Of a DNA stretch of 64,000 nt, positions 1-64,000 are shown one piece after another (the first letter of the stretch is position 1; every line of letters starts with the position of its first letter). Source of the DNA: a virus (taxonomy: Duplodnaviria; Caudoviricetes). The notes beneath the pieces were generated by a model that saw only the letters and a list, made by a program, of their open reading frames with translations, made no database searches and was not told where the DNA came from. The DNA is taken from the IMG/VR virus record IMGVR_UViG_3300043432_000485, positions 64,001 to 128,000 of that record; one strand, written 5' to 3'. A program made the position numbers and the translations under genes.

Positions 1-196
1 TTCAGCTGAACGTGGTGGGCGCCCGCCGGTCCGTGAATGCAAATGGGGATAAGCGTGGAAAAATCAATGAATTAGTCGTTGTTGGGCTTCCGGTTGGATT
101 TCAACCACCCGATATTACTACTGTTTTTGACTTGTTTGACTAAGCTTTCTATGGGCTGGCTCATAGTGTCTCTCTGAGACAGGAGTTACATCAATC

Positions 197-445
197 ATGC
201 GCGTTGGACATTTGGAACGTGACGTGGACTGTTCTGGCGTAAGCGGCACAGGCCGCGTAGCCGAGTTGGTCCGCTTCTCTGATGGTTCAGTGGCGATTCA
301 CTGGATGAGTGAACATCCATGCACTACCGTCTACAACAATCTGGAAGATCTGATTTACGTGCACGGTCACGGAGGAGCGACGCGAGTGGTTTGGGACGTT
401 CAAGAAATTGAACCCAACGCCAAGGAATCTGTCGAAGCTCACTGA
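197..445 (+). CDS. hypothetical phage protein
   Basis: 82 aa ORF with AGGAG SD upstream, at the head of the + strand operon. Confidence 0.6.
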   Translation: MRVGHLERDVDCSGVSGTGRVAELVRFSDGSVAIHWMSEHPCTTVYNNLEDLIYVHGHGGATRVVWDVQEIEPNAKESVEAH

Positions 446-451
446 GCCATC

Positions 452-457
452 GGTGTA
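452..457 (+). promoter_or_regulatory. GGTGTA element upstream of thyA
   Basis: GGTGTA lies 10 nt before the ATG at 468, with GGGGGA SD in between. Confidence 0.6.
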
Positions 458-467
458 GGTAGGGGGA

Positions 468-1355
468 ATGAAACCCTACCTAGATCTGCTGAGAACCGCA
501 CTGAATGGACGCGAACGAACCGACCGTACTGGAGTCGGTACCGTTGGCGTGTTCGGGTATCAGCTACGTGTGAACTTGGCCGATGGGTTCCCCCTGTTGA
601 CGACCAAGAAGATGTTCACCAAGGGCATCATTCACGAGCTGCTGTGGTTCATCAGCGGTGACACCCAAGTCAAATACCTGCAGGACAACGGGGTCAAGAT
701 CTGGGACGAATGGGCGACCGCAGAGCAATGCGCTCGCTTCAATCGTCTTCCGGGTGATCTTGGACCCGTCTATGGTTGGGCATGGCGGAGGTTCGGCGCG
801 GCCCCCAACACAGAGCGCTTCTTCGATGCTCAAGGGGAGCTGCGCCAAGGCCCAGGCTATGTTACGGAAGGCTCACGCGCTGGCGTTGATCAGTTGGCTC
901 GCGTGGTTGAGGACATCAAGCGCACTCCCGATAGCCGCCGGTTGATCGTGAGCGGCTGGCATCCAGAGTACGCGACCAAAGTCGCTCTTCCGCCGTGCCA
1001 CACGCTGTTTCAGTTCTACGTGCAAGACGGCGAGCTTAGCTGCCAGCTCTATCAGCGCTCAGCGGACATCTTCCTGGGCGTGCCGTTCAACATCGCGAGC
1101 TACGCTCTCTTGACAATGATGATCGCTCAGGTCACAGGACTCAAGCCCGGTGAGTTCATCCACACGTTTGGGGATGCTCATGTGTACAAGAACCACTTGA
1201 AGCAAGCTGAAGAGCAGCTCTCCAGGGATGCACGCCCGCTTCCCACCATGACCCTCAACCCAGACGTCAAGAGCCTCTTCGATTTCCGGTATGAGGACTT
1301 CAAACTCTCCGGGTACGATCCTCACCCAGCCATCAAAGCAGAGATCGCAGTATGA
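468..1355 (+). CDS. thyA: thymidylate synthase
   Basis: Motifs [21 protein letters not shown], catalytic [18 protein letters not shown] (dUMP-specifying Asn) and GDAHVY. Confidence 0.97.
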
Positions 1356-1392
1356 CCTGGGGGTTCAATGATACCGAGCCCCGGGGAGAACC

Positions 1393-1536
1393 GTGGCCTC
1401 TCGAAGTATCCTAAAGATCCTAGAAGGGTTGCAGAAGAAGCGGGATAGGGATGATGACCTGGATCAGGCAATTGGAGCCGCGATAGCGGTTGGTCTGGTG
1501 GCCCTCGTATACATATGGCTATTCGTCACAAGATAG
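1393..1536 (+). CDS. small single-pass membrane protein (47 aa, not in ORF track)
   Basis: GTG start after GGGGAG; VASRSILKILEGLQKKRDRDDDLDQAIGAAIAVGLVALVYIWLFVTR*; fills the gap between thyA and dCMP deaminase. Confidence 0.5.
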   Translation: MASRSILKILEGLQKKRDRDDDLDQAIGAAIAVGLVALVYIWLFVTR

Positions 1537-1544
1537 GAAACAGC

Positions 1545-2030
1545 ATGAAGACAGAATCAGAAGCCCGTTGGGACAAGAAGTTCATGGACCTAGCCCTACA
1601 CATCAGCAGTTGGAGCAAGGATCGCTCCAGGAAAGTTGGTTGCGTGGTCGTAGGCCCGGACCATGAAGTACGGTCCATAGGTTACTCTGGGTTCCCACGT
1701 GGAGTCGACGATACCAAAGAGGAGCGCCACCAGCGCCCTGCAAAGTATGGTTGGACAGAGCATGCTGAACGCAATGCATTCTACAATGCGGCCCGCACAG
1801 GTACGTCCGTTTCCGGATGCACCATCTACATCCCCTGGTACCCATGTATCGATTGTGCCAGGGGTATAGTGCAAAGCGGCATCTCTCGCATGGTGGTCAC
1901 CGAGCCCAACTGGAATGACTCCATATGGGGGGACCAGTTCAAGATGGTCCGAGAAATGTTCGATGAGATCGGGCCTGGGGTCGTACAGGTGGACTTCGTG
2001 GATGGGCCGTCCATGGGTGACGCAAAATGA
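1545..2030 (+). CDS. dCMP deaminase (ComEB-like)
   Basis: SKDRSRKVGCV, GYSGFPRG, HAERNA and PCIDC zinc-binding motifs. The ATG at 1545 is preferred over 1515. Confidence 0.92.
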   Translation: MKTESEARWDKKFMDLALHISSWSKDRSRKVGCVVVGPDHEVRSIGYSGFPRGVDDTKEERHQRPAKYGWTEHAERNAFYNAARTGTSVSGCTIYIPWYPCIDCARGIVQSGISRMVVTEPNWNDSIWGDQFKMVREMFDEIGPGVVQVDFVDGPSMGDAK

Positions 2031-2488
2031 ACCTCACCCTCGTAGCAGCGATGACCCCGTCTCGTGTGATCGGACTCAACGGGGGCATCCCGTGGCATCT
2101 CCCGGAAGACATGAAGCACTTCCGGGCTGTCACCACCGGGCATCCCATCATCATGGGGCGCAAGACCTTTGATTCTATCGGCAAGCCTCTGCCCAAGCGT
2201 CGCAACATTGTGATCAGCCGAGACGCAAGCTTGAAGATCGAGGGGACCGAGGTCGTGGGAGACTTGCTATCCGCCCTCAATCTCACCAGGGAAGAGTCCC
2301 CGAGGATCATTGGAGGAGCGCAGATCTATGCCCTGGCCATGCCTATAGCCACCGAGATGATCCTCACCCTGCTCAAAGCAGAACACGAGGGGGACACATT
2401 CTTCCCGAAGTGGGACGCCGGGGAATGGACCCAGGTCGCATCTACCGAGACTGAAGCAGCCCACTACATCACGTATCAGAGGACGTGA
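2027..2488 (+). CDS. folA: dihydrofolate reductase
   Basis: VIGLNGGIPWHLPEDMKHF, IMGRKTFDSIGKPLPKRRNIV, IIGGAQIY and GDTFFP. Confidence 0.95.
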   Translation: MNLTLVAAMTPSRVIGLNGGIPWHLPEDMKHFRAVTTGHPIIMGRKTFDSIGKPLPKRRNIVISRDASLKIEGTEVVGDLLSALNLTREESPRIIGGAQIYALAMPIATEMILTLLKAEHEGDTFFPKWDAGEWTQVASTETEAAHYITYQRT

Positions 2489-2887
2489 ATGAAACCCCAC
2501 CTTCATGCCAAGAACTCCGCCAAGAAGTATGGCGGAGTTCCTGAGGACTACCAAGAGGTGCACGACTTCTTCGACAGCTCCAAGGCAGCTGTTCCGGACG
2601 TTCGGCACAGGGCGATCCTCCATAGTGCCTTCGGGATCTTCCTCCTGGAGAGGGTGTTCGGTATCACGATCACCAACTCAGAGGGCAAGAAGGTATCGGT
2701 CCGAGACCTAGGCGAGGATCACGTATTGGAGGATCTCGGGTTCATCCCCACCATGGAACGCTGGCTCAAGAACATGCCAATCGAGGGTTGGATGGGTGGG
2801 GCGCGACGCAAGCAAGTTCACCGTTTTGAGGCCTACACGAAAGAGGAACAAGATGACAACGCAAACGACGCTCAAAGAGTTGACTGA
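2489..2887 (+). CDS. DUF6915-like protein
   Basis: H-x-x-x-SAKKYGG..EDY..VH.FFD.SK...D.RHRA.LH and H..ED.GFIP pattern, recalled as DUF6915. Confidence 0.65.
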   Translation: MKPHLHAKNSAKKYGGVPEDYQEVHDFFDSSKAAVPDVRHRAILHSAFGIFLLERVFGITITNSEGKKVSVRDLGEDHVLEDLGFIPTMERWLKNMPIEGWMGGARRKQVHRFEAYTKEEQDDNANDAQRVD

Positions 2888-3302
2888 TCAGTTGGAAGCC
2901 CTTCGGGCGCGGTTCGCCGTAGAAGGTAAGGCAGCCGTCCATGAGTCCCTGAAGGACCTGTTTCAGAAGCACCCGTTGCTCAGTGAGATCCATTGGACTC
3001 AGTACACACCATGGTTCAATGACGGGGAGCCTTGCGTATTCCACACGCATGACATCGACTACACGTTTGATGGCACCGAGTATGAGTCGTACGATGACCC
3101 CGGCAAGAAGTGGGATCGCGTGGGTCAAAAGTACGTGTCCGTTCAAGTCCCCGCTCCGCTGGCCGACGCCTACCGGGCTGTCAAAGAGTTGCACGATCAG
3201 TTCTCGTCCGCCGAAGAGGTCATGCAACAAGTGTTCGGGGATCACGTCAAGGTGACAGCCACCAAGGACGGTATCTCAGTCGATGAGTACGAGCACGACT
3301 GA
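2853..3302 (+). CDS. hypothetical protein
   Basis: ATG at 2853 after GAGGA; contains WTQYTPWFNDGEPCVF; last gene of the + strand operon. Confidence 0.65.
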   Translation: MTTQTTLKELTDQLEALRARFAVEGKAAVHESLKDLFQKHPLLSEIHWTQYTPWFNDGEPCVFHTHDIDYTFDGTEYESYDDPGKKWDRVGQKYVSVQVPAPLADAYRAVKELHDQFSSAEEVMQQVFGDHVKVTATKDGISVDEYEHD

Positions 3303-3305
3303 ACT

Positions 3306-4190
3306 TCAGACCTGGAGCCACGTGGAACGATGCATCCATGGCTCCAGGGCATGCAAGAAGATCCCGACCGCCTTACGCCATTTCTCCTGATTGTGCTTGG
3401 CCAAGACCTCGAACAGTCCTTGGCCAAGCATCGAGAACTCGGGGGTGAGAGCACGGGGAATTACGACCTTCCTCTTCGCTCCCCTCGTGTAGAGCGCCAG
3501 TAACTCCGGGAGTCGTTTTTGAATGTCGTCTCGGGTGGCCGGAGCATCTTCTAGATCAGGATCTCCGGTCCGTTCGTATTCCAAGGCCATGTCCCGGATG
3601 TGCCGGAGCTTGTTCTCCCACTTGCGGATCTCATCCTTGAGCACAGTGTAGAACTCGACGTCATCCAGTCGGTGCCGAGTGAACTTGTCCCCCCTGGCAT
3701 TCTGATCGACCTCATCCAGCATACGAGCTGGAGGGACACCGGGTTTTGCCGGCACCCCCGCCGCGTCCAGGACTTCGCCCATGAAATGTTGGGTCCAGTG
3801 AGTCAGCTCATGCTCGACTGTTTCCACGTCAGGCCCGGATGAAAGGACTGTTGGGAACAGCTCGATCAACCTAGTCCCATGGTTGCGACCACCGACGGCT
3901 TGGGATTTGGGTTTGAACTGGACCTTCACAGTCAAGGAGACCGGTAGGACTGAGTCCAAAGCTTCCTTCAGACTAGACATGCGAGGATAGTACCGCCACC
4001 CTTGCAAGGTATGATCGGTGACCTCGAATGTCTTAGAGACAACGTTCTTGGGCTTCTTGGCCCCTTTTCTCTCGGCCCACACGCCAGTGAGCCAATCGAG
4101 GATGTCCTGTAGCAAGAGAGGCGGGACCGCCACTAGTCCGGCATGTCTCAGGAACCTGTCCAGCACAACCTGGGAAGAGACCGTGTCCAT
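3306..4190 (-). CDS. putative zincin-like metallopeptidase, possibly virion-internal
   Basis: HELTH (HExxH) plus downstream HRLDDVEFY; N-terminal VVLDRFLRHAG tag. Confidence 0.55.
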   Translation of the reverse strand: MDTVSSQVVLDRFLRHAGLVAVPPLLLQDILDWLTGVWAERKGAKKPKNVVSKTFEVTDHTLQGWRYYPRMSSLKEALDSVLPVSLTVKVQFKPKSQAVGGRNHGTRLIELFPTVLSSGPDVETVEHELTHWTQHFMGEVLDAAGVPAKPGVPPARMLDEVDQNARGDKFTRHRLDDVEFYTVLKDEIRKWENKLRHIRDMALEYERTGDPDLEDAPATRDDIQKRLPELLALYTRGAKRKVVIPRALTPEFSMLGQGLFEVLAKHNQEKWRKAVGIFLHALEPWMHRSTWLQV

Positions 4191-6391
4191 CAGTCGTCCA
4201 GCTTGTCGATGATGGTGCCGTCTTTCATGTACGCGGGCTCCATCCCCGGAGCCAGGTACTGATTGCTCAGCGTGCTGGGTTCGTGCCCGAGTTCCTCTGC
4301 AACCTCTTCCAAGGCCTCTTCGAACTCGGCCTTGAGCTTCTCTTCCTTATCCTTGGGGTCAGACGGGAGAGTGCCTTTACGCGCCTTCTTGAGGGCCTTC
4401 TGCATGAGACTGTTGGCACTTAATCCGCGCAAGTCCTTGGCTGTGATCTCAAATGGCTCAAGGTACTCATTCACCTTGGCGGCCGTTATCGTTACATCGT
4501 CATTCGAGAACAGGCAGCCATCCTTGCCATCGGCTTCTTTGTATGCCTGACGCAACGCCGATAGGATAGCAGGGGTTGACACGGTCTTCTCGTGTTTCAC
4601 TCCGGACTTCCCCACGTACTTGATGGCCGCGCTCCCGGACCCCAACGTGATGTGGCTCTTCTTCCAGCCAGTCACCCCGTAGTGGGGATCACCTGAATCG
4701 TTCTTCTCACCCTTGGCTGACTCCTCGTTGCCCACTCGTTCATGGGTCTCGTCAATCAAGGCAACCGCCAAAGCAACCATTCTAGTTTCGGGGTCCTTTG
4801 CCTTCAGGTCCGACTTGTACTTGGCACGCAGCTTGTCCACCTTGCCACTGAATTTCTCCAGACGCTCGGCCTTGTCATTGTTCCGCTTGGAGACGGCCTT
4901 GTCAGAGTAGACATAGACGGTAGTCTTCCCCTTGCCGTTGGCCTTAGGGACTTCCTTCTTCTCCGTGTACTTGGCCAGCACCACATTGGGCAGATCAGCC
5001 GGACTCAACTCCAGGTTGCCGTCCAACAGCGCATCGGCCATCGAGTCATTGTCGTCCCAGTTGAAAGCTCGGCCCTCGCTAGGCAAGTTGGCCGGCACAC
5101 CGGTGAACCGCTCCAGCACTTTGAGAGAGATGTTGAGTGCGTTTCGGTAGCGTGATAGGACTTTCTCAGCCTGGCTCGCTGTCCTGACTCCAGGAAGGAT
5201 CATCTGCAACCAGTGCAACACCAATGGGTCAACGGTGCGGGGGCCATAACCAACCAACATCCCGATTGCTTCACAGAAAGCCTCCTCAGGATTCTTACCG
5301 GCATACCCGGTGATTGGATTCTGAGGGACGGTGAACACCTTGCCAGCCGCGAGTGCCGCCTCGAACTCTTCCCTAGATTGGATGTCCCTGGAGGACCGGT
5401 CATGGTTGCGCCCCAGCAGGTCCATCTGGATCGCGAGCGTTGGATCCTTGTCCTTCAGTAGCTCTGGCATTTGAAACAGCCAAGCCCCCTTGGGCCAAAT
5501 TTCCAATGCTCGTTGAGCGTCAAAGGGTCCATAGTTACCCCTGACGGCAGTGTTCCAGAACTCCTGGTCTGAGCCACTAAGATAGACACGATACAAGTGA
5601 TGCCCCATCTCATGGGCTATCACGTGAGCCATCTCGTTTCCGTGCTTGTAATCCCCAAAGGCGGACATGATGATCTCGATATGGTCACCCTTGTAGATCC
5701 CGCCCTCATCAAGCTTACGCAGGTACGCGATCAGCTTGATCGGCAGCATAGTCTTCAGCATCAGCGGAAGCACCTGTTGAGCCCGCTTCTTGAAGATTTT
5801 CAGGCCCTCTCGGAAGCGCTCCATATACTCGGCTTGACGCTCTTGATTGGACTCATAGTCGTAACCCACCACCGTGACAGTGAACCCCTCGATAGTGACC
5901 TTCTCCTGGTCCGGTATCTTTGCAGAGAACCCAGGCTTCTTGGTCACGCGCTGGTAGTACTGCAGGCACTCATCGAAGTCCTTCCAGAATACTCGCGCTT
6001 TGCCCTTGATCCGGGTGGCCCACTTCTCACTCTTGGTACTCAGAGTGTAGAGAGCCGCTCCCTCGGACATACTGTCGTACTCACCTCCCACCGTCGGTAG
6101 AGGGAAATCCAGTTCGATGTAGAAACCCCAAGCTGACTTGCGCAGCTTCTTGTCAATGTACTGCTTGTCGCTGTCTGACAGGTCTTCACTGTACTTGAAG
6201 TCATGGTTCAAGAAGTGATCGAAGAACACCTCGTTGAAGTTGCGCTTGAACGTCTTGACTGCATCCCTAAGGAGAGCCCCGTCCTGGTAGGTCTTGACCC
6301 TCGGGACGTTCTTCATCAAGGTCAGGAAGTCCTTGCGCAGCTTCTCGATGTAGGGTGAATCGAGGGTGATCTCTTTGGCCGTCTTGTTCAC
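4190..6391 (-). CDS. fusion of HExxH metallopeptidase and DNA topoisomerase IB
   Basis: HEMGH and ITGYAGKNPEEAFCE in the N-terminal half. The C-terminal part has TopoIB residues HERVGN (R), VGKSG (K), KDLRGLSAN (R) and LGHEPSTLSNQYL (H, Y). The GTG at 6391 overlaps the upstream TGA (GTGA). Confidence 0.82.
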   Translation of the reverse strand: MNKTAKEITLDSPYIEKLRKDFLTLMKNVPRVKTYQDGALLRDAVKTFKRNFNEVFFDHFLNHDFKYSEDLSDSDKQYIDKKLRKSAWGFYIELDFPLPTVGGEYDSMSEGAALYTLSTKSEKWATRIKGKARVFWKDFDECLQYYQRVTKKPGFSAKIPDQEKVTIEGFTVTVVGYDYESNQERQAEYMERFREGLKIFKKRAQQVLPLMLKTMLPIKLIAYLRKLDEGGIYKGDHIEIIMSAFGDYKHGNEMAHVIAHEMGHHLYRVYLSGSDQEFWNTAVRGNYGPFDAQRALEIWPKGAWLFQMPELLKDKDPTLAIQMDLLGRNHDRSSRDIQSREEFEAALAAGKVFTVPQNPITGYAGKNPEEAFCEAIGMLVGYGPRTVDPLVLHWLQMILPGVRTASQAEKVLSRYRNALNISLKVLERFTGVPANLPSEGRAFNWDDNDSMADALLDGNLELSPADLPNVVLAKYTEKKEVPKANGKGKTTVYVYSDKAVSKRNNDKAERLEKFSGKVDKLRAKYKSDLKAKDPETRMVALAVALIDETHERVGNEESAKGEKNDSGDPHYGVTGWKKSHITLGSGSAAIKYVGKSGVKHEKTVSTPAILSALRQAYKEADGKDGCLFSNDDVTITAAKVNEYLEPFEITAKDLRGLSANSLMQKALKKARKGTLPSDPKDKEEKLKAEFEEALEEVAEELGHEPSTLSNQYLAPGMEPAYMKDGTIIDKLDD

Positions 6392-6891
6392 TGGGTGCCA
6401 CCAATTCTGCGCAGGTCCCGCAGCGCTGCCTTCAGCGACGGCCAGCCCATGTCCTCGCACCAAACGGATCCGCTGCGGTGCAAGGATTGGAACCGCTGCG
6501 GCCCGGACCCCATGTCCTGGATCCGGCACATCCCATCCTCGCTAGCCCAGACCGTTATCCCCGCGGGATCATCGTCCTCGACAAATTGGGAGGCCTGGGC
6601 CGTGCGGTATCGGGAGGCAACCGCCGCCTTCTTCTTTCGAAGCTGCTCGGTTTCCTCATCGTAGATCTTCTTGAACTTGGCCGAATCTTCCTCATTCATA
6701 AGCCGATAAGGTAGTAGATTCCTAGTCTTAGACTTCTTCCGCCCCTTGGGGACGGGCTCTATCTCTACCTTGAGGGTCTCCCCTTCACGGCGCACGTCCG
6801 TGATGATGCCCGCCCGGTTCTTGAACCGTCCGAACCACACGAACATGCCCGGCTTCGGGTCAGGGATCTTGATCGTGGTTTCTTCGGTCAT
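6388..6891 (-). CDS. hypothetical protein with V-x-x-R-Y tag
   Basis: 167 aa; SH3-like beta-rich N-terminus; internal AAVASRYRTA. Confidence 0.65.
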   Translation of the reverse strand: MTEETTIKIPDPKPGMFVWFGRFKNRAGIITDVRREGETLKVEIEPVPKGRKKSKTRNLLPYRLMNEEDSAKFKKIYDEETEQLRKKKAAVASRYRTAQASQFVEDDDPAGITVWASEDGMCRIQDMGSGPQRFQSLHRSGSVWCEDMGWPSLKAALRDLRRIGGTQ

Positions 6892-6927
6892 CCTGATAGG
6901 ACCTTTGATAAGAGCACTACTCCAGAG

Positions 6928-7248
6928 TCAGAACCAGATCTCGGTGATCTCTAGGTCAGGTACACCGACTGGCACCCGGATCAACCCGTAGGGAATGACC
7001 GCCCTCGCTTCCAGCATTGAGTCCGAGCGGATCCTAGGTTCCGTGGCTGTCCGGATCTGACCCGTAGGGGACACTTGCCAGTGCCGCACCACGAAGGACA
7101 GGTACGGATTGGTTTCCCTGTGGACCACCCAGATATTGGTGGCTCCACAGGAGTCCGTTCGTACCCTCCACTCGGCTGGGATCTGGGTACCAAGAGGGCC
7201 TACGATGGCTCTCACCCATCTAGGCTTGTATGGCTGCCGCGGCGACAT
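6928..7248 (-). CDS. hypothetical protein
   Basis: Likely start MSPRQPYKPRW at 7248; fills the gap below the DHH gene. Confidence 0.5.
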   Translation of the reverse strand: MSPRQPYKPRWVRAIVGPLGTQIPAEWRVRTDSCGATNIWVVHRETNPYLSFVVRHWQVSPTGQIRTATEPRIRSDSMLEARAVIPYGLIRVPVGVPDLEITEIWF

Positions 7249-8278
7249 TGGACTCGTATCTTCCAAGAGCAGACGCAAACAGGGAGTAAGGATCCTGGCT
7301 TCCAGTTCTTGGGTCAAACTGTATAGCGAAGCCTGCAGCCTTAGTATGACCGCCACCGCCCAGTGACTTGCAGAAAGATGCGCAGTCGAAGTCGGTGTGG
7401 GATCTGACTGAGAATACGACTTTGGCGACTCCATCTGCCTCGATGCCCACGTAACCGAAGCCGACAACCAGGTCAGCCTCCCGCCCGAGCAACTCAGCCG
7501 CGTCACTAGCGATGGGGGAATGGCCCGAGAACAGCTTCACCCGGGTGCCACGGGGTGTGGTGAAACCGTAGGCACCCTCGACGGCGCGCTTGACCGTCTT
7601 CTGATGCTTTTCAATCAGAACCTTTCCAAGTGACTTTCGATCCTGCCACAGCTTCAAGTTGGCTTCCTTGAACGGGCGCTTGATGGCCAGCCAGGCTTCG
7701 ATTGGCATGAATCGAAGGGCCTCCACCAGCACGCTGGCATCCCCCCAAAACGGGTCCTTGGTCTGCCAGGTGTCACGCACCCCGGACAGATGCGCGAAAT
7801 GGGCTGCTTCCGCTACCTCGTAGAGTGAGTCCTGTCTCAGCTCGTCAAGGTCATCCTCTTCTGTCAAAGTCCCTGCATAGGCCAAAGCATCAAGGTCCAG
7901 TCGAACTTGATGCAGGGGCAGCCAGACCTCCCGATAGGCCAGCACCGCCCCGCACACTCCGGGATCCGTGACCTCATCACCGAACACCCCATTCTCACCG
8001 AACATCGCTACAACAGCTTTGGCCGTCTTATGATGGTCAAGCACCAGGGCGCCAGCATCAACAAACTCCTGAGCGCGCTCCGGGAGAGGAGAGAAGTCAC
8101 ACCACAGTTGGTTGGGGCCAGGGGTAAACGCCCGGTACTCTGGGGTGTTGTATTGCAGGAAGTGGATCTTCACATCCGGAAGCACATCGTGGATCAAGAT
8201 CGCTGTCGCAACCCCATCCGCACAAGAGTCATGCGTGATGACATCGGTGATAGTCAGTAGCTTGGAGATTGGAATCAT
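7220..8278 (-). CDS. DHH/DHHA1-family phosphoesterase
   Basis: THDSCADG, WCDFS, VLDHH and C-terminal GGGGHTKAAGF. Confidence 0.85.
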   Translation of the reverse strand: MIPISKLLTITDVITHDSCADGVATAILIHDVLPDVKIHFLQYNTPEYRAFTPGPNQLWCDFSPLPERAQEFVDAGALVLDHHKTAKAVVAMFGENGVFGDEVTDPGVCGAVLAYREVWLPLHQVRLDLDALAYAGTLTEEDDLDELRQDSLYEVAEAAHFAHLSGVRDTWQTKDPFWGDASVLVEALRFMPIEAWLAIKRPFKEANLKLWQDRKSLGKVLIEKHQKTVKRAVEGAYGFTTPRGTRVKLFSGHSPIASDAAELLGREADLVVGFGYVGIEADGVAKVVFSVRSHTDFDCASFCKSLGGGGHTKAAGFAIQFDPRTGSQDPYSLFASALGRYESNVAAAAIQA

Positions 8279-8290
8279 AGGTCATAGATG

Positions 8291-8296
8291 TACACC
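8291..8296 (-). promoter_or_regulatory. GGTGTA element upstream of DHH gene
   Basis: 12 nt before the ATG at 8278. Confidence 0.55.
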
Positions 8297-8302
8297 GATA
8301 GT

Positions 8303-8812
8303 TCAACCGAAGTCGTATACTGTCACTGAAACATCTGAGAGTTGTCGGACGATGATGGGCTCAACAGCATCCCAACTTCCCCCACCGAGACCTGTTCCGA
8401 TCCTGGGCATGAACACAGACGCTCCTAGTTGTTTGGCCAACACTGCCACCTTTCCCAAGCACTTTTCCAGAGCCCCATATCGTATGGGTGGGGTCGAATT
8501 AGGTACCGACGATTGGTGCAAAGCTTGGTTGTTTATCCCATAACCAGACTGTGCAATGCAATTCACTACATGAAGGTTAGGCGCGACTTTAATCGCTTGA
8601 ATGTTCCCAAGTTCGAACGCCTGACCCTCCCAGTACTTCTGGCGGAACCACTGTCGATAGGCTGCTTCAGGTTCAGGCCAACGCTTGGAGATTGCAAGTA
8701 CGAATCCGGCGCCCCATCCATTTTTGTCGTTTGACACGTGTACGAGCAGACCGTGTTGCTCAGGGGTTACACCAGGTCTAGTTGCGTCCCCTTTTTTGTA
8801 CGTGATTGCCAT
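8303..8812 (-). CDS. Macro-domain (Appr-1''-p processing / ADP-ribosylhydrolase) protein
   Basis: YKKGDAT, HVSNDKNGWGAGF, VVNCIAQ and MPRIGTGLGGGSW. Confidence 0.85.
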   Translation of the reverse strand: MAITYKKGDATRPGVTPEQHGLLVHVSNDKNGWGAGFVLAISKRWPEPEAAYRQWFRQKYWEGQAFELGNIQAIKVAPNLHVVNCIAQSGYGINNQALHQSSVPNSTPPIRYGALEKCLGKVAVLAKQLGASVFMPRIGTGLGGGSWDAVEPIIVRQLSDVSVTVYDFG

Positions 8813-9963
8813 GCTGTCACCTTCCTACACCAATCTCTGAATTCTGGTATTGTCAGGGTGCGACGCATGAGATTGATGCGCTTGGACACCCATTGAACGT
8901 TGTCTATAGTGTACCCAAGATTATTGTCGATTCGATCAAGAGAGGCGGTCGTGTTATGTCCGGAACTCGCAGACCCGAAATAAATAGGCTCCAGGGACAG
9001 AGCGCAAACTTTTCCTTGGGACTCAAAAAGTGACCAAGCATCCCCTACAGATAGTTGAAACGGTAATCTTCTCCGGGTAGCACTGTCTATATACCCAGCC
9101 CACAGAGAACCCCTAATCTCTCGGAATCCGGTGAATTGCAAGCAGCCACACGATTGAGTTGTGCCCCTTACGATCGAATCCAAGCGAGCCGTGATCACGA
9201 CCCCACAGGCGCACAATGCTTCCGCATAAAGTGCCGCATAGGGCAAAGCTTGACGAGACACAGATAGGATCTTCAAACGACTAAAAGAGGCTCCAATATA
9301 CTTAGAGTACTTTGGCTCCCTCAAGGGCTGTACTTGAATGCTGTCAAGCACTGAAGCCGTACGAAACTCCACGGGATTGGTCACTTGGGCACATAGAGAA
9401 ATAAAAGCGTCTACCGATAGCTTGTGCCTCATCAAGTTGATTGTCTTGTGCGTCCACTGCAGATTACCGATCTCGTACCCTATAGATGAATCCAACCTAT
9501 CCAGTGAGGCGGTGGTTTCCGACGGCTTCGCCACTCTGCCGAATCCGATCTGTACCCCAGACATCTTACACATACGAGATTGAGACTCATACAAATCCCA
9601 ACCATGCTCTATGGAAATATGGAATGCTAGGCCTCTTCTCTCAGCGTCACGGCGATAACCATACCACACTTTGCCCCGCAGTTCCTTGTAGCCTTGATAC
9701 CCTGCATTACGTTCACCGAGACTCTGTTCACCAGCTCGTTCACGATGATAGCAGCCACAGGATACGGTCTTTCCGTGCCGCAAGGCTGCTGTCTTGACAT
9801 CTTTGGTCGTCCCGCAATCACATCTGCACGTAGCTTTGTAGCTCCAAACTCCAGGGCGGTTACCGGGGATGTGCTTCAAAGACAATATGGTCAATCGACC
9901 GAATTTTACACCAATCAGATATTCTGGTGGCCTGGGTTTACTTCCTTGGCGGGGCATACCCAC
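8767..9963 (-). CDS. homing endonuclease, HNH-like, with two tandem modules
   Basis: Two copies of G.KF.RL.I...C.C.CG...T.SCGC...SLDR.D...GY...N.QW; visibly more AT-rich than its neighbours. Confidence 0.8.
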   Translation of the reverse strand: MGMPRQGSKPRPPEYLIGVKFGRLTILSLKHIPGNRPGVWSYKATCRCDCGTTKDVKTAALRHGKTVSCGCYHRERAGEQSLGERNAGYQGYKELRGKVWYGYRRDAERRGLAFHISIEHGWDLYESQSRMCKMSGVQIGFGRVAKPSETTASLDRLDSSIGYEIGNLQWTHKTINLMRHKLSVDAFISLCAQVTNPVEFRTASVLDSIQVQPLREPKYSKYIGASFSRLKILSVSRQALPYAALYAEALCACGVVITARLDSIVRGTTQSCGCLQFTGFREIRGSLWAGYIDSATRRRLPFQLSVGDAWSLFESQGKVCALSLEPIYFGSASSGHNTTASLDRIDNNLGYTIDNVQWVSKRINLMRRTLTIPEFRDWCRKVTAWQSRTKKGTQLDLV

Positions 9964-10009
9964 CAGATACTACAAAACCTTTATTGGATCTCCCATAGTT
10001 ATACAAATG

Positions 10010-10285
10010 TCATCTGAAGCAGGGGTGATTGAGGATGAGCCAAGCCCCCTTCTCGGTCAGCAGGATATTCCCATGATGGTGCCATCCCATCCCCCCACCT
10101 CTGATAAGGCCGTGCTCGGCCAACAATTTGGCCACAGACATAGATTCCTGATCCACGTGTAAGGATAACTGTCGAGGGGGCCGGCCATCCGCTATGACCA
10201 TGTCAGCCAAGGCCCTAAACAGAGCAACTTCTGGGCCTGTCAGGTAAGTGCCATCATCTAAGGTTAGGGCCTCTGCTTCATCCAT
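10010..10285 (-). CDS. hypothetical protein
   Basis: 91 aa ORF with GAGG SD and a GGTGTA element upstream. Confidence 0.6.
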   Translation of the reverse strand: MDEAEALTLDDGTYLTGPEVALFRALADMVIADGRPPRQLSLHVDQESMSVAKLLAEHGLIRGGGMGWHHHGNILLTEKGAWLILNHPCFR

Positions 10286-10293
10286 GAGTACCT

Positions 10294-10689
10294 CTACACC
10301 ATCGGGAACAGGATCTCGAACCGCACGCTTGCCGCCCAGAGCTTCTCCATCATGTCGTGCGTCCCTCGATTCTGGGTTTTCGTCACCGGCCCGGTAGAGA
10401 ACCCATATGCCTTGTCAAGCTTGACTCCGGAGCTATCGGGGTGCTCGGAAGCCAGCATCTTCGCGTTGCGCATGTGACCGGCTGCCTTTCCGAACTCATC
10501 CCACTCCTCAGGGGTCACCGGATACGCTCGAATTTCAAACCCTAGGGATCTGCCCACTCGGTCTGCCGCCTTATCGGCTCCGCGAGCATTGCCGTGGATC
10601 AGAATGGTGTCCTTGGGTAACTTGGACAGGATCCGAAGAATCACCCCTTCCTGCGCCCATTCTCTAGATCCGAAAACCAAGACCTTCAT
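10294..10689 (-). CDS. SLOG-family protein (DUF2493 / YspA-like)
   Basis: MKVLVFGSREW, LIHGNARGAD, W..FGKAAG..RN..M and GT..M. Confidence 0.8.
   Translation of the reverse strand: MKVLVFGSREWAQEGVILRILSKLPKDTILIHGNARGADKAADRVGRSLGFEIRAYPVTPEEWDEFGKAAGHMRNAKMLASEHPDSSGVKLDKAYGFSTGPVTKTQNRGTHDMMEKLWAASVRFEILFPMV
10295..10300 (-). promoter_or_regulatory. GGTGTA element
   Basis: 9 nt before the ATG at 10285. Confidence 0.55.
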
Positions 10690-11141
10690 AGCTGAATGAG
10701 CTTGGCCCTGATGGCATCCAATAGTTCGTTGCGCAGAGCTTGGGTCACGATCTTGTCCCGCTCCGGTTTGGTCCTCGCATACCAGGCATTGATGGTATCC
10801 CTCGACGTGAACCCCTTCAGCTGCTCCATGAGGGTTACCTGGATCTCTTGCTCCTGAAACTGAGCCGGAGCACTCTTGAGGGTTTCAGCAATCGGGCTCG
10901 TGCTGGCCTCGGGAGCTTCCCCTAGCTTGCTGGTCAGGTCAGTGGCCCGCCGCGCCACTTCGATGGACATAGCGAGAGCCTTGATGGCATCCTCTTCTTG
11001 GGCTTTGTTGCCATTGAAGATTGCGTTGAGCACCAGCTTCGTGGACTCAAGGGCATTCATGGCGGCATCGTACTGAGCCTGGGATTTGATGCCGGGGAAG
11101 CCTCGGCGAATCACCTCGGACATGACTTGTTCTGGGGTCAT
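10686..11141 (-). CDS. hypothetical protein
   Basis: 151 aa, helical; 4-bp overlaps with neighbours. Confidence 0.65.
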   Translation of the reverse strand: MTPEQVMSEVIRRGFPGIKSQAQYDAAMNALESTKLVLNAIFNGNKAQEEDAIKALAMSIEVARRATDLTSKLGEAPEASTSPIAETLKSAPAQFQEQEIQVTLMEQLKGFTSRDTINAWYARTKPERDKIVTQALRNELLDAIRAKLIQL

Positions 11142-11353
11142 CTTGATCTCCGGTTCTCTAGGACGCGAGCCAAGGCCATTTCCAGCGCATGGTCACACGC
11201 GATATGGCTGGATGGATGGTCCCCCATAGGAGAACCAACACACCTGATGCAGTGGCATTGATGCCTAGCTTCTTCGATGTACCCCATCAATGCCTTGAGC
11301 CTGAGGAAAAGGGGATCGTTGGGACGCTTGGCGGTTCGGCGCTCTGGTTGCAT
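11138..11353 (-). CDS. small Cys/His-rich hypothetical protein
   Basis: CHCIRC...HIAC; translationally coupled to both neighbours. Confidence 0.55.
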   Translation of the reverse strand: MQPERRTAKRPNDPLFLRLKALMGYIEEARHQCHCIRCVGSPMGDHPSSHIACDHALEMALARVLENRRSR

Positions 11354-11647
11354 CTACTGGAGCTTTCTGGTCGCCGACTGGAGCAAGCGCTTGTGAAAGA
11401 GGTCAGCCATCGCGGTGGCATTAGGTACACCGGCGGCCCGCAGATTGCGTTCGAACAGGCCACGAAGGATCTGGGACCCTTGCTGAAGGTTCTCGGCGAC
11501 ACCCAGACAAGGCTTGCAGTAGTGCACCTCGGTGGGCGGGTTGGGACCCATGAGGGCTCTCTCGGCTTCCGTTAGGGTGAAGGACCTGCCGACCGGGAAC
11601 TCCCGGCCGCACATGCAGCACTTCTTTGGTTTGGGGTCAGACTCCAT
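11354..11647 (-). CDS. CxxC zinc-ribbon hypothetical protein
   Basis: CCMC...CKPC; start MESDPK at 11647. Confidence 0.6.
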   Translation of the reverse strand: MESDPKPKKCCMCGREFPVGRSFTLTEAERALMGPNPPTEVHYCKPCLGVAENLQQGSQILRGLFERNLRAAGVPNATAMADLFHKRLLQSATRKLQ

Positions 11648-12254
11648 GGAGGTTCCTTGTGTGCTGCTGGTCTGACTCCTCGATCGTGAGCTTTCCAGTG
11701 TCGATCTCCTCACCCATCAAGAGGGCCTCTGCTAATGGCATGAGGGAACCGAATACCCCAACTCGCTTCAAGAAGTTGCGGGCTTCCTTGGTATACTGGA
11801 CCACTGTGCTCACGTTAGGAACCATAGGGGTAGTGACTCCTAACCGGTGTGGGTGACATTCAGCTGGATCCCCAGTAGAGAACGTGACCCGGCAATGAAG
11901 GGGGCGGCCATTGTATGCGGTGCATTGGTTGGTAGTGGGATCCAACAGAGGGCAGGGGATGTTGCTCATGAGCCACACCTCAAAACTCAGCCCTGTGGTT
12001 TTGCCGCGGACTTCCTCAGCTCGCTGCCGCACTTGCTTGGACCACTGGCCGTTCTCCACCAGCCAACGATACAGGAGGATCCCCTCCGATATGGTGATCA
12101 GAAATGGGTGGTGACAACAAGCAGAGCACCCGGATTTGCACGACGTCTTTACGTTGGCCTTCTTGAGTCCAATCTCGAACTCTAGGCCAGTCTGGGTCTG
12201 CATCACTTGAGTGTCAGACAGTACCCGTTCCACCAAAATAGGTAAGCGCCTCAT
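11637..12254 (-). CDS. YkgJ-family cysteine-cluster (Zn or Fe-S) protein
   Basis: CKSGCSACC followed by CPLL...C..YNGRP..CR. Confidence 0.8.
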   Translation of the reverse strand: MRRLPILVERVLSDTQVMQTQTGLEFEIGLKKANVKTSCKSGCSACCHHPFLITISEGILLYRWLVENGQWSKQVRQRAEEVRGKTTGLSFEVWLMSNIPCPLLDPTTNQCTAYNGRPLHCRVTFSTGDPAECHPHRLGVTTPMVPNVSTVVQYTKEARNFLKRVGVFGSLMPLAEALLMGEEIDTGKLTIEESDQQHTRNLHGV

Positions 12255-12781
12255 CAGTCGTCATCCTTCTCTTCCCGTAGGAGATCAAACACTGTGGGCG
12301 GCTTAGGGGGCGGAGGCGGAGCATTCAACGCTTGCTGCCTCTCATGCCGCCTTTGCTTGATGCCCAATGACGCGAAGTTCCGTGGGATCTCCACCGGGAA
12401 TCCGGACGTGCGCCCTGACCCGGACATCTCGTATGTGACCGTTAGGCGATCCCGATACCCGAACCGGAGTTCTGGGTTCAGAAGCAACACGCCCCCGATC
12501 TGAAACTCATCGAGCTTCACCCAGTCTCGGAACCTAACTAGTGGTCGGCCAGAGAATGACACTCCAGTCAGGCGAGCGCTGCGTTTAGAGGGGAGCGGAG
12601 CGGACGGCCAGTCACGCACGGGATTGCAAACCACCTGGCACAGTCCCGCGATGTCACCATCCTGGTCCATGACATCGGTGGCACCGTCTTCAGATTCCAG
12701 GAAGGAGGTGGCGACCGCTTCGTCGATCTTACGGACTATCCAAAGCTTGTCCTGCCATCGAACTAGGTCGCCTACGTCCAT
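12254..12781 (-). CDS. hypothetical protein
   Basis: 175 aa with an SH3-like N-terminus (MDVGDLVRW); GGTGTA upstream. Confidence 0.65.
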   Translation of the reverse strand: MDVGDLVRWQDKLWIVRKIDEAVATSFLESEDGATDVMDQDGDIAGLCQVVCNPVRDWPSAPLPSKRSARLTGVSFSGRPLVRFRDWVKLDEFQIGGVLLLNPELRFGYRDRLTVTYEMSGSGRTSGFPVEIPRNFASLGIKQRRHERQQALNAPPPPPKPPTVFDLLREEKDDD

Positions 12782-12791
12782 CCATTCCCTT

Positions 12792-12797
12792 TACACC
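12792..12797 (-). promoter_or_regulatory. GGTGTA element
   Basis: 10 nt before the ATG at 12781. Confidence 0.55.
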
Positions 12798-12834
12798 ACT
12801 ACGGGAGCGTCGGCCCCCGTAGTGGTCATTGCTC

Positions 12835-13506
12835 TCAGCTCAACTGAGAGGAAACCAACGCTGCCACATCCAGGCCTTGAGACGCGAACAAAGCGTCCGC
12901 CTGATTCTTGCCAGACTCGACTAGCAGAACCTCGGGGTCCTTGGCCGGTGCCGGGGTACCGCGCAGCCCTGCCATGATGGCGTCCGGATCGATCTTCGTT
13001 ACCTGGTACCGGCCGCGATCCACCTTCGTGAACACGAGTACGCGGACCACATCGTTGGTGTTCGGGTCACGCAGCGGCTGCCCTTGAGCGTCCCGCACCT
13101 TCACGGTCTGCTGGCTCAGCAACGTGCTGATGTAGCCCCGGACGTTGTTGCTCGTCGGGGAGTAGCCGGCCTTGTCCAAAGCCGTCTCCACTTCACCGGC
13201 GCTCATCGTGTCGTTCCCCATGACCTTGATGATCTTGTCGATCAACGTCATGTCACTCTTGGGCTTGGCGATTGCGGTCTTGGGTTCCTTGGCAGGTTTG
13301 GCAGGAGGTAGAATCGTCTCCTCGATCGGGAACAGGATGAGGAACTGCTGATACTTGCTGTTCAGCTGTTCGAACTCCTCCTTCGCGGTGGCGAGAGCGG
13401 TGGTAGCTGCGGCGAGCTGTTGCTCAGCCTTATCGAATCGGCCCTTGGCGGCAGCAACTTCAGTGGCCAGGGCTTTCTGTGCTTTTTGAAAAATCTCGTT
13501 TGACAC
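12835..13506 (-). CDS. coiled-coil plus winged-helix putative DNA-binding protein
   Basis: Heptad N-terminus, Pro/Lys linker, then LIDKIIKVMG..MSAGEV..AL...GY...RG.ISTLL; GTG at 13506 after GGAG. Confidence 0.6.
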   Translation of the reverse strand: MSNEIFQKAQKALATEVAAAKGRFDKAEQQLAAATTALATAKEEFEQLNSKYQQFLILFPIEETILPPAKPAKEPKTAIAKPKSDMTLIDKIIKVMGNDTMSAGEVETALDKAGYSPTSNNVRGYISTLLSQQTVKVRDAQGQPLRDPNTNDVVRVLVFTKVDRGRYQVTKIDPDAIMAGLRGTPAPAKDPEVLLVESGKNQADALFASQGLDVAALVSSQLS

Positions 13507-13619
13507 GGGCAATCTCCATCTACATATGGGGAACGACAGGGGAATCATTCCCAGGACCAGTGGGTTATAGTTGCAACCCCCAGGGCGGCAACAGATCTAG
13601 AGGGACTTTCTGAGACTCT

Positions 13620-13862
13620 CTAGGGCTTGACCGGGAACTCTCGGTCAATGTCCACGTCATGAATTACACCGAGTCGACGCAAGTGTGCTTCGGCTTTCCC
13701 ATCAGCCAGCGCTCTTTTTAGCCCTTCCAGCCGGCGATCCCCGATGGTCTCCGCCCGCTGAATCGTGCGCCGCAAGAGCAGCTGCCAGTCAGCCTGCCGT
13801 TCCGGAGCCTGAATCCGATTCTGTGGTCTCTGATTGGTTGCCCCTAGCCGTCTCGATGCCAT
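13620..13862 (-). CDS. hypothetical protein
   Basis: 80 aa with AAGGAG SD; overlaps the 3' end of the upstream gene. Confidence 0.5.
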   Translation of the reverse strand: MASRRLGATNQRPQNRIQAPERQADWQLLLRRTIQRAETIGDRRLEGLKRALADGKAEAHLRRLGVIHDVDIDREFPVKP

Positions 13863-14202
13863 TCGTGCTCTCCTTGAGGATCTGGTCCTGTATCTGGGAC
13901 TCCAACAAACGAATCGATTCCATGGACGCCACTGGCAGCCCGATGAAGCCGTGGATGAGACGCATGGTGACCTCGCGCTGAAGAGCCAGCTCGGCTTTCA
14001 GCGCGGAGTTCTCGATCTCCACCTGACGCAAGACCGAGATCGTGTCGTCCACCTTGGACGCCAGCTTCTCGATCTCAGCCAGATATGGCCGGAGCCGGTC
14101 CGCCACATCGGAGAACTCATGCAGGGCGGCCATCGTCTTGACGACATGGCTAGGAAGCTTCTTGTCAGAAGCCGCTTGGGCTCGTTTCATGTGTCTGTTC
14201 AT
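13789..14202 (-). CDS. coiled-coil hypothetical protein
   Basis: 137 aa helical ORF in the operon. Confidence 0.65.
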   Translation of the reverse strand: MNRHMKRAQAASDKKLPSHVVKTMAALHEFSDVADRLRPYLAEIEKLASKVDDTISVLRQVEIENSALKAELALQREVTMRLIHGFIGLPVASMESIRLLESQIQDQILKESTNGIETARGNQSETTESDSGSGTAG

Positions 14203-14223
14203 ATTTGATCTGGCTGTTGAGAG

Positions 14224-14616
14224 TTACTGCGGGAATGGAGGTTGACCACGGAAGATCGAGTAGAAGGGGATCGAGCCGGAGTTGTGCGGCTGATTGAGCA
14301 AGGCTTGCTCAATGTCGTTCTGCTCTGGCGTCGGGAGACTCGGGACCGTCCGCGCCATCTCCAGCAGGTCCGGGTCAGAAGTGACGGTCAACAGGTCAGC
14401 GCGAGCCTGTGGGTCTCGTTCGAGAGTGTTGATGACCTGCTCCTTAGTCATCGTGTCCAGCATGCAAATGCCCGGCGCCGTGACATCGTTGGGGCTGTCC
14501 CCTCTCTCTACCCATACATTCTTGGACCCAGGGACGTAGCGGTCACATTTTGTGACGGGTGCTACAGGGCACGTCGGGGGACCAGAGCAAGGGGTATTCT
14601 GACAAGAACAGGACAT
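14224..14616 (-). CDS. Cys-rich N-terminus hypothetical protein
   Basis: MSCSCQNTPC...C...C; GAGG SD and GGTGTA upstream. Confidence 0.65.
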   Translation of the reverse strand: MSCSCQNTPCSGPPTCPVAPVTKCDRYVPGSKNVWVERGDSPNDVTAPGICMLDTMTKEQVINTLERDPQARADLLTVTSDPDLLEMARTVPSLPTPEQNDIEQALLNQPHNSGSIPFYSIFRGQPPFPQ

Positions 14617-14626
14617 GGTGTACCTC

Positions 14627-14632
14627 TACACC
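14627..14632 (-). promoter_or_regulatory. GGTGTA element
   Basis: 10 nt before the ATG at 14616. Confidence 0.55.
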
Positions 14633-14642
14633 AAGCCGTAGC

Positions 14643-15089
14643 TCAAGAAGATTCTTGCACCCAATCAGCCCGGATCAAAAGCCGCGTCTCCGGATGCCTC
14701 TCCGCACAGGAAAGCGCCACACGCCAGTACAGGATCCGGTTTTTTATCCGCAAATGCTGCATCACCGGCTCCACGGGACCCTGGCAAGTGGGACAGAGCT
14801 GCGCTCGAATATGCGCAATCACACGGTCGACGCTAGGGAGGGGGATAGCCTTCTCCACATCCTGATCAGTCAGGTCGTCTGAATCCCCATAGAGTTCATC
14901 CAGAACCCCAGGAGGGAGGCCCGCCCCAACTTCACTATCCCCTTCAAGCTTAGCTTTTTCCATCCACCACTCCTTGGTGCGGTTGAACTTGGTGTTGATC
15001 CGAATCGGCTTCAGGCTGTGCCCTAGGGCTCTTGGCTTGTCAGGACCTTGATACGGCCCATCTTCCCACCACTCATCTCGTTTAGTCAT
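14643..15089 (-). CDS. hypothetical protein with C-terminal zinc ribbon
   Basis: CPTC...C..H near the C-terminus. Confidence 0.6.
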   Translation of the reverse strand: MTKRDEWWEDGPYQGPDKPRALGHSLKPIRINTKFNRTKEWWMEKAKLEGDSEVGAGLPPGVLDELYGDSDDLTDQDVEKAIPLPSVDRVIAHIRAQLCPTCQGPVEPVMQHLRIKNRILYWRVALSCAERHPETRLLIRADWVQESS

Positions 15090-15310
15090 TGGTTACCGGC
15101 CGGCAGACTCTTGATAGCCACCACAGGAAGAGTTTCCATGGCCAGCCGAGCATGCACTTCAAAGAGTGCCACAAGGGCTTTACGGTCTCTCACCACCGGG
15201 GCGCTTCTCCAACCGCAGCTGCAGACGATGCGATCCGCATTGTCATGGTAGTAGAAACCACCATCCCCAAAGGTGCACGGTTGAAAGCTGGTCACTTCGT
15301 GGTTCGACAT
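15086..15310 (-). CDS. small hypothetical protein
   Basis: 74 aa with CSCG; GGTGTA upstream. Confidence 0.6.
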   Translation of the reverse strand: MSNHEVTSFQPCTFGDGGFYYHDNADRIVCSCGWRSAPVVRDRKALVALFEVHARLAMETLPVVAIKSLPAGNQ

Positions 15311-15319
15311 GGCCCCTAC

Positions 15320-15325
15320 TACACC
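15320..15325 (-). promoter_or_regulatory. GGTGTA element
   Basis: 9 nt before the ATG at 15310. Confidence 0.55.
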
Positions 15326-15328
15326 GAC

Positions 15329-16156
15329 TCAGCGGATTACCGGGAGACTCTTGGTTGAGTTGCGCTTCTTCACGGCCAGTCCCTGATCCCCTGCATAGCA
15401 GTACTGACAGCCGAAAGAGCACGTCTCGTTGATGGTGAACGGGTCCACCATCAGCACGCAGCCGCAGCGCTCATAGGCTGGGCTCGCACCGGGGAAGTCC
15501 TTAGGCGGTACGCAAACGTCCACGGTGAAGCGCTGATCAGTTGCGTCAATGAAGGACAGGTCGTCCTGGCACAGCGCGATCTGGACCCCCGCCTGAGCCG
15601 CCTCATCGGCAAGCTCATTCAACAGCGCGAAGCGTTGCTCCTTGGTGCGCGTCTCGGGGATCCGATCATTGGGCTGCAAGAACGACACGAACACTTCTTT
15701 GAGCCCAGCGGTAGAGGCGTATCCGAGCAAGATCTTGAAGCGCTCCAGCACGACCCAATCCGGCAACAGGGGGATGGGGCTGAACCTCCAACGCACCAAG
15801 GAGAACGCCTTAGCGGTCTCGATCAAGAGATGCCCGGCATCCTCCAACGACGGGGCGCCGCGCTCGACTTCAGACCAGCCGGTGGCCGTCACGTGAACCG
15901 ACACATCGTAGTCTTGGAGCCTGAGCTGAGCCGCGATCAGGTTCCTGGGGTCCTTGGTCCAGAATACCAGGCCCAGCGTGTCCTCGGGGCGCAAGGACCA
16001 GACTGAGGGCACCCCGGTGCGCGGGTCGAACGCGATCATCTGGCCGAAAGCCAGGCACTGCTCGAACCATTGCCACTTTTGAGTTGATCCAGGAAGATCA
16101 GTCCAACGTGAGAGGCTGTAAGGTATCCCTTCGACCCGGCCGCTTCGTAAAATCAT
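15329..16156 (-). CDS. DUF1848-family (radical-SAM-like) protein
   Basis: N-terminal SRWTDLP, VFWTKDP, WRFSPI and C-terminal CGC...TCSFGCQYCYA. Confidence 0.8.
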   Translation of the reverse strand: MILRSGRVEGIPYSLSRWTDLPGSTQKWQWFEQCLAFGQMIAFDPRTGVPSVWSLRPEDTLGLVFWTKDPRNLIAAQLRLQDYDVSVHVTATGWSEVERGAPSLEDAGHLLIETAKAFSLVRWRFSPIPLLPDWVVLERFKILLGYASTAGLKEVFVSFLQPNDRIPETRTKEQRFALLNELADEAAQAGVQIALCQDDLSFIDATDQRFTVDVCVPPKDFPGASPAYERCGCVLMVDPFTINETCSFGCQYCYAGDQGLAVKKRNSTKSLPVIR

Positions 16157-16806
16157 GATCTATGCCTATCGGCTACGAGCCTACACAAGGTAAGAAACTC
16201 TTCATAAGGTAAATCAAGCTTGGCCAAGTTGCAGTGCTTACATGCGGTTACTACATTCTCTGGTGTGTAACCAAGTGCTGAGTCCACCCTATCTATCCCA
16301 TTGAGAGGTACCGTCTCAGTACGCAGCCCTTTTGGCTTACGTGCAGAGAATGGAAGCCGCCCACAATAATGGCAGCTACCGGTAACCAAAGTCGATACAT
16401 CGGCTTCGGTAAGACGAAACTCCCTGCCAAACTTGTTGGCTGATTGACGGTAGCTCACATAGCAGAATCTGATTGCAGCCTCTTTGTCCGTTCTCCTTGA
16501 CATAATGCTTTTTACGCCAAGTGGCTGCATTTTTTGCGCATTTAGAGTCTGTCTGACTGACCTCGGCAGGGTGGCGGATACCTTGCTCCCAACTATTTGA
16601 ACCGACTTCATATTCTCTGTCCTCTTACAGCCACAGGAAGTCGTGTGACCGTTCCTAAGATCGGAACTAGAAACAACCACCTCTGTAGAGCAATCGCACT
16701 TGCACAGCCACTGAGCTTGGCGCCTCCCTCTAATGGGAGCTTGTTCAAGGACGAACAGATGCCCGAACTTAGCACCTTTTACGTCTATGGGTTTACGACC
16801 GCCCAT
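16153..16806 (-). CDS. homing endonuclease, HNH-like
   Basis: GAKFGHL.V...CKCDC...GHTTSCGC; CHYC; GIDRVDSALGY...NVV.AC..CN. Confidence 0.8.
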   Translation of the reverse strand: MGGRKPIDVKGAKFGHLFVLEQAPIRGRRQAQWLCKCDCSTEVVVSSSDLRNGHTTSCGCKRTENMKSVQIVGSKVSATLPRSVRQTLNAQKMQPLGVKSIMSRRTDKEAAIRFCYVSYRQSANKFGREFRLTEADVSTLVTGSCHYCGRLPFSARKPKGLRTETVPLNGIDRVDSALGYTPENVVTACKHCNLAKLDLPYEEFLTLCRLVADRHRS

Positions 16807-16849
16807 GGGCCAAGGTTAGCCCGAAATCGGTCAGATGTACAACCCTAGC

Positions 16850-17278
16850 CTACACTTTGTGCGTTTTTGGCTGATACCCGTGACTGCACGGTTTGACCGT
16901 GTACCGCAGCGCGTAACCGATCGATTGCAGGACCTGGAGGGTAACGGAAGCTGAAGCCGCTGCAGAGCCGTCGACTCCGAGGGGGTACTCCACGTCCACC
17001 CTGATTTGCCGGCGCAAGCCTGACTTCTCCTGGGCGGCCGTAAGGGGTCCGGAGGACTGGTGCCCCACAACCTTGAGGGGCACCGCAACGTCGAAGTCCT
17101 GTCCCTCAATCTGGATGTCCAAGGACTCCCCGTTAATTGAACGGATCACATCAATGTTGAAAGGTTTCGCAATTTTGCGGCCCTCCTCGAACAGCACGGA
17201 CATGACCTTGGTCTGAGGGCCGGCGGCGGTGCGGTCAGCGTACTTGCGCGCGACTTCTTCTGCCAAGCCCTTGCTCAT
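16850..17278 (-). CDS. hypothetical protein with N-terminal tag
   Basis: Real start is MSKGLAEEVARKYADRTAAG at 17278, with a 4-bp overlap with the upstream gene. Confidence 0.6.
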   Translation of the reverse strand: MSKGLAEEVARKYADRTAAGPQTKVMSVLFEEGRKIAKPFNIDVIRSINGESLDIQIEGQDFDVAVPLKVVGHQSSGPLTAAQEKSGLRRQIRVDVEYPLGVDGSAAASASVTLQVLQSIGYALRYTVKPCSHGYQPKTHKV

Positions 17279-17778
17279 GACCCCTCGATGAAGCGGGCGG
17301 CCACCGCGGCGCCCACGAACCTGTTCGTCACACGCTCGGAAGCCGTCTTGGGCGCCGTGTGGGTGTACCGGGGCTCGAATTCCTTGGCCAGGTAGTTGAT
17401 GTAGTCGGCCAGGTACTTGCAGACTTGAGCCGGTGTGCCCGTCTTGGCCCGGAACTTCTTGGGCTGCTTCTCTCCGTGCCCCGCGTAGAGGGAGATGCTC
17501 ATCTCTACCTTCACCTTGCCGGTCGGGGCCGGCGCGTTCTCGTCCTTCTTGTCCCACCCGTCCACGAAGAACAGCGCCCGGTTGTTCTCGGCCTCGGCAC
17601 CACCGCCCGCCGAACCCACCCCAGGAGGCAAGTTGACGAAATTGATGGACATCATGTCGGATTGACCGAGGGAGTTACGACGCACCTTGACTTGGCGGCC
17701 GTTTGCTTTGGTCAATTTTTCCAACTCGGCGGAAAAATCGGCAGAACTGAGAATTTCGGCAGCAGCTTTGTTGGTCAT
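17275..17778 (-). CDS. hypothetical protein with C-terminal tags
   Basis: Ends KTASERVTNRFVGAAVAARFIEGS. Confidence 0.65.
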   Translation of the reverse strand: MTNKAAAEILSSADFSAELEKLTKANGRQVKVRRNSLGQSDMMSINFVNLPPGVGSAGGGAEAENNRALFFVDGWDKKDENAPAPTGKVKVEMSISLYAGHGEKQPKKFRAKTGTPAQVCKYLADYINYLAKEFEPRYTHTAPKTASERVTNRFVGAAVAARFIEGS

Positions 17779-17808
17779 ACCCTTACTAGACAGTATGCCA
17801 TCAAAACT

Positions 17809-19080
17809 CTACCCATGCGCAACCGATTTTCGCATCACGACAGCGGAACCGGGTTTGGCCACAGCTTCCGCGGTGATCCGGATGCTGGCGATGTCCTGGT
17901 CCTCTGGGGCCTCGTAGCTGTAGGGCTTTAGCACCTGTTCTACCACCGTTCGAAGCGCTCGGGCGCCTGTGCTGTATTGCTTGGCCTTGCGAGCGATCGC
18001 CAACAGCGCTTCGGGGTCAAACTGCAGGTCAATGCCGTCCAGGGAGAAGAGGGCTCGGAACTGCTTGCACAGGGAATGGTCAGGCTTGACCAACACGTCG
18101 ATCATCTCGGCCTCGGTCAGCTCAAAGGTGCTGCTCACGATGGGGAGCCGGCCCACGATCTCCGGAATGAGTCCGAACTCTTCTAGGTCCTGTACCGTGA
18201 CTTGGTGGTAGAGATCCGACTTCTCGAATTTCTTGCGGCCTTCCTGCCCAAAACCCATCCCGGAACTCTTGTTGAGCCGCTGCTCGATCAATGGCTCGAT
18301 CCCGGCGAAGCTGCCCGCACAGATGAACAGGATGTTGGTGGTGTCTATGACGTCGATCGTAGACATTCCGGAGACGGCCCTGGATCCTTGACCCCGAGGC
18401 ACCGGTACCTTGGAACCCTCCAGGAGCTTCAATAGGGATTGCTGCACCCCTTCCCCGGTAACGTCCCTGTATCCGGATGCGCTGCGCCCGCTCTTACGCG
18501 CGAGCTTGTCGAACTCGTCCAGGAACACAATGCCCCATTGGGCACGCTCAACATCCTGCTGAGAGTCGGCAAACAGTCCCTGAAGGATGGATTCCACGTC
18601 ATCCCCAACGTATCCAGCTTGCGTGAGGCGGGTAGCGTCGGCGACAAAGAAGGGGACGTCCAGCATGCGGGCGATCGCCCGAGCTAACAAAGTCTTTCCC
18701 GAACCGCTCGGTCCGAGCAACAAGATGTTCGACTTCTCGATCTCCACGGCCTCCCCATCGAGCAGGATGGCCCCGTTTTGCTGGTGCTCAACCTCTCGGC
18801 GGCGGTAGTGCCGATATACCGCGATCGCCAGCTCGCGCTTAGCCTCTGCTTGCCCGATGACCTGACGATCAAGTAGGGCGGTGATCTCCCGGGGCTTCTT
18901 GAGGACCTTCTGCGCCGGTTGCCCAGCCGCGGACTTCAGCTCTTCCTTGCGGAGAGTCTCCGCGGATCTGACGATGCACGTGTTGCAGATGTTGGATCCG
19001 TCCGGGCTCCCGATGAGGTTTTTGACCTCATTACGGGGGCGCCCACAGAAGTTGCACCGCTTGCTTGGATCCTGAGCCAT
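17809..19080 (-). CDS. clpX: ATP-dependent Clp protease ATPase subunit ClpX
   Basis: C4 zinc finger (CNFC..CNTC), GPSGSGKT, GYVG pore-1, LDEFDK, GEGVQQ, FICAGSF, MGF ClpP-docking loop and GARALR. Confidence 0.95.
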   Translation of the reverse strand: MAQDPSKRCNFCGRPRNEVKNLIGSPDGSNICNTCIVRSAETLRKEELKSAAGQPAQKVLKKPREITALLDRQVIGQAEAKRELAIAVYRHYRRREVEHQQNGAILLDGEAVEIEKSNILLLGPSGSGKTLLARAIARMLDVPFFVADATRLTQAGYVGDDVESILQGLFADSQQDVERAQWGIVFLDEFDKLARKSGRSASGYRDVTGEGVQQSLLKLLEGSKVPVPRGQGSRAVSGMSTIDVIDTTNILFICAGSFAGIEPLIEQRLNKSSGMGFGQEGRKKFEKSDLYHQVTVQDLEEFGLIPEIVGRLPIVSSTFELTEAEMIDVLVKPDHSLCKQFRALFSLDGIDLQFDPEALLAIARKAKQYSTGARALRTVVEQVLKPYSYEAPEDQDIASIRITAEAVAKPGSAVVMRKSVAHG

Positions 19081-19089
19081 TCCCCATAT

Positions 19090-19095
19090 TACACC
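19090..19095 (-). promoter_or_regulatory. GGTGTA element upstream of clpX
   Basis: 9 nt before the ATG at 19080. Confidence 0.55.
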
Positions 19096-19097
19096 GA

Positions 19098-20333
19098 TCA
19101 GGAGAGGATCGGGTCAAGCATCGCCTTCAAAGGGGCAGAAAGCTTCCCGATGGCCAAGAAGGATACCATCTCTGCAAAGTTCTCGTCTGGGTGCGTGCCA
19201 GCGTAGCCGGTCACGAAGCTCATGTCTGGGTCAGCCTTGGGTACTGGCAGCTTCATCATCCGCAGCCAGTTGTCCAGAGGCGTGGAGAAACGGTGGGTCG
19301 TGTTGCCCTCTTCCATCCAATTCACAACGACTTTGCGCCGACTGATCTCCACCTTGGAGACGGTCAGCGTCTTGCCCTTGTAGTCGACCTTGTCCCCGGC
19401 CTTCGGGTATAGCTCGGAAGGAATCGGAGGCGGCTCGCTGGAATGGCGAAGCTTCCGGTACATGTCGTTGATCATCGAGCCGCGGCCCGAGAGGAACTTG
19501 TGCTGCAGTCGATGTGCAAGCTCATGGCAAACGATGCGCACGGTATCCCAGTTGTCCGGGGTGTTGGAGCGCACGAACATCTCATCAGCCGATGGCAGAT
19601 AGAATGCAGCCACGTTCTTCTTGTTGTTCACCGTCTGGCTGATGTGGATGTCCCCGTAACACACCTTGCCCAGCCCGATGGAACGCATGGCAGCCTCGGC
19701 CTTGGTGACGAGGTCAACGGCCTTCGCCATCACACTCTTGTCGAACCCGCCGGTGTTGATCAACGTGAACGAACCCGCGGGATATTTGACCTGCTCGGCT
19801 AGCTCTGGGTCCGAGTTGAGCTTCCCCTTGGCGATCGCGGCCTCAGCGGCACCTACTTGCTTGCGGAACTCCAAGCACACCTGCAGATACTTCTGCAGAT
19901 ATTCGAGATCAGCATCGTAAGTCCCGCTGTTGCTCTTGATCCGGATGCTCAGCTTCTTCTTCGTCCAGAAACGAGCCGCGCCCTCGATGGTCTTGCGCAG
20001 CTGAGCGGGCAGAACGTAGGATTGCAAGATGGCCAGGAACAGAAGCATCCCAGTGGTCTGAATTCTCCGGTACTGATACCCGGCTTGAAACTCACCCTTG
20101 ATCTCGTAGCGCATCCGGGAGGTTTGGGTAAGCTCCGCTGATAGCGCTTTGGATGTGTCGAAGTCCTGACGCTTCATCGCGTCAATGAATCCGGTGAGCT
20201 TCTCGATGTCCTTCTTGGCGGGCTCCTCGTTTTGCGTATAGCGCTCTACGTCGAACTTGAACTTCACCAGATCCGATGTGACGTCGGCGATGGCTTTGGC
20301 GGACAGGAAGCGAGCTACGATTCTGTCGTTCAT
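19098..20333 (-). CDS. putative zincin metallopeptidase with N-terminal tag
   Basis: MNDRIVARFLSAKA; HELAH; VTGYAGTHPDENFAE, matching the peptidase half of 4190-6391. Confidence 0.65.
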   Translation of the reverse strand: MNDRIVARFLSAKAIADVTSDLVKFKFDVERYTQNEEPAKKDIEKLTGFIDAMKRQDFDTSKALSAELTQTSRMRYEIKGEFQAGYQYRRIQTTGMLLFLAILQSYVLPAQLRKTIEGAARFWTKKKLSIRIKSNSGTYDADLEYLQKYLQVCLEFRKQVGAAEAAIAKGKLNSDPELAEQVKYPAGSFTLINTGGFDKSVMAKAVDLVTKAEAAMRSIGLGKVCYGDIHISQTVNNKKNVAAFYLPSADEMFVRSNTPDNWDTVRIVCHELAHRLQHKFLSGRGSMINDMYRKLRHSSEPPPIPSELYPKAGDKVDYKGKTLTVSKVEISRRKVVVNWMEEGNTTHRFSTPLDNWLRMMKLPVPKADPDMSFVTGYAGTHPDENFAEMVSFLAIGKLSAPLKAMLDPILS

Positions 20334-20336
20334 CGC

Positions 20337-21092
20337 TCAAACCTCCCCGTACACTATGCAATCTTTTTCCCACAAGAGTCCGTCACAATTGACAGTCCCA
20401 TCCTTGTAGATGATACAGATCCCGCCCTCGCCGAAGTTGTTGGGAACCTCCCGGCCATATCGATTCGATACGATCAGGGTGGTCTTGTTATTGCGCACGA
20501 AATCCATCCAGGCGGTGGCCGGGAACCCGCCATCACCCCAGTTGGCTGAGAGGCAAACAATGTCCGCGTCCCCCGGCTCATAGAAGGAGTTCCAGTTCGA
20601 GTCCTTCTTGTCCCTGACGTCACGGCAGATGAGCAAGCCTACCTTGTAGACTTTCCCGTCAACCACTATGCGCCGGATCGGGGGGTTGGCGCGGCCCTCG
20701 GTGGCCCAGAGCCAATCCGCCGAAAAGAAGTTCACCTTCGAGTAGGCCTCAAATGTGCCATCTGGACACATCATGACTTGAGAATTAAACAGGTTTCCAG
20801 TGGCCAGAGAACGTTCAAGCACTCCCCACACAATGTGAACTCCATGCTTAGCCGCTAATGCTCGGAACACCGTCAAGCTGTGAAGCCCGTCATCTGAAGG
20901 GTACTGCAGAACTTCTGCGTACGGCTCTGCGTCAGTGCGCCCCATGAAACTATATCCGGTGGTGCACAACTCAGGTAGGACAATCAACTTGGCTCCCGCC
21001 CTAGCAGCGGAGCTGACCATGGAGGCTAGTTTGCGCAAGTTGGAGAGGCGGTCTTTGAATACCGGACTCATCTGGATCGTAGCAACCTTCAC
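20337..21092 (-). CDS. carbon-nitrogen hydrolase (nitrilase superfamily)
   Basis: MKVATIQM, LPELCTTGY (E), YSK (K), LICRD (C) and VSNRYG. Confidence 0.88.
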   Translation of the reverse strand: MKVATIQMSPVFKDRLSNLRKLASMVSSAARAGAKLIVLPELCTTGYSFMGRTDAEPYAEVLQYPSDDGLHSLTVFRALAAKHGVHIVWGVLERSLATGNLFNSQVMMCPDGTFEAYSKVNFFSADWLWATEGRANPPIRRIVVDGKVYKVGLLICRDVRDKKDSNWNSFYEPGDADIVCLSANWGDGGFPATAWMDFVRNNKTTLIVSNRYGREVPNNFGEGGICIIYKDGTVNCDGLLWEKDCIVYGEV

Positions 21093-21970
21093 TCGACACC
21101 TCCCTTATGGGTGGGCAAAGGACGATTAGTGGCAACCCTATGACACCACTGAATGAACACATCCAGGGGCAAGTCCATCCTCATCAGGTTCAAATCACGA
21201 TGTACCCATTGAACATTGTCGATAGAGTACCCTAGACTTGAGTCTATCCTGTCCAGAGAGGCGGTTCTGCTGTGCTCCTTCCGGGAAGTTTGGTTTGGCC
21301 CAAACTTCAGCTCAACCCCAGTCAGGGCGCACCGCCGTTTCTGAGTCAAGAACAGCCTCCAAGCATCTTCTACGCTCAAGTTGAAGCTTAGCTTACGGGT
21401 TCTCGCGCCCTCCTGAACCTTCTTCCAATACCCGCTACGGATCTCACCGTGGCCCATGAACTGGTAATTCTTGTTCCCAGTGACCTCCGAATAGTCGCGT
21501 GAGCAGCCACAAGAGGTGGTCTTACCCAGGGCACTCTGAAAAATCTCGAACTCGGTCCCACATTGGCATCGCACCAAGGCCTTGTGGAAGCGCTTCCCAT
21601 CGGCTCTCTGGTATGGGGTTAGGCCCAGCACCTCCAAACAATGAAATGACCTCCCAATGAGCTGCAGGGCCTTCCGAGAAGGGGCCTTTGATGGCGTGGT
21701 CAAGAAATGACCAGAGCCCTTCCATTGGATGTTTCCGGGTTCAAAGTTACCCTTCTTATCCAGGCGTTCCAACCGAGAGTCGGGAGTCGGGCGCGGGCCT
21801 ACATCTTGAAAGAAGGCCTCGAACTCATGCCATGGTTCATACAGAGTTATGCCCCTGCCGCCAAAGCGCGGATAAGCCCGGTTCTTGGAGTTCAGGCACT
21901 TGTTCTTGATAGCCGCCCAGATGGGGTATTCTGGGGTATCACTCAACCCGTGCAAACGATGGTTAGCCAT
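21089..21970 (-). CDS. homing endonuclease, HNH-like
   Basis: HGLSDTPEY..W..IK..C...YP.FGGRGI; C.CG..TTSCGC; SLDRIDSSLGYSIDNVQW. Confidence 0.8.
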   Translation of the reverse strand: MANHRLHGLSDTPEYPIWAAIKNKCLNSKNRAYPRFGGRGITLYEPWHEFEAFFQDVGPRPTPDSRLERLDKKGNFEPGNIQWKGSGHFLTTPSKAPSRKALQLIGRSFHCLEVLGLTPYQRADGKRFHKALVRCQCGTEFEIFQSALGKTTSCGCSRDYSEVTGNKNYQFMGHGEIRSGYWKKVQEGARTRKLSFNLSVEDAWRLFLTQKRRCALTGVELKFGPNQTSRKEHSRTASLDRIDSSLGYSIDNVQWVHRDLNLMRMDLPLDVFIQWCHRVATNRPLPTHKGGVE

Positions 21971-22002
21971 ACCCTAGACGAAAGATAAGTGGAACCCATC
22001 TT

Positions 22003-22641
22003 TTACCTATGGCCCCTGTGGTGAGTATCTGCAATCCTTTTGGCCACATAGAGAGTGTCAAATAGATACCCTACCAGATCAGTAATCTCCTGCGCAGTTT
22101 CCAGGGACACTCCTCTGATATTAGGGTGCGCTCCATCATTCCCTATCCATCTGGCGGCGTCACACCATCGTCTTTGGTCTTCAGTGATCTTACGATTTTG
22201 ATCCAACCAAGCAATTTGTTGGGCTAGAGTGTGGCCGTGGGGGGCGCCTTGTTCAATACAAGCTGATTGCAGCGCTCTGCGGGCCATCACCACAGCTGAG
22301 TTATAGGATCCAGAGGCCAAGTTCTTTCTGGCCTCCTCCAGATCTTGCCGTGCCTCTAGAGGCACTTCTTCCGGAACGGGCTTTGGTGAGGGAGCGGGGT
22401 ACACTACCACTCCATCCTCAGCAATGAGCATGGGCATAGTGCATGCATGGCATTTTCCTATCCACCATCTCATACCAGTGTTTTGCCGATAGAAGTTAGT
22501 CGTGACCTTGTCAATGTGTGTACCCCTACCCCCATATCCTGAGGTCGTAGTTTCCCCATGGGTTAGTGCGTTTGTCACTTCTGTGTGACGCCGGCAATGA
22601 GGGCAGTAGAGGGAGATCGATAGAGAGAATGCAGAAATCAT
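22003..22641 (-). CDS. DUF4145 (HEPN-like) domain protein with N-terminal zinc ribbon
   Basis: CPHC..CHAC; DLEEA...SYNSAVVMARRALQ; RWIGNDGAH. Confidence 0.8.
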   Translation of the reverse strand: MISAFSLSISLYCPHCRRHTEVTNALTHGETTTSGYGGRGTHIDKVTTNFYRQNTGMRWWIGKCHACTMPMLIAEDGVVVYPAPSPKPVPEEVPLEARQDLEEARKNLASGSYNSAVVMARRALQSACIEQGAPHGHTLAQQIAWLDQNRKITEDQRRWCDAARWIGNDGAHPNIRGVSLETAQEITDLVGYLFDTLYVAKRIADTHHRGHR

Positions 22642-22650
22642 CTGCTTTCA

Positions 22651-22656
22651 TACACC
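22651..22656 (-). promoter_or_regulatory. GGTGTA element
   Basis: 9 nt before the ATG at 22641. Confidence 0.55.
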
Positions 22657-22663
22657 AAAAACC

Positions 22664-23491
22664 TCACACGACAGCGAACTGTTGCTTCCAGCGCTGAATC
22701 CGGGTCCCCACAAAGGTCTGACCGAACCCCAGCTTGTGACTAGAGTTCATGGTGGTCGTGGGGTACTTCCCGCTTCTACCGTCCTGGAAATTTACCACAT
22801 AGCTCCCTGTGGAGTCGGCGGAGACTCGGCTACGGTTGGTCATCTTCTCCAGCACCTTGCTCAGGTCAGCCACGTCCGAACGGATACGAACGAAGGCAGT
22901 GGTACCGATCGCCATGATGTCCATCACCTGGAGCTTGCGGAAGAGCACACCCGATTCCTCAGCGGCGAACAGGAATGCCTTGACCACGTCCCTGTAGGAC
23001 TCCCCGCGCAGGATCTGGATCGCGAAGTATGACCCCAAGACAACGGGCTCCACGTCGACCTTTGGTGCCACCGCTTGTTTCGGAGTCACCGGCTCGGGCG
23101 GCGCTGGTGGGGGCGGCGGAAGAGTCTCAACCTTGGGTTGTGCTTTCTGAGGGATTGGCATGGGGGTGATCATCTTGGGCTTGGGAGAGGGTGTCTTGAC
23201 CGGGGGTTTGGGAGCCACCTTGGCTGGAGTGCTTGGTGCGGGCTTGGCCGTTTTGACCACCGGTTTTTGCTTTGGGGCTGGCTTTGCGGGTGGATTTTTG
23301 CTCGGCTTTGGCAGCACCACCGGTTTGTTGCTGGAAACCTTGACCACAGGCTTCTTTGGAGGGGGTGGGGCCTCTTGACGCAACCTCCAAACCGTTTTGC
23401 GACTCGTGCCAAACTGATTGGCGATCGCGGTGTCCGACGTCTCATGCGGAAGCTTGGCAAGTATCTTTTGGCGTAATTTGTCAGTTAGCAC
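22664..23491 (-). CDS. HTH protein with long Pro/Lys-rich linker
   Basis: SDTAIANQFGTSRKTVWRLR helix-turn-helix, then about 100 aa of PK-rich sequence. Confidence 0.65.
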   Translation of the reverse strand: MLTDKLRQKILAKLPHETSDTAIANQFGTSRKTVWRLRQEAPPPPKKPVVKVSSNKPVVLPKPSKNPPAKPAPKQKPVVKTAKPAPSTPAKVAPKPPVKTPSPKPKMITPMPIPQKAQPKVETLPPPPPAPPEPVTPKQAVAPKVDVEPVVLGSYFAIQILRGESYRDVVKAFLFAAEESGVLFRKLQVMDIMAIGTTAFVRIRSDVADLSKVLEKMTNRSRVSADSTGSYVVNFQDGRSGKYPTTTMNSSHKLGFGQTFVGTRIQRWKQQFAVV

Positions 23492-23527
23492 AGCAGTATC
23501 CTAGGTAGAAGGTTCTAACCCCCGCAC

Positions 23528-24097
23528 TCACAAAGCTTTAACCCGAATCAGCACCTCGGGCCATGTCCTAACACGGAAATGATCACATTGCCGCATATTT
23601 TCTGTGTTCGGGGTGGCCCAAAGCAGTCCTGCACCTTGGGGGTGCTCTTCCTTCCAGGCCAACACGTTTTCCGGATTGTCATCTAGCAGAGCGTCCCCGC
23701 GTATCATGTGCTTAGCAGCCGTGTTGATGATGGTGTGCTCGGTGAATCCGAAGTGATCAATCAGCCAATGCATCCGCTCGTAAACCCACGTGGGGCTGAT
23801 AAACGGGCGGGTCGCTACCACCACATCAACCACTTGGCGAAGCTCTTCAATCGCATCCTGGGCGCCTTCATTGGGGAGTAATCCGGCGCAGTACCCAGGA
23901 CGGGAGATCTCCCGAAACAGAATGATCCGCTGCTCTTCGGTCAGCAGCGCGAATACATCCCAGTGATGCAACTCCTCCAAGACCACCTCGATCCCAAACA
24001 GCTCCTGAATGAGAGCTATGACGGGTGTCTTGAAGTCACAGAGTACATCATCGACATCTACTAGAAACCGTTTCTTACGTGGCTTGTTAGGGAGCAC
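23528..24097 (-). CDS. 5'(3')-deoxyribonucleotidase (HAD, NT5C-like)
   Basis: LVDVDDVL, VVVAT, K.MI.GD.LLDD.PEN. Confidence 0.85.
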   Translation of the reverse strand: MLPNKPRKKRFLVDVDDVLCDFKTPVIALIQELFGIEVVLEELHHWDVFALLTEEQRIILFREISRPGYCAGLLPNEGAQDAIEELRQVVDVVVATRPFISPTWVYERMHWLIDHFGFTEHTIINTAAKHMIRGDALLDDNPENVLAWKEEHPQGAGLLWATPNTENMRQCDHFRVRTWPEVLIRVKAL

Positions 24098-24108
24098 GTT
24101 TCCCTAGG

Positions 24109-24114
24109 TACACC
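24109..24114 (-). promoter_or_regulatory. GGTGTA element
   Basis: 11 nt before the GTG at 24097. Confidence 0.55.
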
Positions 24115-24116
24115 AG

Positions 24117-24446
24117 CTAGAGCGCTCCGTACGAACGATCTTCTGGAGGCAGGATCTCAAGCCCAGCCGGCGTGACGAAATACCCATGCTTGAACCCAGA
24201 CTGCTTCAGCTCGTCCTTGGTCGCGGGTCTCAAAACCCCCTCAAGCACCAAATGCTCTAGCAACTCCTCCACGCGGTCCAGGTCTAGACCACCACGGAGC
24301 CAAAGGGAGATAGGGCCGGCTCTCAGCATCTTGTCGGGTTCCCGACGAATGTGCTGCAGAAGAGAATCGCGCGCCAGTTTAGCCGAAGCCTCATCGCGAA
24401 GATGTGCCAATCTCACCTCACCCTTGATTAAATACAAGGATTTCAT
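24117..24446 (-). CDS. hypothetical protein, possibly winged helix
   Basis: 109 aa; 4-bp overlap with the upstream gene. Confidence 0.55.
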   Translation of the reverse strand: MKSLYLIKGEVRLAHLRDEASAKLARDSLLQHIRREPDKMLRAGPISLWLRGGLDLDRVEELLEHLVLEGVLRPATKDELKQSGFKHGYFVTPAGLEILPPEDRSYGAL

Positions 24447-25585
24447 GACACTACCTCCACCGTTAGACCCGAAACCGGCACGTCTCTAAAACGAAATGCC
24501 TTGGACACCCCCAAATCTAGATAGAGGGTAAGATCGAAACCGGCCGCCACCTCCCAGCGCCCCCGGCGCTCCAGGGACTCACAGACATAGGACTCCTGAT
24601 GGATTCTCAGGTATGGGCCGTCGAACAACATCACAGCCGGGGATTCCTCCACCGGGAGAGTGAGCAGATGGGGGAGGGCCATCGATGTGTCTGGGTCACA
24701 GATCAGCAGAGCATCTGGAAACTCGTCCTCTAGGGTGACTTCTTGGACCGATTGCTGACAGTACGAGAAGCTGGCAACCTGCCGTGCGATGTTCCGGACC
24801 CACTGCGCCCTTACACGTTCCTTCAGTGCCGTGTAAGGATCGTGCTGAAGGTTCAAGGACAACTGATCCGTGATCGGCACAGAGGCGTGAGCAATAATTC
24901 TCAGTTCGTGCCCTGGAGTATCCTGCACAGCTGGGCAACCGGACCCATCGGTATCGATTTGACAGAGCTTCAGGAACTCACCTAGGCGCCCTGGAATCTG
25001 TTCGAGCAACAGCTGAGGCAGCTCGGAGCGCAGCCGATCTGCCAACTGCTTGCGTCCCTTGTAGGTTGCCACCAAGGTTCTGGGGTCTCCCTCTTGCTTC
25101 ATCAGCTCGGTGACAGGGCCGCGTTCCTGTAGCGCCTTAGTGACGCTGGATTCATGTCCTCGATTGAAGTTGGCTTGGACGATCGCGGACTCTATCTCTG
25201 GGCGCAGCCTAGGCGCCGGGGTGACCAGCTGATCGGTCCCCTCTCTCGCTACCGGAGGCGGCTGGTAAAAGGCGTCTTGCGGAACCTCCGCCACCGCGAA
25301 ACCTGTCTCCGCGGACACGATCATGGTCTTGGTCTTGTCCCGTTGAGAGAACTCCTCAGCTAGGAATCTGGCCACCGTAGGCAGGCCTTCTTGTTCCAGC
25401 AAGAACTCAGGGAGGGTCTCCAGCAGCTGCTGGGAAAGCATATCGGTGCTCCACTGTTCAGTGGTGGCACGGTCAAAAACGGATTGGAGTTCTGGGCTAC
25501 AGCTGATAGCGATTCGAGCGGCACGCAAGGACGCCGTGGGCGGGACGGCGAGAGCGGAGGATTGGAGTTCAACTAGGTCGGTCAT
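24443..25585 (-). CDS. hypothetical protein, possible diverged capsid-protein paralogue
   Basis: Start MTDLVEL at 25585; contains LVATYKGRKQLADRL and a beta-rich C-terminus. Confidence 0.55.
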   Translation of the reverse strand: MTDLVELQSSALAVPPTASLRAARIAISCSPELQSVFDRATTEQWSTDMLSQQLLETLPEFLLEQEGLPTVARFLAEEFSQRDKTKTMIVSAETGFAVAEVPQDAFYQPPPVAREGTDQLVTPAPRLRPEIESAIVQANFNRGHESSVTKALQERGPVTELMKQEGDPRTLVATYKGRKQLADRLRSELPQLLLEQIPGRLGEFLKLCQIDTDGSGCPAVQDTPGHELRIIAHASVPITDQLSLNLQHDPYTALKERVRAQWVRNIARQVASFSYCQQSVQEVTLEDEFPDALLICDPDTSMALPHLLTLPVEESPAVMLFDGPYLRIHQESYVCESLERRGRWEVAAGFDLTLYLDLGVSKAFRFRDVPVSGLTVEVVS

Positions 25586-26132
25586 GCGCGGTTCGACTCC
25601 GTGTGAAGTTGTAGTGAGGGATGAAATCGTGCACCCCAGGCCACCAAAAGCCCCAGGGCTCTTTGACACGAGAACCGGTGAAGAACAAGGTCCACGCACC
25701 CCGAGTTGGGTCGAGCAGCTCCACACGATGGAAGTCGTCGGCCATGATGCGGTTGATCGAACCCGGGCGAAGCGTCCGCGTGATGACAGTTTTCGTCTTC
25801 GAGTCCCAGCGCTCCTCACGGTACCCATTGGTCAAGATCAAGCTGTAGCTCCGACGCCACGGATGGTTATGCAGGGAGGCGTCCTCATCCCCTCGATGGA
25901 AATAGTGGAGGTACACGCTTAGATACTTGTTGAGCTTCTTTTCTCTGAACCCGGCAACCCCCTCCTCATCGAAGTCATCATCCGAGCGCCCTTTGCGGAT
26001 GAGGTAGAAGCGGCTCAGGTAAGGCGCCCCCTCGTTCTCGATCGTGAACTTTGGCAGCCTGTTGCCGAGGGCTTTGCAGCCCCGGATGAGCAGGCTCTCA
26101 CTCTTCTCGAACAGCCAATTGATCGCCGACAC
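25569..26132 (-). CDS. cupin-like protein
   Basis: YLHYFH..D...LHNHPW...GY.E...FHRV..WTLF pattern. Confidence 0.6.
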   Translation of the reverse strand: MSAINWLFEKSESLLIRGCKALGNRLPKFTIENEGAPYLSRFYLIRKGRSDDDFDEEGVAGFREKKLNKYLSVYLHYFHRGDEDASLHNHPWRRSYSLILTNGYREERWDSKTKTVITRTLRPGSINRIMADDFHRVELLDPTRGAWTLFFTGSRVKEPWGFWWPGVHDFIPHYNFTRSRTAHDRPS

Positions 26133-26140
26133 CTAGCACC

Positions 26141-27688
26141 TCATACGACTGAGAATCTTCGTTCCTGTCCGCTGGGGTCAGCGGCGAAGCGCGCCCGCAC
26201 CCCATCATCCACGTCCGGGTCATAGCCGATCCACTCCAAAGTCTCGTTGATCTCGGCCACCATGGTTTTCACGATTCGTGGCTTGCGCGCTAGCTCGGCC
26301 GTGAACAGTTCCTCATCGAGCCCGCCCTTTGGGTTCTTGTGGAAGCTGGCGGTCATCGCTGCCTTGACGCATTGCTCGATCTCGCGACCCACCAGAGACT
26401 TGGAAGTCTCAGCTAGGCTGTCCAGGTTGAAGCGAGAGGGCTCTTGCCCGCGCTTCTGGAGATGGATCTTCAGAATGTCGATGCGGTCCTCCTTCGAAGG
26501 CAGGTCGAAGAACCAGCGCTCATCCATGCGGTTCACGAATTCCACGGGGAGGGTCTTGAGGGAGTTGGCAGTCATGGCCATGCAAATCTGAGACTTGGTC
26601 TCCTGCATCCAGGTGGACAAAATACCAATCGCCCTGCTCGCGGTGCCAGCATCTGTGTGGGCGGAAGACTGTCCGCCTGACAAGCTCTTCTCCGCCTCAT
26701 CGATCCACACGATGCAAGGCGCCATAGCCTCTATGACCTTGATGGCCCGATACACGTTGCCCTCGGTATCACCTACACCAGAAGACCGTAGTTTCCCCAT
26801 CTCCAGCTGGATCACGGGGAGCCCCCAGACATTACCCAGCGTCTTGATGGACAGGGATTTTCCGGTGCCCCAGATCCCAACTGCCAAGATACCCTTGGGT
26901 GGCTCCAACCCGAATGCGCGGCCTTCCGAACTCCACGCCGCTTTGGTGAGCAAGGCCCATTCCTTGAAGCGAGAGATACCGCCGATCTCTTGGAATGAGT
27001 ACTCCGACGTATCGATGTACTTGACCAGATTCGTTTTTCTCAGCTGGCGGAATCGATAGGCAGCCAAGAGACGGGGGTCCGCCGACTTCACCTTCATGAA
27101 GGTCTGGATCATGGCGGTTTGAATCTCGAACGATGTCAGTCCCTGGAACAAGGCGTCCGGTTCCTTGGGGGCATCGATCTTGAGGGAGTCACATGTGCTG
27201 GTGACGATCTGGAGAATCTCGTCAGAGCTGAGGCTGGAATCCTGGATCACTTCCGTGTACCGGGTCAGCTTCTCCGGGATCTGTTGCCGGCTACCAACAC
27301 AGATCAGGATCTTCACCGTCTGCTCATCGTTGTGGGCCTGATGCATGATGTTCATGACCCGGCGCTGGACCTGCTCATCTTTCAACCACCGGTCAGGGTC
27401 CGTAATCACGTAGACCTTGCGCTCATGCGGGGTCTCATCCTTGTAGATGGAGATGAGAGCATCGTGGATGTTCACCGTCTTGTTGTCGGTGGGGTGTGCC
27501 TTCTTCTTCCAATCGTCAATCAGGTCAGTCAAAGGGAGCAGTCCGAACGCCGAGTTGTAAACCTTGGCATTCGCGACCTTTTCCTTCAGAGCGTCCCGCA
27601 GCTGCACAAGGAACCGATCTTCCTCCTCGGTGACGAAGTAGATGAGCCGGGTTACCGCTTTCAGATGGAATTTTAGCTCTGGGAACAT
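26141..27688 (-). CDS. Ycf46-like AAA+ ATPase
   Basis: Degenerate N-terminal AAA domain (TEEEDR); GIWGTGKS, IDEAEK and MTANS. Start MFPELK at 27688. Confidence 0.85.
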   Translation of the reverse strand: MFPELKFHLKAVTRLIYFVTEEEDRFLVQLRDALKEKVANAKVYNSAFGLLPLTDLIDDWKKKAHPTDNKTVNIHDALISIYKDETPHERKVYVITDPDRWLKDEQVQRRVMNIMHQAHNDEQTVKILICVGSRQQIPEKLTRYTEVIQDSSLSSDEILQIVTSTCDSLKIDAPKEPDALFQGLTSFEIQTAMIQTFMKVKSADPRLLAAYRFRQLRKTNLVKYIDTSEYSFQEIGGISRFKEWALLTKAAWSSEGRAFGLEPPKGILAVGIWGTGKSLSIKTLGNVWGLPVIQLEMGKLRSSGVGDTEGNVYRAIKVIEAMAPCIVWIDEAEKSLSGGQSSAHTDAGTASRAIGILSTWMQETKSQICMAMTANSLKTLPVEFVNRMDERWFFDLPSKEDRIDILKIHLQKRGQEPSRFNLDSLAETSKSLVGREIEQCVKAAMTASFHKNPKGGLDEELFTAELARKPRIVKTMVAEINETLEWIGYDPDVDDGVRARFAADPSGQERRFSVV

Positions 27689-27697
27689 ACTCATTAC

Positions 27698-27703
27698 TAC
27701 ACC
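27698..27703 (-). promoter_or_regulatory. GGTGTA element
   Basis: 9 nt before the ATG at 27688. Confidence 0.55.
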
Positions 27704-27707
27704 GAAG

Positions 27708-28244
27708 CTATCTGTTCTTGTGGCGGGCCAGATATTCAATTCCGGACTGCAGTACATGAGGATCCTCCTTGGCGGCCCCCAACATCAAATTACAATGTCG
27801 GTGAATCAACCCTCTCACGCACTTTCCACAAGATTTGGATTTATCGCCAGGGCAGCATTTTCTATTGTGATCCACGCAAACTGATTCAGGGCTCACTCCG
27901 CGATTCTCCATTGGTCGGTGGCAAGATGCACACAGTCCGCCTTGCTGCTCCCACATCTGGTCAAACTCTATGTGGTACCTGGCCCATAGCTCATTTCTTC
28001 TGGCACGATCTGGATTAGCAATTTTCCATGCCCTTCTTCTTGCCGAAAACTTCTCAGGGTTAGCGTCCCGCCATTTCTTCGACCTCAAGTTGTTCTTCTC
28101 TGTCTCCGCAGCTGCTCTAGCTATGTTGTCGGAGTTGGTGCACAACTTGCACATTGGCCTAGGAGCATTACCCCTTTTCTTCTGTAGATGAAAATCTGCT
28201 AGGGGCTTAGTCTCCTTACATTTGGTACATTCCTTGACGCTCAT
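27708..28244 (-). CDS. endonuclease VII-like homing endonuclease
   Basis: CTKC..C..C N-terminus; C.SC, VDHNRKCC..CGKCVRGL....CN.MLG. Confidence 0.85.
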   Translation of the reverse strand: MSVKECTKCKETKPLADFHLQKKRGNAPRPMCKLCTNSDNIARAAAETEKNNLRSKKWRDANPEKFSARRRAWKIANPDRARRNELWARYHIEFDQMWEQQGGLCASCHRPMENRGVSPESVCVDHNRKCCPGDKSKSCGKCVRGLIHRHCNLMLGAAKEDPHVLQSGIEYLARHKNR

Positions 28245-28319
28245 GTGATACGCGTTTGATAAAACGATTACGGGTGAGACTTTCGTCCCACCCGTAAGAA
28301 ACAGTGCTATATGGCCGAA

Positions 28320-28646
28320 TTAAGCCATGTGCCACATGAGAATGATGTTGCCCTCTTGATCCGTCTGGCGCTCGTCGATCATCACGCCCTGCTTGGCGCA
28401 CTCGCTCTTGACCACCGCCTCGGAGTAGTACTGGCGAAGCATGCCCAGAGACTCCTTGGTGTGGCCGTGGTCAGAGTCACCGGAGATCATGCCGGTGTTC
28501 AGGTTCAGCACCGCGTTGGCCAAAGCCCCCGACTTGAAGTAGATGCTGTTGCCTTGGACCTGGTGATCGATGCCAGCCATTTGCAGAGCATGGAGGGCGA
28601 TGGCCTTGTCCGTGATGTTGGTTTGATTGGTGATGCGTCGTGACAT
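28320..28646 (-). CDS. DUF1257 (Ycf35-like) protein
   Basis: MS....T.I.D...L..AL pattern, then YY....V..E...QG..I.E, typical of DUF1257; lies next to the Ycf46-like ATPase. Confidence 0.7.
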   Translation of the reverse strand: MSRRITNQTNITDKAIALHALQMAGIDHQVQGNSIYFKSGALANAVLNLNTGMISGDSDHGHTKESLGMLRQYYSEAVVKSECAKQGVMIDERQTDQEGNIILMWHMA

Positions 28647-28686
28647 AGCTGGTACCTTTTCTTTCAGTCGTTGGTTCTTGGGGTTG

Positions 28687-28860
28687 TTACTCTTGGAAGG
28701 TCTCGTGGACCGTATCGCAGTCCGGACCCGTTACGTCCTCGTTGGTCTGAGGACCGAGGTGCGTGGTGAGCTTGAAGACTTCCTTGCAGTCCCCGCCTTC
28801 ACGGTCGAGGACCTCCGTGACGACTTGCCCATCCTTCATGATCGTTGTTTTGCCCTTCAT
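28687..28860 (-). CDS. DUF2997-like small protein (57 aa, not in ORF track)
   Basis: MKGKTTIMKDGQVVTEVLDREGGDCKEVFKLTTHLGPQTNEDVTGPDCDTVHETFQE*; the I..DG.V..EV...G..C pattern, size and position fit DUF2997. Confidence 0.6.
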   Translation of the reverse strand: MKGKTTIMKDGQVVTEVLDREGGDCKEVFKLTTHLGPQTNEDVTGPDCDTVHETFQE

Positions 28861-28914
28861 GGTTTCATTCTCCGGTGAGTGGTTCGAGTAGCGTTCCTTC
28901 CTTACTACACCGAG

Positions 28915-29571
28915 TCAGGAGCCGATTTTGATCTTGGCCCCCGTTTTTACGACTTGAGCGTCTGGCACGGGGTGCGACAATGCTGGGGGAGGGGTAGCCC
29001 AGTCCTTGGCCGTGGGCTGCGCCGATTTGCCCCCTAGCATCTGGCCTTTTTTGACCGGCGTGTTGGTAGTCGCCAGCTGCGTTCTTGGGGCCAATGGCTC
29101 CTGAGGGACAGGGGGCTGAGGGGGCTCGGGTTGGGCCGCGGGCTCCGGCGCAACCACTACAGGGGGAGGGACAGGCGTCGAGACCGCCGCCGGTAAGCTC
29201 CGCGGCACCTGTATCATGGGTTTGGCTTCTAGATCCCGGGGATCTACCCAAGCGCTGGCCGTGCCAGGAGACACGGGATCGATGAGCAAGAAACGCTGCC
29301 CAGCAATCTTGCCGAACCTCTCGTCATCTGGCAACATTCTCGGCACCTTGGTGAACAGGCGTTCATGCCAATTCTGAACCCGGTCCTCGAAGCGCGTCTT
29401 GCCGTACATGCTTCGAGTGCAATCAGGGTTGACGCAGCGGGAGCAACACTCGCTCCGGAAGAGTTCTTCCGGAGCCTGCCCTAGGTTGCACTCCGCATAG
29501 AGATCAAGCTGACGCCGAGTCATTTTCCAAATCCGATAGGCACAAGAGATTCCGCTCAACCAGCTGTTCAA
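28915..29571 (-). CDS. Cys-rich / Pro-rich hypothetical protein
   Basis: ECCSRCVNPDC followed by a Pro-rich tail; TTG start after AAGGAG. Confidence 0.6.
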   Translation of the reverse strand: MNSWLSGISCAYRIWKMTRRQLDLYAECNLGQAPEELFRSECCSRCVNPDCTRSMYGKTRFEDRVQNWHERLFTKVPRMLPDDERFGKIAGQRFLLIDPVSPGTASAWVDPRDLEAKPMIQVPRSLPAAVSTPVPPPVVVAPEPAAQPEPPQPPVPQEPLAPRTQLATTNTPVKKGQMLGGKSAQPTAKDWATPPPALSHPVPDAQVVKTGAKIKIGS

Positions 29572-32482
29572 TGAGTTTCTCCTTAACCACCGGAAAGCGG
29601 CCAGGCTCGATCAGGGTCACGTTCCCCACCACGTCGGTTATGTGCAAGTCGTAACCCTCGTCATTATCAATACAATCTATAATGATTCTGCATACTTGCT
29701 CGGCAGTGTGGTCGTTGAGCTTTTCCAGCCGGAGCTTCAGCACGCGGGGGTTCTGCTTGGCTCTTTGGGCCGCAGAGGTGGGCGGGCTGCTGGGCTGGCG
29801 CTGCACGACTGGCGCTGGGGAAGCCGCCACCGACTCTTTGCTCGGGGGTAGAATCGAGGTAGGCGGGACATCTCTAGGCGTTCCGCCACTCGGTTCTGTT
29901 GGAGAAGGGGTAGAGTTGGCCGAGACTACCCAGGGGGCGTCGATGATCCTGAAGACCTGCTTGGTTTCACCCTTGGACACAACCTCCTGGATGATCTCGT
30001 TCTGATCGAGGTTCTCTACGATCTCGTCCTTTTTGTTCGTCTTGGGCTTGCGAGTGAGGCTGTAGATGAAGCCGTTCATCAGAACCTCGTGCTCCTTGGG
30101 CACCTGGTCCTTGTGGGCACGCTCGGCCTTGTACCCGCTGGCCCAGTTGAACCCCACCAAGGGCTCAACCACAAGCGGCACCTGCCATTTCGGATTCTGT
30201 GGAATGCGCCACGGGGACTCCATGATGTCCACGATGATGGGCACCGCCTCAGCTACGCGATCGTTCCGAATCTCGAACACGATTTCATCGTGCACGCACA
30301 GAAGCATGCGCACCGAGTCATCCCCGCCATTGCGAAGCCAACCCATCTTATGGAACTTCTTGTGCAGCAACACCATGCTGATCTTCAGGATGTCTGCACC
30401 GGCACCCTGGATTGGGTAGTTGGTCGAGTAGCGCTCGCACGCCGAACGAACGGCGCCGTCCGGGCTGTTTGCATCCGGAATCGCCAACCAGCGCTTGAAC
30501 GCAGTGGTGACCCCGAGGTCCTCCTTGACCTTCTTGTGCTGGCGCTTGGACCACTCTATGAAGGTGGGAACTGACTTGTCGAAACCCTGCTTCCTGCGCT
30601 TGCCCTCCAGCTCATCGCAACCGGTGTTTCGCATGACTGCCTTGGGGCCACCGCCATAGATGAGCAAGAAGTTGACGATCTTGCCGACGTTACGTTCCTC
30701 TTTGCTCAGCTCCTGTTTACCGAAGATGCTGCGCCCAGTGATGGTGTGCAGGTCACCGGTGCCGTGCAGGAACTCCTTGATCCACACCTGCTCGTCAGAT
30801 ACGTTGGCTGCGATTCGCAGCTCTTCGGCCGCGTAGTCCGCCTTGACGATCGTGTATCCAGTGCGACCCACGAAACTACGGCGGACTTCCGAATCCCCTG
30901 GGATACCGTGAATCGGGATGCCGGAGTAGCCATGGTCAGGCTTGCCACCTGGGGCTGAAAACCGGCCGCTGCCTGCACCGGTCTGCTTGAAGGAAAACCG
31001 AAGCTCATCGTTCTCATCCGGATTGTTCACCAATCCCAGCAAGTACGTCCCGATGAACTTCTCCGCCTCGCGATACTCCACGATGTCCTTCAAGATCGTC
31101 GGAGCGTTCGGCAACTTGGCCAACCCTGACAGTGTATCGCCGTCGGTCTTGAATTGCTGACTAGCCTCATTCCTCTCAGGCTTCGGGCGCAAGTCCAATC
31201 CTTTGGGCAGGTCTCCGAACAGGAACTCCCCGAGCTGCTTGGGGCTGTTCGGGTCCAGGTCGGTCAAACCACGCTCTTCCAGCGCGAACTTGCGAATGCG
31301 CTCCAACAGGTCAGCCTTGAGGGCTTCCTTCTCTAGCAGGATCTCTCTGACCTTGTCCCGGGCGATCCGTACGCGGCTGCGCTCCATCGGACGCAGTGCG
31401 CATGCCACCTGCTTCTCTAGCCGGTACGTGAACGAGAACTTGTTCTTGTGGCATTCTGCAACGATGTTAGGAAGCTTGCACAAGAGGTAGGTGCAGATAG
31501 CGTCTGAACCTGCGTAGCGCAGAACGCCGGGCTCGTCCGGAGCGAGTTTGTCAAATCGAATCTCCCTGGACTTGCCGAAGAACAGCTCCTTCAACTCGAT
31601 CATTTCATATGGGTTGCCGTCCTTGTCCCGCAAGAACTGCTTGGCCTTGGGCTTCAAGCCGATGCCCTTGTCACCAGCGTTTATCACGAAGCTGGCGAGC
31701 ATCCCGCACTCGAAGGATTCCGGGTGCCACCAATCAATGCCAGTGACAGGATAGAGGAACTCCTGGTCAAACTGAGCGTTCCAGAAGTAGATCACGAGCT
31801 TGGGCGGAGAGCACTTGTACGATAGGGCGTCTTTGTCCTTGTCGTCTTGAGTACCCTCAGGGATCGCGGCATGGCACAACCTAGAGATGGCTTGCTCTAC
31901 TTCCGCCAAAGGACCCACGTTGAGATCCGGGTAACCATCATTGGGCTTATGCCGGATCGGGATGTAGAACCCGGTGTGCCCGTCGTAGGAAATACAGAAC
32001 CCGACGATCTTGTCCACGGTGTCGGGGGAACCGTCCTCGCGATAGATGATACGGTTGTCCAGGCCGGTGCACTCCAAGTCTAGGGAGCACGACCCACGCT
32101 TGATGCACTCGTCCACGATCTCGTTCACCTCAGCCACTGAAGTAACCAGGCGGAACTCGTGATGCACCATCCACGGCTTGGAGATGTCCGGGACTTGACG
32201 GTCCCGCTTCATGCCGGAATTTTCCAAAAAGTCGAGGGGGTCGTCGCCGTCATCCTCAACGATGGCTTTCACCATTGCAACAGGAGCCACTGGGCTCATG
32301 GCTTCCTCGAAAGCCTCCACGGGGTCTTCGTTGATGTCTGTGCCGTCAGGATAGGAATCAGGTTCTGGGGTTGGTTCGGCCGCCACCACAGCAGCTGGCA
32401 TGGCGGCAGGAGCAGCCGGCTCATCTTTGCCGAACATGTCTAGAAACGCGTCAAGATCTTCTTCTTCGTTCTGTTGGCTCAT
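29504..32482 (-). CDS. polA: DNA polymerase family A with 3'-5' exonuclease
   Basis: Exo motifs DLECTG, NAQFD and YAGSD; pol motifs ADYAAEELR, RNVGKIVNFLLIYGGG, NYPIQGAGAD and VHDEIV. Start MSQQNEE at 32482. Confidence 0.95.
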   Translation of the reverse strand: MSQQNEEEDLDAFLDMFGKDEPAAPAAMPAAVVAAEPTPEPDSYPDGTDINEDPVEAFEEAMSPVAPVAMVKAIVEDDGDDPLDFLENSGMKRDRQVPDISKPWMVHHEFRLVTSVAEVNEIVDECIKRGSCSLDLECTGLDNRIIYREDGSPDTVDKIVGFCISYDGHTGFYIPIRHKPNDGYPDLNVGPLAEVEQAISRLCHAAIPEGTQDDKDKDALSYKCSPPKLVIYFWNAQFDQEFLYPVTGIDWWHPESFECGMLASFVINAGDKGIGLKPKAKQFLRDKDGNPYEMIELKELFFGKSREIRFDKLAPDEPGVLRYAGSDAICTYLLCKLPNIVAECHKNKFSFTYRLEKQVACALRPMERSRVRIARDKVREILLEKEALKADLLERIRKFALEERGLTDLDPNSPKQLGEFLFGDLPKGLDLRPKPERNEASQQFKTDGDTLSGLAKLPNAPTILKDIVEYREAEKFIGTYLLGLVNNPDENDELRFSFKQTGAGSGRFSAPGGKPDHGYSGIPIHGIPGDSEVRRSFVGRTGYTIVKADYAAEELRIAANVSDEQVWIKEFLHGTGDLHTITGRSIFGKQELSKEERNVGKIVNFLLIYGGGPKAVMRNTGCDELEGKRRKQGFDKSVPTFIEWSKRQHKKVKEDLGVTTAFKRWLAIPDANSPDGAVRSACERYSTNYPIQGAGADILKISMVLLHKKFHKMGWLRNGGDDSVRMLLCVHDEIVFEIRNDRVAEAVPIIVDIMESPWRIPQNPKWQVPLVVEPLVGFNWASGYKAERAHKDQVPKEHEVLMNGFIYSLTRKPKTNKKDEIVENLDQNEIIQEVVSKGETKQVFRIIDAPWVVSANSTPSPTEPSGGTPRDVPPTSILPPSKESVAASPAPVVQRQPSSPPTSAAQRAKQNPRVLKLRLEKLNDHTAEQVCRIIIDCIDNDEGYDLHITDVVGNVTLIEPGRFPVVKEKLIEQLVERNLLCLSDLENDSASA

Positions 32483-32889
32483 GGTTCCCTTACGACAACT
32501 ACGTACACCTCGGAGCGCCAGAGTTTGACGATCTCCGCAGCCATTTGTCCGGGCTCGAACCCAGTGGGTTCGAAGCACCAAGGCATCTTCTTGGAGAAGG
32601 GGCTGCAGTCCTTTCTGTCAAACATCGAGCACGTTTTTTCGTGGGCGCAATGGCGTGCTGCTTGAGGCATTAGCAGCAGCTTCCCCTTTGGGGGCGGTCC
32701 CAACTGGTCAACCAATGGCTTGGTCCAACCGCTTAGGGCGTGGTCCATAACCTCTTTAGTGACTGAGGGGATGTCCATCACCCCTTGCAGTCCACGCCAC
32801 TCTTCCTCCCATTCTCCCGCCACTTCGTAGATCAGATAGAGCTGAATCGTGCCCATCTCCCGACTAGGGATTTGCAGTCGTCTTGGCAC
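32479..32889 (-). CDS. Cys-containing hypothetical protein
   Basis: 136 aa between the primase fragment and the polymerase. Confidence 0.6.
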   Translation of the reverse strand: MPRRLQIPSREMGTIQLYLIYEVAGEWEEEWRGLQGVMDIPSVTKEVMDHALSGWTKPLVDQLGPPPKGKLLLMPQAARHCAHEKTCSMFDRKDCSPFSKKMPWCFEPTGFEPGQMAAEIVKLWRSEVYVVVVREP

Positions 32890-33529
32890 GTGCCCTCCTC
32901 ATCAATCCATCCGGAGAGATCTTCTCAGACATCTTGCTCAGCACCATGGTCAATCGTTCCTTGGCCACCGGAAGAGGCAGCGCTCCTCGGGCAAGCTTGT
33001 ACCTCGTCTGATCCAGGATGGCCCCAAACTTCAGGTGAGCCTGCAGTTCAAACTTGTCCCTATACTCGCGGAGCCTGCTCTCACACAGATTGAGCATGGA
33101 ATCAACCTCATCCTTCAACGGGTCGTACGGATCCTCCATGTCCGGAATCATGCTTGGCTCAGGTGGAGTGAGCCCGAAAGAGCGCTCAATCTGAAACAGG
33201 ATGTCGGAGAACTTGGTGGTGCCAGTGAACTTCTTCCAAAGCCCTATGACATCCCAGCGTTCCCTGCAGACGTAGCACCATACATGGGAAGGGCTGTTCC
33301 CGTCTTCAGGGTAGTACTTGGCGCTCGGCTTCTTGTCTGTGCCATGGAATGGGCAAGAGATCTGCTCCTGCTGATTCCCGCTCTTACGCAGCGTGACTCC
33401 ATTTTTGGCTAGGATGTCCCCTGCAGTCAGCTGACTGTTGATGTGCTGTTTGCGGGCGTCCATCCAGGCCCTGAACCCGGAAGACCGCGCATCTGCATTC
33501 CCGATCTCTTTTGCGTAGTCACGAGCCAT
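32864..33529 (-). CDS. primase zinc-binding (CHC2) domain protein lacking TOPRIM
   Basis: SCPFH..DKKPS...WCYVC; the helical remainder has no TOPRIM DxD. Confidence 0.8.
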   Translation of the reverse strand: MARDYAKEIGNADARSSGFRAWMDARKQHINSQLTAGDILAKNGVTLRKSGNQQEQISCPFHGTDKKPSAKYYPEDGNSPSHVWCYVCRERWDVIGLWKKFTGTTKFSDILFQIERSFGLTPPEPSMIPDMEDPYDPLKDEVDSMLNLCESRLREYRDKFELQAHLKFGAILDQTRYKLARGALPLPVAKERLTMVLSKMSEKISPDGLMRRARAKTTANP

Positions 33530-33531
33530 TT

Positions 33532-35016
33532 TCAGAGCTGGAGAGCATCCATGTTATCCATGTTGTTTAGGAACTGATCGCAAGCATCCACGCTGAAGCC
33601 CTGTGGCTCGGATCGCTTGCCCGAGGCAATCCGACGTGGAGCCCAGTGCACATGGGCTTCGAACGGTTCGAATGCAGCGTTGTCACGGTTCTTCAGGTTC
33701 GAGAACTTGAGACGCCCCGAGTCCTTCAGCTCCTTGTTGAAGTAGGCAGCAGTGATCACATCCGCATCCTTCTCCGCGGAGTTAGCCCAGGACAGAGCGT
33801 TCATCTGGTAGATGCCGTCATTCTTGTCAGCTTCCTCTTTGCCGCTACGATTCGTCTGGAACAGCATCAGCACCGGCACCATCGCTCCCTTGTTGAAGTG
33901 GAGGGCCAGTTGCTTTGATGCGGTGATGATCGAGTTCATCTTGACCACGTGACTAGTGTCCTTGGACTCGGGGGTAACTAGCAAGCCGTAGTCGATGATC
34001 ACCATCCCCACCTCGAACTCCCTATTGAGAAGCTCCAGATTGGTCTTGATGTCTGACATCGTCCAACCCCTGTCCGGTATCACCAACTCATAGGTGCCGT
34101 ACGTGGGGTTGTTCTTGAAGTCCGGGCATACCACTTGAGTGTAGAATTTCTTCTGCTCGGGAGTCAGCTTGCCATCACGGATGTCACGATAGTCGAGGGG
34201 CTGGTATCCCTGAGCAAAGAACTTGGCATTAGCCGTGTGCAGGGCGTAGGCATTACGACGCATGATCGGCCGTGTCATTTCCAAGCTGATGAACACGATG
34301 TTGGTCTTGAACCTGGTGACCGCATTGTACGCCCAGTTGTTCGCGAACATCGTCTTACCGTGACTCGGAAAGGCGGCGTGAATCCACAACTCCCCCTTCT
34401 TGATGCCCTTGCACGCATCATCGATCTCGTTGATGCCACAGAGCACGCCGTACGAGCTACCCGGATCCGCTTCAGTCTTTTCGTACTCAGCCACCATCAG
34501 ATCTGCATCCTGTCGAATGTCTCCGTTCACCTGATCCCCTTGTTCCGGGATGAGGATCTCCTGTGACTTGCGATGAAAGTGCAGCACTGCCGCTTCAGCG
34601 CCTTTGACCACTTCCCCCGTCTTCTCGTCTTTGATCCCCTTGGTCAAGATCTCGTTGAACTCCTTCATAGCGACCCGGAGCTTCAAGCTGGCTTGCTCCT
34701 CCTGGATCGTCTTGAGGAGGTGCACGAAGTTCGTGCGTGCATACGGGCGCTCAGCCGAAATGTCATTGAGTCTCTCGATTGCCTCGATGCCATTGATGCT
34801 CTGGAAGTAGTCCTGCACCGACTGGGCCGATGGCATGTCGAAGTGCTGAGAGAAGAACCCTAACGCGAAGTTGTACAAGCTCTCATCATCGGGCCGTCCC
34901 CACTCCAAACGTCCAGCATCCACAGACCGGCGGAGCAGCTGAAAGTTACGAATGAGGTTCTCCGGGGACACCTCCTGATCGAACTCGATGATGGACCGCA
35001 AAAGACGCTTAATCAT
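33532..35016 (-). CDS. dnaB: DnaB-like replicative helicase
   Basis: AFPSHGKT, FISLEM, IIDY, LFQTNR, AEKDADV and KNRD. Confidence 0.9.
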   Translation of the reverse strand: MIKRLLRSIIEFDQEVSPENLIRNFQLLRRSVDAGRLEWGRPDDESLYNFALGFFSQHFDMPSAQSVQDYFQSINGIEAIERLNDISAERPYARTNFVHLLKTIQEEQASLKLRVAMKEFNEILTKGIKDEKTGEVVKGAEAAVLHFHRKSQEILIPEQGDQVNGDIRQDADLMVAEYEKTEADPGSSYGVLCGINEIDDACKGIKKGELWIHAAFPSHGKTMFANNWAYNAVTRFKTNIVFISLEMTRPIMRRNAYALHTANAKFFAQGYQPLDYRDIRDGKLTPEQKKFYTQVVCPDFKNNPTYGTYELVIPDRGWTMSDIKTNLELLNREFEVGMVIIDYGLLVTPESKDTSHVVKMNSIITASKQLALHFNKGAMVPVLMLFQTNRSGKEEADKNDGIYQMNALSWANSAEKDADVITAAYFNKELKDSGRLKFSNLKNRDNAAFEPFEAHVHWAPRRIASGKRSEPQGFSVDACDQFLNNMDNMDALQL

Positions 35017-35018
35017 GC

Positions 35019-35903
35019 TCAGTCCTCATCCATGCTGGGCAGAGAGGTTCTGGTTGGAGCCCGGCCTCCCCACGCCCTCTTGTTGTACGACTTGCGGGGC
35101 TTGGACGTTGGGAACCGGGGCTTCACTTCGGTAACGGTGGTAGTCAGCTTTTCCGGACCATCGTCCATGGACACTGCCCCCTCCTCGAAGATCCTAGCCA
35201 CCTCTTGAGTCTCCTTCTGGTTCTGAGCCACTTCTTCAGCGTCCGTACCCAGATCGATGACTTCAAACTCGGAGTCAATGTAGTTTCCAAGGTCGTAGCT
35301 ATACGCCTGATGGCCGTCTCCGAAAGTGGTACCACTTTCAGCAATCCAGACCGGCTTACTGAAGGCTTCCCGCACCATCAACGCTTGTTGCAGCACCCCT
35401 GCCATCGCCTTGTTCTTAGTAGTGAGCATACCTAGCCGGATGATCAACAGGGTGGGGTGAGAGACCAGGTCATCAAGACTGTTGTTCGTCTCAACCTCGT
35501 CGCGCTGACTCGCCGACCTCGCTTTGTAGGACTCCTTGCCGAGCCACACATCCAGCAGCCGAGCATCACCGACGATCTTGTATGTGAACCCTGGATTGGC
35601 CATTCTTTTACCGGTCAGCACCCAACGAAGATGCCGACACAGCACGGACCAACTGCCTTTGATGAAGAGATTCTCGGTGGTACGGTCACCGATCTCCTCC
35701 CCGTGTTCGTTGAAAGAGGGCATATACAGGTCACTCTTGATGTGCCGAGAGAAAAAGATCTCCGCACCCAGGTAGTCCTGATGACGCTTACGCTCCAAGC
35801 AAGAGCATGGGATAGGGACTACCCGATCTCCCTCCAGCTTGTACGACCATTGTGCGCCATGGCACTTCTGGCACCCGGATTTACTTGGCTTCTGTTCGGT
35901 CAC
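35019..35903 (-). CDS. DnaC/DnaI-like helicase loader, apparently inactivated ATPase
   Basis: CxxC..CxC N-terminus; NLFIKGSWS at the Walker A position and LLIIRLG at the Walker B position; next to dnaB. Confidence 0.55.
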   Translation of the reverse strand: MTEQKPSKSGCQKCHGAQWSYKLEGDRVVPIPCSCLERKRHQDYLGAEIFFSRHIKSDLYMPSFNEHGEEIGDRTTENLFIKGSWSVLCRHLRWVLTGKRMANPGFTYKIVGDARLLDVWLGKESYKARSASQRDEVETNNSLDDLVSHPTLLIIRLGMLTTKNKAMAGVLQQALMVREAFSKPVWIAESGTTFGDGHQAYSYDLGNYIDSEFEVIDLGTDAEEVAQNQKETQEVARIFEEGAVSMDDGPEKLTTTVTEVKPRFPTSKPRKSYNKRAWGGRAPTRTSLPSMDED

Positions 35904-37672
35904 AACTTCTTCTGTACACCAGTGGTTCGAAGGCTACGTTGCAGTTCTTGCGTGAAGCTGGACTCGCCTTTGAAATCCAGAGCGCCTACCGCGGCTTCCC
36001 CTAAGACCTTGTCAATCAAGTCCTTCTTCTTTTGGAGAATGGCCAGCGTGTAGTGGTCTATCGTCTTCCGTTCCTTCCCTACCCGCGGGCGTTCGGCAAC
36101 AAGATGCACAGCAACAACCTTCTCATGCGGAGACCCGATGCGGATGGGGCGTCCAAGCAACTGAATGTAGTTGCCCCATGACCAAGGGGCGTTGTAGAAG
36201 ATCATTGCCGACGCCGCTTGGAGGTTGATTGCCTCACTCCCTGCATCACTGATGAAGATCACCTTGACCTTGGACTTGAGGTCCTGGAACTTCTGCTGGG
36301 CTTTCAGCCGGGCGGGGTTCTTCTTGGTATCGACTACACCCCCGGTGACCGCCACGCTCTCGATGCCTTGCTTCTTGCACAGCTCCTGCAGTCTCGGGAT
36401 CAAGCTGGCAAAGCGGCAGTACACGATCACTTTTTCATCATCGAACTCTTCCGCAAGCAGATCCAAAAGGGCTTGCTCTTTGGACCCCGTGGCGGTGACC
36501 TCTGCGGCCTCGCTGAACACGTCCAGGTCGATCAAGTCTCCCTCTCCATAGCGGAGCAAGGAAAGGGAGTCCACAGTCTTCTGACAGTAGATGAGGGCTA
36601 CCAAAGCCTTGTGCTCTTCGTACTCCTTGAGTTCCCCGTCCCCCAGCGCAATCACGCCAGATAGGGCCTCTGAGTACTTGGCATCCTCGGCCGCTGACAT
36701 GGTGACCTGCACTTCTCGGGTCGTGAGCTTGGGCAGCTCGTCCGAAATGATATGCTTGGCCCGTCCCAAGAAGAATGGATCGATGCGCGCACGGAAAGCT
36801 TCCAGGTTCTTGTACCCCACCACGATCGGAATCTTGCGTCCACCAGATACACTCTGGAGCTTCGTGACGCAGTAGTCTCGTAGGAATGCGGACTTGGTTG
36901 TGAAGACCTGAGGGTAAATCACCTTGTAGATCGAGAAGCCCTCAATCAGGTTGTTCTTGAGCAGCGTTGCGGTGAGTCCGTAGCAACGATTCGCCCGAGC
37001 GGATAGGTCCCCACAGACCTGCCAGGTTTTCGTGCGATCCGATTTGAACGCCGTGGCCTCATCAAACACTACGGTCAGGTCAGGAATCTTGGACGTGATC
37101 CTATCCAGCAATCCCGGAGTGATGATCCCCTTGGGGTCAGGCTGCCCATTTGGCAGCAAGGGGATGATCTGCCCCGCGTTCCAGTCCCTTACCAGCGGGG
37201 CGTAACCGATCATCATCACCGCTTTGGTCGGTCCCTTGTGAAGAGCAAACTCAAGATAGGTTTGCTTTCTCTCCATAGGGGTGCCGTCCACGATGTAGAC
37301 GGTGATCCCCGTAGAGAACTTGTCGATCTCAGCCGCCCATTGACGCAGGGCAGACTTGGGGCACACCACGATAGCCTTGTTGTTGGGCTCCTTCTCCCAC
37401 GTGTAGCAGAGAGCCGCGATGACCATCAAGGTCTTGCCAACCCCCGTCGCATCCCCAAGGACCATCCGCTTCATTGCCAGCAGGTGGTAAATTGCTTGCA
37501 CCTGGTAGTAGCGTAATCGGAACGGCTGGGAGGTCCCGTCCAGCCCCACGAACTCTGAGCGCAGCATCGAGGTAGGCTTGAGAGCAACAGTTTTGCTCTC
37601 CCGCACCTTCTTCAGAGTCTCGTAGACTCTGGCATGCTTATCGACCACATCTTCTTTAGGAGCAGCTGCCAT
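35900..37672 (-). CDS. SNF2-family (SF2) helicase
   Basis: GDATGVGKT, VVCP, VFDEAT, GLTAT, EAINLQ and QLLGRPIRIG. Confidence 0.9.
   Translation of the reverse strand: MAAAPKEDVVDKHARVYETLKKVRESKTVALKPTSMLRSEFVGLDGTSQPFRLRYYQVQAIYHLLAMKRMVLGDATGVGKTLMVIAALCYTWEKEPNNKAIVVCPKSALRQWAAEIDKFSTGITVYIVDGTPMERKQTYLEFALHKGPTKAVMMIGYAPLVRDWNAGQIIPLLPNGQPDPKGIITPGLLDRITSKIPDLTVVFDEATAFKSDRTKTWQVCGDLSARANRCYGLTATLLKNNLIEGFSIYKVIYPQVFTTKSAFLRDYCVTKLQSVSGGRKIPIVVGYKNLEAFRARIDPFFLGRAKHIISDELPKLTTREVQVTMSAAEDAKYSEALSGVIALGDGELKEYEEHKALVALIYCQKTVDSLSLLRYGEGDLIDLDVFSEAAEVTATGSKEQALLDLLAEEFDDEKVIVYCRFASLIPRLQELCKKQGIESVAVTGGVVDTKKNPARLKAQQKFQDLKSKVKVIFISDAGSEAINLQAASAMIFYNAPWSWGNYIQLLGRPIRIGSPHEKVVAVHLVAERPRVGKERKTIDHYTLAILQKKKDLIDKVLGEAAVGALDFKGESSFTQELQRSLRTTGVQKKL
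35915..35920 (-). promoter_or_regulatory. GGTGTA element
   Basis: 11 nt before the GTG at 35903. Confidence 0.5.
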
Positions 37673-37682
37673 CGATGACAGC

Positions 37683-37688
37683 TACACC
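37683..37688 (-). promoter_or_regulatory. GGTGTA element
   Basis: 10 nt before the ATG at 37672. Confidence 0.55.
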
Positions 37689-37689
37689 A

Positions 37690-38889
37690 TCACTTGAGGG
37701 TAGCTGCTGTTTCCTTCAACGTCTGGACCACTGAGTCAGGCAAGCTCTTGGCGTTATCTGCGAACCAGTTGACCAAGAGGAGTCCCTTGCCTCCGCGGAG
37801 ACGGTTCAGGTTCTTCTTTCCACCCTGGTGCCAGTAGGTGCCGAACACCAGCTCTGGGGCCTTCTTGCCGCCAACCTTGTAGCCAAGGAATGCTTGCGTG
37901 TCCTTCTCATCCAAGTCGTGATCTTTTCCGTTCACAACCACGGTCACCTTGAAGAAGTCACCATGGTACTTGCCACCCCAGAAATTGCTGCTGGAGTGAG
38001 GCTCCTCATAGTACCCCGGAGCCGATTGGTAGCCGATCATGCCGCGGAGCTTTAGCTCGATCACATTCTTTCGGTTGGCAACCGACGGGGCGCTACCTTC
38101 TACCTGGCCGCTCTCCACCAACCAGTGCTTGATGGACGTGGAGTTCCCAGGAGGAAGCTTCTCTCCGAACTTCCAGTCCTTGGCGTCCCGCACCTTGTTG
38201 TTGAACTTACCCTCGAACTCAAGCTCGCCGTGATAGAACTTGAGGGCCTTGGTCACCTGTGCGGTCAGCCATGCGGGGTTCTGACTCTCTTTGGCAGGGT
38301 CTTTGATCACGTAACGGAAGAGCTGGATGCCCCAGATGTCTTTGTTGGGGACTGCTGACCCCATTGAGAATTCGCGCTTGTAGTAGACGGCAACCACGAA
38401 TAGATGCAGGTCAACCTTTCGGCCGTAGGCCACGAATGCCGATTTGTTGGACGAGGATTCATCCCCGTAGAAGTTCATCGGGCTGCGTTGCCACTCGGTT
38501 ACGAACTGCCACTCGACGTCGCTCGGGACCTTGGCTTCAGCCTTGGCCTTGTCGAACGAGATGACGACCGGTTCAGGAGCTTTCTGTTGGCCACCGCCAT
38601 ACCAATGCTCATCATCCTGAGGACCCGGCCTGGATGGAGAGCCGGGAGCCGGACCCGTTTCCAGAGGCTTGGCGGGGGCATTCTTCAGGAAATCGAACGC
38701 CCGGTTCACGTCCTGCATCTTCTGGATGGATCCACCCCTATCCGGATGTGCTTCGAGCGCCTTAGTTCTCTGAGCAGCTTTTAGCTCATTGAGGGACGGG
38801 TTGGCATTGGGAGGGAACCCCAATGCCTTGAGGGCGTCCTCTCTGGTAAGGTCCAAAATCCGCGCTTCTCTGAAATCGTAGCTTGCCAT
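37690..38889 (-). CDS. J-domain (DnaJ-like) protein
   Basis: ALKALG...ELKAAQR..AL.AHPDRGG...MQ.VNRAF..L, then a unique C-terminal region of about 320 aa. Confidence 0.8.
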   Translation of the reverse strand: MASYDFREARILDLTREDALKALGFPPNANPSLNELKAAQRTKALEAHPDRGGSIQKMQDVNRAFDFLKNAPAKPLETGPAPGSPSRPGPQDDEHWYGGGQQKAPEPVVISFDKAKAEAKVPSDVEWQFVTEWQRSPMNFYGDESSSNKSAFVAYGRKVDLHLFVVAVYYKREFSMGSAVPNKDIWGIQLFRYVIKDPAKESQNPAWLTAQVTKALKFYHGELEFEGKFNNKVRDAKDWKFGEKLPPGNSTSIKHWLVESGQVEGSAPSVANRKNVIELKLRGMIGYQSAPGYYEEPHSSSNFWGGKYHGDFFKVTVVVNGKDHDLDEKDTQAFLGYKVGGKKAPELVFGTYWHQGGKKNLNRLRGGKGLLLVNWFADNAKSLPDSVVQTLKETAATLK

Positions 38890-38893
38890 TACC

Positions 38894-39328
38894 CTAGATC
38901 TCGAAGTAGTGAGTTAACCGCTGCCCTGATTCAGGCCACTGACGTTCAAACACAGTGGTGTTGGATGCTGTGACCCCAAGGGACTCCCCGATAATGGCTA
39001 TCGCCAATTGAGCATTGAATGCCTTGCAGCTGAAAGCATCCAAGCTGAACTTCCCCTGAAGGGGCCACGTGTGGATGGAGATGTGACTGGTGCTGATCAC
39101 CTGAAGCATGGACGTCCCGCCCTCATCCTCAAACGTCCCGGTCCGCTTGACGCGCTCCAATACAGAGGGGTCAACTGGCACTTCATAGAACATCGCCTTG
39201 TCGAGAGGCGTCATCTCAAGGGCTAAAATCAGCTTTGAGAACATGATTTCCAGACGTTCGCGTTCGAACACCTGGGGGTCAAGTACTAAGCCATCCATCA
39301 GGACATGCAGTCCAGCCGAGCGAGTCAT
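38894..39328 (-). CDS. speD: S-adenosylmethionine decarboxylase-family proenzyme (divergent)
   Basis: GLHVLMD, GGTS..VISTSHISIHTWP and LDAFSC. Confidence 0.8.
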   Translation of the reverse strand: MTRSAGLHVLMDGLVLDPQVFERERLEIMFSKLILALEMTPLDKAMFYEVPVDPSVLERVKRTGTFEDEGGTSMLQVISTSHISIHTWPLQGKFSLDAFSCKAFNAQLAIAIIGESLGVTASNTTVFERQWPESGQRLTHYFEI

Positions 39329-39359
39329 TCAAGCTCCAAAGCAAGAGGGTCCTACAGGA

Positions 39360-39959
39360 TCACCACAAAGAGAAACCTACCCCGATATAGGGGCTGGAGC
39401 GCCACGTTCCCCAAGTCAGACCGTAGCCGATGTACAGCGTAACGTTCTTGGTCAGATCAAAGCCTACCCCTAGACCTACCGATCTGACGCCTACAAACGC
39501 ATTGAGGTTAGCCCACCGGTAGTAGAAACCCTCTACCAGAAGCCCGCCGTCCAAGGCGTCATAAGACTTCACCCCGGAACGAAACAGTTCGGCGCCCATA
39601 ACCCCAAAGGTAGCTTTTAGCCGCAGCCGGAAGCCCCACGTTGGCTCTACCCGCTCCGCCACAGAAAGGGTGAGGTTGGTCTTGGCGTCCAACTTGTAGT
39701 TGCACCAGTCCATGTGGACTGTATACGGGAGGTCCCCGGTGCCTGAGCCATATACTCGGCCCATCCGGTCTGTGACAATGGTAACACCGTCCGCCGTTAC
39801 GACAGGTTGCGTCTCAGCACGACACTTATGCTCCCGCGCGAGCTGCAAGAACGTCTGCAAGTCGCCCTTTGAAACGCATGTTCCTTGCGGACACACGTCT
39901 TGGGCAACGGCCATGATCGGCAAAAAAAGGAGGAAACATACAGTGAAGAACCGAGTCAT
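39360..39959 (-). CDS. exported protein with C-terminal amphipathic beta strands (putative outer-membrane protein)
   Basis: Signal peptide ending AVA|QD; alternating strands ending YIGVGFSLW. Confidence 0.6.
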   Translation of the reverse strand: MTRFFTVCFLLFLPIMAVAQDVCPQGTCVSKGDLQTFLQLAREHKCRAETQPVVTADGVTIVTDRMGRVYGSGTGDLPYTVHMDWCNYKLDAKTNLTLSVAERVEPTWGFRLRLKATFGVMGAELFRSGVKSYDALDGGLLVEGFYYRWANLNAFVGVRSVGLGVGFDLTKNVTLYIGYGLTWGTWRSSPYIGVGFSLW

Positions 39960-40585
39960 TGTGTCCCCGTTCTACGCTTGGCGGCGGCTTTGCAAGAAGC
40001 ACTGATCTTAGCCTTCTGCTCGTCACTATGCTTGTACCCCATGTGAGCTTTAGATAGTGCCTCAACTTGCTCTGGCGTGCGTACCTTGCCCTTATTGGCA
40101 ACGGAAATCTTCCTCCTAGTCTCTAATGACTTGGGTCTGCCTACATTCGAAGCGATCAGCTTGGCCAGGTGATCAGGGGATGTCGTCACGTTCTTCTTGG
40201 CAGCAGACATACTAGCCCTGTGATTGTCGGACTTTTTACGTCCCATCAGAGCCCGAGAGATCTTCTGCCGAGTCTCAGGAGTCAAAGTCTTGCCACCGTG
40301 CCCACCGGCATCCAGGTTGTATCCAAATGACTGCTGATTTGAATGCAATCTAGAGATCCAATGCTTCTCTGCAACTAAGGCGTCGTCCTCGGATGAGAAC
40401 TCAGCGACCACTTCGAATGTGAAGTTGCCCACCCCGTGCTTCTTGAGTGCAGATGCTATCACTGACCTAGGATGCTCAGATTTGGAGTTGAACACGTGAT
40501 TTCTCCACCTCTTCTTGGGGTTGTTAGCCTTTCCAACATAGGACTTCTGGTTCAGAAGATTGGTGATCACGTAAACGCTCGACAT
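39956..40585 (-). CDS. GIY-YIG homing endonuclease with NUMOD3-like repeats
   Basis: SVYVITN...SYVG....KRW, E..WI, GYN; repeated S.ETR.KIS.A. Confidence 0.88.
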   Translation of the reverse strand: MSSVYVITNLLNQKSYVGKANNPKKRWRNHVFNSKSEHPRSVIASALKKHGVGNFTFEVVAEFSSEDDALVAEKHWISRLHSNQQSFGYNLDAGGHGGKTLTPETRQKISRALMGRKKSDNHRASMSAAKKNVTTSPDHLAKLIASNVGRPKSLETRRKISVANKGKVRTPEQVEALSKAHMGYKHSDEQKAKISASCKAAAKRRTGTQ

Positions 40586-40587
40586 AA

Positions 40588-41115
40588 CTACGAGTATTTC
40601 TTGAGCAGGTCGTCCACGTGCTGGGCGCTGATGCCGGAAGAATCCTTGACCGTCACCGCAAACTTACCAGGCTGGACCACCACCACGTGCTCCACGTCAT
40701 TGGCTTTTACGCCTACCGGAAGAGCCACCTCTACCGGCTTACTGGCGCCCGGAGGAGTGAACTTCACGGTATCCGGATTGCTGAATATGCCGGGAGATTG
40801 GATCGCCACCACAGCGGCTTGAGTCATGCCTTTGGAATCAGCCTGCCCGACAGGGATCAGCTGACCTTTGGTGTCCACTCGGCCCGCCGGGATAGAGTTG
40901 GCGGTATCGATCGCCGTGTGGTCAGGGGCCTTCTTGCCAAGCAGCAAGCCAATCAAGCCCCCGACCTGGACGTTCTTCATACCCAAAGCAGCCGCGATCA
41001 CCGCACCAGCCACCAGGAGGATCACGCCTACCGGCCCGAGCAGCACATGGGCTACCTTCTTGGCTCCGGCTAGAAACTTGTCCCAGAATCCTGGTTGAGG
41101 TGCGGTGTCAGTCAT
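40588..41115 (-). CDS. N-anchored membrane protein (possible i-spanin-like)
   Basis: One hydrophobic segment near the N-terminus and a soluble C-terminal domain. Confidence 0.55.
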   Translation of the reverse strand: MTDTAPQPGFWDKFLAGAKKVAHVLLGPVGVILLVAGAVIAAALGMKNVQVGGLIGLLLGKKAPDHTAIDTANSIPAGRVDTKGQLIPVGQADSKGMTQAAVVAIQSPGIFSNPDTVKFTPPGASKPVEVALPVGVKANDVEHVVVVQPGKFAVTVKDSSGISAQHVDDLLKKYS

Positions 41116-41522
41116 TTGCTTGGATCCTTGGGGGGTTGAGACGGTGGGCTGATGGAGTCATCTACACCGGGGAGGTTGATGTCGATCCCTTCTTTCTTGG
41201 CCAAGCCCTTCAAGAACTCGTAAGCCCACACAGAGAGCGCTCCCGCAAGTGCGAAGTAGCCCATGCTCGCCGGAAGAGACGTGATGCCCGCTTCCGGGAC
41301 CCGCCAGATCGCTCCAACGGCCATTCCAACCGCTATCGGATGCAGGGGGAGAGTCTTGCGACCCCACCAGAAAAACCACAAGGGTTTCTTGGTCTTATAG
41401 GCGTCTTTCGTGAAAATGACGTTTTTCACTACTTGCCCGATAATCATGAAGATCGCCAAAGCCGAAATAAACGGCCAATGGGGTAACACATTGTCGGTGA
41501 TTATCTTAACGGTCTCATCCAC
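41112..41522 (-). CDS. three-TM small membrane protein (putative holin)
   Basis: GTG at 41522 after GGAGAGAGG; three hydrophobic segments; charged C-terminus. Confidence 0.55.
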   Translation of the reverse strand: MDETVKIITDNVLPHWPFISALAIFMIIGQVVKNVIFTKDAYKTKKPLWFFWWGRKTLPLHPIAVGMAVGAIWRVPEAGITSLPASMGYFALAGALSVWAYEFLKGLAKKEGIDINLPGVDDSISPPSQPPKDPSK

Positions 41523-41523
41523 A

Positions 41524-41545
41524 GGGCACCTCTCTCCAAGTGCCC
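41524..41545 (-). promoter_or_regulatory. hairpin enclosing the SD of the putative holin gene
   Basis: GGGCAC-TTGGAGAGAG-GTGCCC, ending 1 nt before the GTG. Confidence 0.5.
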
Positions 41546-41560
41546 CTATATAGGAGGAAA

Positions 41561-41755
41561 CTAAGTACTTTTGACTGGTAACGTCCCGGCTTCCCATTTG
41601 GCAATCCGGCGTAGCAGCTCTGAGTACTGATCCCGCAGCTCTCTAGAAAGTGTGGGGTCAGCCAGAGCAGCTTGATACCGTGCCCTGGCTGCCATAGCGC
41701 TTAACTTCCGCTGGTGAATGGGAAGCTCAATATACGTGGCTCTTTGGAGAGTCAC
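41561..41755 (-). CDS. small hypothetical protein
   Basis: 64 aa immediately downstream of the 1460 aa gene. Confidence 0.5.
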   Translation of the reverse strand: MTLQRATYIELPIHQRKLSAMAARARYQAALADPTLSRELRDQYSELLRRIAKWEAGTLPVKST

Positions 41756-41758
41756 CGA

Positions 41759-44700
41759 TCAGCTCCTTTGCGAGAGCTGGATCGCAGACGGATCCAGCTG
41801 CAGCCGGACGTTGTTGCGAACGAGGGGGTGCCCCTCGATGCGATACAAGTCCGCCGCCGAGTATCCCTCCCCAGCACCATTCGTGCTGATCGTGACAAAC
41901 CCCGGAGTTGGGTTAGGAGCGATCGCGGCCGGACGCTGGGCAGTGGTCACCACCAGCAACATCAGCTCGTCTCCGGCTGACACTTCAGAAGCTCCGACGT
42001 TGGTGACGAAGTTCCTAACCAACATGGCTCGGCCTTGGAGCAGATTGCAATGTGTCGTCTGTGCAACCACCGCTTGGTTCTGCAGCGAAAGAGTCCCGCC
42101 GGGGTGAGAACCGTTCGCTGTGAACACCGAGCCGCCTCGATAGACACGGTAGTTGGTGAGCAGACTGAAGTCGCCCTGCTCTCCATCGACATGCACGAGC
42201 AAGTCGCCTGGGGAACCGACACCACTGGAGCCAGAATCTAGGATGACCTCATCCTGCTCCAGCTGATGGCTCGCGGCCAAGCCCGTAGCCGGACCGACAC
42301 CCACGATATCTGAGTAGAGCAGAGGCGCGGGGGTAGGACCAAAGCCCTGACCTCGGAAGTCCTTGTCACGGAACAACCCGCCAAGAGGCAGGCGCTCTGT
42401 GCACCCAAGATACTCGGTGCCAATGCTTGTCACGTCATTGGTAGAGAAGTTGCCAGCGAGAACCTGAGGACGCGGGGCGACGCCAGAGTTGGGTGGGAAC
42501 ACCGCTGGGTCTTCATAGGCTACATCCCTGAAGTCCAACGCGTTCAACACCGCATCAGCCGAGTAGCGACCAGTACCCAAATCGGTGCTGAAGCTAGTGG
42601 CAGCCACCACCTCCAACAGTTTCTGATTGGGGCGAGTCAAAGCATCCGGGTTCAACGGGGTGGCTAGCTGGAACGCTCTCTGAGATTGGATCGGCCCATA
42701 AGAGTACGGGAGATCCGTGTAGCTGGTCTGGCTTCCCCAGGCATCTCCCTGATACACAGTGCGGCTGTAGTTGATCAGGATCTGATCCGACTGTTCAGCC
42801 GGTCCAGGAAGAACACCGGACACGCTAGCTACAAACTTGTTGATGTTGGCGTCTCGGCCTACCTGAGTGCCCGCTACGTTGACGTTACCAACGCCACCGG
42901 CCACGGAACTCCAACCATTGACGGTCTGAGGACGTGTCAGGACGAGACGGAACTCCTTGCTCACGTCGAAGGAGCCACGATCGAAACCGAACACTACAGC
43001 CTCGACCACGTATGTCCCTAGATCGAAGCTGGAGATGGGCGTCGGTGCTTTGGTGATGTCGATTGCATTAGCATTGAGGATGAAAGTAGAGTCTCCATCC
43101 GCATCAATCTCGATCCACATGGCCGGACCATCGTTTGGACCCATGGCTTGACGCAGGAGGTTGACTGCAGTTCCCACGCCGCCCGTTTGACGGGTATCCG
43201 TGAAAGGACTGCCAGCGACCGCATAGTCGCTTGCTTGGTAGACACCCATGATGCGCGAGACGCCATAGAAGGGAGGGAACTCCAGGCCCTTGCGATTCAA
43301 GCCACGTGTATCGGTGAAGAACCTGATACCGGCCCACAGATTGCTCTCTGTTCCAGTTACCGCGGTGTTGTAGGAGATTGGAGTAGTGTACGGGGTGATA
43401 GCAGTAACCTGACTGAACACCGAGTACTCATTCGAACCGCTGCCACCGTTGAAATAGGCGGCGTAGTTGCTCTGAACGGAGGCTCCGCTTGCACTGCGGA
43501 TCACATAGTTGATGCCGCTTACGAATGAAGCCGAGTCCACCGGGAGGATCGGGGTCCGGACTTCACCCCAACCTGGCACCAGGTACCTCGGAAGCGTCAC
43601 GTAGACACTCTCGTAGGACAGATTTGCAGGCCCGGTGAGGCTGGCCGACGTCCCGCAAAACAAACCTAGGGGATCGGTTTGAGTCCACTTGGAGGCGCCA
43701 TTGACATCACCCAAGGGCATGCAGCCCTGAGCGCTGTGGATCGTGAATGCTAGAGAAGTGCCCGACGGTACCAGGATTGGCCGATCAACCGTGATGGTCA
43801 CGCCCGGGGTGATGGCAGTGATCGTGTACGAACCTGTTCCTGGGCCGCTTGCGATGATCAAGGCGTCCCGTACTGCTGTAGTACCGGTTGGGCCAACGTT
43901 GATCACACGCCCGTTGGCCGAAGCCGCGGTGCCAGAGGTGACTACGCTACCTGCCTTAACCGCCGGAACGGGATTGGCTGCAATACCATCGATTGTGAGC
44001 GGAGTCGGGAAGTCGATGCGTCGGAAGGGAGTGACAATCAGCGTCTTGCTGCCAAGGTCAGCATACGTCTCCGCCGTAACAGGAAGGGCACCATTCAGAG
44101 GGGCTGGACGGTACTTGCTCCACAGAGGAGCCCATGCGACCTGCGCGCTCTTGTTGTTCGTGGGGATCCCAGACTGCTTGGTCATCAGGTCCGTTGAGGG
44201 GGACAAGAACGAGACCGAGTGTAGTGAGTCTGGACGCCGAGAGAGCCCGCGGCCAGGACCGTACACGACGTGCGCCCTGATGTGCAGCAGCTTAGGCGTA
44301 GGAGACGTGTTGGTCTGGTTGGCGAAGAACGGAGACAAGAAGGTGATGGTCAGATCATCGGTCGGTGTCGGGTTCGCCGGAGTGACCGAGTACATGGTTG
44401 TGGGGATGTCCCCCGTCTCACCATCGAAGCGAAGGCGAACCGCACCTGACACGCTATCGTTCAGCCAGCGCACCTGATCGGTAGAACCTGCCTGTAGACC
44501 ACCCTTGAGCTGGTTCACAGGGAGCACAATCGTATCGAGAGCCGTGAACTGTCCACCAACACTCTGCAAGGTCGTATTGACCACTAGGCCAACCGAGAAA
44601 CCAGAGACGTTGATCGGGGTTCCTGGACCCGGAGCCACGCTTGTGCCATGCGGCTGTGCAATGCACTCCACTGGCTGAATCGTAGCCGCGTCTGAGAATA

Positions 44701-46141
44701 CGGTGCGGATGTTGTCAGGGGCGTCGAGCTTGGTGACACCCATAGACACGGCCGCCGACGTGATCGAATCCTGGTAGTGGACGTACGAACCGCGAGGTCC
44801 GCCACCGGATAGCTTCCAGTTGGCGCGCAGCTGTCCGCGCAAGAGCTTGTCCAGATTGCTCTTGAGCAACGCCTGGTAGTCGAACCCGTTCGGATTGACG
44901 ACGTGACGCAAATCCAAAATGTCCGAGTTAGCGATCTGATCCGAGAACAACCCATCGGGCCGCGAGGAGATCACTTTGACGGTTGCGCCAGCCTTATGGG
45001 CCTCTGCCACTGTGCCGTTAGACCCTCTGCTACCAGCCACGATGTTGAGCGTGGTACCGGTGATGGACGAGTAGGTCATCAGCTCGTCTCCGATCTGGAT
45101 CAGCACAGGAGTCGCAGGGCTGGCTGGCAGCGGGATAGCTGTCACAGAAGCCAAGGTCATCGTGAGAGCCGTAGACGTGACGGCAGAGGCCAATGAAGGC
45201 GTCGTCGAGAACGTCTTGATCCCCGTGCGATCAACCGCCGTCGGATTCCGGTTGAAGCCGCCGTTCAGGTTCTGGCTTGGGTTGCCATTCCAGGTGACCG
45301 AGTTGCGGCGGAACACAGCCGCCATGGGGACCGCGTAGACGTAACCGTCGACTGTGCCCAAAGCATTCTGAGTTCCATCACCAGCGCGCCACAATCCCGG
45401 GTCCCCGAGCGTCTGGCGCATGTTGGCGAAGGTATACGACGTCGGTGTTGCGGCGGCGCCTTGGCCCTTCACAACAACCGGGTCAAAGCCGTCAGGGTTG
45501 TTGGAGAAGCCCACCAAGCCCTTGACCACACGAATACGGTATTGCACCTGGACACGCTGATTGGTCTCATACCCAAACGCCGGGTCAACCAGGTCATCAG
45601 CCAAGAAGCTGTTGCCGCCTTCAACGTTACCGTTGCGATAGATGGCCGAAGCCGCGGGCTTGTTGGTCACCGACGGGTTGGGCTGCACGCGCACCTTGAA
45701 CACTTCAAGGAACACGAAGTCGATCCGGAAGTCACCACTGGCCGCCGGAGGAGGGTCCAACGCAATGATGTTGGTGGTGTCGACGTTGTTGGGGCTGCCA
45801 GGGGGAGAGCCAGTCTTGGTGGCCGTCACAGGAATGAGATACCCCGCAACGTTGGCCCACATCACTCCGCGCTGCTCGCCTGAACGCTGAGGTCCAAACT
45901 TGAAGAAATTTGACCAGGTTGGGTTGGTCAGATAGCACGCCTGCAGATTGGTTTCGTTACCCAAGAACCCCGAGGGGAGCCCACGTAGCACAGAGCTTCG
46001 AACAGCGTCGATCCCCAGCTGTTGCATCAATAGGAGTTCCGAGTCTGTCGGCGGCTTACCTTGCTGCCAAATGGTAGTGACGTATTGGGTGTCGTCTGAC
46101 AGCAATACCCTGGATACCCCCGGGCCGAAGTTATCGCTCAT
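41759..46141 (-). CDS. large virion structural protein (baseplate or tail)
   Basis: 1460 aa, Gly/Thr/Pro-rich; N-terminus QQGKPPTDSEL..Q; paralogous to 54089-56707. Confidence 0.7.
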   Translation of the reverse strand: MSDNFGPGVSRVLLSDDTQYVTTIWQQGKPPTDSELLLMQQLGIDAVRSSVLRGLPSGFLGNETNLQACYLTNPTWSNFFKFGPQRSGEQRGVMWANVAGYLIPVTATKTGSPPGSPNNVDTTNIIALDPPPAASGDFRIDFVFLEVFKVRVQPNPSVTNKPAASAIYRNGNVEGGNSFLADDLVDPAFGYETNQRVQVQYRIRVVKGLVGFSNNPDGFDPVVVKGQGAAATPTSYTFANMRQTLGDPGLWRAGDGTQNALGTVDGYVYAVPMAAVFRRNSVTWNGNPSQNLNGGFNRNPTAVDRTGIKTFSTTPSLASAVTSTALTMTLASVTAIPLPASPATPVLIQIGDELMTYSSITGTTLNIVAGSRGSNGTVAEAHKAGATVKVISSRPDGLFSDQIANSDILDLRHVVNPNGFDYQALLKSNLDKLLRGQLRANWKLSGGGPRGSYVHYQDSITSAAVSMGVTKLDAPDNIRTVFSDAATIQPVECIAQPHGTSVAPGPGTPINVSGFSVGLVVNTTLQSVGGQFTALDTIVLPVNQLKGGLQAGSTDQVRWLNDSVSGAVRLRFDGETGDIPTTMYSVTPANPTPTDDLTITFLSPFFANQTNTSPTPKLLHIRAHVVYGPGRGLSRRPDSLHSVSFLSPSTDLMTKQSGIPTNNKSAQVAWAPLWSKYRPAPLNGALPVTAETYADLGSKTLIVTPFRRIDFPTPLTIDGIAANPVPAVKAGSVVTSGTAASANGRVINVGPTGTTAVRDALIIASGPGTGSYTITAITPGVTITVDRPILVPSGTSLAFTIHSAQGCMPLGDVNGASKWTQTDPLGLFCGTSASLTGPANLSYESVYVTLPRYLVPGWGEVRTPILPVDSASFVSGINYVIRSASGASVQSNYAAYFNGGSGSNEYSVFSQVTAITPYTTPISYNTAVTGTESNLWAGIRFFTDTRGLNRKGLEFPPFYGVSRIMGVYQASDYAVAGSPFTDTRQTGGVGTAVNLLRQAMGPNDGPAMWIEIDADGDSTFILNANAIDITKAPTPISSFDLGTYVVEAVVFGFDRGSFDVSKEFRLVLTRPQTVNGWSSVAGGVGNVNVAGTQVGRDANINKFVASVSGVLPGPAEQSDQILINYSRTVYQGDAWGSQTSYTDLPYSYGPIQSQRAFQLATPLNPDALTRPNQKLLEVVAATSFSTDLGTGRYSADAVLNALDFRDVAYEDPAVFPPNSGVAPRPQVLAGNFSTNDVTSIGTEYLGCTERLPLGGLFRDKDFRGQGFGPTPAPLLYSDIVGVGPATGLAASHQLEQDEVILDSGSSGVGSPGDLLVHVDGEQGDFSLLTNYRVYRGGSVFTANGSHPGGTLSLQNQAVVAQTTHCNLLQGRAMLVRNFVTNVGASEVSAGDELMLLVVTTAQRPAAIAPNPTPGFVTISTNGAGEGYSAADLYRIEGHPLVRNNVRLQLDPSAIQLSQRS

Positions 46142-47043
46142 GGTGTTGTCCTCTGATCTGGTTCATGGGTGTCAACTTGATGGTTCATAGGGAGTTTCTT
46201 GAAACGCGGCATACCCAAGCGTTTCCTATACAGGTGCACACTGGCCTTGGATACACCGAATAAATCTGCCACATCAGTGTCTAGCATCGTTCCGACTGAG
46301 CTGTGCCATGGCCGTAGCGCAGGAACTTGAAGGCGCGGTTTAAATGCAGAGATCTGGGACTGAGGGCTCCCAACCACTCGGAGTTTCCATACCCTGTTTA
46401 CCGTAGAGGGGTCCGTTCTAGGAGTGGGGGTTCTCTTTTGGGTCCGTTCTCGATGACAATTAGCGCACACTACTTCACACTTAGCCGCTTCATCTAAAAT
46501 CTTCTGTCTGCTTCTCATGTGGGGGACAGGTCCTACGCGAATCCCGCGTACATGATCAAAATCCATCTGGCAGAAATGAAACGATTTGCCACAGTCAAGG
46601 CACGGATGGGACTTGAGTTGAATGACCAATCTCCGACGACTATCTTCCCACTTGGTACCAGGAACCCACGTCCTTAAGCGATGACAACAAACACAAACCA
46701 CGTCACATTTGGCAACCTCTTCTAGGATTGTCCTCCACGGAGAATTGCTCTTATTGATCAACTGAGAAACCTCATGGAGCTTGTTGGCGGGGTTCCGGTG
46801 ATCAAAATCCATCACATGCGGAGGGAAAGAAAGTGCGCAGTCCGCACAAGGGACTGACTTCAGAACATCGATGGCTGCATGGCGTTCTAGCTTCTTACGT
46901 CTTTGGGCCTCAGAGTTTTTAGTGTAGCGGGTATCTTTCCTGGCATGTTGTTGCAGGGATTCACATATTCGGCAGATCCGCCTATGCTTACGGAAGTTGA
47001 TCCCCTCTACTCCGCACTCACGGCATTGTCGATTTTCCGCCAT
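46138..47043 (-). CDS. HNH homing endonuclease with tandem HNH modules
   Basis: Two copies of K..PC.DC...F....MDFDH...KC.VVC..CHR.RT. Start MAENRQC at 47043. Confidence 0.85.
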   Translation of the reverse strand: MAENRQCRECGVEGINFRKHRRICRICESLQQHARKDTRYTKNSEAQRRKKLERHAAIDVLKSVPCADCALSFPPHVMDFDHRNPANKLHEVSQLINKSNSPWRTILEEVAKCDVVCVCCHRLRTWVPGTKWEDSRRRLVIQLKSHPCLDCGKSFHFCQMDFDHVRGIRVGPVPHMRSRQKILDEAAKCEVVCANCHRERTQKRTPTPRTDPSTVNRVWKLRVVGSPQSQISAFKPRLQVPALRPWHSSVGTMLDTDVADLFGVSKASVHLYRKRLGMPRFKKLPMNHQVDTHEPDQRTTP

Positions 47044-47054
47044 CCTTCTCAACC

Positions 47055-47060
47055 TACACC
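47055..47060 (-). promoter_or_regulatory. GGTGTA element directly after a terminator
   Basis: 11 nt before the ATG at 47043 and 11 nt downstream of the terminator U-tract. Confidence 0.6.
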
Positions 47061-47071
47061 ACACGTCAATC

Positions 47072-47105
47072 AAAGAAAAAGGGCCAGCCGGATACCGACT
47101 AGCCC
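47072..47105 (-). terminator. intrinsic terminator after the glycoside hydrolase gene
   Basis: GGGCTAGTCGG-TAT-CCGGCTGGCCC (11 bp, 2 G-U pairs) followed by TTTTTCTTT. Confidence 0.8.
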
Positions 47106-47130
47106 CTCCTCATGCCTAAAGCCTAAGGAC

Positions 47131-49080
47131 TCAGTGCGGATGCGCCGCTACCCAGTCAGATATAGCACGGGCTTTATGAGCGGACGTGATAGCTTGCCCC
47201 GTGGAGCTGTAGCTACCCCAAGCGCTGCCACTCGTCCACGTTCCATACAGGGTGTAGATGTTGCAAGGACCGTTCAGCTTGGCTGACAGCTGGTCCAGCA
47301 TGTACTTGTACGCGTCGTAGCTCTGAGGATTGTTCGAGAACTTGTCCGCGTTCGTGTAGTACCCACCACCCAGCTCATAGCAACCCGTCATGGGGATGCC
47401 ATAGGTCTTTGCATCGCGGGTGATGTTGGCTACGGGCTCCCCTGATACCATCCGATCCACGTCAGCCTTGAAATCGGCGAGCATTGTGGAGGATGCCCCG
47501 TCTTTGCCGCCGCCCGGATACGGGGCCGAGGCCAAGAGGTCAATCTTCTGGCTCGTTGGATTCCAGGTGCTCGACTTGTACACGCTAGCCAAAGCCTGAG
47601 TGCTGAGGTCAAGATTTCCGGAAGTAGAGAACACCCGGATCACTTTGGTGCCCATTGCAGGCTGCCCGAAGATGTTCTGGAAGATCTGGTACATCTGAAG
47701 CGCACGGTACATCTCCCAGGCAATGCCCTGGTAATACTGGTTGCCGCCCGGTAGACCCTTTGCGGCGCCTTGCGAGTTGGCGTACCCGAACTGGCTGAAC
47801 TGGCCGTTCCAAACCTCATTGGACAGCTCGATGTAGACCTTGTGATTGCTGGAGATCCGCTGATTGATGAGCGTCGCCATTTGCAGGATGTAATCGTCGG
47901 TTGCCTGCACAGGAATGTTAAACCAGCAGTCCACGTTTCCGCGGTTGCAAAGGTCAATCTGCCACTCGATCGCCACCCCAGGGGTCTTGGGCGGGGTGTT
48001 CGGATCCATGTAGGCCGCCGAGGCATTGCCCGGATCGGTCGGCAAGCGCCGCTCGCTCCAGTTCTGAATGCCGCTCCAGTTGGTGTTGTTCAGGTCCATC
48101 ATACGGAACACCGAGTAGTTCTTGAGATCGGACAAGAACTGGGGATTCCAGATGTTAACGCCCGTGGAATAAGCGGTTGCCCAGTTGATTCCACTGACCA
48201 TCAGATTGTTTCCCGTCCAGCTCCCCTGGAACCAGCTCTGAGTGCCTACTGAGAAGCCCGTGGAAGGAGCGACTCCGCCGCCAGAGCCTCCCGAGCCACC
48301 AGCCCCACCGGCGCCCGCTCCGCTAGAGCCTCCGATACCACCAGCTCCCCCAGAACCTCCGACTGGAGGAACAACAGCCGTAACGTTGAAGAACACGCTA
48401 GCGCCGTCATGCCATGCGCCAACCGAGTCCTGATAGGTCGGATAAGCTTCCCATTTACCAACGACGTCAGCCGTTGTGAAGGTCCGCGTCCCCGTGAGGG
48501 GTGCGGATCCATTTGCTGCAATGGTCGTCGCACCCAGAGTCGGCAGCATATCATCGAAAGGCCCACCAGAGTGCGTGGCGCCCGGTGCCCGAATGGCAAT
48601 CACGACCTGCTGCACGCTGATCGGAGCACTCGACGTGTTTCCGTAGGTGACCTTCCCGGTCAACGTTTGGCCTTGAGCCAATGTCGCCTTGTCGAGCGAC
48701 AACGCGGACGAAACCACGATCCCGCCCTGACCCGATGAGCCACCTTGCCCGGCCGAGCCCGCAGCACCTGCAGAGCCCCCAACCCCGCCGGCACCAGCCA
48801 CTGAGCCGCCTGCTCCTGCAGATCCAGCGACACCACCGGATCCACCTTTACCAGCTGAGCCCGCGACTCCAGCCGAACCGGCGCTTCCGCCCTGCCCAGC
48901 TGAACCAGCGACGCCACCGGATCCACCTGCACCGCCCGCGCCACCTGAACCACCTACCACGTAGGGGCAGATCATGACGGGATAGCAGGCATTCTGTTGT
49001 GCACTAACGACACCCTTGTAACCAAGGAATGCGGCTAGCGCGATCCCAAGAGCTAGAATCACGTTTCTTGTTTTGTTCAT
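47131..49080 (-). CDS. exported clan GH-A-like glycoside hydrolase with Gly/Ala/Ser linkers
   Basis: Signal-peptide-like N-terminus; GGSGGAGG linkers around an Ig-like module; TIM-barrel-type motifs FRMMD, WFNIP, ELSNEVWN and CYELGG. Confidence 0.7.
   Translation of the reverse strand: MNKTRNVILALGIALAAFLGYKGVVSAQQNACYPVMICPYVVGGSGGAGGAGGSGGVAGSAGQGGSAGSAGVAGSAGKGGSGGVAGSAGAGGSVAGAGGVGGSAGAAGSAGQGGSSGQGGIVVSSALSLDKATLAQGQTLTGKVTYGNTSSAPISVQQVVIAIRAPGATHSGGPFDDMLPTLGATTIAANGSAPLTGTRTFTTADVVGKWEAYPTYQDSVGAWHDGASVFFNVTAVVPPVGGSGGAGGIGGSSGAGAGGAGGSGGSGGGVAPSTGFSVGTQSWFQGSWTGNNLMVSGINWATAYSTGVNIWNPQFLSDLKNYSVFRMMDLNNTNWSGIQNWSERRLPTDPGNASAAYMDPNTPPKTPGVAIEWQIDLCNRGNVDCWFNIPVQATDDYILQMATLINQRISSNHKVYIELSNEVWNGQFSQFGYANSQGAAKGLPGGNQYYQGIAWEMYRALQMYQIFQNIFGQPAMGTKVIRVFSTSGNLDLSTQALASVYKSSTWNPTSQKIDLLASAPYPGGGKDGASSTMLADFKADVDRMVSGEPVANITRDAKTYGIPMTGCYELGGGYYTNADKFSNNPQSYDAYKYMLDQLSAKLNGPCNIYTLYGTWTSGSAWGSYSSTGQAITSAHKARAISDWVAAHPH
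48720..48960 (-). repeat. Gly-rich low-complexity linker (approximate bounds)
   Basis: GGSGGAGGAGGSGGVAGSAGQGG...; a second, shorter copy at about 48270-48370. Confidence 0.8.
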
Positions 49081-49110
49081 GGAGTCCTACCGAAGAGGTT
49101 TAGAAGAGGT

Positions 49111-49563
49111 TTAGGCGTTCACTCTAAGCGGAACCCGCACCCTTCGAGGGGTGGTTGGGCTGCCCTTTTGGGGCTTGATATGATTCCTGAGTTTCATGCA
49201 GTTCCCTGCAGTTAGCTCCGGGTTGAGCCCTCTGTCGATCTCCAACATCTCAAACTTTTTGGCCGTGAGACCAGTCATCAGGACGTCGTGTGACTTTTCC
49301 GGGGCGCCACTGCCACAAGTGTAAAAATCCACTGCCGCATAACCAATCTCGGGCCACGTGTGAATCGACAGATGGGATTCCTCCAGCACTACTACCCCTG
49401 TCACGCCTTGGGGTACAAAAGGGTGAAAGACCGATGCCACGATGGTCATTTGGGCGGCGCGGGCCGCTTGCTCCATCAGGGTTCGAATCTGGTCAACATC
49501 GTTAAGTGCGTCGAAATTGCATCCGGCGTACTCGACCAGTAGGTGTCTACCATTCGTGTTCAA
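49111..49563 (-). CDS. speH: S-adenosylmethionine decarboxylase proenzyme (SpeH-like)
   Basis: GRHLLVE..GC, HPF.PQGVTGVVVLEESHLSIHTWPE and DFYTCG. Probable TTG start at 49563 after GGAGG. Confidence 0.9.
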   Translation of the reverse strand: MNTNGRHLLVEYAGCNFDALNDVDQIRTLMEQAARAAQMTIVASVFHPFVPQGVTGVVVLEESHLSIHTWPEIGYAAVDFYTCGSGAPEKSHDVLMTGLTAKKFEMLEIDRGLNPELTAGNCMKLRNHIKPQKGSPTTPRRVRVPLRVNA

Positions 49564-49632
49564 CTCACGGGCCTCCAAGTTACAGGGTGAAACGTACAAA
49601 GAGATCAAGGTGCCCGATGAGACGGGGTCCGC

Positions 49633-50253
49633 TTAGTACACCAGAGACCACCCGCCAAAGTACACCCGAGAGGTGTTTGTGTTGGTGAAGCGAAGTTTCG
49701 CTGTAGCCCCTTGGTCGGCCACCGGAATGTGAAGAACGGCCCCACTAGTCGTAGGGTTGTAAGTGGCACCGCTATTGAAGGATACCTCGCACAGAATGTC
49801 ACTGTCAGAGGGGGTCTCCACGTACGTCCTGGAGAACCTCCCATCACTCGGGTCTGAATCTGAGAAGGAGAAGGTCTCCCATAGCACCACGCATTGCGTA
49901 GGACTGAGCCCTAGTGCAAACGATTGAGTGTTGAGCACACCTGACCCAAAGAGGCAAGCAGGCGCGAAGCCACCTCCCGTTGACACGTTAGAGCTGGTTT
50001 CTGTGTCAATCTCAGAGCTATTCAAGCACGCGTCAGCCACTACATTCGTAAAACCTACATACAAGGCTTGAATACCTATCGTCTTGGCAGCCAACAAAGC
50101 AGGCAAGTCCTCGGGGCCTCCGTGAATGGCGCACCCATCCGGAATTCTTACAACCAAGGAACCAGTAGAGGGGGACTCCCCTGAAGGGGCTGGCCTCACA
50201 TCGATGATGGTGCCCGGGGGAGAGAAAGGATCTACTAGATAGTGTGTTGACAT
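49633..50253 (-). CDS. putative virion structural protein
   Basis: 206 aa beta-rich protein directly downstream of the tailspike-like gene. Confidence 0.6.
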   Translation of the reverse strand: MSTHYLVDPFSPPGTIIDVRPAPSGESPSTGSLVVRIPDGCAIHGGPEDLPALLAAKTIGIQALYVGFTNVVADACLNSSEIDTETSSNVSTGGGFAPACLFGSGVLNTQSFALGLSPTQCVVLWETFSFSDSDPSDGRFSRTYVETPSDSDILCEVSFNSGATYNPTTSGAVLHIPVADQGATAKLRFTNTNTSRVYFGGWSLVY

Positions 50254-50265
50254 CTACATTTACCC

Positions 50266-53200
50266 TTAGGTCACGATGTTATAGCTAGCCACTGGAGTCG
50301 GGATATCGCCTCCGGCATTCAAGATCGTCCCGGTGCCGGCTCCCGTGTCCTTGTTCTCCACGTGATTACTAAGTATTCTACGGGTTCCTCCGACAGCTGC
50401 GTTGATGGAGATCCGGTTGGCCGTGTTACGCCCAACCAAGGTGTTATTCACGATGCTGCCATAGGTGTTTAGGAAGGTGGCAACCATGGATCCTCCAGCG
50501 GTACCGAACCCCGTGGCAACTGTGTCGGCGTCGTTGATCATGATGTTGTTCACGAAGTCCGTGAAAGCTGCTCCTCCAGTGCAGGTGAAGAAACTTGTAG
50601 AGTTGGTATCCGTGTACCAATTCACCCTGAGGATGTTGCCCTCAATTAGGGTGTTGCTACCCTGGACTGCAAAGGAAATCCCGCCTCCGGCATTGGGGGC
50701 AGAACCGCTTGTGGGCACTGCCACATTGTAAAACTCATTGAAGAGGATTTTACAGGCGTTGCCGAAGCAGCGCAGGGCCTCCGGAGGTGTTGCACCAGAA
50801 CTCGCGGCGTGGGAAGCGACGGTTACCCGATTACGCTCCACAGTGCAAGGAGTACTTGTGGACGACATTACGATCGCCTCTAGTGCCCAGCTAGAACCAG
50901 CCTGGGCTGTGATCTTGGACCCTTTGAGGGTGCCCCCGTCCATGTTGAACACGTACCCGCATTCGGAGGCACCGACTCGAAGGTTGCGAATGTTGGCAGC
51001 GTCTACCACGGAATCCACAGACTTCACATAAGCGGTACCCCCTGTTGACGTGGGAAGGCTGTGATTAGGGAACATGTCCAGGGCGGTCAACCTGGAATCC
51101 TGTACTGTCACAAGGTCAGTGGAGAAGCTCGAACCGGCACTGGTCTGAACTGAGTCTATGATCAGTCCGTTGATGTTGGCTCCCTGAGCCTTTACGATGT
51201 GTCGATTACCTGCTCCGGTACGGCTGATGTTTATGATCGAGAGATTGTTGACTATGGACTGGGCAGCGCTGTTGACCGAAGCCAGGGGTCCTTGAATCTC
51301 AACCACACCGACATTGGTTGTGCCATTGGTGCTGAATGTGGTGCAGTTGAATCCCCCGCTTGTCCATGCGATGGACTGCAGGTCGATCTGGATATTGTTG
51401 AAGTAGCTATGCTTCTGCCCAACTTGTTCATTTAGGGTGTCGATCGCCAGAGTGGGTCCGACGTGCCAAGCAGTGATACCAGAGCTTGGCTTAGGCTTGA
51501 TTACCAACCCATCCACGATAATGGTGCCGTGGTTGGAAGACGCCCCGCTCCCGAAGCCTCCGAAGAACACGAGCGGCGTACCATTGGATCCTGAGGTGTT
51601 GATGTTACCTGAACCCACCAGCATCTTACAGTTTTTGATCGTGGCTGGCTTGGGGAAAGAGGTAGAGAAGTCTGAGCCACCGATGGTATAGAATAGTTGC
51701 TGACCAGACCCAGTTGAGGGTCCGATGAACGTGCAGTCCTCGAATGAGGCTTCCGAGGTAGTGGCCGTCGGGCCAGCCCCTGATTGCTCAAACACACAGT
51801 CACGAAATTGCGTGTTAAGAGTACCGGAGGATTCGTTCAAGGCTGCCAAAGTGGAGACGGTGTTCTGGAAATAGCAGTGCTCCACCAGCACATTCATGGT
51901 TTGCTGGATGTTGACACCATAGTAAGTGGTTGCTGTGCAAACTAGACTGCAGTCTCGCATTGTCAGAAGCGACTGCGGAGCCAGAGCAGTTGACAAGCCA
52001 TTGAAGATCAGAATAGTGGCGGCGCCGGCCCCCGTCCAGGTTACGGTAGAGTCCGTGGTGCACTGCTCCATCACGACCTTGGACATAAATTGCCCGTTGA
52101 TCTCGAACAGGTTGACGATACCTACGATATAGGCGCCGTTAGCTGTCGCAAAGATAGAGTTGCGGACGTTGATGTTCCTGATGGTGATGCCAGTGCTGAG
52201 CGCCGAGACTGCCCGGAACACGGCGCTGCCCACGTTTGTGGTTGCCCCCAAATCATTCAGGTAAATGTTCTCGAAGGTGCAGTCATTGCACCCGTTCACT
52301 TGCATCAAATCCGTGATGGTCCCGAAGTTGGGGGATGTGGTCACCTCAATATCCCGAACTGTACAGTTAGTTGCGGAAGCCATCTTGACAATTTGAAATG
52401 TGCCGCCAGCTGTTAGAGACAATCCGGTCGCGTACACCTGCTCAACTACACATGATTGACCTCCAATGTCGACCATGGGGCGGTTCAGATTCGTAAGAGA
52501 GTCTAGGGTTGCATTGCGAATCGTGTTACTGATCCCGTTCACCGAAAGTAAGCCCGTATTGAACGACGTGCCAGAGACGTGTACGGTGTCCACCGTAGAA
52601 CCAATGCCTGAGACCCGCACGAAAGCGTGCGTCACATGGGCTTGTGCACCAGCTGTGATGTACACACCAGACACAAAGCACCCGTCTCCGAAGACGCTCA
52701 TTAGGTCCTGGGATGTGGACTTGCTGCTATTAAAGTCCACCTGTTTGACCGTGTTTTTGTTCCCACCCACGTTCAACTGAGACTGAGACACGGACGAAAG
52801 GGAACTGAACTGCACCCCATCAACTAGGTAGTTATTCCCGAACACTGCAAACGTGGGGTTGCCCGGGACTTTGAGCCCGGACAGGAACTCTATATCCCGC
52901 ACCGAGCCATTAGACCCTTCACAGCCCATCTGGCTGCAGCGAACGCCAACATAGGTGTTGTTGGTGCCGATGTCTCTGATGTAGAGAGCCCCCAACGCTG
53001 TCGGAGCGAAATCAGTGCGCAGGAAAGTGCATCCGGACGTGGTGACCTGAACCTCTCCACTGACGTCAATCGCCAGCTTATCGAAGAAGTGAGCACCGTC
53101 GGCCCCACCAAGGTCTTGGATCACGATGTTACCACCAGCTGTGGTTCTGACTGAGCATGTGCTGTAGCGATTACGCAAACCCCCAATAGTCAAGTCTCCT

Positions 53201-54087
53201 GCAGAACTCAGGGAGCAGCCCGAAAAGGTGTTGTCTTGACCAGTCACTGAGCTGGCGGCGCCTCCGGAAAAGGATGCACGCTCGAAGTTGTTCCCATCCC
53301 CGAAGATCGAAAAGGCGTTGTCCACTGGGAACGCAGAGTCCGAGATGAAGTTCCCGTTACCTACCCCTAGAGTGGAAATGGATGACGCAAAACTGACACC
53401 CTTGAGTAAATTGCCATCATTGAGTAGCAAGGCACTGGAACTAGCGTCTAGGATCACATCATCTAGTGTGTTCCCATTACCGGTGAACGTCAGGCCAGCC
53501 GTGAAGGTCAACTGCACATGCTCCAGATGAGCTTGATTGCTGACAAAATCTACAGCCGTGCCAGTAAAGGTCACATTCGTGACGTCGGTGTGGTCTCCAA
53601 AACGGACAGCCCCTGAAGAGTTGATGATGACCGTGTTCTGATCAACACCAATGATCGTCACATGGTCCAAAGCCGAAGCGCTGAAGTTGGACCATGTGTA
53701 AGTTCCGGACCGCAGGAACAAGATCGGACGATGAGTACCGATAGCGGTAACAGCGTTAGTGAAAGCCGAGGCACCGACGAAATCACCCTTGTTGGCTGGA
53801 TTGGAATCCAGCACCCAAATGGGCCGAGCATTGAGCCCTTCGTATGCTCGGATCAAAGCTGCTTGCACATTGGAAGCAGCAGGATTGCTCCACGTCTCTC
53901 CGGTTAGCACCGTGGTAGAGATCGCGGTAGCGGCATGCGCCCCTGTCGGGTTAGTAATGTGTGCCTGTAGAGCCGTCAGAGGGCCTTGGCCCGGGTTGAA
54001 ATCCAGAGCATTGGCAGACACAGTTCCATCAGGCAAATGCCCTGGACCTGGCTGTACTGTAGTGACGGGTTCCTTGTTTGATGGCAT
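50266..54087 (-). CDS. tail fibre / tailspike with long parallel beta-helix
   Basis: N-terminal H...AHAATAI...NVQAAL fibre motif; about 1100 aa of N/S/G-rich beta-helix-like repeats. Confidence 0.75.
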   Translation of the reverse strand: MPSNKEPVTTVQPGPGHLPDGTVSANALDFNPGQGPLTALQAHITNPTGAHAATAISTTVLTGETWSNPAASNVQAALIRAYEGLNARPIWVLDSNPANKGDFVGASAFTNAVTAIGTHRPILFLRSGTYTWSNFSASALDHVTIIGVDQNTVIINSSGAVRFGDHTDVTNVTFTGTAVDFVSNQAHLEHVQLTFTAGLTFTGNGNTLDDVILDASSSALLLNDGNLLKGVSFASSISTLGVGNGNFISDSAFPVDNAFSIFGDGNNFERASFSGGAASSVTGQDNTFSGCSLSSAGDLTIGGLRNRYSTCSVRTTAGGNIVIQDLGGADGAHFFDKLAIDVSGEVQVTTSGCTFLRTDFAPTALGALYIRDIGTNNTYVGVRCSQMGCEGSNGSVRDIEFLSGLKVPGNPTFAVFGNNYLVDGVQFSSLSSVSQSQLNVGGNKNTVKQVDFNSSKSTSQDLMSVFGDGCFVSGVYITAGAQAHVTHAFVRVSGIGSTVDTVHVSGTSFNTGLLSVNGISNTIRNATLDSLTNLNRPMVDIGGQSCVVEQVYATGLSLTAGGTFQIVKMASATNCTVRDIEVTTSPNFGTITDLMQVNGCNDCTFENIYLNDLGATTNVGSAVFRAVSALSTGITIRNINVRNSIFATANGAYIVGIVNLFEINGQFMSKVVMEQCTTDSTVTWTGAGAATILIFNGLSTALAPQSLLTMRDCSLVCTATTYYGVNIQQTMNVLVEHCYFQNTVSTLAALNESSGTLNTQFRDCVFEQSGAGPTATTSEASFEDCTFIGPSTGSGQQLFYTIGGSDFSTSFPKPATIKNCKMLVGSGNINTSGSNGTPLVFFGGFGSGASSNHGTIIVDGLVIKPKPSSGITAWHVGPTLAIDTLNEQVGQKHSYFNNIQIDLQSIAWTSGGFNCTTFSTNGTTNVGVVEIQGPLASVNSAAQSIVNNLSIINISRTGAGNRHIVKAQGANINGLIIDSVQTSAGSSFSTDLVTVQDSRLTALDMFPNHSLPTSTGGTAYVKSVDSVVDAANIRNLRVGASECGYVFNMDGGTLKGSKITAQAGSSWALEAIVMSSTSTPCTVERNRVTVASHAASSGATPPEALRCFGNACKILFNEFYNVAVPTSGSAPNAGGGISFAVQGSNTLIEGNILRVNWYTDTNSTSFFTCTGGAAFTDFVNNIMINDADTVATGFGTAGGSMVATFLNTYGSIVNNTLVGRNTANRISINAAVGGTRRILSNHVENKDTGAGTGTILNAGGDIPTPVASYNIVT

Positions 54088-54088
54088 G

Positions 54089-56707
54089 TTAGACGGCCCT
54101 CTTGTTCAGTAGCAAACCCTTAATTCGGAAGATACTTGCAGTAGTGGTATTCCCTGGGCTCGAATCAAAGTACACGCCATTGGTTTCGTCGAAGAGCGCG
54201 TAGCGTGTGATCAAGACCAGCACCAACTGACCTTTGTGGCCCAATACGCTGTCTGCCGCAAGCTCGGCCAACAGAGGAAGCACGTTCTTGTGTCGATCCG
54301 GATTGCTCAAGTCCTGAGCGTAAGCGTTGGGAATGTAGCCAGGAGGCACGGAAGAGAAGAAAGATCGGCCTTCCACATCACCGATTACGAGGCCTGTGAA
54401 AACCAGGGCTTCTGGATTGGCAACCATCGGAACGTAGACCGGAAGCTTCAACATGCCAGTCATTGCGTTGAAGTCAGCTACTGAGATTTCAGCGCTAGCT
54501 GCAAGCTCGCTCTCGCCCGAGTAAGGCAGAGTAGAAAGAACACCGCCGGTCTGCACATACGAAGTCGCGTACGGGTATGCCTCATCCTGGGAGCCCGAAC
54601 CAGCCGTGAAAGAGTACATCTGCTGACTTACTAGCTTGGGCACTATCGAGAAGGGGCTGGACAACGAAGAAAATCTAGCCATCTGCGGCGCAGCAGCTCG
54701 ATAGTAAACGGCCATCTGTACCTCAGGCAAAGACGGGGTCAGAGCTGGGGGCTGTGGCATAGGCCTGAGCGCTGTATAAGTGATGGTTACAGTCGCATTG
54801 ACAGCCGGTACAGCATTTAGGGTCACGACACGGCCAGATGCGTCCACAGTCCCACTAGTAGCTGATGCAGGAACACAGACCACTGTTACCGTTGGGGTGC
54901 TGACTCGTTCAGGCAATAATGCGGTATTGGTCGGAGCCGTGCCGGCTCGATAGGCAAAAGAAATGCTGCTGGTCACATACTCCAGATGCGCTTCACGATG
55001 CGGGAAATCCAGCTCCCGCGCCGCCATCGCCGAGTACGACACTGGGGATGCTGTCAACGAAGGCACCAACGAGGGGTCAGTGGTCGTGAAAGCGAAGCTG
55101 TTGTTTCCGTAGTCTTGAATCGGGGTACGAGACAATCCGACTCCAGTCGGATACCCAACCAACAGGGTCACGTACAGAATTTCATTGTGACTCAGGCCGA
55201 GCGCTGTAATGAGGCCGAAGGTAATGTTCACTGGCACCACAGGGGCGGAACCCAATCCACTTACCCCGGCAACATATGGCTCAGCATCAAGATACTTGCT
55301 GTTCGCAGCCGTACCCGACCAATGAAGACTTACCACATCCAGAATTTGGACATCAGCTGGGGCAAAAGCCGCCCAGTTGTATGCAACGTAGGGGTACACG
55401 GTCAAGGCCGTTGGATCTATGATCACCGTGTCAGCATCCGTCCAAGTGCCTCCACCAGGACGTGGAAGAGCCACCGTGACAGTCTCCACGATAGCACGAT
55501 CGGAAAAACGACGCCGAATAGCATCGAATTCTCCAACGAGTGGACCACCCGGAGTTGTACCTGAAGTAGGTGACGTGCCACCGTTCACCGTTGAGATACC
55601 AATCTCGTCTTCCATCAGGAGAGTGGTACCAGAACTACCGCCTCCACCCGAGAACGAACCGATCTCGGTTCGCATAGAATTATCGAGCACCAAATTGACG
55701 TTCTTCTCCAACAACTCGGCAAGGTCCCAGCCAGTTGAAGACACTCCTTGGCGAAGATCCACAAGATCCGTAGCCGCAATGATGTCACTGAGCAGACCAT
55801 CCGGGCGATCTGAAGGACCGGGAGATGCTACGCCCCCGTTCTGATTATTGACCCGATTGAACGCGGTGGTGTTACGTCGGAACACGGCCAACAGAGGGAC
55901 CGCGTACATGTATCCATCAACCGTCCCAAGAGTATTGGTCGGATTCCCATCACCCGCGACCCACAACCCAGGGTCACCCGCCAAAGACTGGTTCACGTAG
56001 GTGAAGATTGTAGCAACACCGTTGGGGGTTGCAGCGTTTGTCGGAACGGAGAATGCTACAACCGCGGGATCCTCTAGACCGTATGGGTACGTGAATATGT
56101 CCACGCCCGTCACGACTCGGAGACGATACTGAATCTGAACACGCTTGGTGGTCTCAGCTCCAACCGCAGTATCCAAGATGTCATCTGGAAAGTTGAGGCT
56201 GAGGTCATCCGCCGGACTGGTAGTGACATTGCCTTGTTGCCAGATACGAGCAGTGGCGCTCTTACCCACCGTAGAGGGAGACGCAGAGAGTAGACGACGG
56301 AACACTTCAAGGATCACCAGATCTGTGCGCTTGGAGCCAGCTCCAGCAGGCCCAGCAGTCAAGTCCAACTGATTGAACCCGTTAGCATAGGAGTTGCGAA
56401 TATCCAACAACCAGCCATTCACGTGAGCCTTCAAGCCGTTCGGAATCTTGAGGGCGTTAGCACTCACTACGGGGGTGAAAACCGCCCCCACCGGGTCAGA
56501 CGTCGTCAGAAAATCATCAGACATCCACCCAGAGGGCATAGCTCTGCGCAGATCTTCTTGAGCCGCTCCGCCGTCCAGATCCTGGCTGAGATTCAGCTCC
56601 TTATCCAGGATCGGCTTACCAGCTTGAGTGACTACTGTCTCCCAAGACCTTCCGTCTGGAATGAGGTAACCGCTTACCGCCGGGCCATAATTTTTGTTGG
56701 TGGTCAT
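54089..56707 (-). CDS. virion structural protein, paralogue of 41759-46141
   Basis: Shared blocks QAGKP..D.ELN, ETTKRVQIQYRLRVV, GDPGLW.AGDG..LGTVDGY.YAVP..AVFRRN and RPDGL.SD.I...D..DLR. Confidence 0.7.
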   Translation of the reverse strand: MTTNKNYGPAVSGYLIPDGRSWETVVTQAGKPILDKELNLSQDLDGGAAQEDLRRAMPSGWMSDDFLTTSDPVGAVFTPVVSANALKIPNGLKAHVNGWLLDIRNSYANGFNQLDLTAGPAGAGSKRTDLVILEVFRRLLSASPSTVGKSATARIWQQGNVTTSPADDLSLNFPDDILDTAVGAETTKRVQIQYRLRVVTGVDIFTYPYGLEDPAVVAFSVPTNAATPNGVATIFTYVNQSLAGDPGLWVAGDGNPTNTLGTVDGYMYAVPLLAVFRRNTTAFNRVNNQNGGVASPGPSDRPDGLLSDIIAATDLVDLRQGVSSTGWDLAELLEKNVNLVLDNSMRTEIGSFSGGGGSSGTTLLMEDEIGISTVNGGTSPTSGTTPGGPLVGEFDAIRRRFSDRAIVETVTVALPRPGGGTWTDADTVIIDPTALTVYPYVAYNWAAFAPADVQILDVVSLHWSGTAANSKYLDAEPYVAGVSGLGSAPVVPVNITFGLITALGLSHNEILYVTLLVGYPTGVGLSRTPIQDYGNNSFAFTTTDPSLVPSLTASPVSYSAMAARELDFPHREAHLEYVTSSISFAYRAGTAPTNTALLPERVSTPTVTVVCVPASATSGTVDASGRVVTLNAVPAVNATVTITYTALRPMPQPPALTPSLPEVQMAVYYRAAAPQMARFSSLSSPFSIVPKLVSQQMYSFTAGSGSQDEAYPYATSYVQTGGVLSTLPYSGESELAASAEISVADFNAMTGMLKLPVYVPMVANPEALVFTGLVIGDVEGRSFFSSVPPGYIPNAYAQDLSNPDRHKNVLPLLAELAADSVLGHKGQLVLVLITRYALFDETNGVYFDSSPGNTTTASIFRIKGLLLNKRAV

Positions 56708-56723
56708 GCTGCTCGATTACCTC

Positions 56724-57371
56724 TTAGAAAGTGAGCCGCCACACAATCGTCAACGTGGACGTCGCTGGCTTATTGATGACCGCGAACGTCAGGTAGTTGA
56801 TCTGGGTGTCGAACAAAGTCAGGTTTACCGTCGGATCATAGGACCCGTTTGGAGGGAGCACTGGATTCCTGACGCTCATGTTCGTGGAGATGTTCCCGCC
56901 TAAAAGCCCCATCTCTACGAGTGGTCCCACCGCCTCAGATTCCGCGAAAGTGGTTGTGAAGTCCACGACCTTTGTTGGAATCGAGGTTGGGACACCAGCC
57001 CCGTCGATGAATTGGGTGTTGGCGAAGGTCTTACGAGCCAACTCGGAGTACAGAGAACGCTGGGTGTTGGTGGGAGCCGGAGGGCTCTGAAGGTTCCAGC
57101 CCGTGTCCCCGGTGCCTACCGCGAGAGCCAAGATACCGTGAGGGGGCTCACTGTTGTCCTTCATGAGCCTAGCGATCAAGATCGATGCGTCCAGGACCAC
57201 AAGATTGCGCAGTTCCCGGTGCTCCTGCACCTCTTGAGTCTGACCGTCGCGAAGGGTTAGGAAGACGTCGCCACGGATGTAGTAGCGCCCAAAATCCTCT
57301 TGATTCACGCTACGTACAGCGAAAGCAGGAGCCAACTCCTGTGGGGGACGTACAGTTTCATGACCCTTCAT
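56724..57371 (-). CDS. putative baseplate or tail protein
   Basis: LAVGTGD...ELARK...TT.F...EA.G.L.EMGL.GG...L.I.W.L.F pattern, within the tail cluster. Confidence 0.65.
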   Translation of the reverse strand: MKGHETVRPPQELAPAFAVRSVNQEDFGRYYIRGDVFLTLRDGQTQEVQEHRELRNLVVLDASILIARLMKDNSEPPHGILALAVGTGDTGWNLQSPPAPTNTQRSLYSELARKTFANTQFIDGAGVPTSIPTKVVDFTTTFAESEAVGPLVEMGLLGGNISTNMSVRNPVLPPNGSYDPTVNLTLFDTQINYLTFAVINKPATSTLTIVWRLTF

Positions 57372-57388
57372 TTTACATCTCTCCTTGA

Positions 57389-57406
57389 GGTGAGGTAAGC
57401 CTCACC
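57389..57406 (-). promoter_or_regulatory. perfect 7-bp hairpin 5' of SD
   Basis: GGTGAGG-CTTA-CCTCACC with no U-tract, followed by AAGGAG of the 57371 gene. Confidence 0.4.
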
Positions 57407-57437
57407 AAACCAGTCATCACATAAGAGAAAACGGTAA

Positions 57438-60380
57438 TCAGAGCACAGTGCCGGTAGCCGCCACGCTGGCCGAACCAGCCATCGTAGCTTGAGAAGCCAA
57501 AAGGACATTCGCGGAGCTAGCCACGTCTGCCTCACCGTCCATGAAAATTTCCAGGTAGGTTCTGCTCGTGGTGTTCCCTGGGGGGATAGGTGCCGGAGCG
57601 GTGGCCCACCCAATGAGCCCGTTGTTCAAGTCTGGAGCTACACCAGACGGGTTGGAGATCACCACGCTGGATCCAGAAATGAACGCGGTGATCAAGAATG
57701 ACCCGTTGTTGGCTGGGGTATTTGCTCCGTAAATGGTCACAGTATTACCCACATCACTTGCTGCCATACCAACGAGCCCGGTAAGGGTCAAAAACCCGGG
57801 GGCCGCAGGAAGAATGTTTGAGAGTCCTCCAGATTTGAGTACCGCCGCCGTAATGAAGCCTGGAGGCTTGACCCAAGTGATGGCCCCATTGTTTGCGTCC
57901 GGGGCACCTACACCAAAAGGGTTGACAATCTGCACACTTGTGGGGTCCAGGAATGCCACTATTTTAAATGTTCCATTATTTCCAGAATACCCAGCCCCAG
58001 AAAGGGTCAAGAATCCCCCTAAAGAGATCACCGGAGACATCCCAGATAATCCGGTCAATGTGCCGATAGGGACAGGAGGGGACAGGGGCATCAATGGATC
58101 AACCCCAACAGTGAACCCTGAGATGCTGGCTGTAGCTCCCGTATAGGGTGTATCGGAGTTGAGCAGGTTATTGTTGAACAGGCGCCAGCTCGTGATGTTC
58201 AGCAGAGATACACGGGTAAGGTCCCAAGTCTCCGCGAGCGTGATGTCACAAATCGAATCCACAGGAGGGGGCACATGCTCGGTAGTCGAGGTGTCTGGGC
58301 CTCCTGGCACCGGGGCTGGCATGGTCAGCTCGAACTTGGCATCAACCATCCGCGGGAAAGCTGCCCACAGCGCCGCGTCTGAATTCAGGGTCGTGATCGG
58401 CGGAACATAGGGAATTGGGTCGATTCCTGCCCACTGGGCAGGGGTCCAGCTCGAAAGACCGAAGGTGACCAAGACTGGAGGGTCGATTGGCTGCGGCGGG
58501 TGGTACTCGTCAAAGGCACGGGTGCAAACGTCCACTTCTTCCACCTGAATGATGGAGTTGGGTGCCGAGTTTTGGAGTGCCGGAGAAAAGAATACCAAAC
58601 CTCCATGAATTCCATATAGTCCGTTTTGAACCTCGCCCGAAAAATCAGTAACTGAGACCTGCGTCCGAAGCGCGTTCTCCACCCACTGGAACACAGACGT
58701 GTTGGGGCTCAAAGCGACTAAAGCAGCGGTTACGATTCCTGGGTCAGTAGTGACTTGATAGTGCCGCTCATCTACTAGGTTCTCACCGAGGAGCAGCACC
58801 GTGGACCTGGTGTTGCTAGACTGCTCAGCCACCACAGACAGGATCGAGATCGCGGTGCCGTTTAAATCTGTGAGCTGATACTTCGCTGGGTCTGTCAATG
58901 CTGAATTCTGCAGCATCACATCTGAGAACACTACTCGAACCCTGGTTTTGCTCGTAGCAACCGCGAATAGCGTAGGAGAGGCAGGGACACCTACGAAGGA
59001 TTGAGACGCTAGATACGGGCTTAGAGGTTGTCCGAAGTACCCCCTAGCAGATCCAATCGTGACCGTGTACAAAGGACCAGTCAAAGGATCCGTATTCAAC
59101 AGGACTGACTGGGTGCTCTCTATTGAGATAGAGTGGATCGTGACTAGCGGAGAAATGGAGTAGTTGAACAGGGCCAGTAACCCTGGGAATCCTACGTCAA
59201 ACATGTCCGTGTACCGCACACGGACCAAGGTCTGAGACAATGCTTCTGCCGACAACAAACCGTAGGGCGGACGAGTGCCTCCGTACGGACTATTACCATA
59301 CCCGTCTTCACCCCACTCACCAAGGGTTAGAGGATCTGCATTAAGGTCCGATCCTCCAGAAAGGGTCGCGGTGATTTCTATGCGGACATAGTTTGGGCTT
59401 GGGGACAAAGAGGATGAACCGGCCATCGTGGCCTGTGCATTTCTTGACACTTTGGTGTTGGCAACAACTGCCGCTATGCCCTGCATGCTGGCAGTGACCA
59501 ACGATATAGGGTTAGCTATACCAAGGATCGAGTTACCTGCCATGGCAGAGGTAATCGCAATCGGAAGTGAGGAGGCGGACATGGCGGAGGAACCGTCCAT
59601 GGAGACCGCGGCTGCAAGCTTATTCCCCGCTGATGCGACTACCGTAGCAGTGGCATCAGCGGACCCACTAACGCTATATGTAGCAGTGGCATCCTGAGAG
59701 AAAGAAGCAAATCCCTGAGGATTAGAGTCGATCCTGTTTTGATCTGCCGCTTGAGAAGAAGAGCCAGCCATTACAGAAGTGCCAGCAGCGATCAGAGAAG
59801 CGGTGGCCGAAACCGCGGATGATCCTGCAGCAGTTGCATTGAATAGTTCGGACAGTTGAGGACTCAAGTTAGAGTCGCCAGGCATCACCGAAGTGACGTT
59901 CTCCCCTAGGGGGCCAGACAAAGAGGAGGTAGCGGGTGCTGTGGCAGTGGCACTGTAAGCTACTGTTGGGGCGGAAGTCTGAGAGGCACTGCCGGCCGCT
60001 GTCATAGCGCCAGCATAGGAAGCAGTCGGGTCGGCAGTCTGAGAAGAGCTGCCAGCTGCCGTCATAGATACAGAATAGGAAGCATCGGCAGTCTGAGAAG
60101 AGCTGCCAGCTGCTGTCATGGAACCAGCGTAGGATGCCGTCGGGCTGGCAGCCTGAGACGAACTGCCGGCCGCTGTCATAGCGCCAGCATAGGAGGCAGT
60201 TAGAGAAGAAGTCTGAGACGAACTACCGGCTGCCGCCACAGCACCAGCGTAGGAGGCAGCCGGGTCAGCAGTCTGAGAAGAGCTGCCAGCTGCTGTCAAA
60301 GTTCCAGCATATACCACATCTGGGGCGGCAGACTGGGAAGAGTCTCCTGGTAGGTTTGCATCTATCTCTACGATTGCCAT
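57438..60380 (-). CDS. Ala/Ser/Thr-rich repeat virion protein with Ig-like modules
   Basis: 20-aa N-terminal repeats, central beta-sandwich-like segments and two NNG..I..F repeats. Confidence 0.7.
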   Translation of the reverse strand: MAIVEIDANLPGDSSQSAAPDVVYAGTLTAAGSSSQTADPAASYAGAVAAAGSSSQTSSLTASYAGAMTAAGSSSQAASPTASYAGSMTAAGSSSQTADASYSVSMTAAGSSSQTADPTASYAGAMTAAGSASQTSAPTVAYSATATAPATSSLSGPLGENVTSVMPGDSNLSPQLSELFNATAAGSSAVSATASLIAAGTSVMAGSSSQAADQNRIDSNPQGFASFSQDATATYSVSGSADATATVVASAGNKLAAAVSMDGSSAMSASSLPIAITSAMAGNSILGIANPISLVTASMQGIAAVVANTKVSRNAQATMAGSSSLSPSPNYVRIEITATLSGGSDLNADPLTLGEWGEDGYGNSPYGGTRPPYGLLSAEALSQTLVRVRYTDMFDVGFPGLLALFNYSISPLVTIHSISIESTQSVLLNTDPLTGPLYTVTIGSARGYFGQPLSPYLASQSFVGVPASPTLFAVATSKTRVRVVFSDVMLQNSALTDPAKYQLTDLNGTAISILSVVAEQSSNTRSTVLLLGENLVDERHYQVTTDPGIVTAALVALSPNTSVFQWVENALRTQVSVTDFSGEVQNGLYGIHGGLVFFSPALQNSAPNSIIQVEEVDVCTRAFDEYHPPQPIDPPVLVTFGLSSWTPAQWAGIDPIPYVPPITTLNSDAALWAAFPRMVDAKFELTMPAPVPGGPDTSTTEHVPPPVDSICDITLAETWDLTRVSLLNITSWRLFNNNLLNSDTPYTGATASISGFTVGVDPLMPLSPPVPIGTLTGLSGMSPVISLGGFLTLSGAGYSGNNGTFKIVAFLDPTSVQIVNPFGVGAPDANNGAITWVKPPGFITAAVLKSGGLSNILPAAPGFLTLTGLVGMAASDVGNTVTIYGANTPANNGSFLITAFISGSSVVISNPSGVAPDLNNGLIGWATAPAPIPPGNTTSRTYLEIFMDGEADVASSANVLLASQATMAGSASVAATGTVL
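59937..60350 (-). repeat. about 7 tandem 60-nt (20-aa) coding repeats
   Basis: AGSSSQTADPxASYAGAMTA consensus; one copy has an in-frame 6-nt deletion. Confidence 0.9.
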
Positions 60381-60394
60381 TGCTTCACCCTTGC

Positions 60395-63300
60395 TTAGCT
60401 ATCGATGAAGATTTGGATGGAGGAAGTACCAGGGTCCCGTACAAGCCGGTAGTCATGGTATGCCCCGTCATAGAAATCAAACGGGATGCCTCCTACGGTT
60501 CTTCCGTTATTCAAGTCCACAGCCAATACATAGCGCTCCCCGAGAGGAGTGGTCACAAAAGCCAGACCAATAGTCACTCCCGGAGACGAGAATCCAACCC
60601 TGGCCTGACTGTCACCCAAACCTCCTGAAGAGTCCAGGAGGAGCTTCAGCCTGAACTTGACCTCGGTCTGCAAACCTATGGCGTCTGGAAGTGGGGTATT
60701 GTTCCTGTACGTGGTGCGCGTTCCGGTGGCATCCGTTCCATACGTCAGGACTCCAGCAAACGCAGACGCAAACTGGTGCGCAGGATTGTCGCTAGCTCGC
60801 GTCCAAGGGGACGCGGCGGTGGTGTCATTCTCCGGAAGGGTTGCTGCATCGTAGGTCAAGCACACCGTGTTCTGGAACGACAGAGGGCTAGAGGCAGGCC
60901 AGAATGTCGGTTCACACTCGTCATCGAATGGAGCGATCAAACCCGAGGCGCCGGTGGGGGTCTCAATCACCTGCAGACTGTTGTACAGGACGTCATCCGG
61001 AACCAGGATCTCAATCCTCTGGGCCGCATTGTTCAACAGGAATCCCGCACTATTGAGTACGTCTTCGGGCCTGTTGAGCCCCGCTATAGAAACGAGCACA
61101 GGGGTGGGGCGCCGCACCTCGTATGTCTGCGTTGAAGGCACCAAAGGTGTTTGGTCATTCAACAACGTGTAGGCTACGACATTCGTGTTTCTGAGCAGGT
61201 CCGGTTCAGCCTGAGGAGGCACACCTTCAGACTCGCTCCAGTAATCAGTGTGCGTATGGGCGATGTTCGTACGATGGTGCTCGAAGCTCGCCATGATGTT
61301 GCGCTGATTCAATATCTGGTGATGAGGCACAACCCCCAATGCAGACACCGAACGGACGGCCCCGTACCTGACGTAATCCCAGCTAGATTGAGAAAGGTTG
61401 GCAGGGTCAAATGCTCCCCACACGATCGAAGGGAGACCGCCAGATAGCACCCGCGCTATCCCTGCCCCACTCGGGGGAAGGTCAAGCGTGTTGTACTCGG
61501 CATGGATGAAGGGTTGGGTCACAGCGTCAAAGAAGACTGATACCCCTCCATCTGGGTCTTTCACGATTCGATACCGGTGGGCTGATGACCAATCGGTCTC
61601 AACTACTATGCGGTAGTCCACCACAGAAGGCTGGGAGGGGAAGCTGGGGGCCGTCGTAACAGAGGTGGCACCCACAGACGCGATTGTGTACACCCCTTTA
61701 TTGTCCCCAGTGTCGACCACTACCCGGTCGCCAATCTGGACTCCATTGGTCACAAAATCAGCCTGAGAATCCTGCAACACGTTGCCACTCACAGAGGCGC
61801 CTCGGCCAGCTGTCCGAAGAGGCAAATGGTACCCAGTCAAAGAGTTAGGATCATAGCCCTTCCACAACCCCACGTACTTCTTGACCGGATTGACACGCCA
61901 GAAGTTAGCGTATGCCCACAACACTGAGGACAATGACTGGACACTCAAGGGCGTGGCAGAACCAAAGGAGACCAGGCCGGTGACTGAAGAGGGAGTCACT
62001 GTGAAGTTGCTGTACGGAGTTGCTCCCAAGAAGGTGCCATCCACGAACAAGCTGACCAGGTCTCCGCCTGTGGACTTGACTGCTCGATACGTGTGAAATT
62101 CCCCATCTAACCAATCGAATGCGAACTGCCCGCCCGGAACCAGATTGCCGTCTGAATGAAGTTCCACGTAACGCAGTCCCGCAATCTCCGTGAGCTGGAT
62201 CCCGACTGAGCGGAGGCTGTCGTAAACCGAGGACATCACGCCCGCGAATCCAACCACGTCCGTTGTGTAGCTCAACACCTGGGCACGGAATTCCAAGATG
62301 TAGTCCGTGGTTGAACCAACGACACGGTTCGGGGATCCTATGATCTCGTTGTCGTCCAAGAAGTAGACAAGCCCGTCCGAAGTCGTGGTGTCGTCAATCT
62401 GGAGGTACTGACCAATCATTGTTGGGGTGGCCCCACCAGATTGACTCCACAGATACGGGGTAAATTGGTTAGGTAAAGCTCTCCCTCCGTAGCTGAACTT
62501 GGGGGATGCGGTGTCTGGGAAAAAGCTCAGCTGAATGAGCCGATCCCCATCATCGATTGCTGCCATCACGGCATTCGGGGTGATCCCGTGGGTAAACGTC
62601 CGGAGCGCCACGTTGACATCTAGCACTGTGTCAAAGGACTCAGACAACAGTGGCTCGATGCGAGAGTACCCCTTGAAGTCTCCACTGATCAGCCCAGCGC
62701 TGGATTCAGACGGTAGGTCCGTGGCACTGGTTGAGTCCAACAGCAGGGACACCCCAGACTGAATGGTCTCTGTGCCGTGGAAGCCGACTGGAGTCCACGG
62801 CTGGGACGCTGACTCAGGAGAAGTGGTTCCCTCATATGCCACGAACACCGAGGGGGCTGTCTGAAGAGGGTTGATCGGGATCGCCGTGTAACGAACGAAG
62901 CTCCACGTGGACGTGCTTTCAGCAGTCCGGGACAAGGACCCGAAGAAAGCCCCCTGCAGCTCGTTGAAAGGGGCGTTCAGCTCCTCTAGGAAAGGCAGTT
63001 CCGCCGGAAGGACTCTCAACGTAGGAACGATGGAGCCGTCCACATAGACATTGATGATGCCAGTGCGCTCTCTGAATACGCGGTAGCTCCTGACAATGGA
63101 CCAATCCAAATCTGATGGCAACCCAGTGGGGGAACCAGTCCCATCTAGTCCCCCAGTCCATGCAGAAACAGATGACGGATCATTACCGAAACCGGCCTTC
63201 AGTATGCCAAACTTTTTGGAGCCATCCTTCAGGAAGCCAATCACAACGGCCTTCTGTCCATCGGAGTAGCCGGCCGATACCCCAGTGAACACCCCCTCTG

Positions 63301-64000
63301 TGGTTGGCGTAGCATTGATCTTCATGCGCCACGCAATCGCGTAAACGTGAGGGAAGGTCAGATCGAGTTCGTGGGACCAGAAAAGAGGGTCGCCCCCCGG
63401 AAATGGACCCGTGGTGTTGTCAACCACCACAAGGTCCGAGCCAACTATGGATGCTAAGCCTGAACCTTTTCGGATCCAAGGGTCTACCGGGTCCAACTCT
63501 GGGAGCACCGTACCCTGGTAGTTCACGAACGTTTCCTCCAACGTTCTGGACATCGGAGGGAACGCAATACGATGGTTCGGGGAGTTCAGCAAAAGCAGGC
63601 TAGGGTCGTTGAGCCCGACCGAGTAGGCCCTCTCGTACGCACGATACTTCAAGTCGCGTTGCTGTGGTTGCTCGATCTCCGCCCGCATGTCCAGGGCGAC
63701 AAACGAGGAGGGCTTGACCAGCGTATTGTTGTAGCGGTACTTGTGCCGAGACACGTCGTTCGGACGATTGTTGTCCCGGTTCCAGTTGTTAAGCCGAAAC
63801 TCCTGTGAGTTCAGTCTGCGGAAGTCCACCACCGGGTTGCAAATCCAAGAATAGTCAATCTCCACGGTATCAGTTGCACTTGGCACCGTGGGAAGAACCA
63901 CCTGACCCAACAAACCGATCACCGCATCGGGAGTGACAGGGATATTGTTGACGCGCACCACCACGTCTGCCGCATCATCCGCTATCTCACCATTTCTCGG
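60395..64000 (-). CDS. large virion protein (tail or baseplate, lectin-like modules), 5' truncated
   Basis: The frame stays open to the window edge (PRNGEIADDAADVVV...); repeated FHTYR/YHDYR...L.VDG beta-sandwich motifs. Confidence 0.7.
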   Translation of the reverse strand, partial: PRNGEIADDAADVVVRVNNIPVTPDAVIGLLGQVVLPTVPSATDTVEIDYSWICNPVVDFRRLNSQEFRLNNWNRDNNRPNDVSRHKYRYNNTLVKPSSFVALDMRAEIEQPQQRDLKYRAYERAYSVGLNDPSLLLLNSPNHRIAFPPMSRTLEETFVNYQGTVLPELDPVDPWIRKGSGLASIVGSDLVVVDNTTGPFPGGDPLFWSHELDLTFPHVYAIAWRMKINATPTTEGVFTGVSAGYSDGQKAVVIGFLKDGSKKFGILKAGFGNDPSSVSAWTGGLDGTGSPTGLPSDLDWSIVRSYRVFRERTGIINVYVDGSIVPTLRVLPAELPFLEELNAPFNELQGAFFGSLSRTAESTSTWSFVRYTAIPINPLQTAPSVFVAYEGTTSPESASQPWTPVGFHGTETIQSGVSLLLDSTSATDLPSESSAGLISGDFKGYSRIEPLLSESFDTVLDVNVALRTFTHGITPNAVMAAIDDGDRLIQLSFFPDTASPKFSYGGRALPNQFTPYLWSQSGGATPTMIGQYLQIDDTTTSDGLVYFLDDNEIIGSPNRVVGSTTDYILEFRAQVLSYTTDVVGFAGVMSSVYDSLRSVGIQLTEIAGLRYVELHSDGNLVPGGQFAFDWLDGEFHTYRAVKSTGGDLVSLFVDGTFLGATPYSNFTVTPSSVTGLVSFGSATPLSVQSLSSVLWAYANFWRVNPVKKYVGLWKGYDPNSLTGYHLPLRTAGRGASVSGNVLQDSQADFVTNGVQIGDRVVVDTGDNKGVYTIASVGATSVTTAPSFPSQPSVVDYRIVVETDWSSAHRYRIVKDPDGGVSVFFDAVTQPFIHAEYNTLDLPPSGAGIARVLSGGLPSIVWGAFDPANLSQSSWDYVRYGAVRSVSALGVVPHHQILNQRNIMASFEHHRTNIAHTHTDYWSESEGVPPQAEPDLLRNTNVVAYTLLNDQTPLVPSTQTYEVRRPTPVLVSIAGLNRPEDVLNSAGFLLNNAAQRIEILVPDDVLYNSLQVIETPTGASGLIAPFDDECEPTFWPASSPLSFQNTVCLTYDAATLPENDTTAASPWTRASDNPAHQFASAFAGVLTYGTDATGTRTTYRNNTPLPDAIGLQTEVKFRLKLLLDSSGGLGDSQARVGFSSPGVTIGLAFVTTPLGERYVLAVDLNNGRTVGGIPFDFYDGAYHDYRLVRDPGTSSIQIFIDS

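Follow-up and report, generated by a model that had tools for sequence, protein, structure and literature searches.

A locus in an uncultured huge freshwater phage was found to encode divergent homologues of DUF2997, of DUF1257 (the Ycf35 family), and of the Ycf46-family AAA+ ATPases. The three genes form a conserved module adjoining a DNA polymerase gene, are occasionally fused in relatives, and are separated here by an insertion that is polymorphic. We consider it reasonably likely that this is a divergent huge-phage version of a three-gene set in which the small proteins serve as subunits or cofactors of the ATPase, with a client in replication or in the early-middle programme. Although Ycf46, Ycf35 (DUF1257), and DUF2997 are conserved across a range that runs from cyanobacteria and plastids to archaea, we know of no mechanism described for them. 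No paper describing the three-gene module was found, and the literature searched contained only five papers that mention DUF1257 or DUF2997. The features of the locus are listed in Table 1, with positions given in the window, i.e. the whole 64,000-nt stretch of DNA analysed. The DUF2997 homologue, the DUF1257 homologue, the Endonuclease VII (EndoVII) gene, and the Ycf46-family AAA+ gene all lie on the minus strand where the preliminary description had put them.

Table 1. Features of the phage locus, in descending order of position
Feature	Position	Strand	Remarks
DNA polymerase I gene (polA)	29504..32581	-	Heads the conserved block
orf218	28915..29571	-	Cys-rich and Pro-rich; between polA and the DUF2997 gene
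DUF2997 homologue, 57 aa	28687..28860	-	Divergent huge-phage form; Pfam, hhalign, and family HMM
DUF1257 homologue, 108 aa	28320..28646	-	Pfam, hhalign, and fold match
Inserted cassette, 617 nt	27707..28323	.	Hairpin and EndoVII gene; an allele in another metagenome lacks it
13-bp GAAA-loop hairpin, then T-rich tail	28268..28297	-	Terminator-like; inside the cassette
Free-standing Endonuclease VII-type gene, 178 aa	27708..28244	-	N-terminal zinc-ribbon-like part
GGTGTA box	27698..27703	-	9 nt before the ATG at 27688
Ycf46-family tandem AAA+ ATPase, 515 aa (517 if start 27694)	26141..27688	-	PF00004, 72.6 bits; phrog_8638, E 1e-89
N-terminal degenerate AAA+ module, residues 1-235	26990..27694	-	No P-loop (YFVTEEEDRF instead); TD instead of Walker B
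Walker A, GIWGTGKS, aa 273-280	26855..26878	-	Invariant in alignments A5 and A8
Pore loop 1, KLRSSGVGDTE	26762..26794	-	Hydrophobic/aromatic residue replaced by Gly
Walker B, IVWIDEAEK, aa 328-336	26687..26713	-	D332 and E333 invariant
Second region of homology (SRH), shortened	26519..26539	-	FV--NRMDE vs LRKGRFDE; one Arg kept (R389)
Cysteine-dioxygenase-like gene, 187 aa	25569..26132	-	phrog_4786; variable insert that parts the ATPase gene from orf461
orf461 homologue	24443..25441	-	Follows the ATPase gene throughout the huge-phage clade

Family assignment of the three genes

Both small ORFs scored below the gathering cut-offs of Pfam, but profile-profile comparison, family HMMs, fold, and synteny agree on the family names, and all three names proposed earlier were right. 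The 57-aa ORF matched DUF2997 (PF11211) at 19.9 bits (E 6.6e-4; cut-off 24.1 bits), and 5 of 15 clade members matched it at E <= 0.1 (best 5.4e-5). Comparison of the 57-aa family with bona fide DUF2997 by hhalign gave 91% (E 1.1e-6, 46 columns), and an HMM of the family retrieved Pfam-confirmed DUF2997 neighbours of bacterial AAA genes (E 9e-7). Invariant positions are G11, C25, and G36 in the 57-aa family and G23 and C26 in bona fide DUF2997, where G12, G20, and G38 are nearly invariant; the hairpin-G-x-x-C-helix core of DUF2997 is present in the phage family. By tblastn, the homologue is conserved in 38 of 78 viral loci, with dN/dS of 0.1-0.27.

The Pfam match of the 108-aa ORF to DUF1257 (PF06868; 15.1 bits, E 0.028, cut-off 22.2 bits) spans only its C-terminal 40 residues. 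When 15 of the phage proteins were compared with 15 bona fide DUF1257 sequences, however, hhalign gave a probability of 97.1% (E 5e-11) over 108 columns; the phage form is ~20 residues shorter than the bacterial one. A profile search with the 108-aa family returned 286 representative clusters, and 14 of 150 family members matched Pfam DUF1257 at E <= 1e-3 (best 5.6e-7), with no other family appearing. The N-terminal M-S-H of DUF1257 can be seen as a conserved MSH/MSR start. For the AlphaFold model (pLDDT 91.8), the best shape match in the ESM Atlas was a cluster that is 98% PF06868 (TM 0.80, 108 residues, rmsd 2.6). Among solved structures, Foldseek gave a best E of 0.09 and no fold assignment, and the best VIA matches (adaptin appendage, CPSF73/100 C-terminal domain, and KA1-type domains) reached Z 6.3, a level common by chance; searches of the PDB with bona fide DUF1257 and DUF2997 sequence profiles found nothing meaningful. 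Homology of both small proteins is thus established by the profile-profile comparisons, the family HMMs matching bona fide neighbours, and the fold match. Purifying selection acts on both genes, with dN/dS of 0.10 and 0.11 in the pair L010/L011.

The ATPase is ~29-33% identical over residues 1-488 to 80 cellular Ycf46-family proteins, and members of two of the three UniRef clusters looked up (Dolichospermum and Streptomyces) are named "AAA domain-containing protein ycf46." Its start is at 27694 or, more likely, at 27688, which is favoured because the product would then have 515 aa, as does the identical database entry P0161, and because the GGTGTA box would precede the ATG by the customary 9 nt. 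An ATG farther upstream, within the EndoVII gene, accounts for a listed 538-aa ORF reaching to 27757, which was rejected as an artefact. The box, already noticed as the ATPase's own, also precedes the ATPase start in three relatives (L010, L011, and L021); GGTGTA occurs 35 times in the window (18.7 expected), and its spacing before starts peaks genome-wide at 9-11 nt.

Foldseek matched the model of the N-terminal module (pLDDT 91.6) to AAA+ modules at least 500 times with E <= 1e-3, and the best VIA match of the model was Vps4 (Z 12.7, 201 residues aligned, rmsd 3.5). The best solved relatives of the active module are the AAA modules of Cdc48/p97 (E 2e-30). The classical-clade motifs are present in this module (Walker A, Walker B, sensor 1 as TAN, and an SRH arginine, R389, which is invariant), whereas the classical-clade hydrophobic or aromatic residue of pore loop 1 is absent and one SRH arginine has been lost in the huge-phage clade. 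The pore-loop position is occupied in this clade (n = 64) by G in 51 sequences, A in 6, E in 4, Q in 2, and T in 1, against L in 16, Y in 5, I in 4, and F in 1 of the cellular and other members; the mycobacteriophage Corndog has KYVGESE. Because of these two losses, the huge-phage ATPase may not thread polypeptides as a classical unfoldase would. A quick LG+G4 tree placed the huge-phage ATPases in a monophyletic clade (100) with a stem of 1.24, not nested in the cyanobacterial clade and not firmly placed among the cellular clades. Inteins with LAGLIDADG nucleases are found just after Walker B in three relatives (L147, L148, and L150).

The EndoVII cassette

The gene lying between the DUF1257 homologue and the ATPase matched PF02945 at 47.2 bits (cut-off 23.6) and phrog_2633 at E 4e-23, and the pattern CxxC ... 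DH ... CxxC ... HCN is readable in its translation. Relatives at ~32% identity occur in 283 phage records, and four more loci in the same phage record are weakly similar to it (five matches). Its composition (GC 49%, GC3 54%; GC 47% in the spacer before it) differs from that of the triad genes (56-57% and 75-82%). That it interrupts the triad, as had been proposed, is borne out by its absence from all 96 related viral loci surveyed (18 + 78) and by an empty site, observed in one low-depth contig of 151 nt from run X4 with 38 letters on its shorter side, in which positions 27706 and 28324 are linked through 64 other letters. The same intergenic slot holds other, unrelated ORFs in L010 and L011. 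The hairpin (-25.5 kcal/mol, z -4.3) is absent from the aligned relatives. As judged from its sequence, the cassette is a recently inserted, free-standing nuclease of putative homing type in a variable slot, and the EndoVII gene would have no part in the function of the module. This part of the locus is ordinary selfish-DNA biology, yet it provides a clean natural pair of insertion and empty site.

Distribution and linkage of the triad

The block polA-orf218-DUF2997-DUF1257-AAA-orf461 recurs in ~40 huge-phage contigs, and the synteny from polA to the AAA gene persists down to ~30% ATPase identity. Of 78 viral loci, 54 have both small genes beside the ATPase. In bacteria and archaea, 43 of 80 loci, spread over many phyla, have one or both; the neighbours checked in these cellular loci, five DUF1257 (72-103 bits) and five DUF2997 (44-58 bits), are bona fide Pfam members. 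Gene order differs between lineages, but the association is kept. Two independent natural fusions of DUF1257 to the ATPase (P0160, 685 aa; P0261, 662 aa) and one of DUF1257 to DUF2997 (L163, 193 aa) suggest that the three proteins work together; each fusion was seen on one contig, and read-through or assembly errors may be among them. No relatives of the 108-aa protein that were longer through fusion came up in a search of the 5.8-billion set, which is weak evidence. A complex prediction with DUF1257, DUF2997, and the full ATPase as their partner, run without controls, scored 0.00, which is no evidence on binding either way.

Among cultured phages, the triad was found in Rhizobium vB_RleS_L338C, the Rhodobacter RcMenchie group, the Pseudomonas PA_L9/SM1 group, and Aeromonas HJ05; Corndog has the ATPase with no detectable DUF1257 or DUF2997. 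The tractable model that had been expected of this system is to be sought in cultured phages with the triad and not in the present uncultured one. That phages conserve the set so strongly speaks in favour of a role useful in infection, as the preliminary description had supposed. Bacterial versions usually come with extra genes, including FGE-sulfatase-like (21 loci, 10 phyla), Hsp70-like, and small Fer4_12 radical-SAM proteins (15 loci, 8 phyla). No FGE-sulfatase, Fer4_12, or Hsp70 gene was found at family level in the phage record, which is 43% complete by CheckV, and what the phage carries could be a core that has been pared down or put to another use. A blastn search with the locus found no match among cultured phages, and no RNA run was listed among the public runs checked for the locus.

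Two further genes travel with the triad. The synteny of orf218 is kept in 44 of 78 viral loci, some of them distant (~30% AAA identity), and the position of this gene is constant wherever it is found. Its tail is conserved (..GAK[IV][KR][LI]G), and both orf218 and the ATPase end in short basic, hydrophobic strand-like tails; orf218 is possibly a fourth member of the set. Neither orf218 nor orf461 had a meaningful Pfam or PHROG match, and a hit of orf218 to DUF4787 (E 0.008, below the cut-off) was set aside as a chance match. The orf461 homologue probably starts near 25441; the Atlas entry begins at query residue 54, and the Atlas search (features 0.84, structures at TM under 0.3) gave no family or fold lead. 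Only one of 19 relatives (L021) has a cysteine-dioxygenase-like gene.

Possible function and comparison with known systems

In the reading that we favour, the first AAA+ module, having no P-loop, would presumably be structural or serve for docking. Because Walker A, Walker B, sensor 1, and one of the SRH arginines remain in the second module, this module is presumed to hydrolyse ATP, and it would do so in a ring, as in Cdc48/FtsH-type relatives. DUF1257 and DUF2997 would most likely be subunits or cofactors that pair with each other and bind to the ATPase on its N-terminal face; like the N-domains or adaptors of Cdc48/p97 or ClpX, they would select or gate the clients to be remodelled. This role is proposed by analogy, since solved structures offer no informative relative for the DUF1257 fold. 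The client would most plausibly be a protein or complex of replication or of the early-middle programme, since the block to which the three genes belong in huge phages is fixed and begins with DNA polymerase I, and the putative link to replication comes from this synteny.

A different and somewhat unlikely possibility is that the module is a conflict device, acting in counter-defence, superinfection exclusion, or host takeover with no role in replication, so that the polA neighbourhood would reflect early or middle timing. Its presence on phages and in many unrelated bacteria, with the variable accessory genes typical of conflict systems, is consistent with this, as is the fact that the ATPase does not lie near polA in all phages that have one. 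There are also weak AAA-level matches to the defence ATPases IetA/IteA and TRIP13, but those returned by PADLOC and NCBIfam (IetA/IteA, TRIP13, and CDC48) are generic AAA-domain matches far below any family cut-off, with no defence-system assignment. The invariance of the block across the huge-phage contigs and its use as an intein target are more typical of core genes.

We think it unlikely that the small proteins are instead clients or regulated substrates of the ATPase, with DUF2997, for example, as a small carrier or modified peptide that is unfolded, recycled, or handed on. The invariant Cys and two Gly of DUF2997, the recurrent addition of Fer4_12 radical-SAM and FGE-sulfatase-like proteins in bacterial loci, and the clustering of cyanobacterial duf2997-ycf35 with the ferredoxin gene fed7 (PMC4284462) would all fit. 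However, both small genes are under selection in a phage record where no such accessory genes were found, and stable fusions of DUF1257 to the ATPase N-terminus suit a subunit better than a turnover substrate. A narrower version of the polymerase link, to which we attach a similarly low probability, would make the huge-phage ATPase with DUF1257 and DUF2997 (perhaps also orf218 and orf461) a polymerase-linked remodelling machine, i.e. a replisome accessory. Its pore loops, changed from hydrophobic to small/basic (KLRSSG), would then serve to load, release, or recycle a replication protein or to act on a nucleoprotein complex, and not to unfold polypeptides. If this were true, phage genetics would offer the first mechanistic handle on the orphan Ycf46 and Ycf35 of cyanobacteria and plastids.

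It is very doubtful that the module reads short V-x-x-R-[FY] tags on unrelated phage proteins, the tags mimicking the C-terminal tail of the ATPase and the tagged proteins being its clients. The tail does contain V-R-A-R-F (aa 497-501; clade-conserved as G[VI]RAR[FY]A), which formally fits, and orf218 shares its tail type, but a matrix from 13 tag copies ranked the ATPase tail 554th of 63,281 positions, which is not convincing, and V..[RK][FY] is near chance (42 seen against ~30 expected, a rough estimate from typical residue frequencies). That the small ORFs are not real DUF2997 and DUF1257 genes and are so arranged by chance, as their Pfam scores under the curated cut-offs might suggest, is contradicted by the agreeing profile-profile, HMM, fold, and synteny evidence and by purifying selection, and is almost certainly wrong.

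In dozens of huge phages the three genes travel together as a core block under selection, and occasionally they are fused; with the copies in cultured phages, this brings an orphan gene set within reach of tests by standard phage genetics and biochemistry. That the pore loop of the huge-phage clade is divergent hints that the motor of this family may not be a simple unfoldase.

The phage locus shares with the Ycf46-Ycf35-DUF2997 set of cyanobacteria and plastids the same three families and a two-module ATPase over its full length, and its order, DUF2997 then DUF1257, is that of the canonical cyanobacterial pair. The claim that Ycf35 and Ycf46 are neighbours in cyanobacteria needs amending: in five cyanobacterial genomes canonical Ycf35 lies beside DUF2997 with no AAA gene within 1.5 kb on each side, but a second DUF1257 paralogue directly follows a Ycf46-family AAA paralogue in all five. 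The cyanobacterial cluster has been given as duf2997-ycf35-fed7 (PMC4284462), and Ycf46 has been described by phenotype only, namely CO2 use, KaiC interaction, and an RpaB/ppGpp-controlled stress operon (PMC13683863). Unlike the cyanobacterial set, the phage ATPases form a separate long branch and have lost the hydrophobic pore-loop residue and one SRH arginine, DUF1257 is shorter by ~20 residues, and there is no ferredoxin partner. With double-module unfoldases such as Cdc48/p97/VAT, the phage ATPase shares a stack of two AAA modules, of which one is weak in catalysis, and partner proteins would be expected at its N-terminal face. It differs from them in that the first module has no P-loop at all, the double-psi-barrel N-domain and the aromatic pore-loop residue are absent, and DUF1257 and DUF2997 are unrelated to UBX/Npl4-type cofactors.

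The sets of the cultured phages (L338C, RcMenchie, PA_L9/SM1, and HJ05) comprise the same triad, with an ATPase 26-29% identical to that of the window, but their small proteins score above the Pfam threshold and their pore loop is normal, i.e. hydrophobic or aromatic. Their genes run AAA-x-DUF1257-DUF2997, with one or two additional unknown genes interposed, they do not lie beside polA, and nearly all are annotated as hypothetical. The EndoVII cassette resembles the free-standing phage homing endonucleases (T4 seg/mob; actinophage Endonuclease VII/HNH) in its intergenic insertion beside a conserved gene, its foreign composition, its presence/absence polymorphism, and the several weakly similar copies in one genome, and it recalls the phage inteins, which occur in the relatives' version of the same ATPase gene. 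In contrast to those endonucleases, the cassette, known here from sequence alone, brings a terminator-like hairpin into the operon.

Identity of the small proteins and architecture of the ATPase

The window covers bases 64001-128000 of a 203-kb IMG/VR viral record of freshwater metagenomic origin. The gene order put forward in the preliminary description, namely a 57-aa ORF, a DUF1257-like gene, an endonuclease VII (EndoVII)-like gene, and a Ycf46-like ATPase gene, was confirmed on the minus strand. The 57-aa and 108-aa ORFs are divergent members of the DUF2997 and DUF1257 (Ycf35) families, respectively, as had been proposed; both score below the Pfam cut-offs, yet profile–profile comparison, family HMMs, and the fold of the 108-aa protein agree. 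Relatives of the small proteins were drawn from 18 related viral contigs and aligned (alignments A1 and A2), and the Pfam models match some of these clade members better than the window's own copies. Profile–profile comparison matched the phage 108-aa family to DUF1257 (97.1%, E 5e-11, 108 columns) and the phage 57-aa family to DUF2997 (91%, E 1.1e-6, 46 columns). A profile search with the 108-aa protein retrieved 286 clusters from 1.84 billion representatives; DUF1257 was found at E ≤ 1e-3 in 14 of the 150 sequences scanned (the window protein and the best 149 of the 286 clusters), and no other family was matched among these 150. HMMs built from the phage families alone recover neighbours of bacterial Ycf46-type ATPase genes, and those scanned are textbook Pfam members (five DUF1257 at 72-103 bits and five DUF2997 at 44-58 bits). 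The predicted fold of the 108-aa protein is confident (pLDDT 91.8), and its best shape match in the ESM Atlas is a DUF1257 cluster (TM 0.80); for the 57-aa protein, Atlas features point toward DUF2997 clusters at the level of a lead. Against solved structures, the DUF1257 fold resembles only common protein-interaction modules (Z about 6, non-diagnostic). Purifying selection acts on both small genes.

Features of the triad locus (window coordinates unless marked as record)
Feature	Position	Strand	Match or remark
DNA polymerase I gene (polA), 1025 aa	29504-32581	-	heads block, upstream of the four-gene set
orf218, 218-aa Cys/Pro-rich ORF	28915-29571	-	between polA and DUF2997 homologue
57-aa ORF	28687-28860	-	Pfam DUF2997, 19.9 bits (cut-off 24.1)
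108-aa ORF	28320-28646	-	Pfam DUF1257, 15.1 bits (cut-off 22.2)
178-aa ORF	27708-28244	-	Endonuclease VII, 47.2 bits; phrog_2633
AAA ATPase gene	end 26141	-	PF00004, 72.6 bits; phrog_8638, E 1e-89
V-R-A-R-F in ATPase tail	26198-26212		aa 497-501
ATPase conserved tail	26141-26173		..[FL][KRS][VLF][VI]xG
Cysteine-dioxygenase-like gene, 187 aa	25569-26132		phrog_4786, E 6e-34
orf461 conserved tail	24443-24480		..SG[LV]SVEV[VLI]
GGTGTA examples	27698-27703 (ATPase gene), 28906-28911, 32504-32509, 19090-19095
Further EndoVII/zinc-ribbon loci	record 49392-49781, 193538-194020, 178206-178577, 153776-153901		outside the window or at its edge

A longer ATPase ORF, seemingly overlapping the EndoVII gene, is artefactual. 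The start lies at 27694 or 27688, and the latter is more likely because it gives 515 aa, the length of an identical database entry, and the usual 9-nt spacing from GGTGTA. The Ycf46-like call is borne out by 29–33% identity over nearly the full length to 80 proteins, spread over many bacterial phyla and two archaea, such cellular relatives being labelled "AAA domain-containing protein ycf46" in UniRef. The C-terminal module is a classical AAA domain (closest solved relatives Cdc48/p97, E 2e-30) with Walker A, Walker B, and sensor 1 intact and one arginine kept in the second region of homology. No Pfam family matches the N-terminal 235 residues, which are modelled as an AAA+ module (pLDDT 91.6; Vps4 at Z 12.7 and hundreds of AAA+ matches) lacking a P-loop, the place of which is occupied by TEEED; this makes it a tandem AAA ATPase whose first module is dead. 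A quick tree gathers the huge-phage ATPases into one well-supported, long-stemmed clade that has no firm position and is not nested within the cyanobacterial clade. This clade has lost the hydrophobic residue of pore loop 1 (Gly in 51 of 64, versus L/Y/I/F elsewhere) and, in the second region of homology, two residues that include an arginine.

Selfish insertions and the GGTGTA motif

The proposal that the triad is split by an endonuclease gene is supported by the absence of an EndoVII gene at the triad in all related loci surveyed, by its foreign composition (GC3 54%, versus 75–82% for the triad genes), and by an empty-site contig from an independent freshwater metagenome run (X4). This single low-depth contig joins 27706 to 28324, skipping 617 nt, with both flanks near-identical. 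The slot between the DUF1257 and ATPase genes varies among relatives, being empty in some and holding another ORF in two; in these closest relatives, the occupant is an unrelated conserved ORF of 93–95 aa with no Pfam match (L010:4710-4991 and L011:4706-4993). The EndoVII cassette includes a strong terminator-like hairpin, and four more weakly similar loci (five matches) elsewhere in the record suggest a free-standing nuclease family spread through the phage genome. Inteins follow directly after Walker B of the ATPase in three relatives (L147, L148, and L150); each matches Intein_splicing, and those of L148 and L150 also match the LAGLIDADG nuclease family. Together with the EndoVII insertion, these inteins make the locus a repeated target of selfish elements, by which conserved phage genes are frequently hit. 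Separately, the cysteine-dioxygenase-like gene lies between the ATPase gene and the downstream orf461; found in only one (L021) of 19 relatives, it counts as the second variable insert of the block.

The GGTGTA box that the ATPase gene had been said to own is present; it is retained despite the insertion and is common to L010, L011, and L021, which lack the insertion. Across the 203-kb record, GGTGTA (often T-C-GGTGTA-G/A) occurs in 119 copies as a gene-start-associated motif; of 253 crude genes, 43 have a copy at most 35 nt upstream of a possible start, and the spacing peaks sharply at 9–11 nt (22 genes). Distinct from a Shine-Dalgarno sequence, the motif may serve as a translation signal or as a phage promoter element for mRNAs with a short leader or none.

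Distribution of the triad

A survey of phage genomes, as the preliminary description had advised, found the triad to be recurrent. Both small genes lie near the ATPase gene at 54 of 78 viral loci, one at 9, and neither at 15. The full block polA-orf218-DUF2997-DUF1257-AAA-orf461 is preserved in about 40 huge-phage contigs, and the portion from polA to AAA is still present at about 30% ATPase identity. Among cultured phages, both small genes exceed threshold in Rhizobium phage L338C and Pseudomonas aeruginosa phage PA_L9 (PAL9_71, 74, and 75; DUF1257 24.6 bits, DUF2997 33.2 bits); in Rhodobacter phage RcMenchie, DUF2997 also exceeds threshold and tblastn detects a DUF1257 relative, and Aeromonas phage HJ05 has a DUF1257 relative. 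Nearly all of these genes bear a hypothetical-protein annotation. In Corndog-type mycobacteriophages, the ATPase occurs alone, with no DUF1257 or DUF2997 match.

Same-strand DUF1257 and/or DUF2997 genes were found at 43 of 80 cellular ATPase loci, where FGE-sulfatase-like, Hsp70-like, and small Fer4_12 radical-SAM genes and up to three ATPase paralogues recur; none of these additions was found in the phage record. Larger bacterial operons with them (e.g. L061, L092, L094, L101, L104, L043, and L062) span at least 10 phyla, and a literature search returned no paper on them. In the literature mentioning DUF1257 or DUF2997, as searched, the triad and its phage copies are described nowhere.

Possible joint action and comparison with cyanobacteria

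The association of the three genes persists despite changes in gene order from lineage to lineage. Two different natural fusions place DUF1257 at the ATPase N terminus (database proteins P0160, 685 aa, in a polA context like the huge-phage block, and P0261, 662 aa), and a single viral ORF (L163) joins DUF1257 to DUF2997; with one contig behind each, these fusions are suggestive of three proteins working together. The best-supported reading is that the triad is one ATP-driven remodelling machine, in which the tandem ATPase would form a ring and DUF1257 and DUF2997 would be small subunits or cofactors placed on the N-terminal side of that ring; in huge phages, this machine would be tied to the polymerase block. 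Classical threading is doubtful because the hydrophobic pore loop is missing.

A rival reading makes the small proteins clients of the ATPase. Another regards the triad as a conflict device. A third, less likely one has the triad read V-x-x-R-F peptide tags; a light test for clients copying the ATPase tail, made with the V-x-x-R-F tag of this phage, gave no support. V-R-A-R-F in that tail formally fits V-x-x-R-[FY] but scores poorly with the tag matrix (rank 554 of 63,281). The C termini of orf218 (..GAK[IV][KR][LI]G(G)), the ATPase, and orf461 are conserved, short, and strand-like in about 40 related phages (loci L111-L150), and may be docking tails.

Overall, the locus holds a divergent phage form of a module that is catalogued yet uncharacterised, and the selfish element inserted in it is an ordinary one. 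The interpretation in the preliminary description stands in part: a triad split by an endonuclease gene is upheld, and the cyanobacterial neighbourhood of Ycf35 and Ycf46 that it invoked holds for paralogues. The cyanobacterial cluster is listed as duf2997-ycf35-fed7 (PMC4284462), and Ycf46 is known through phenotypes and regulation only (PMC13683863). In the five cyanobacterial genomes compared, canonical Ycf35 is paired with DUF2997, with no AAA gene within 1.5 kb on each side, but in each of the five a second DUF1257 paralogue sits directly after a Ycf46-family paralogue.
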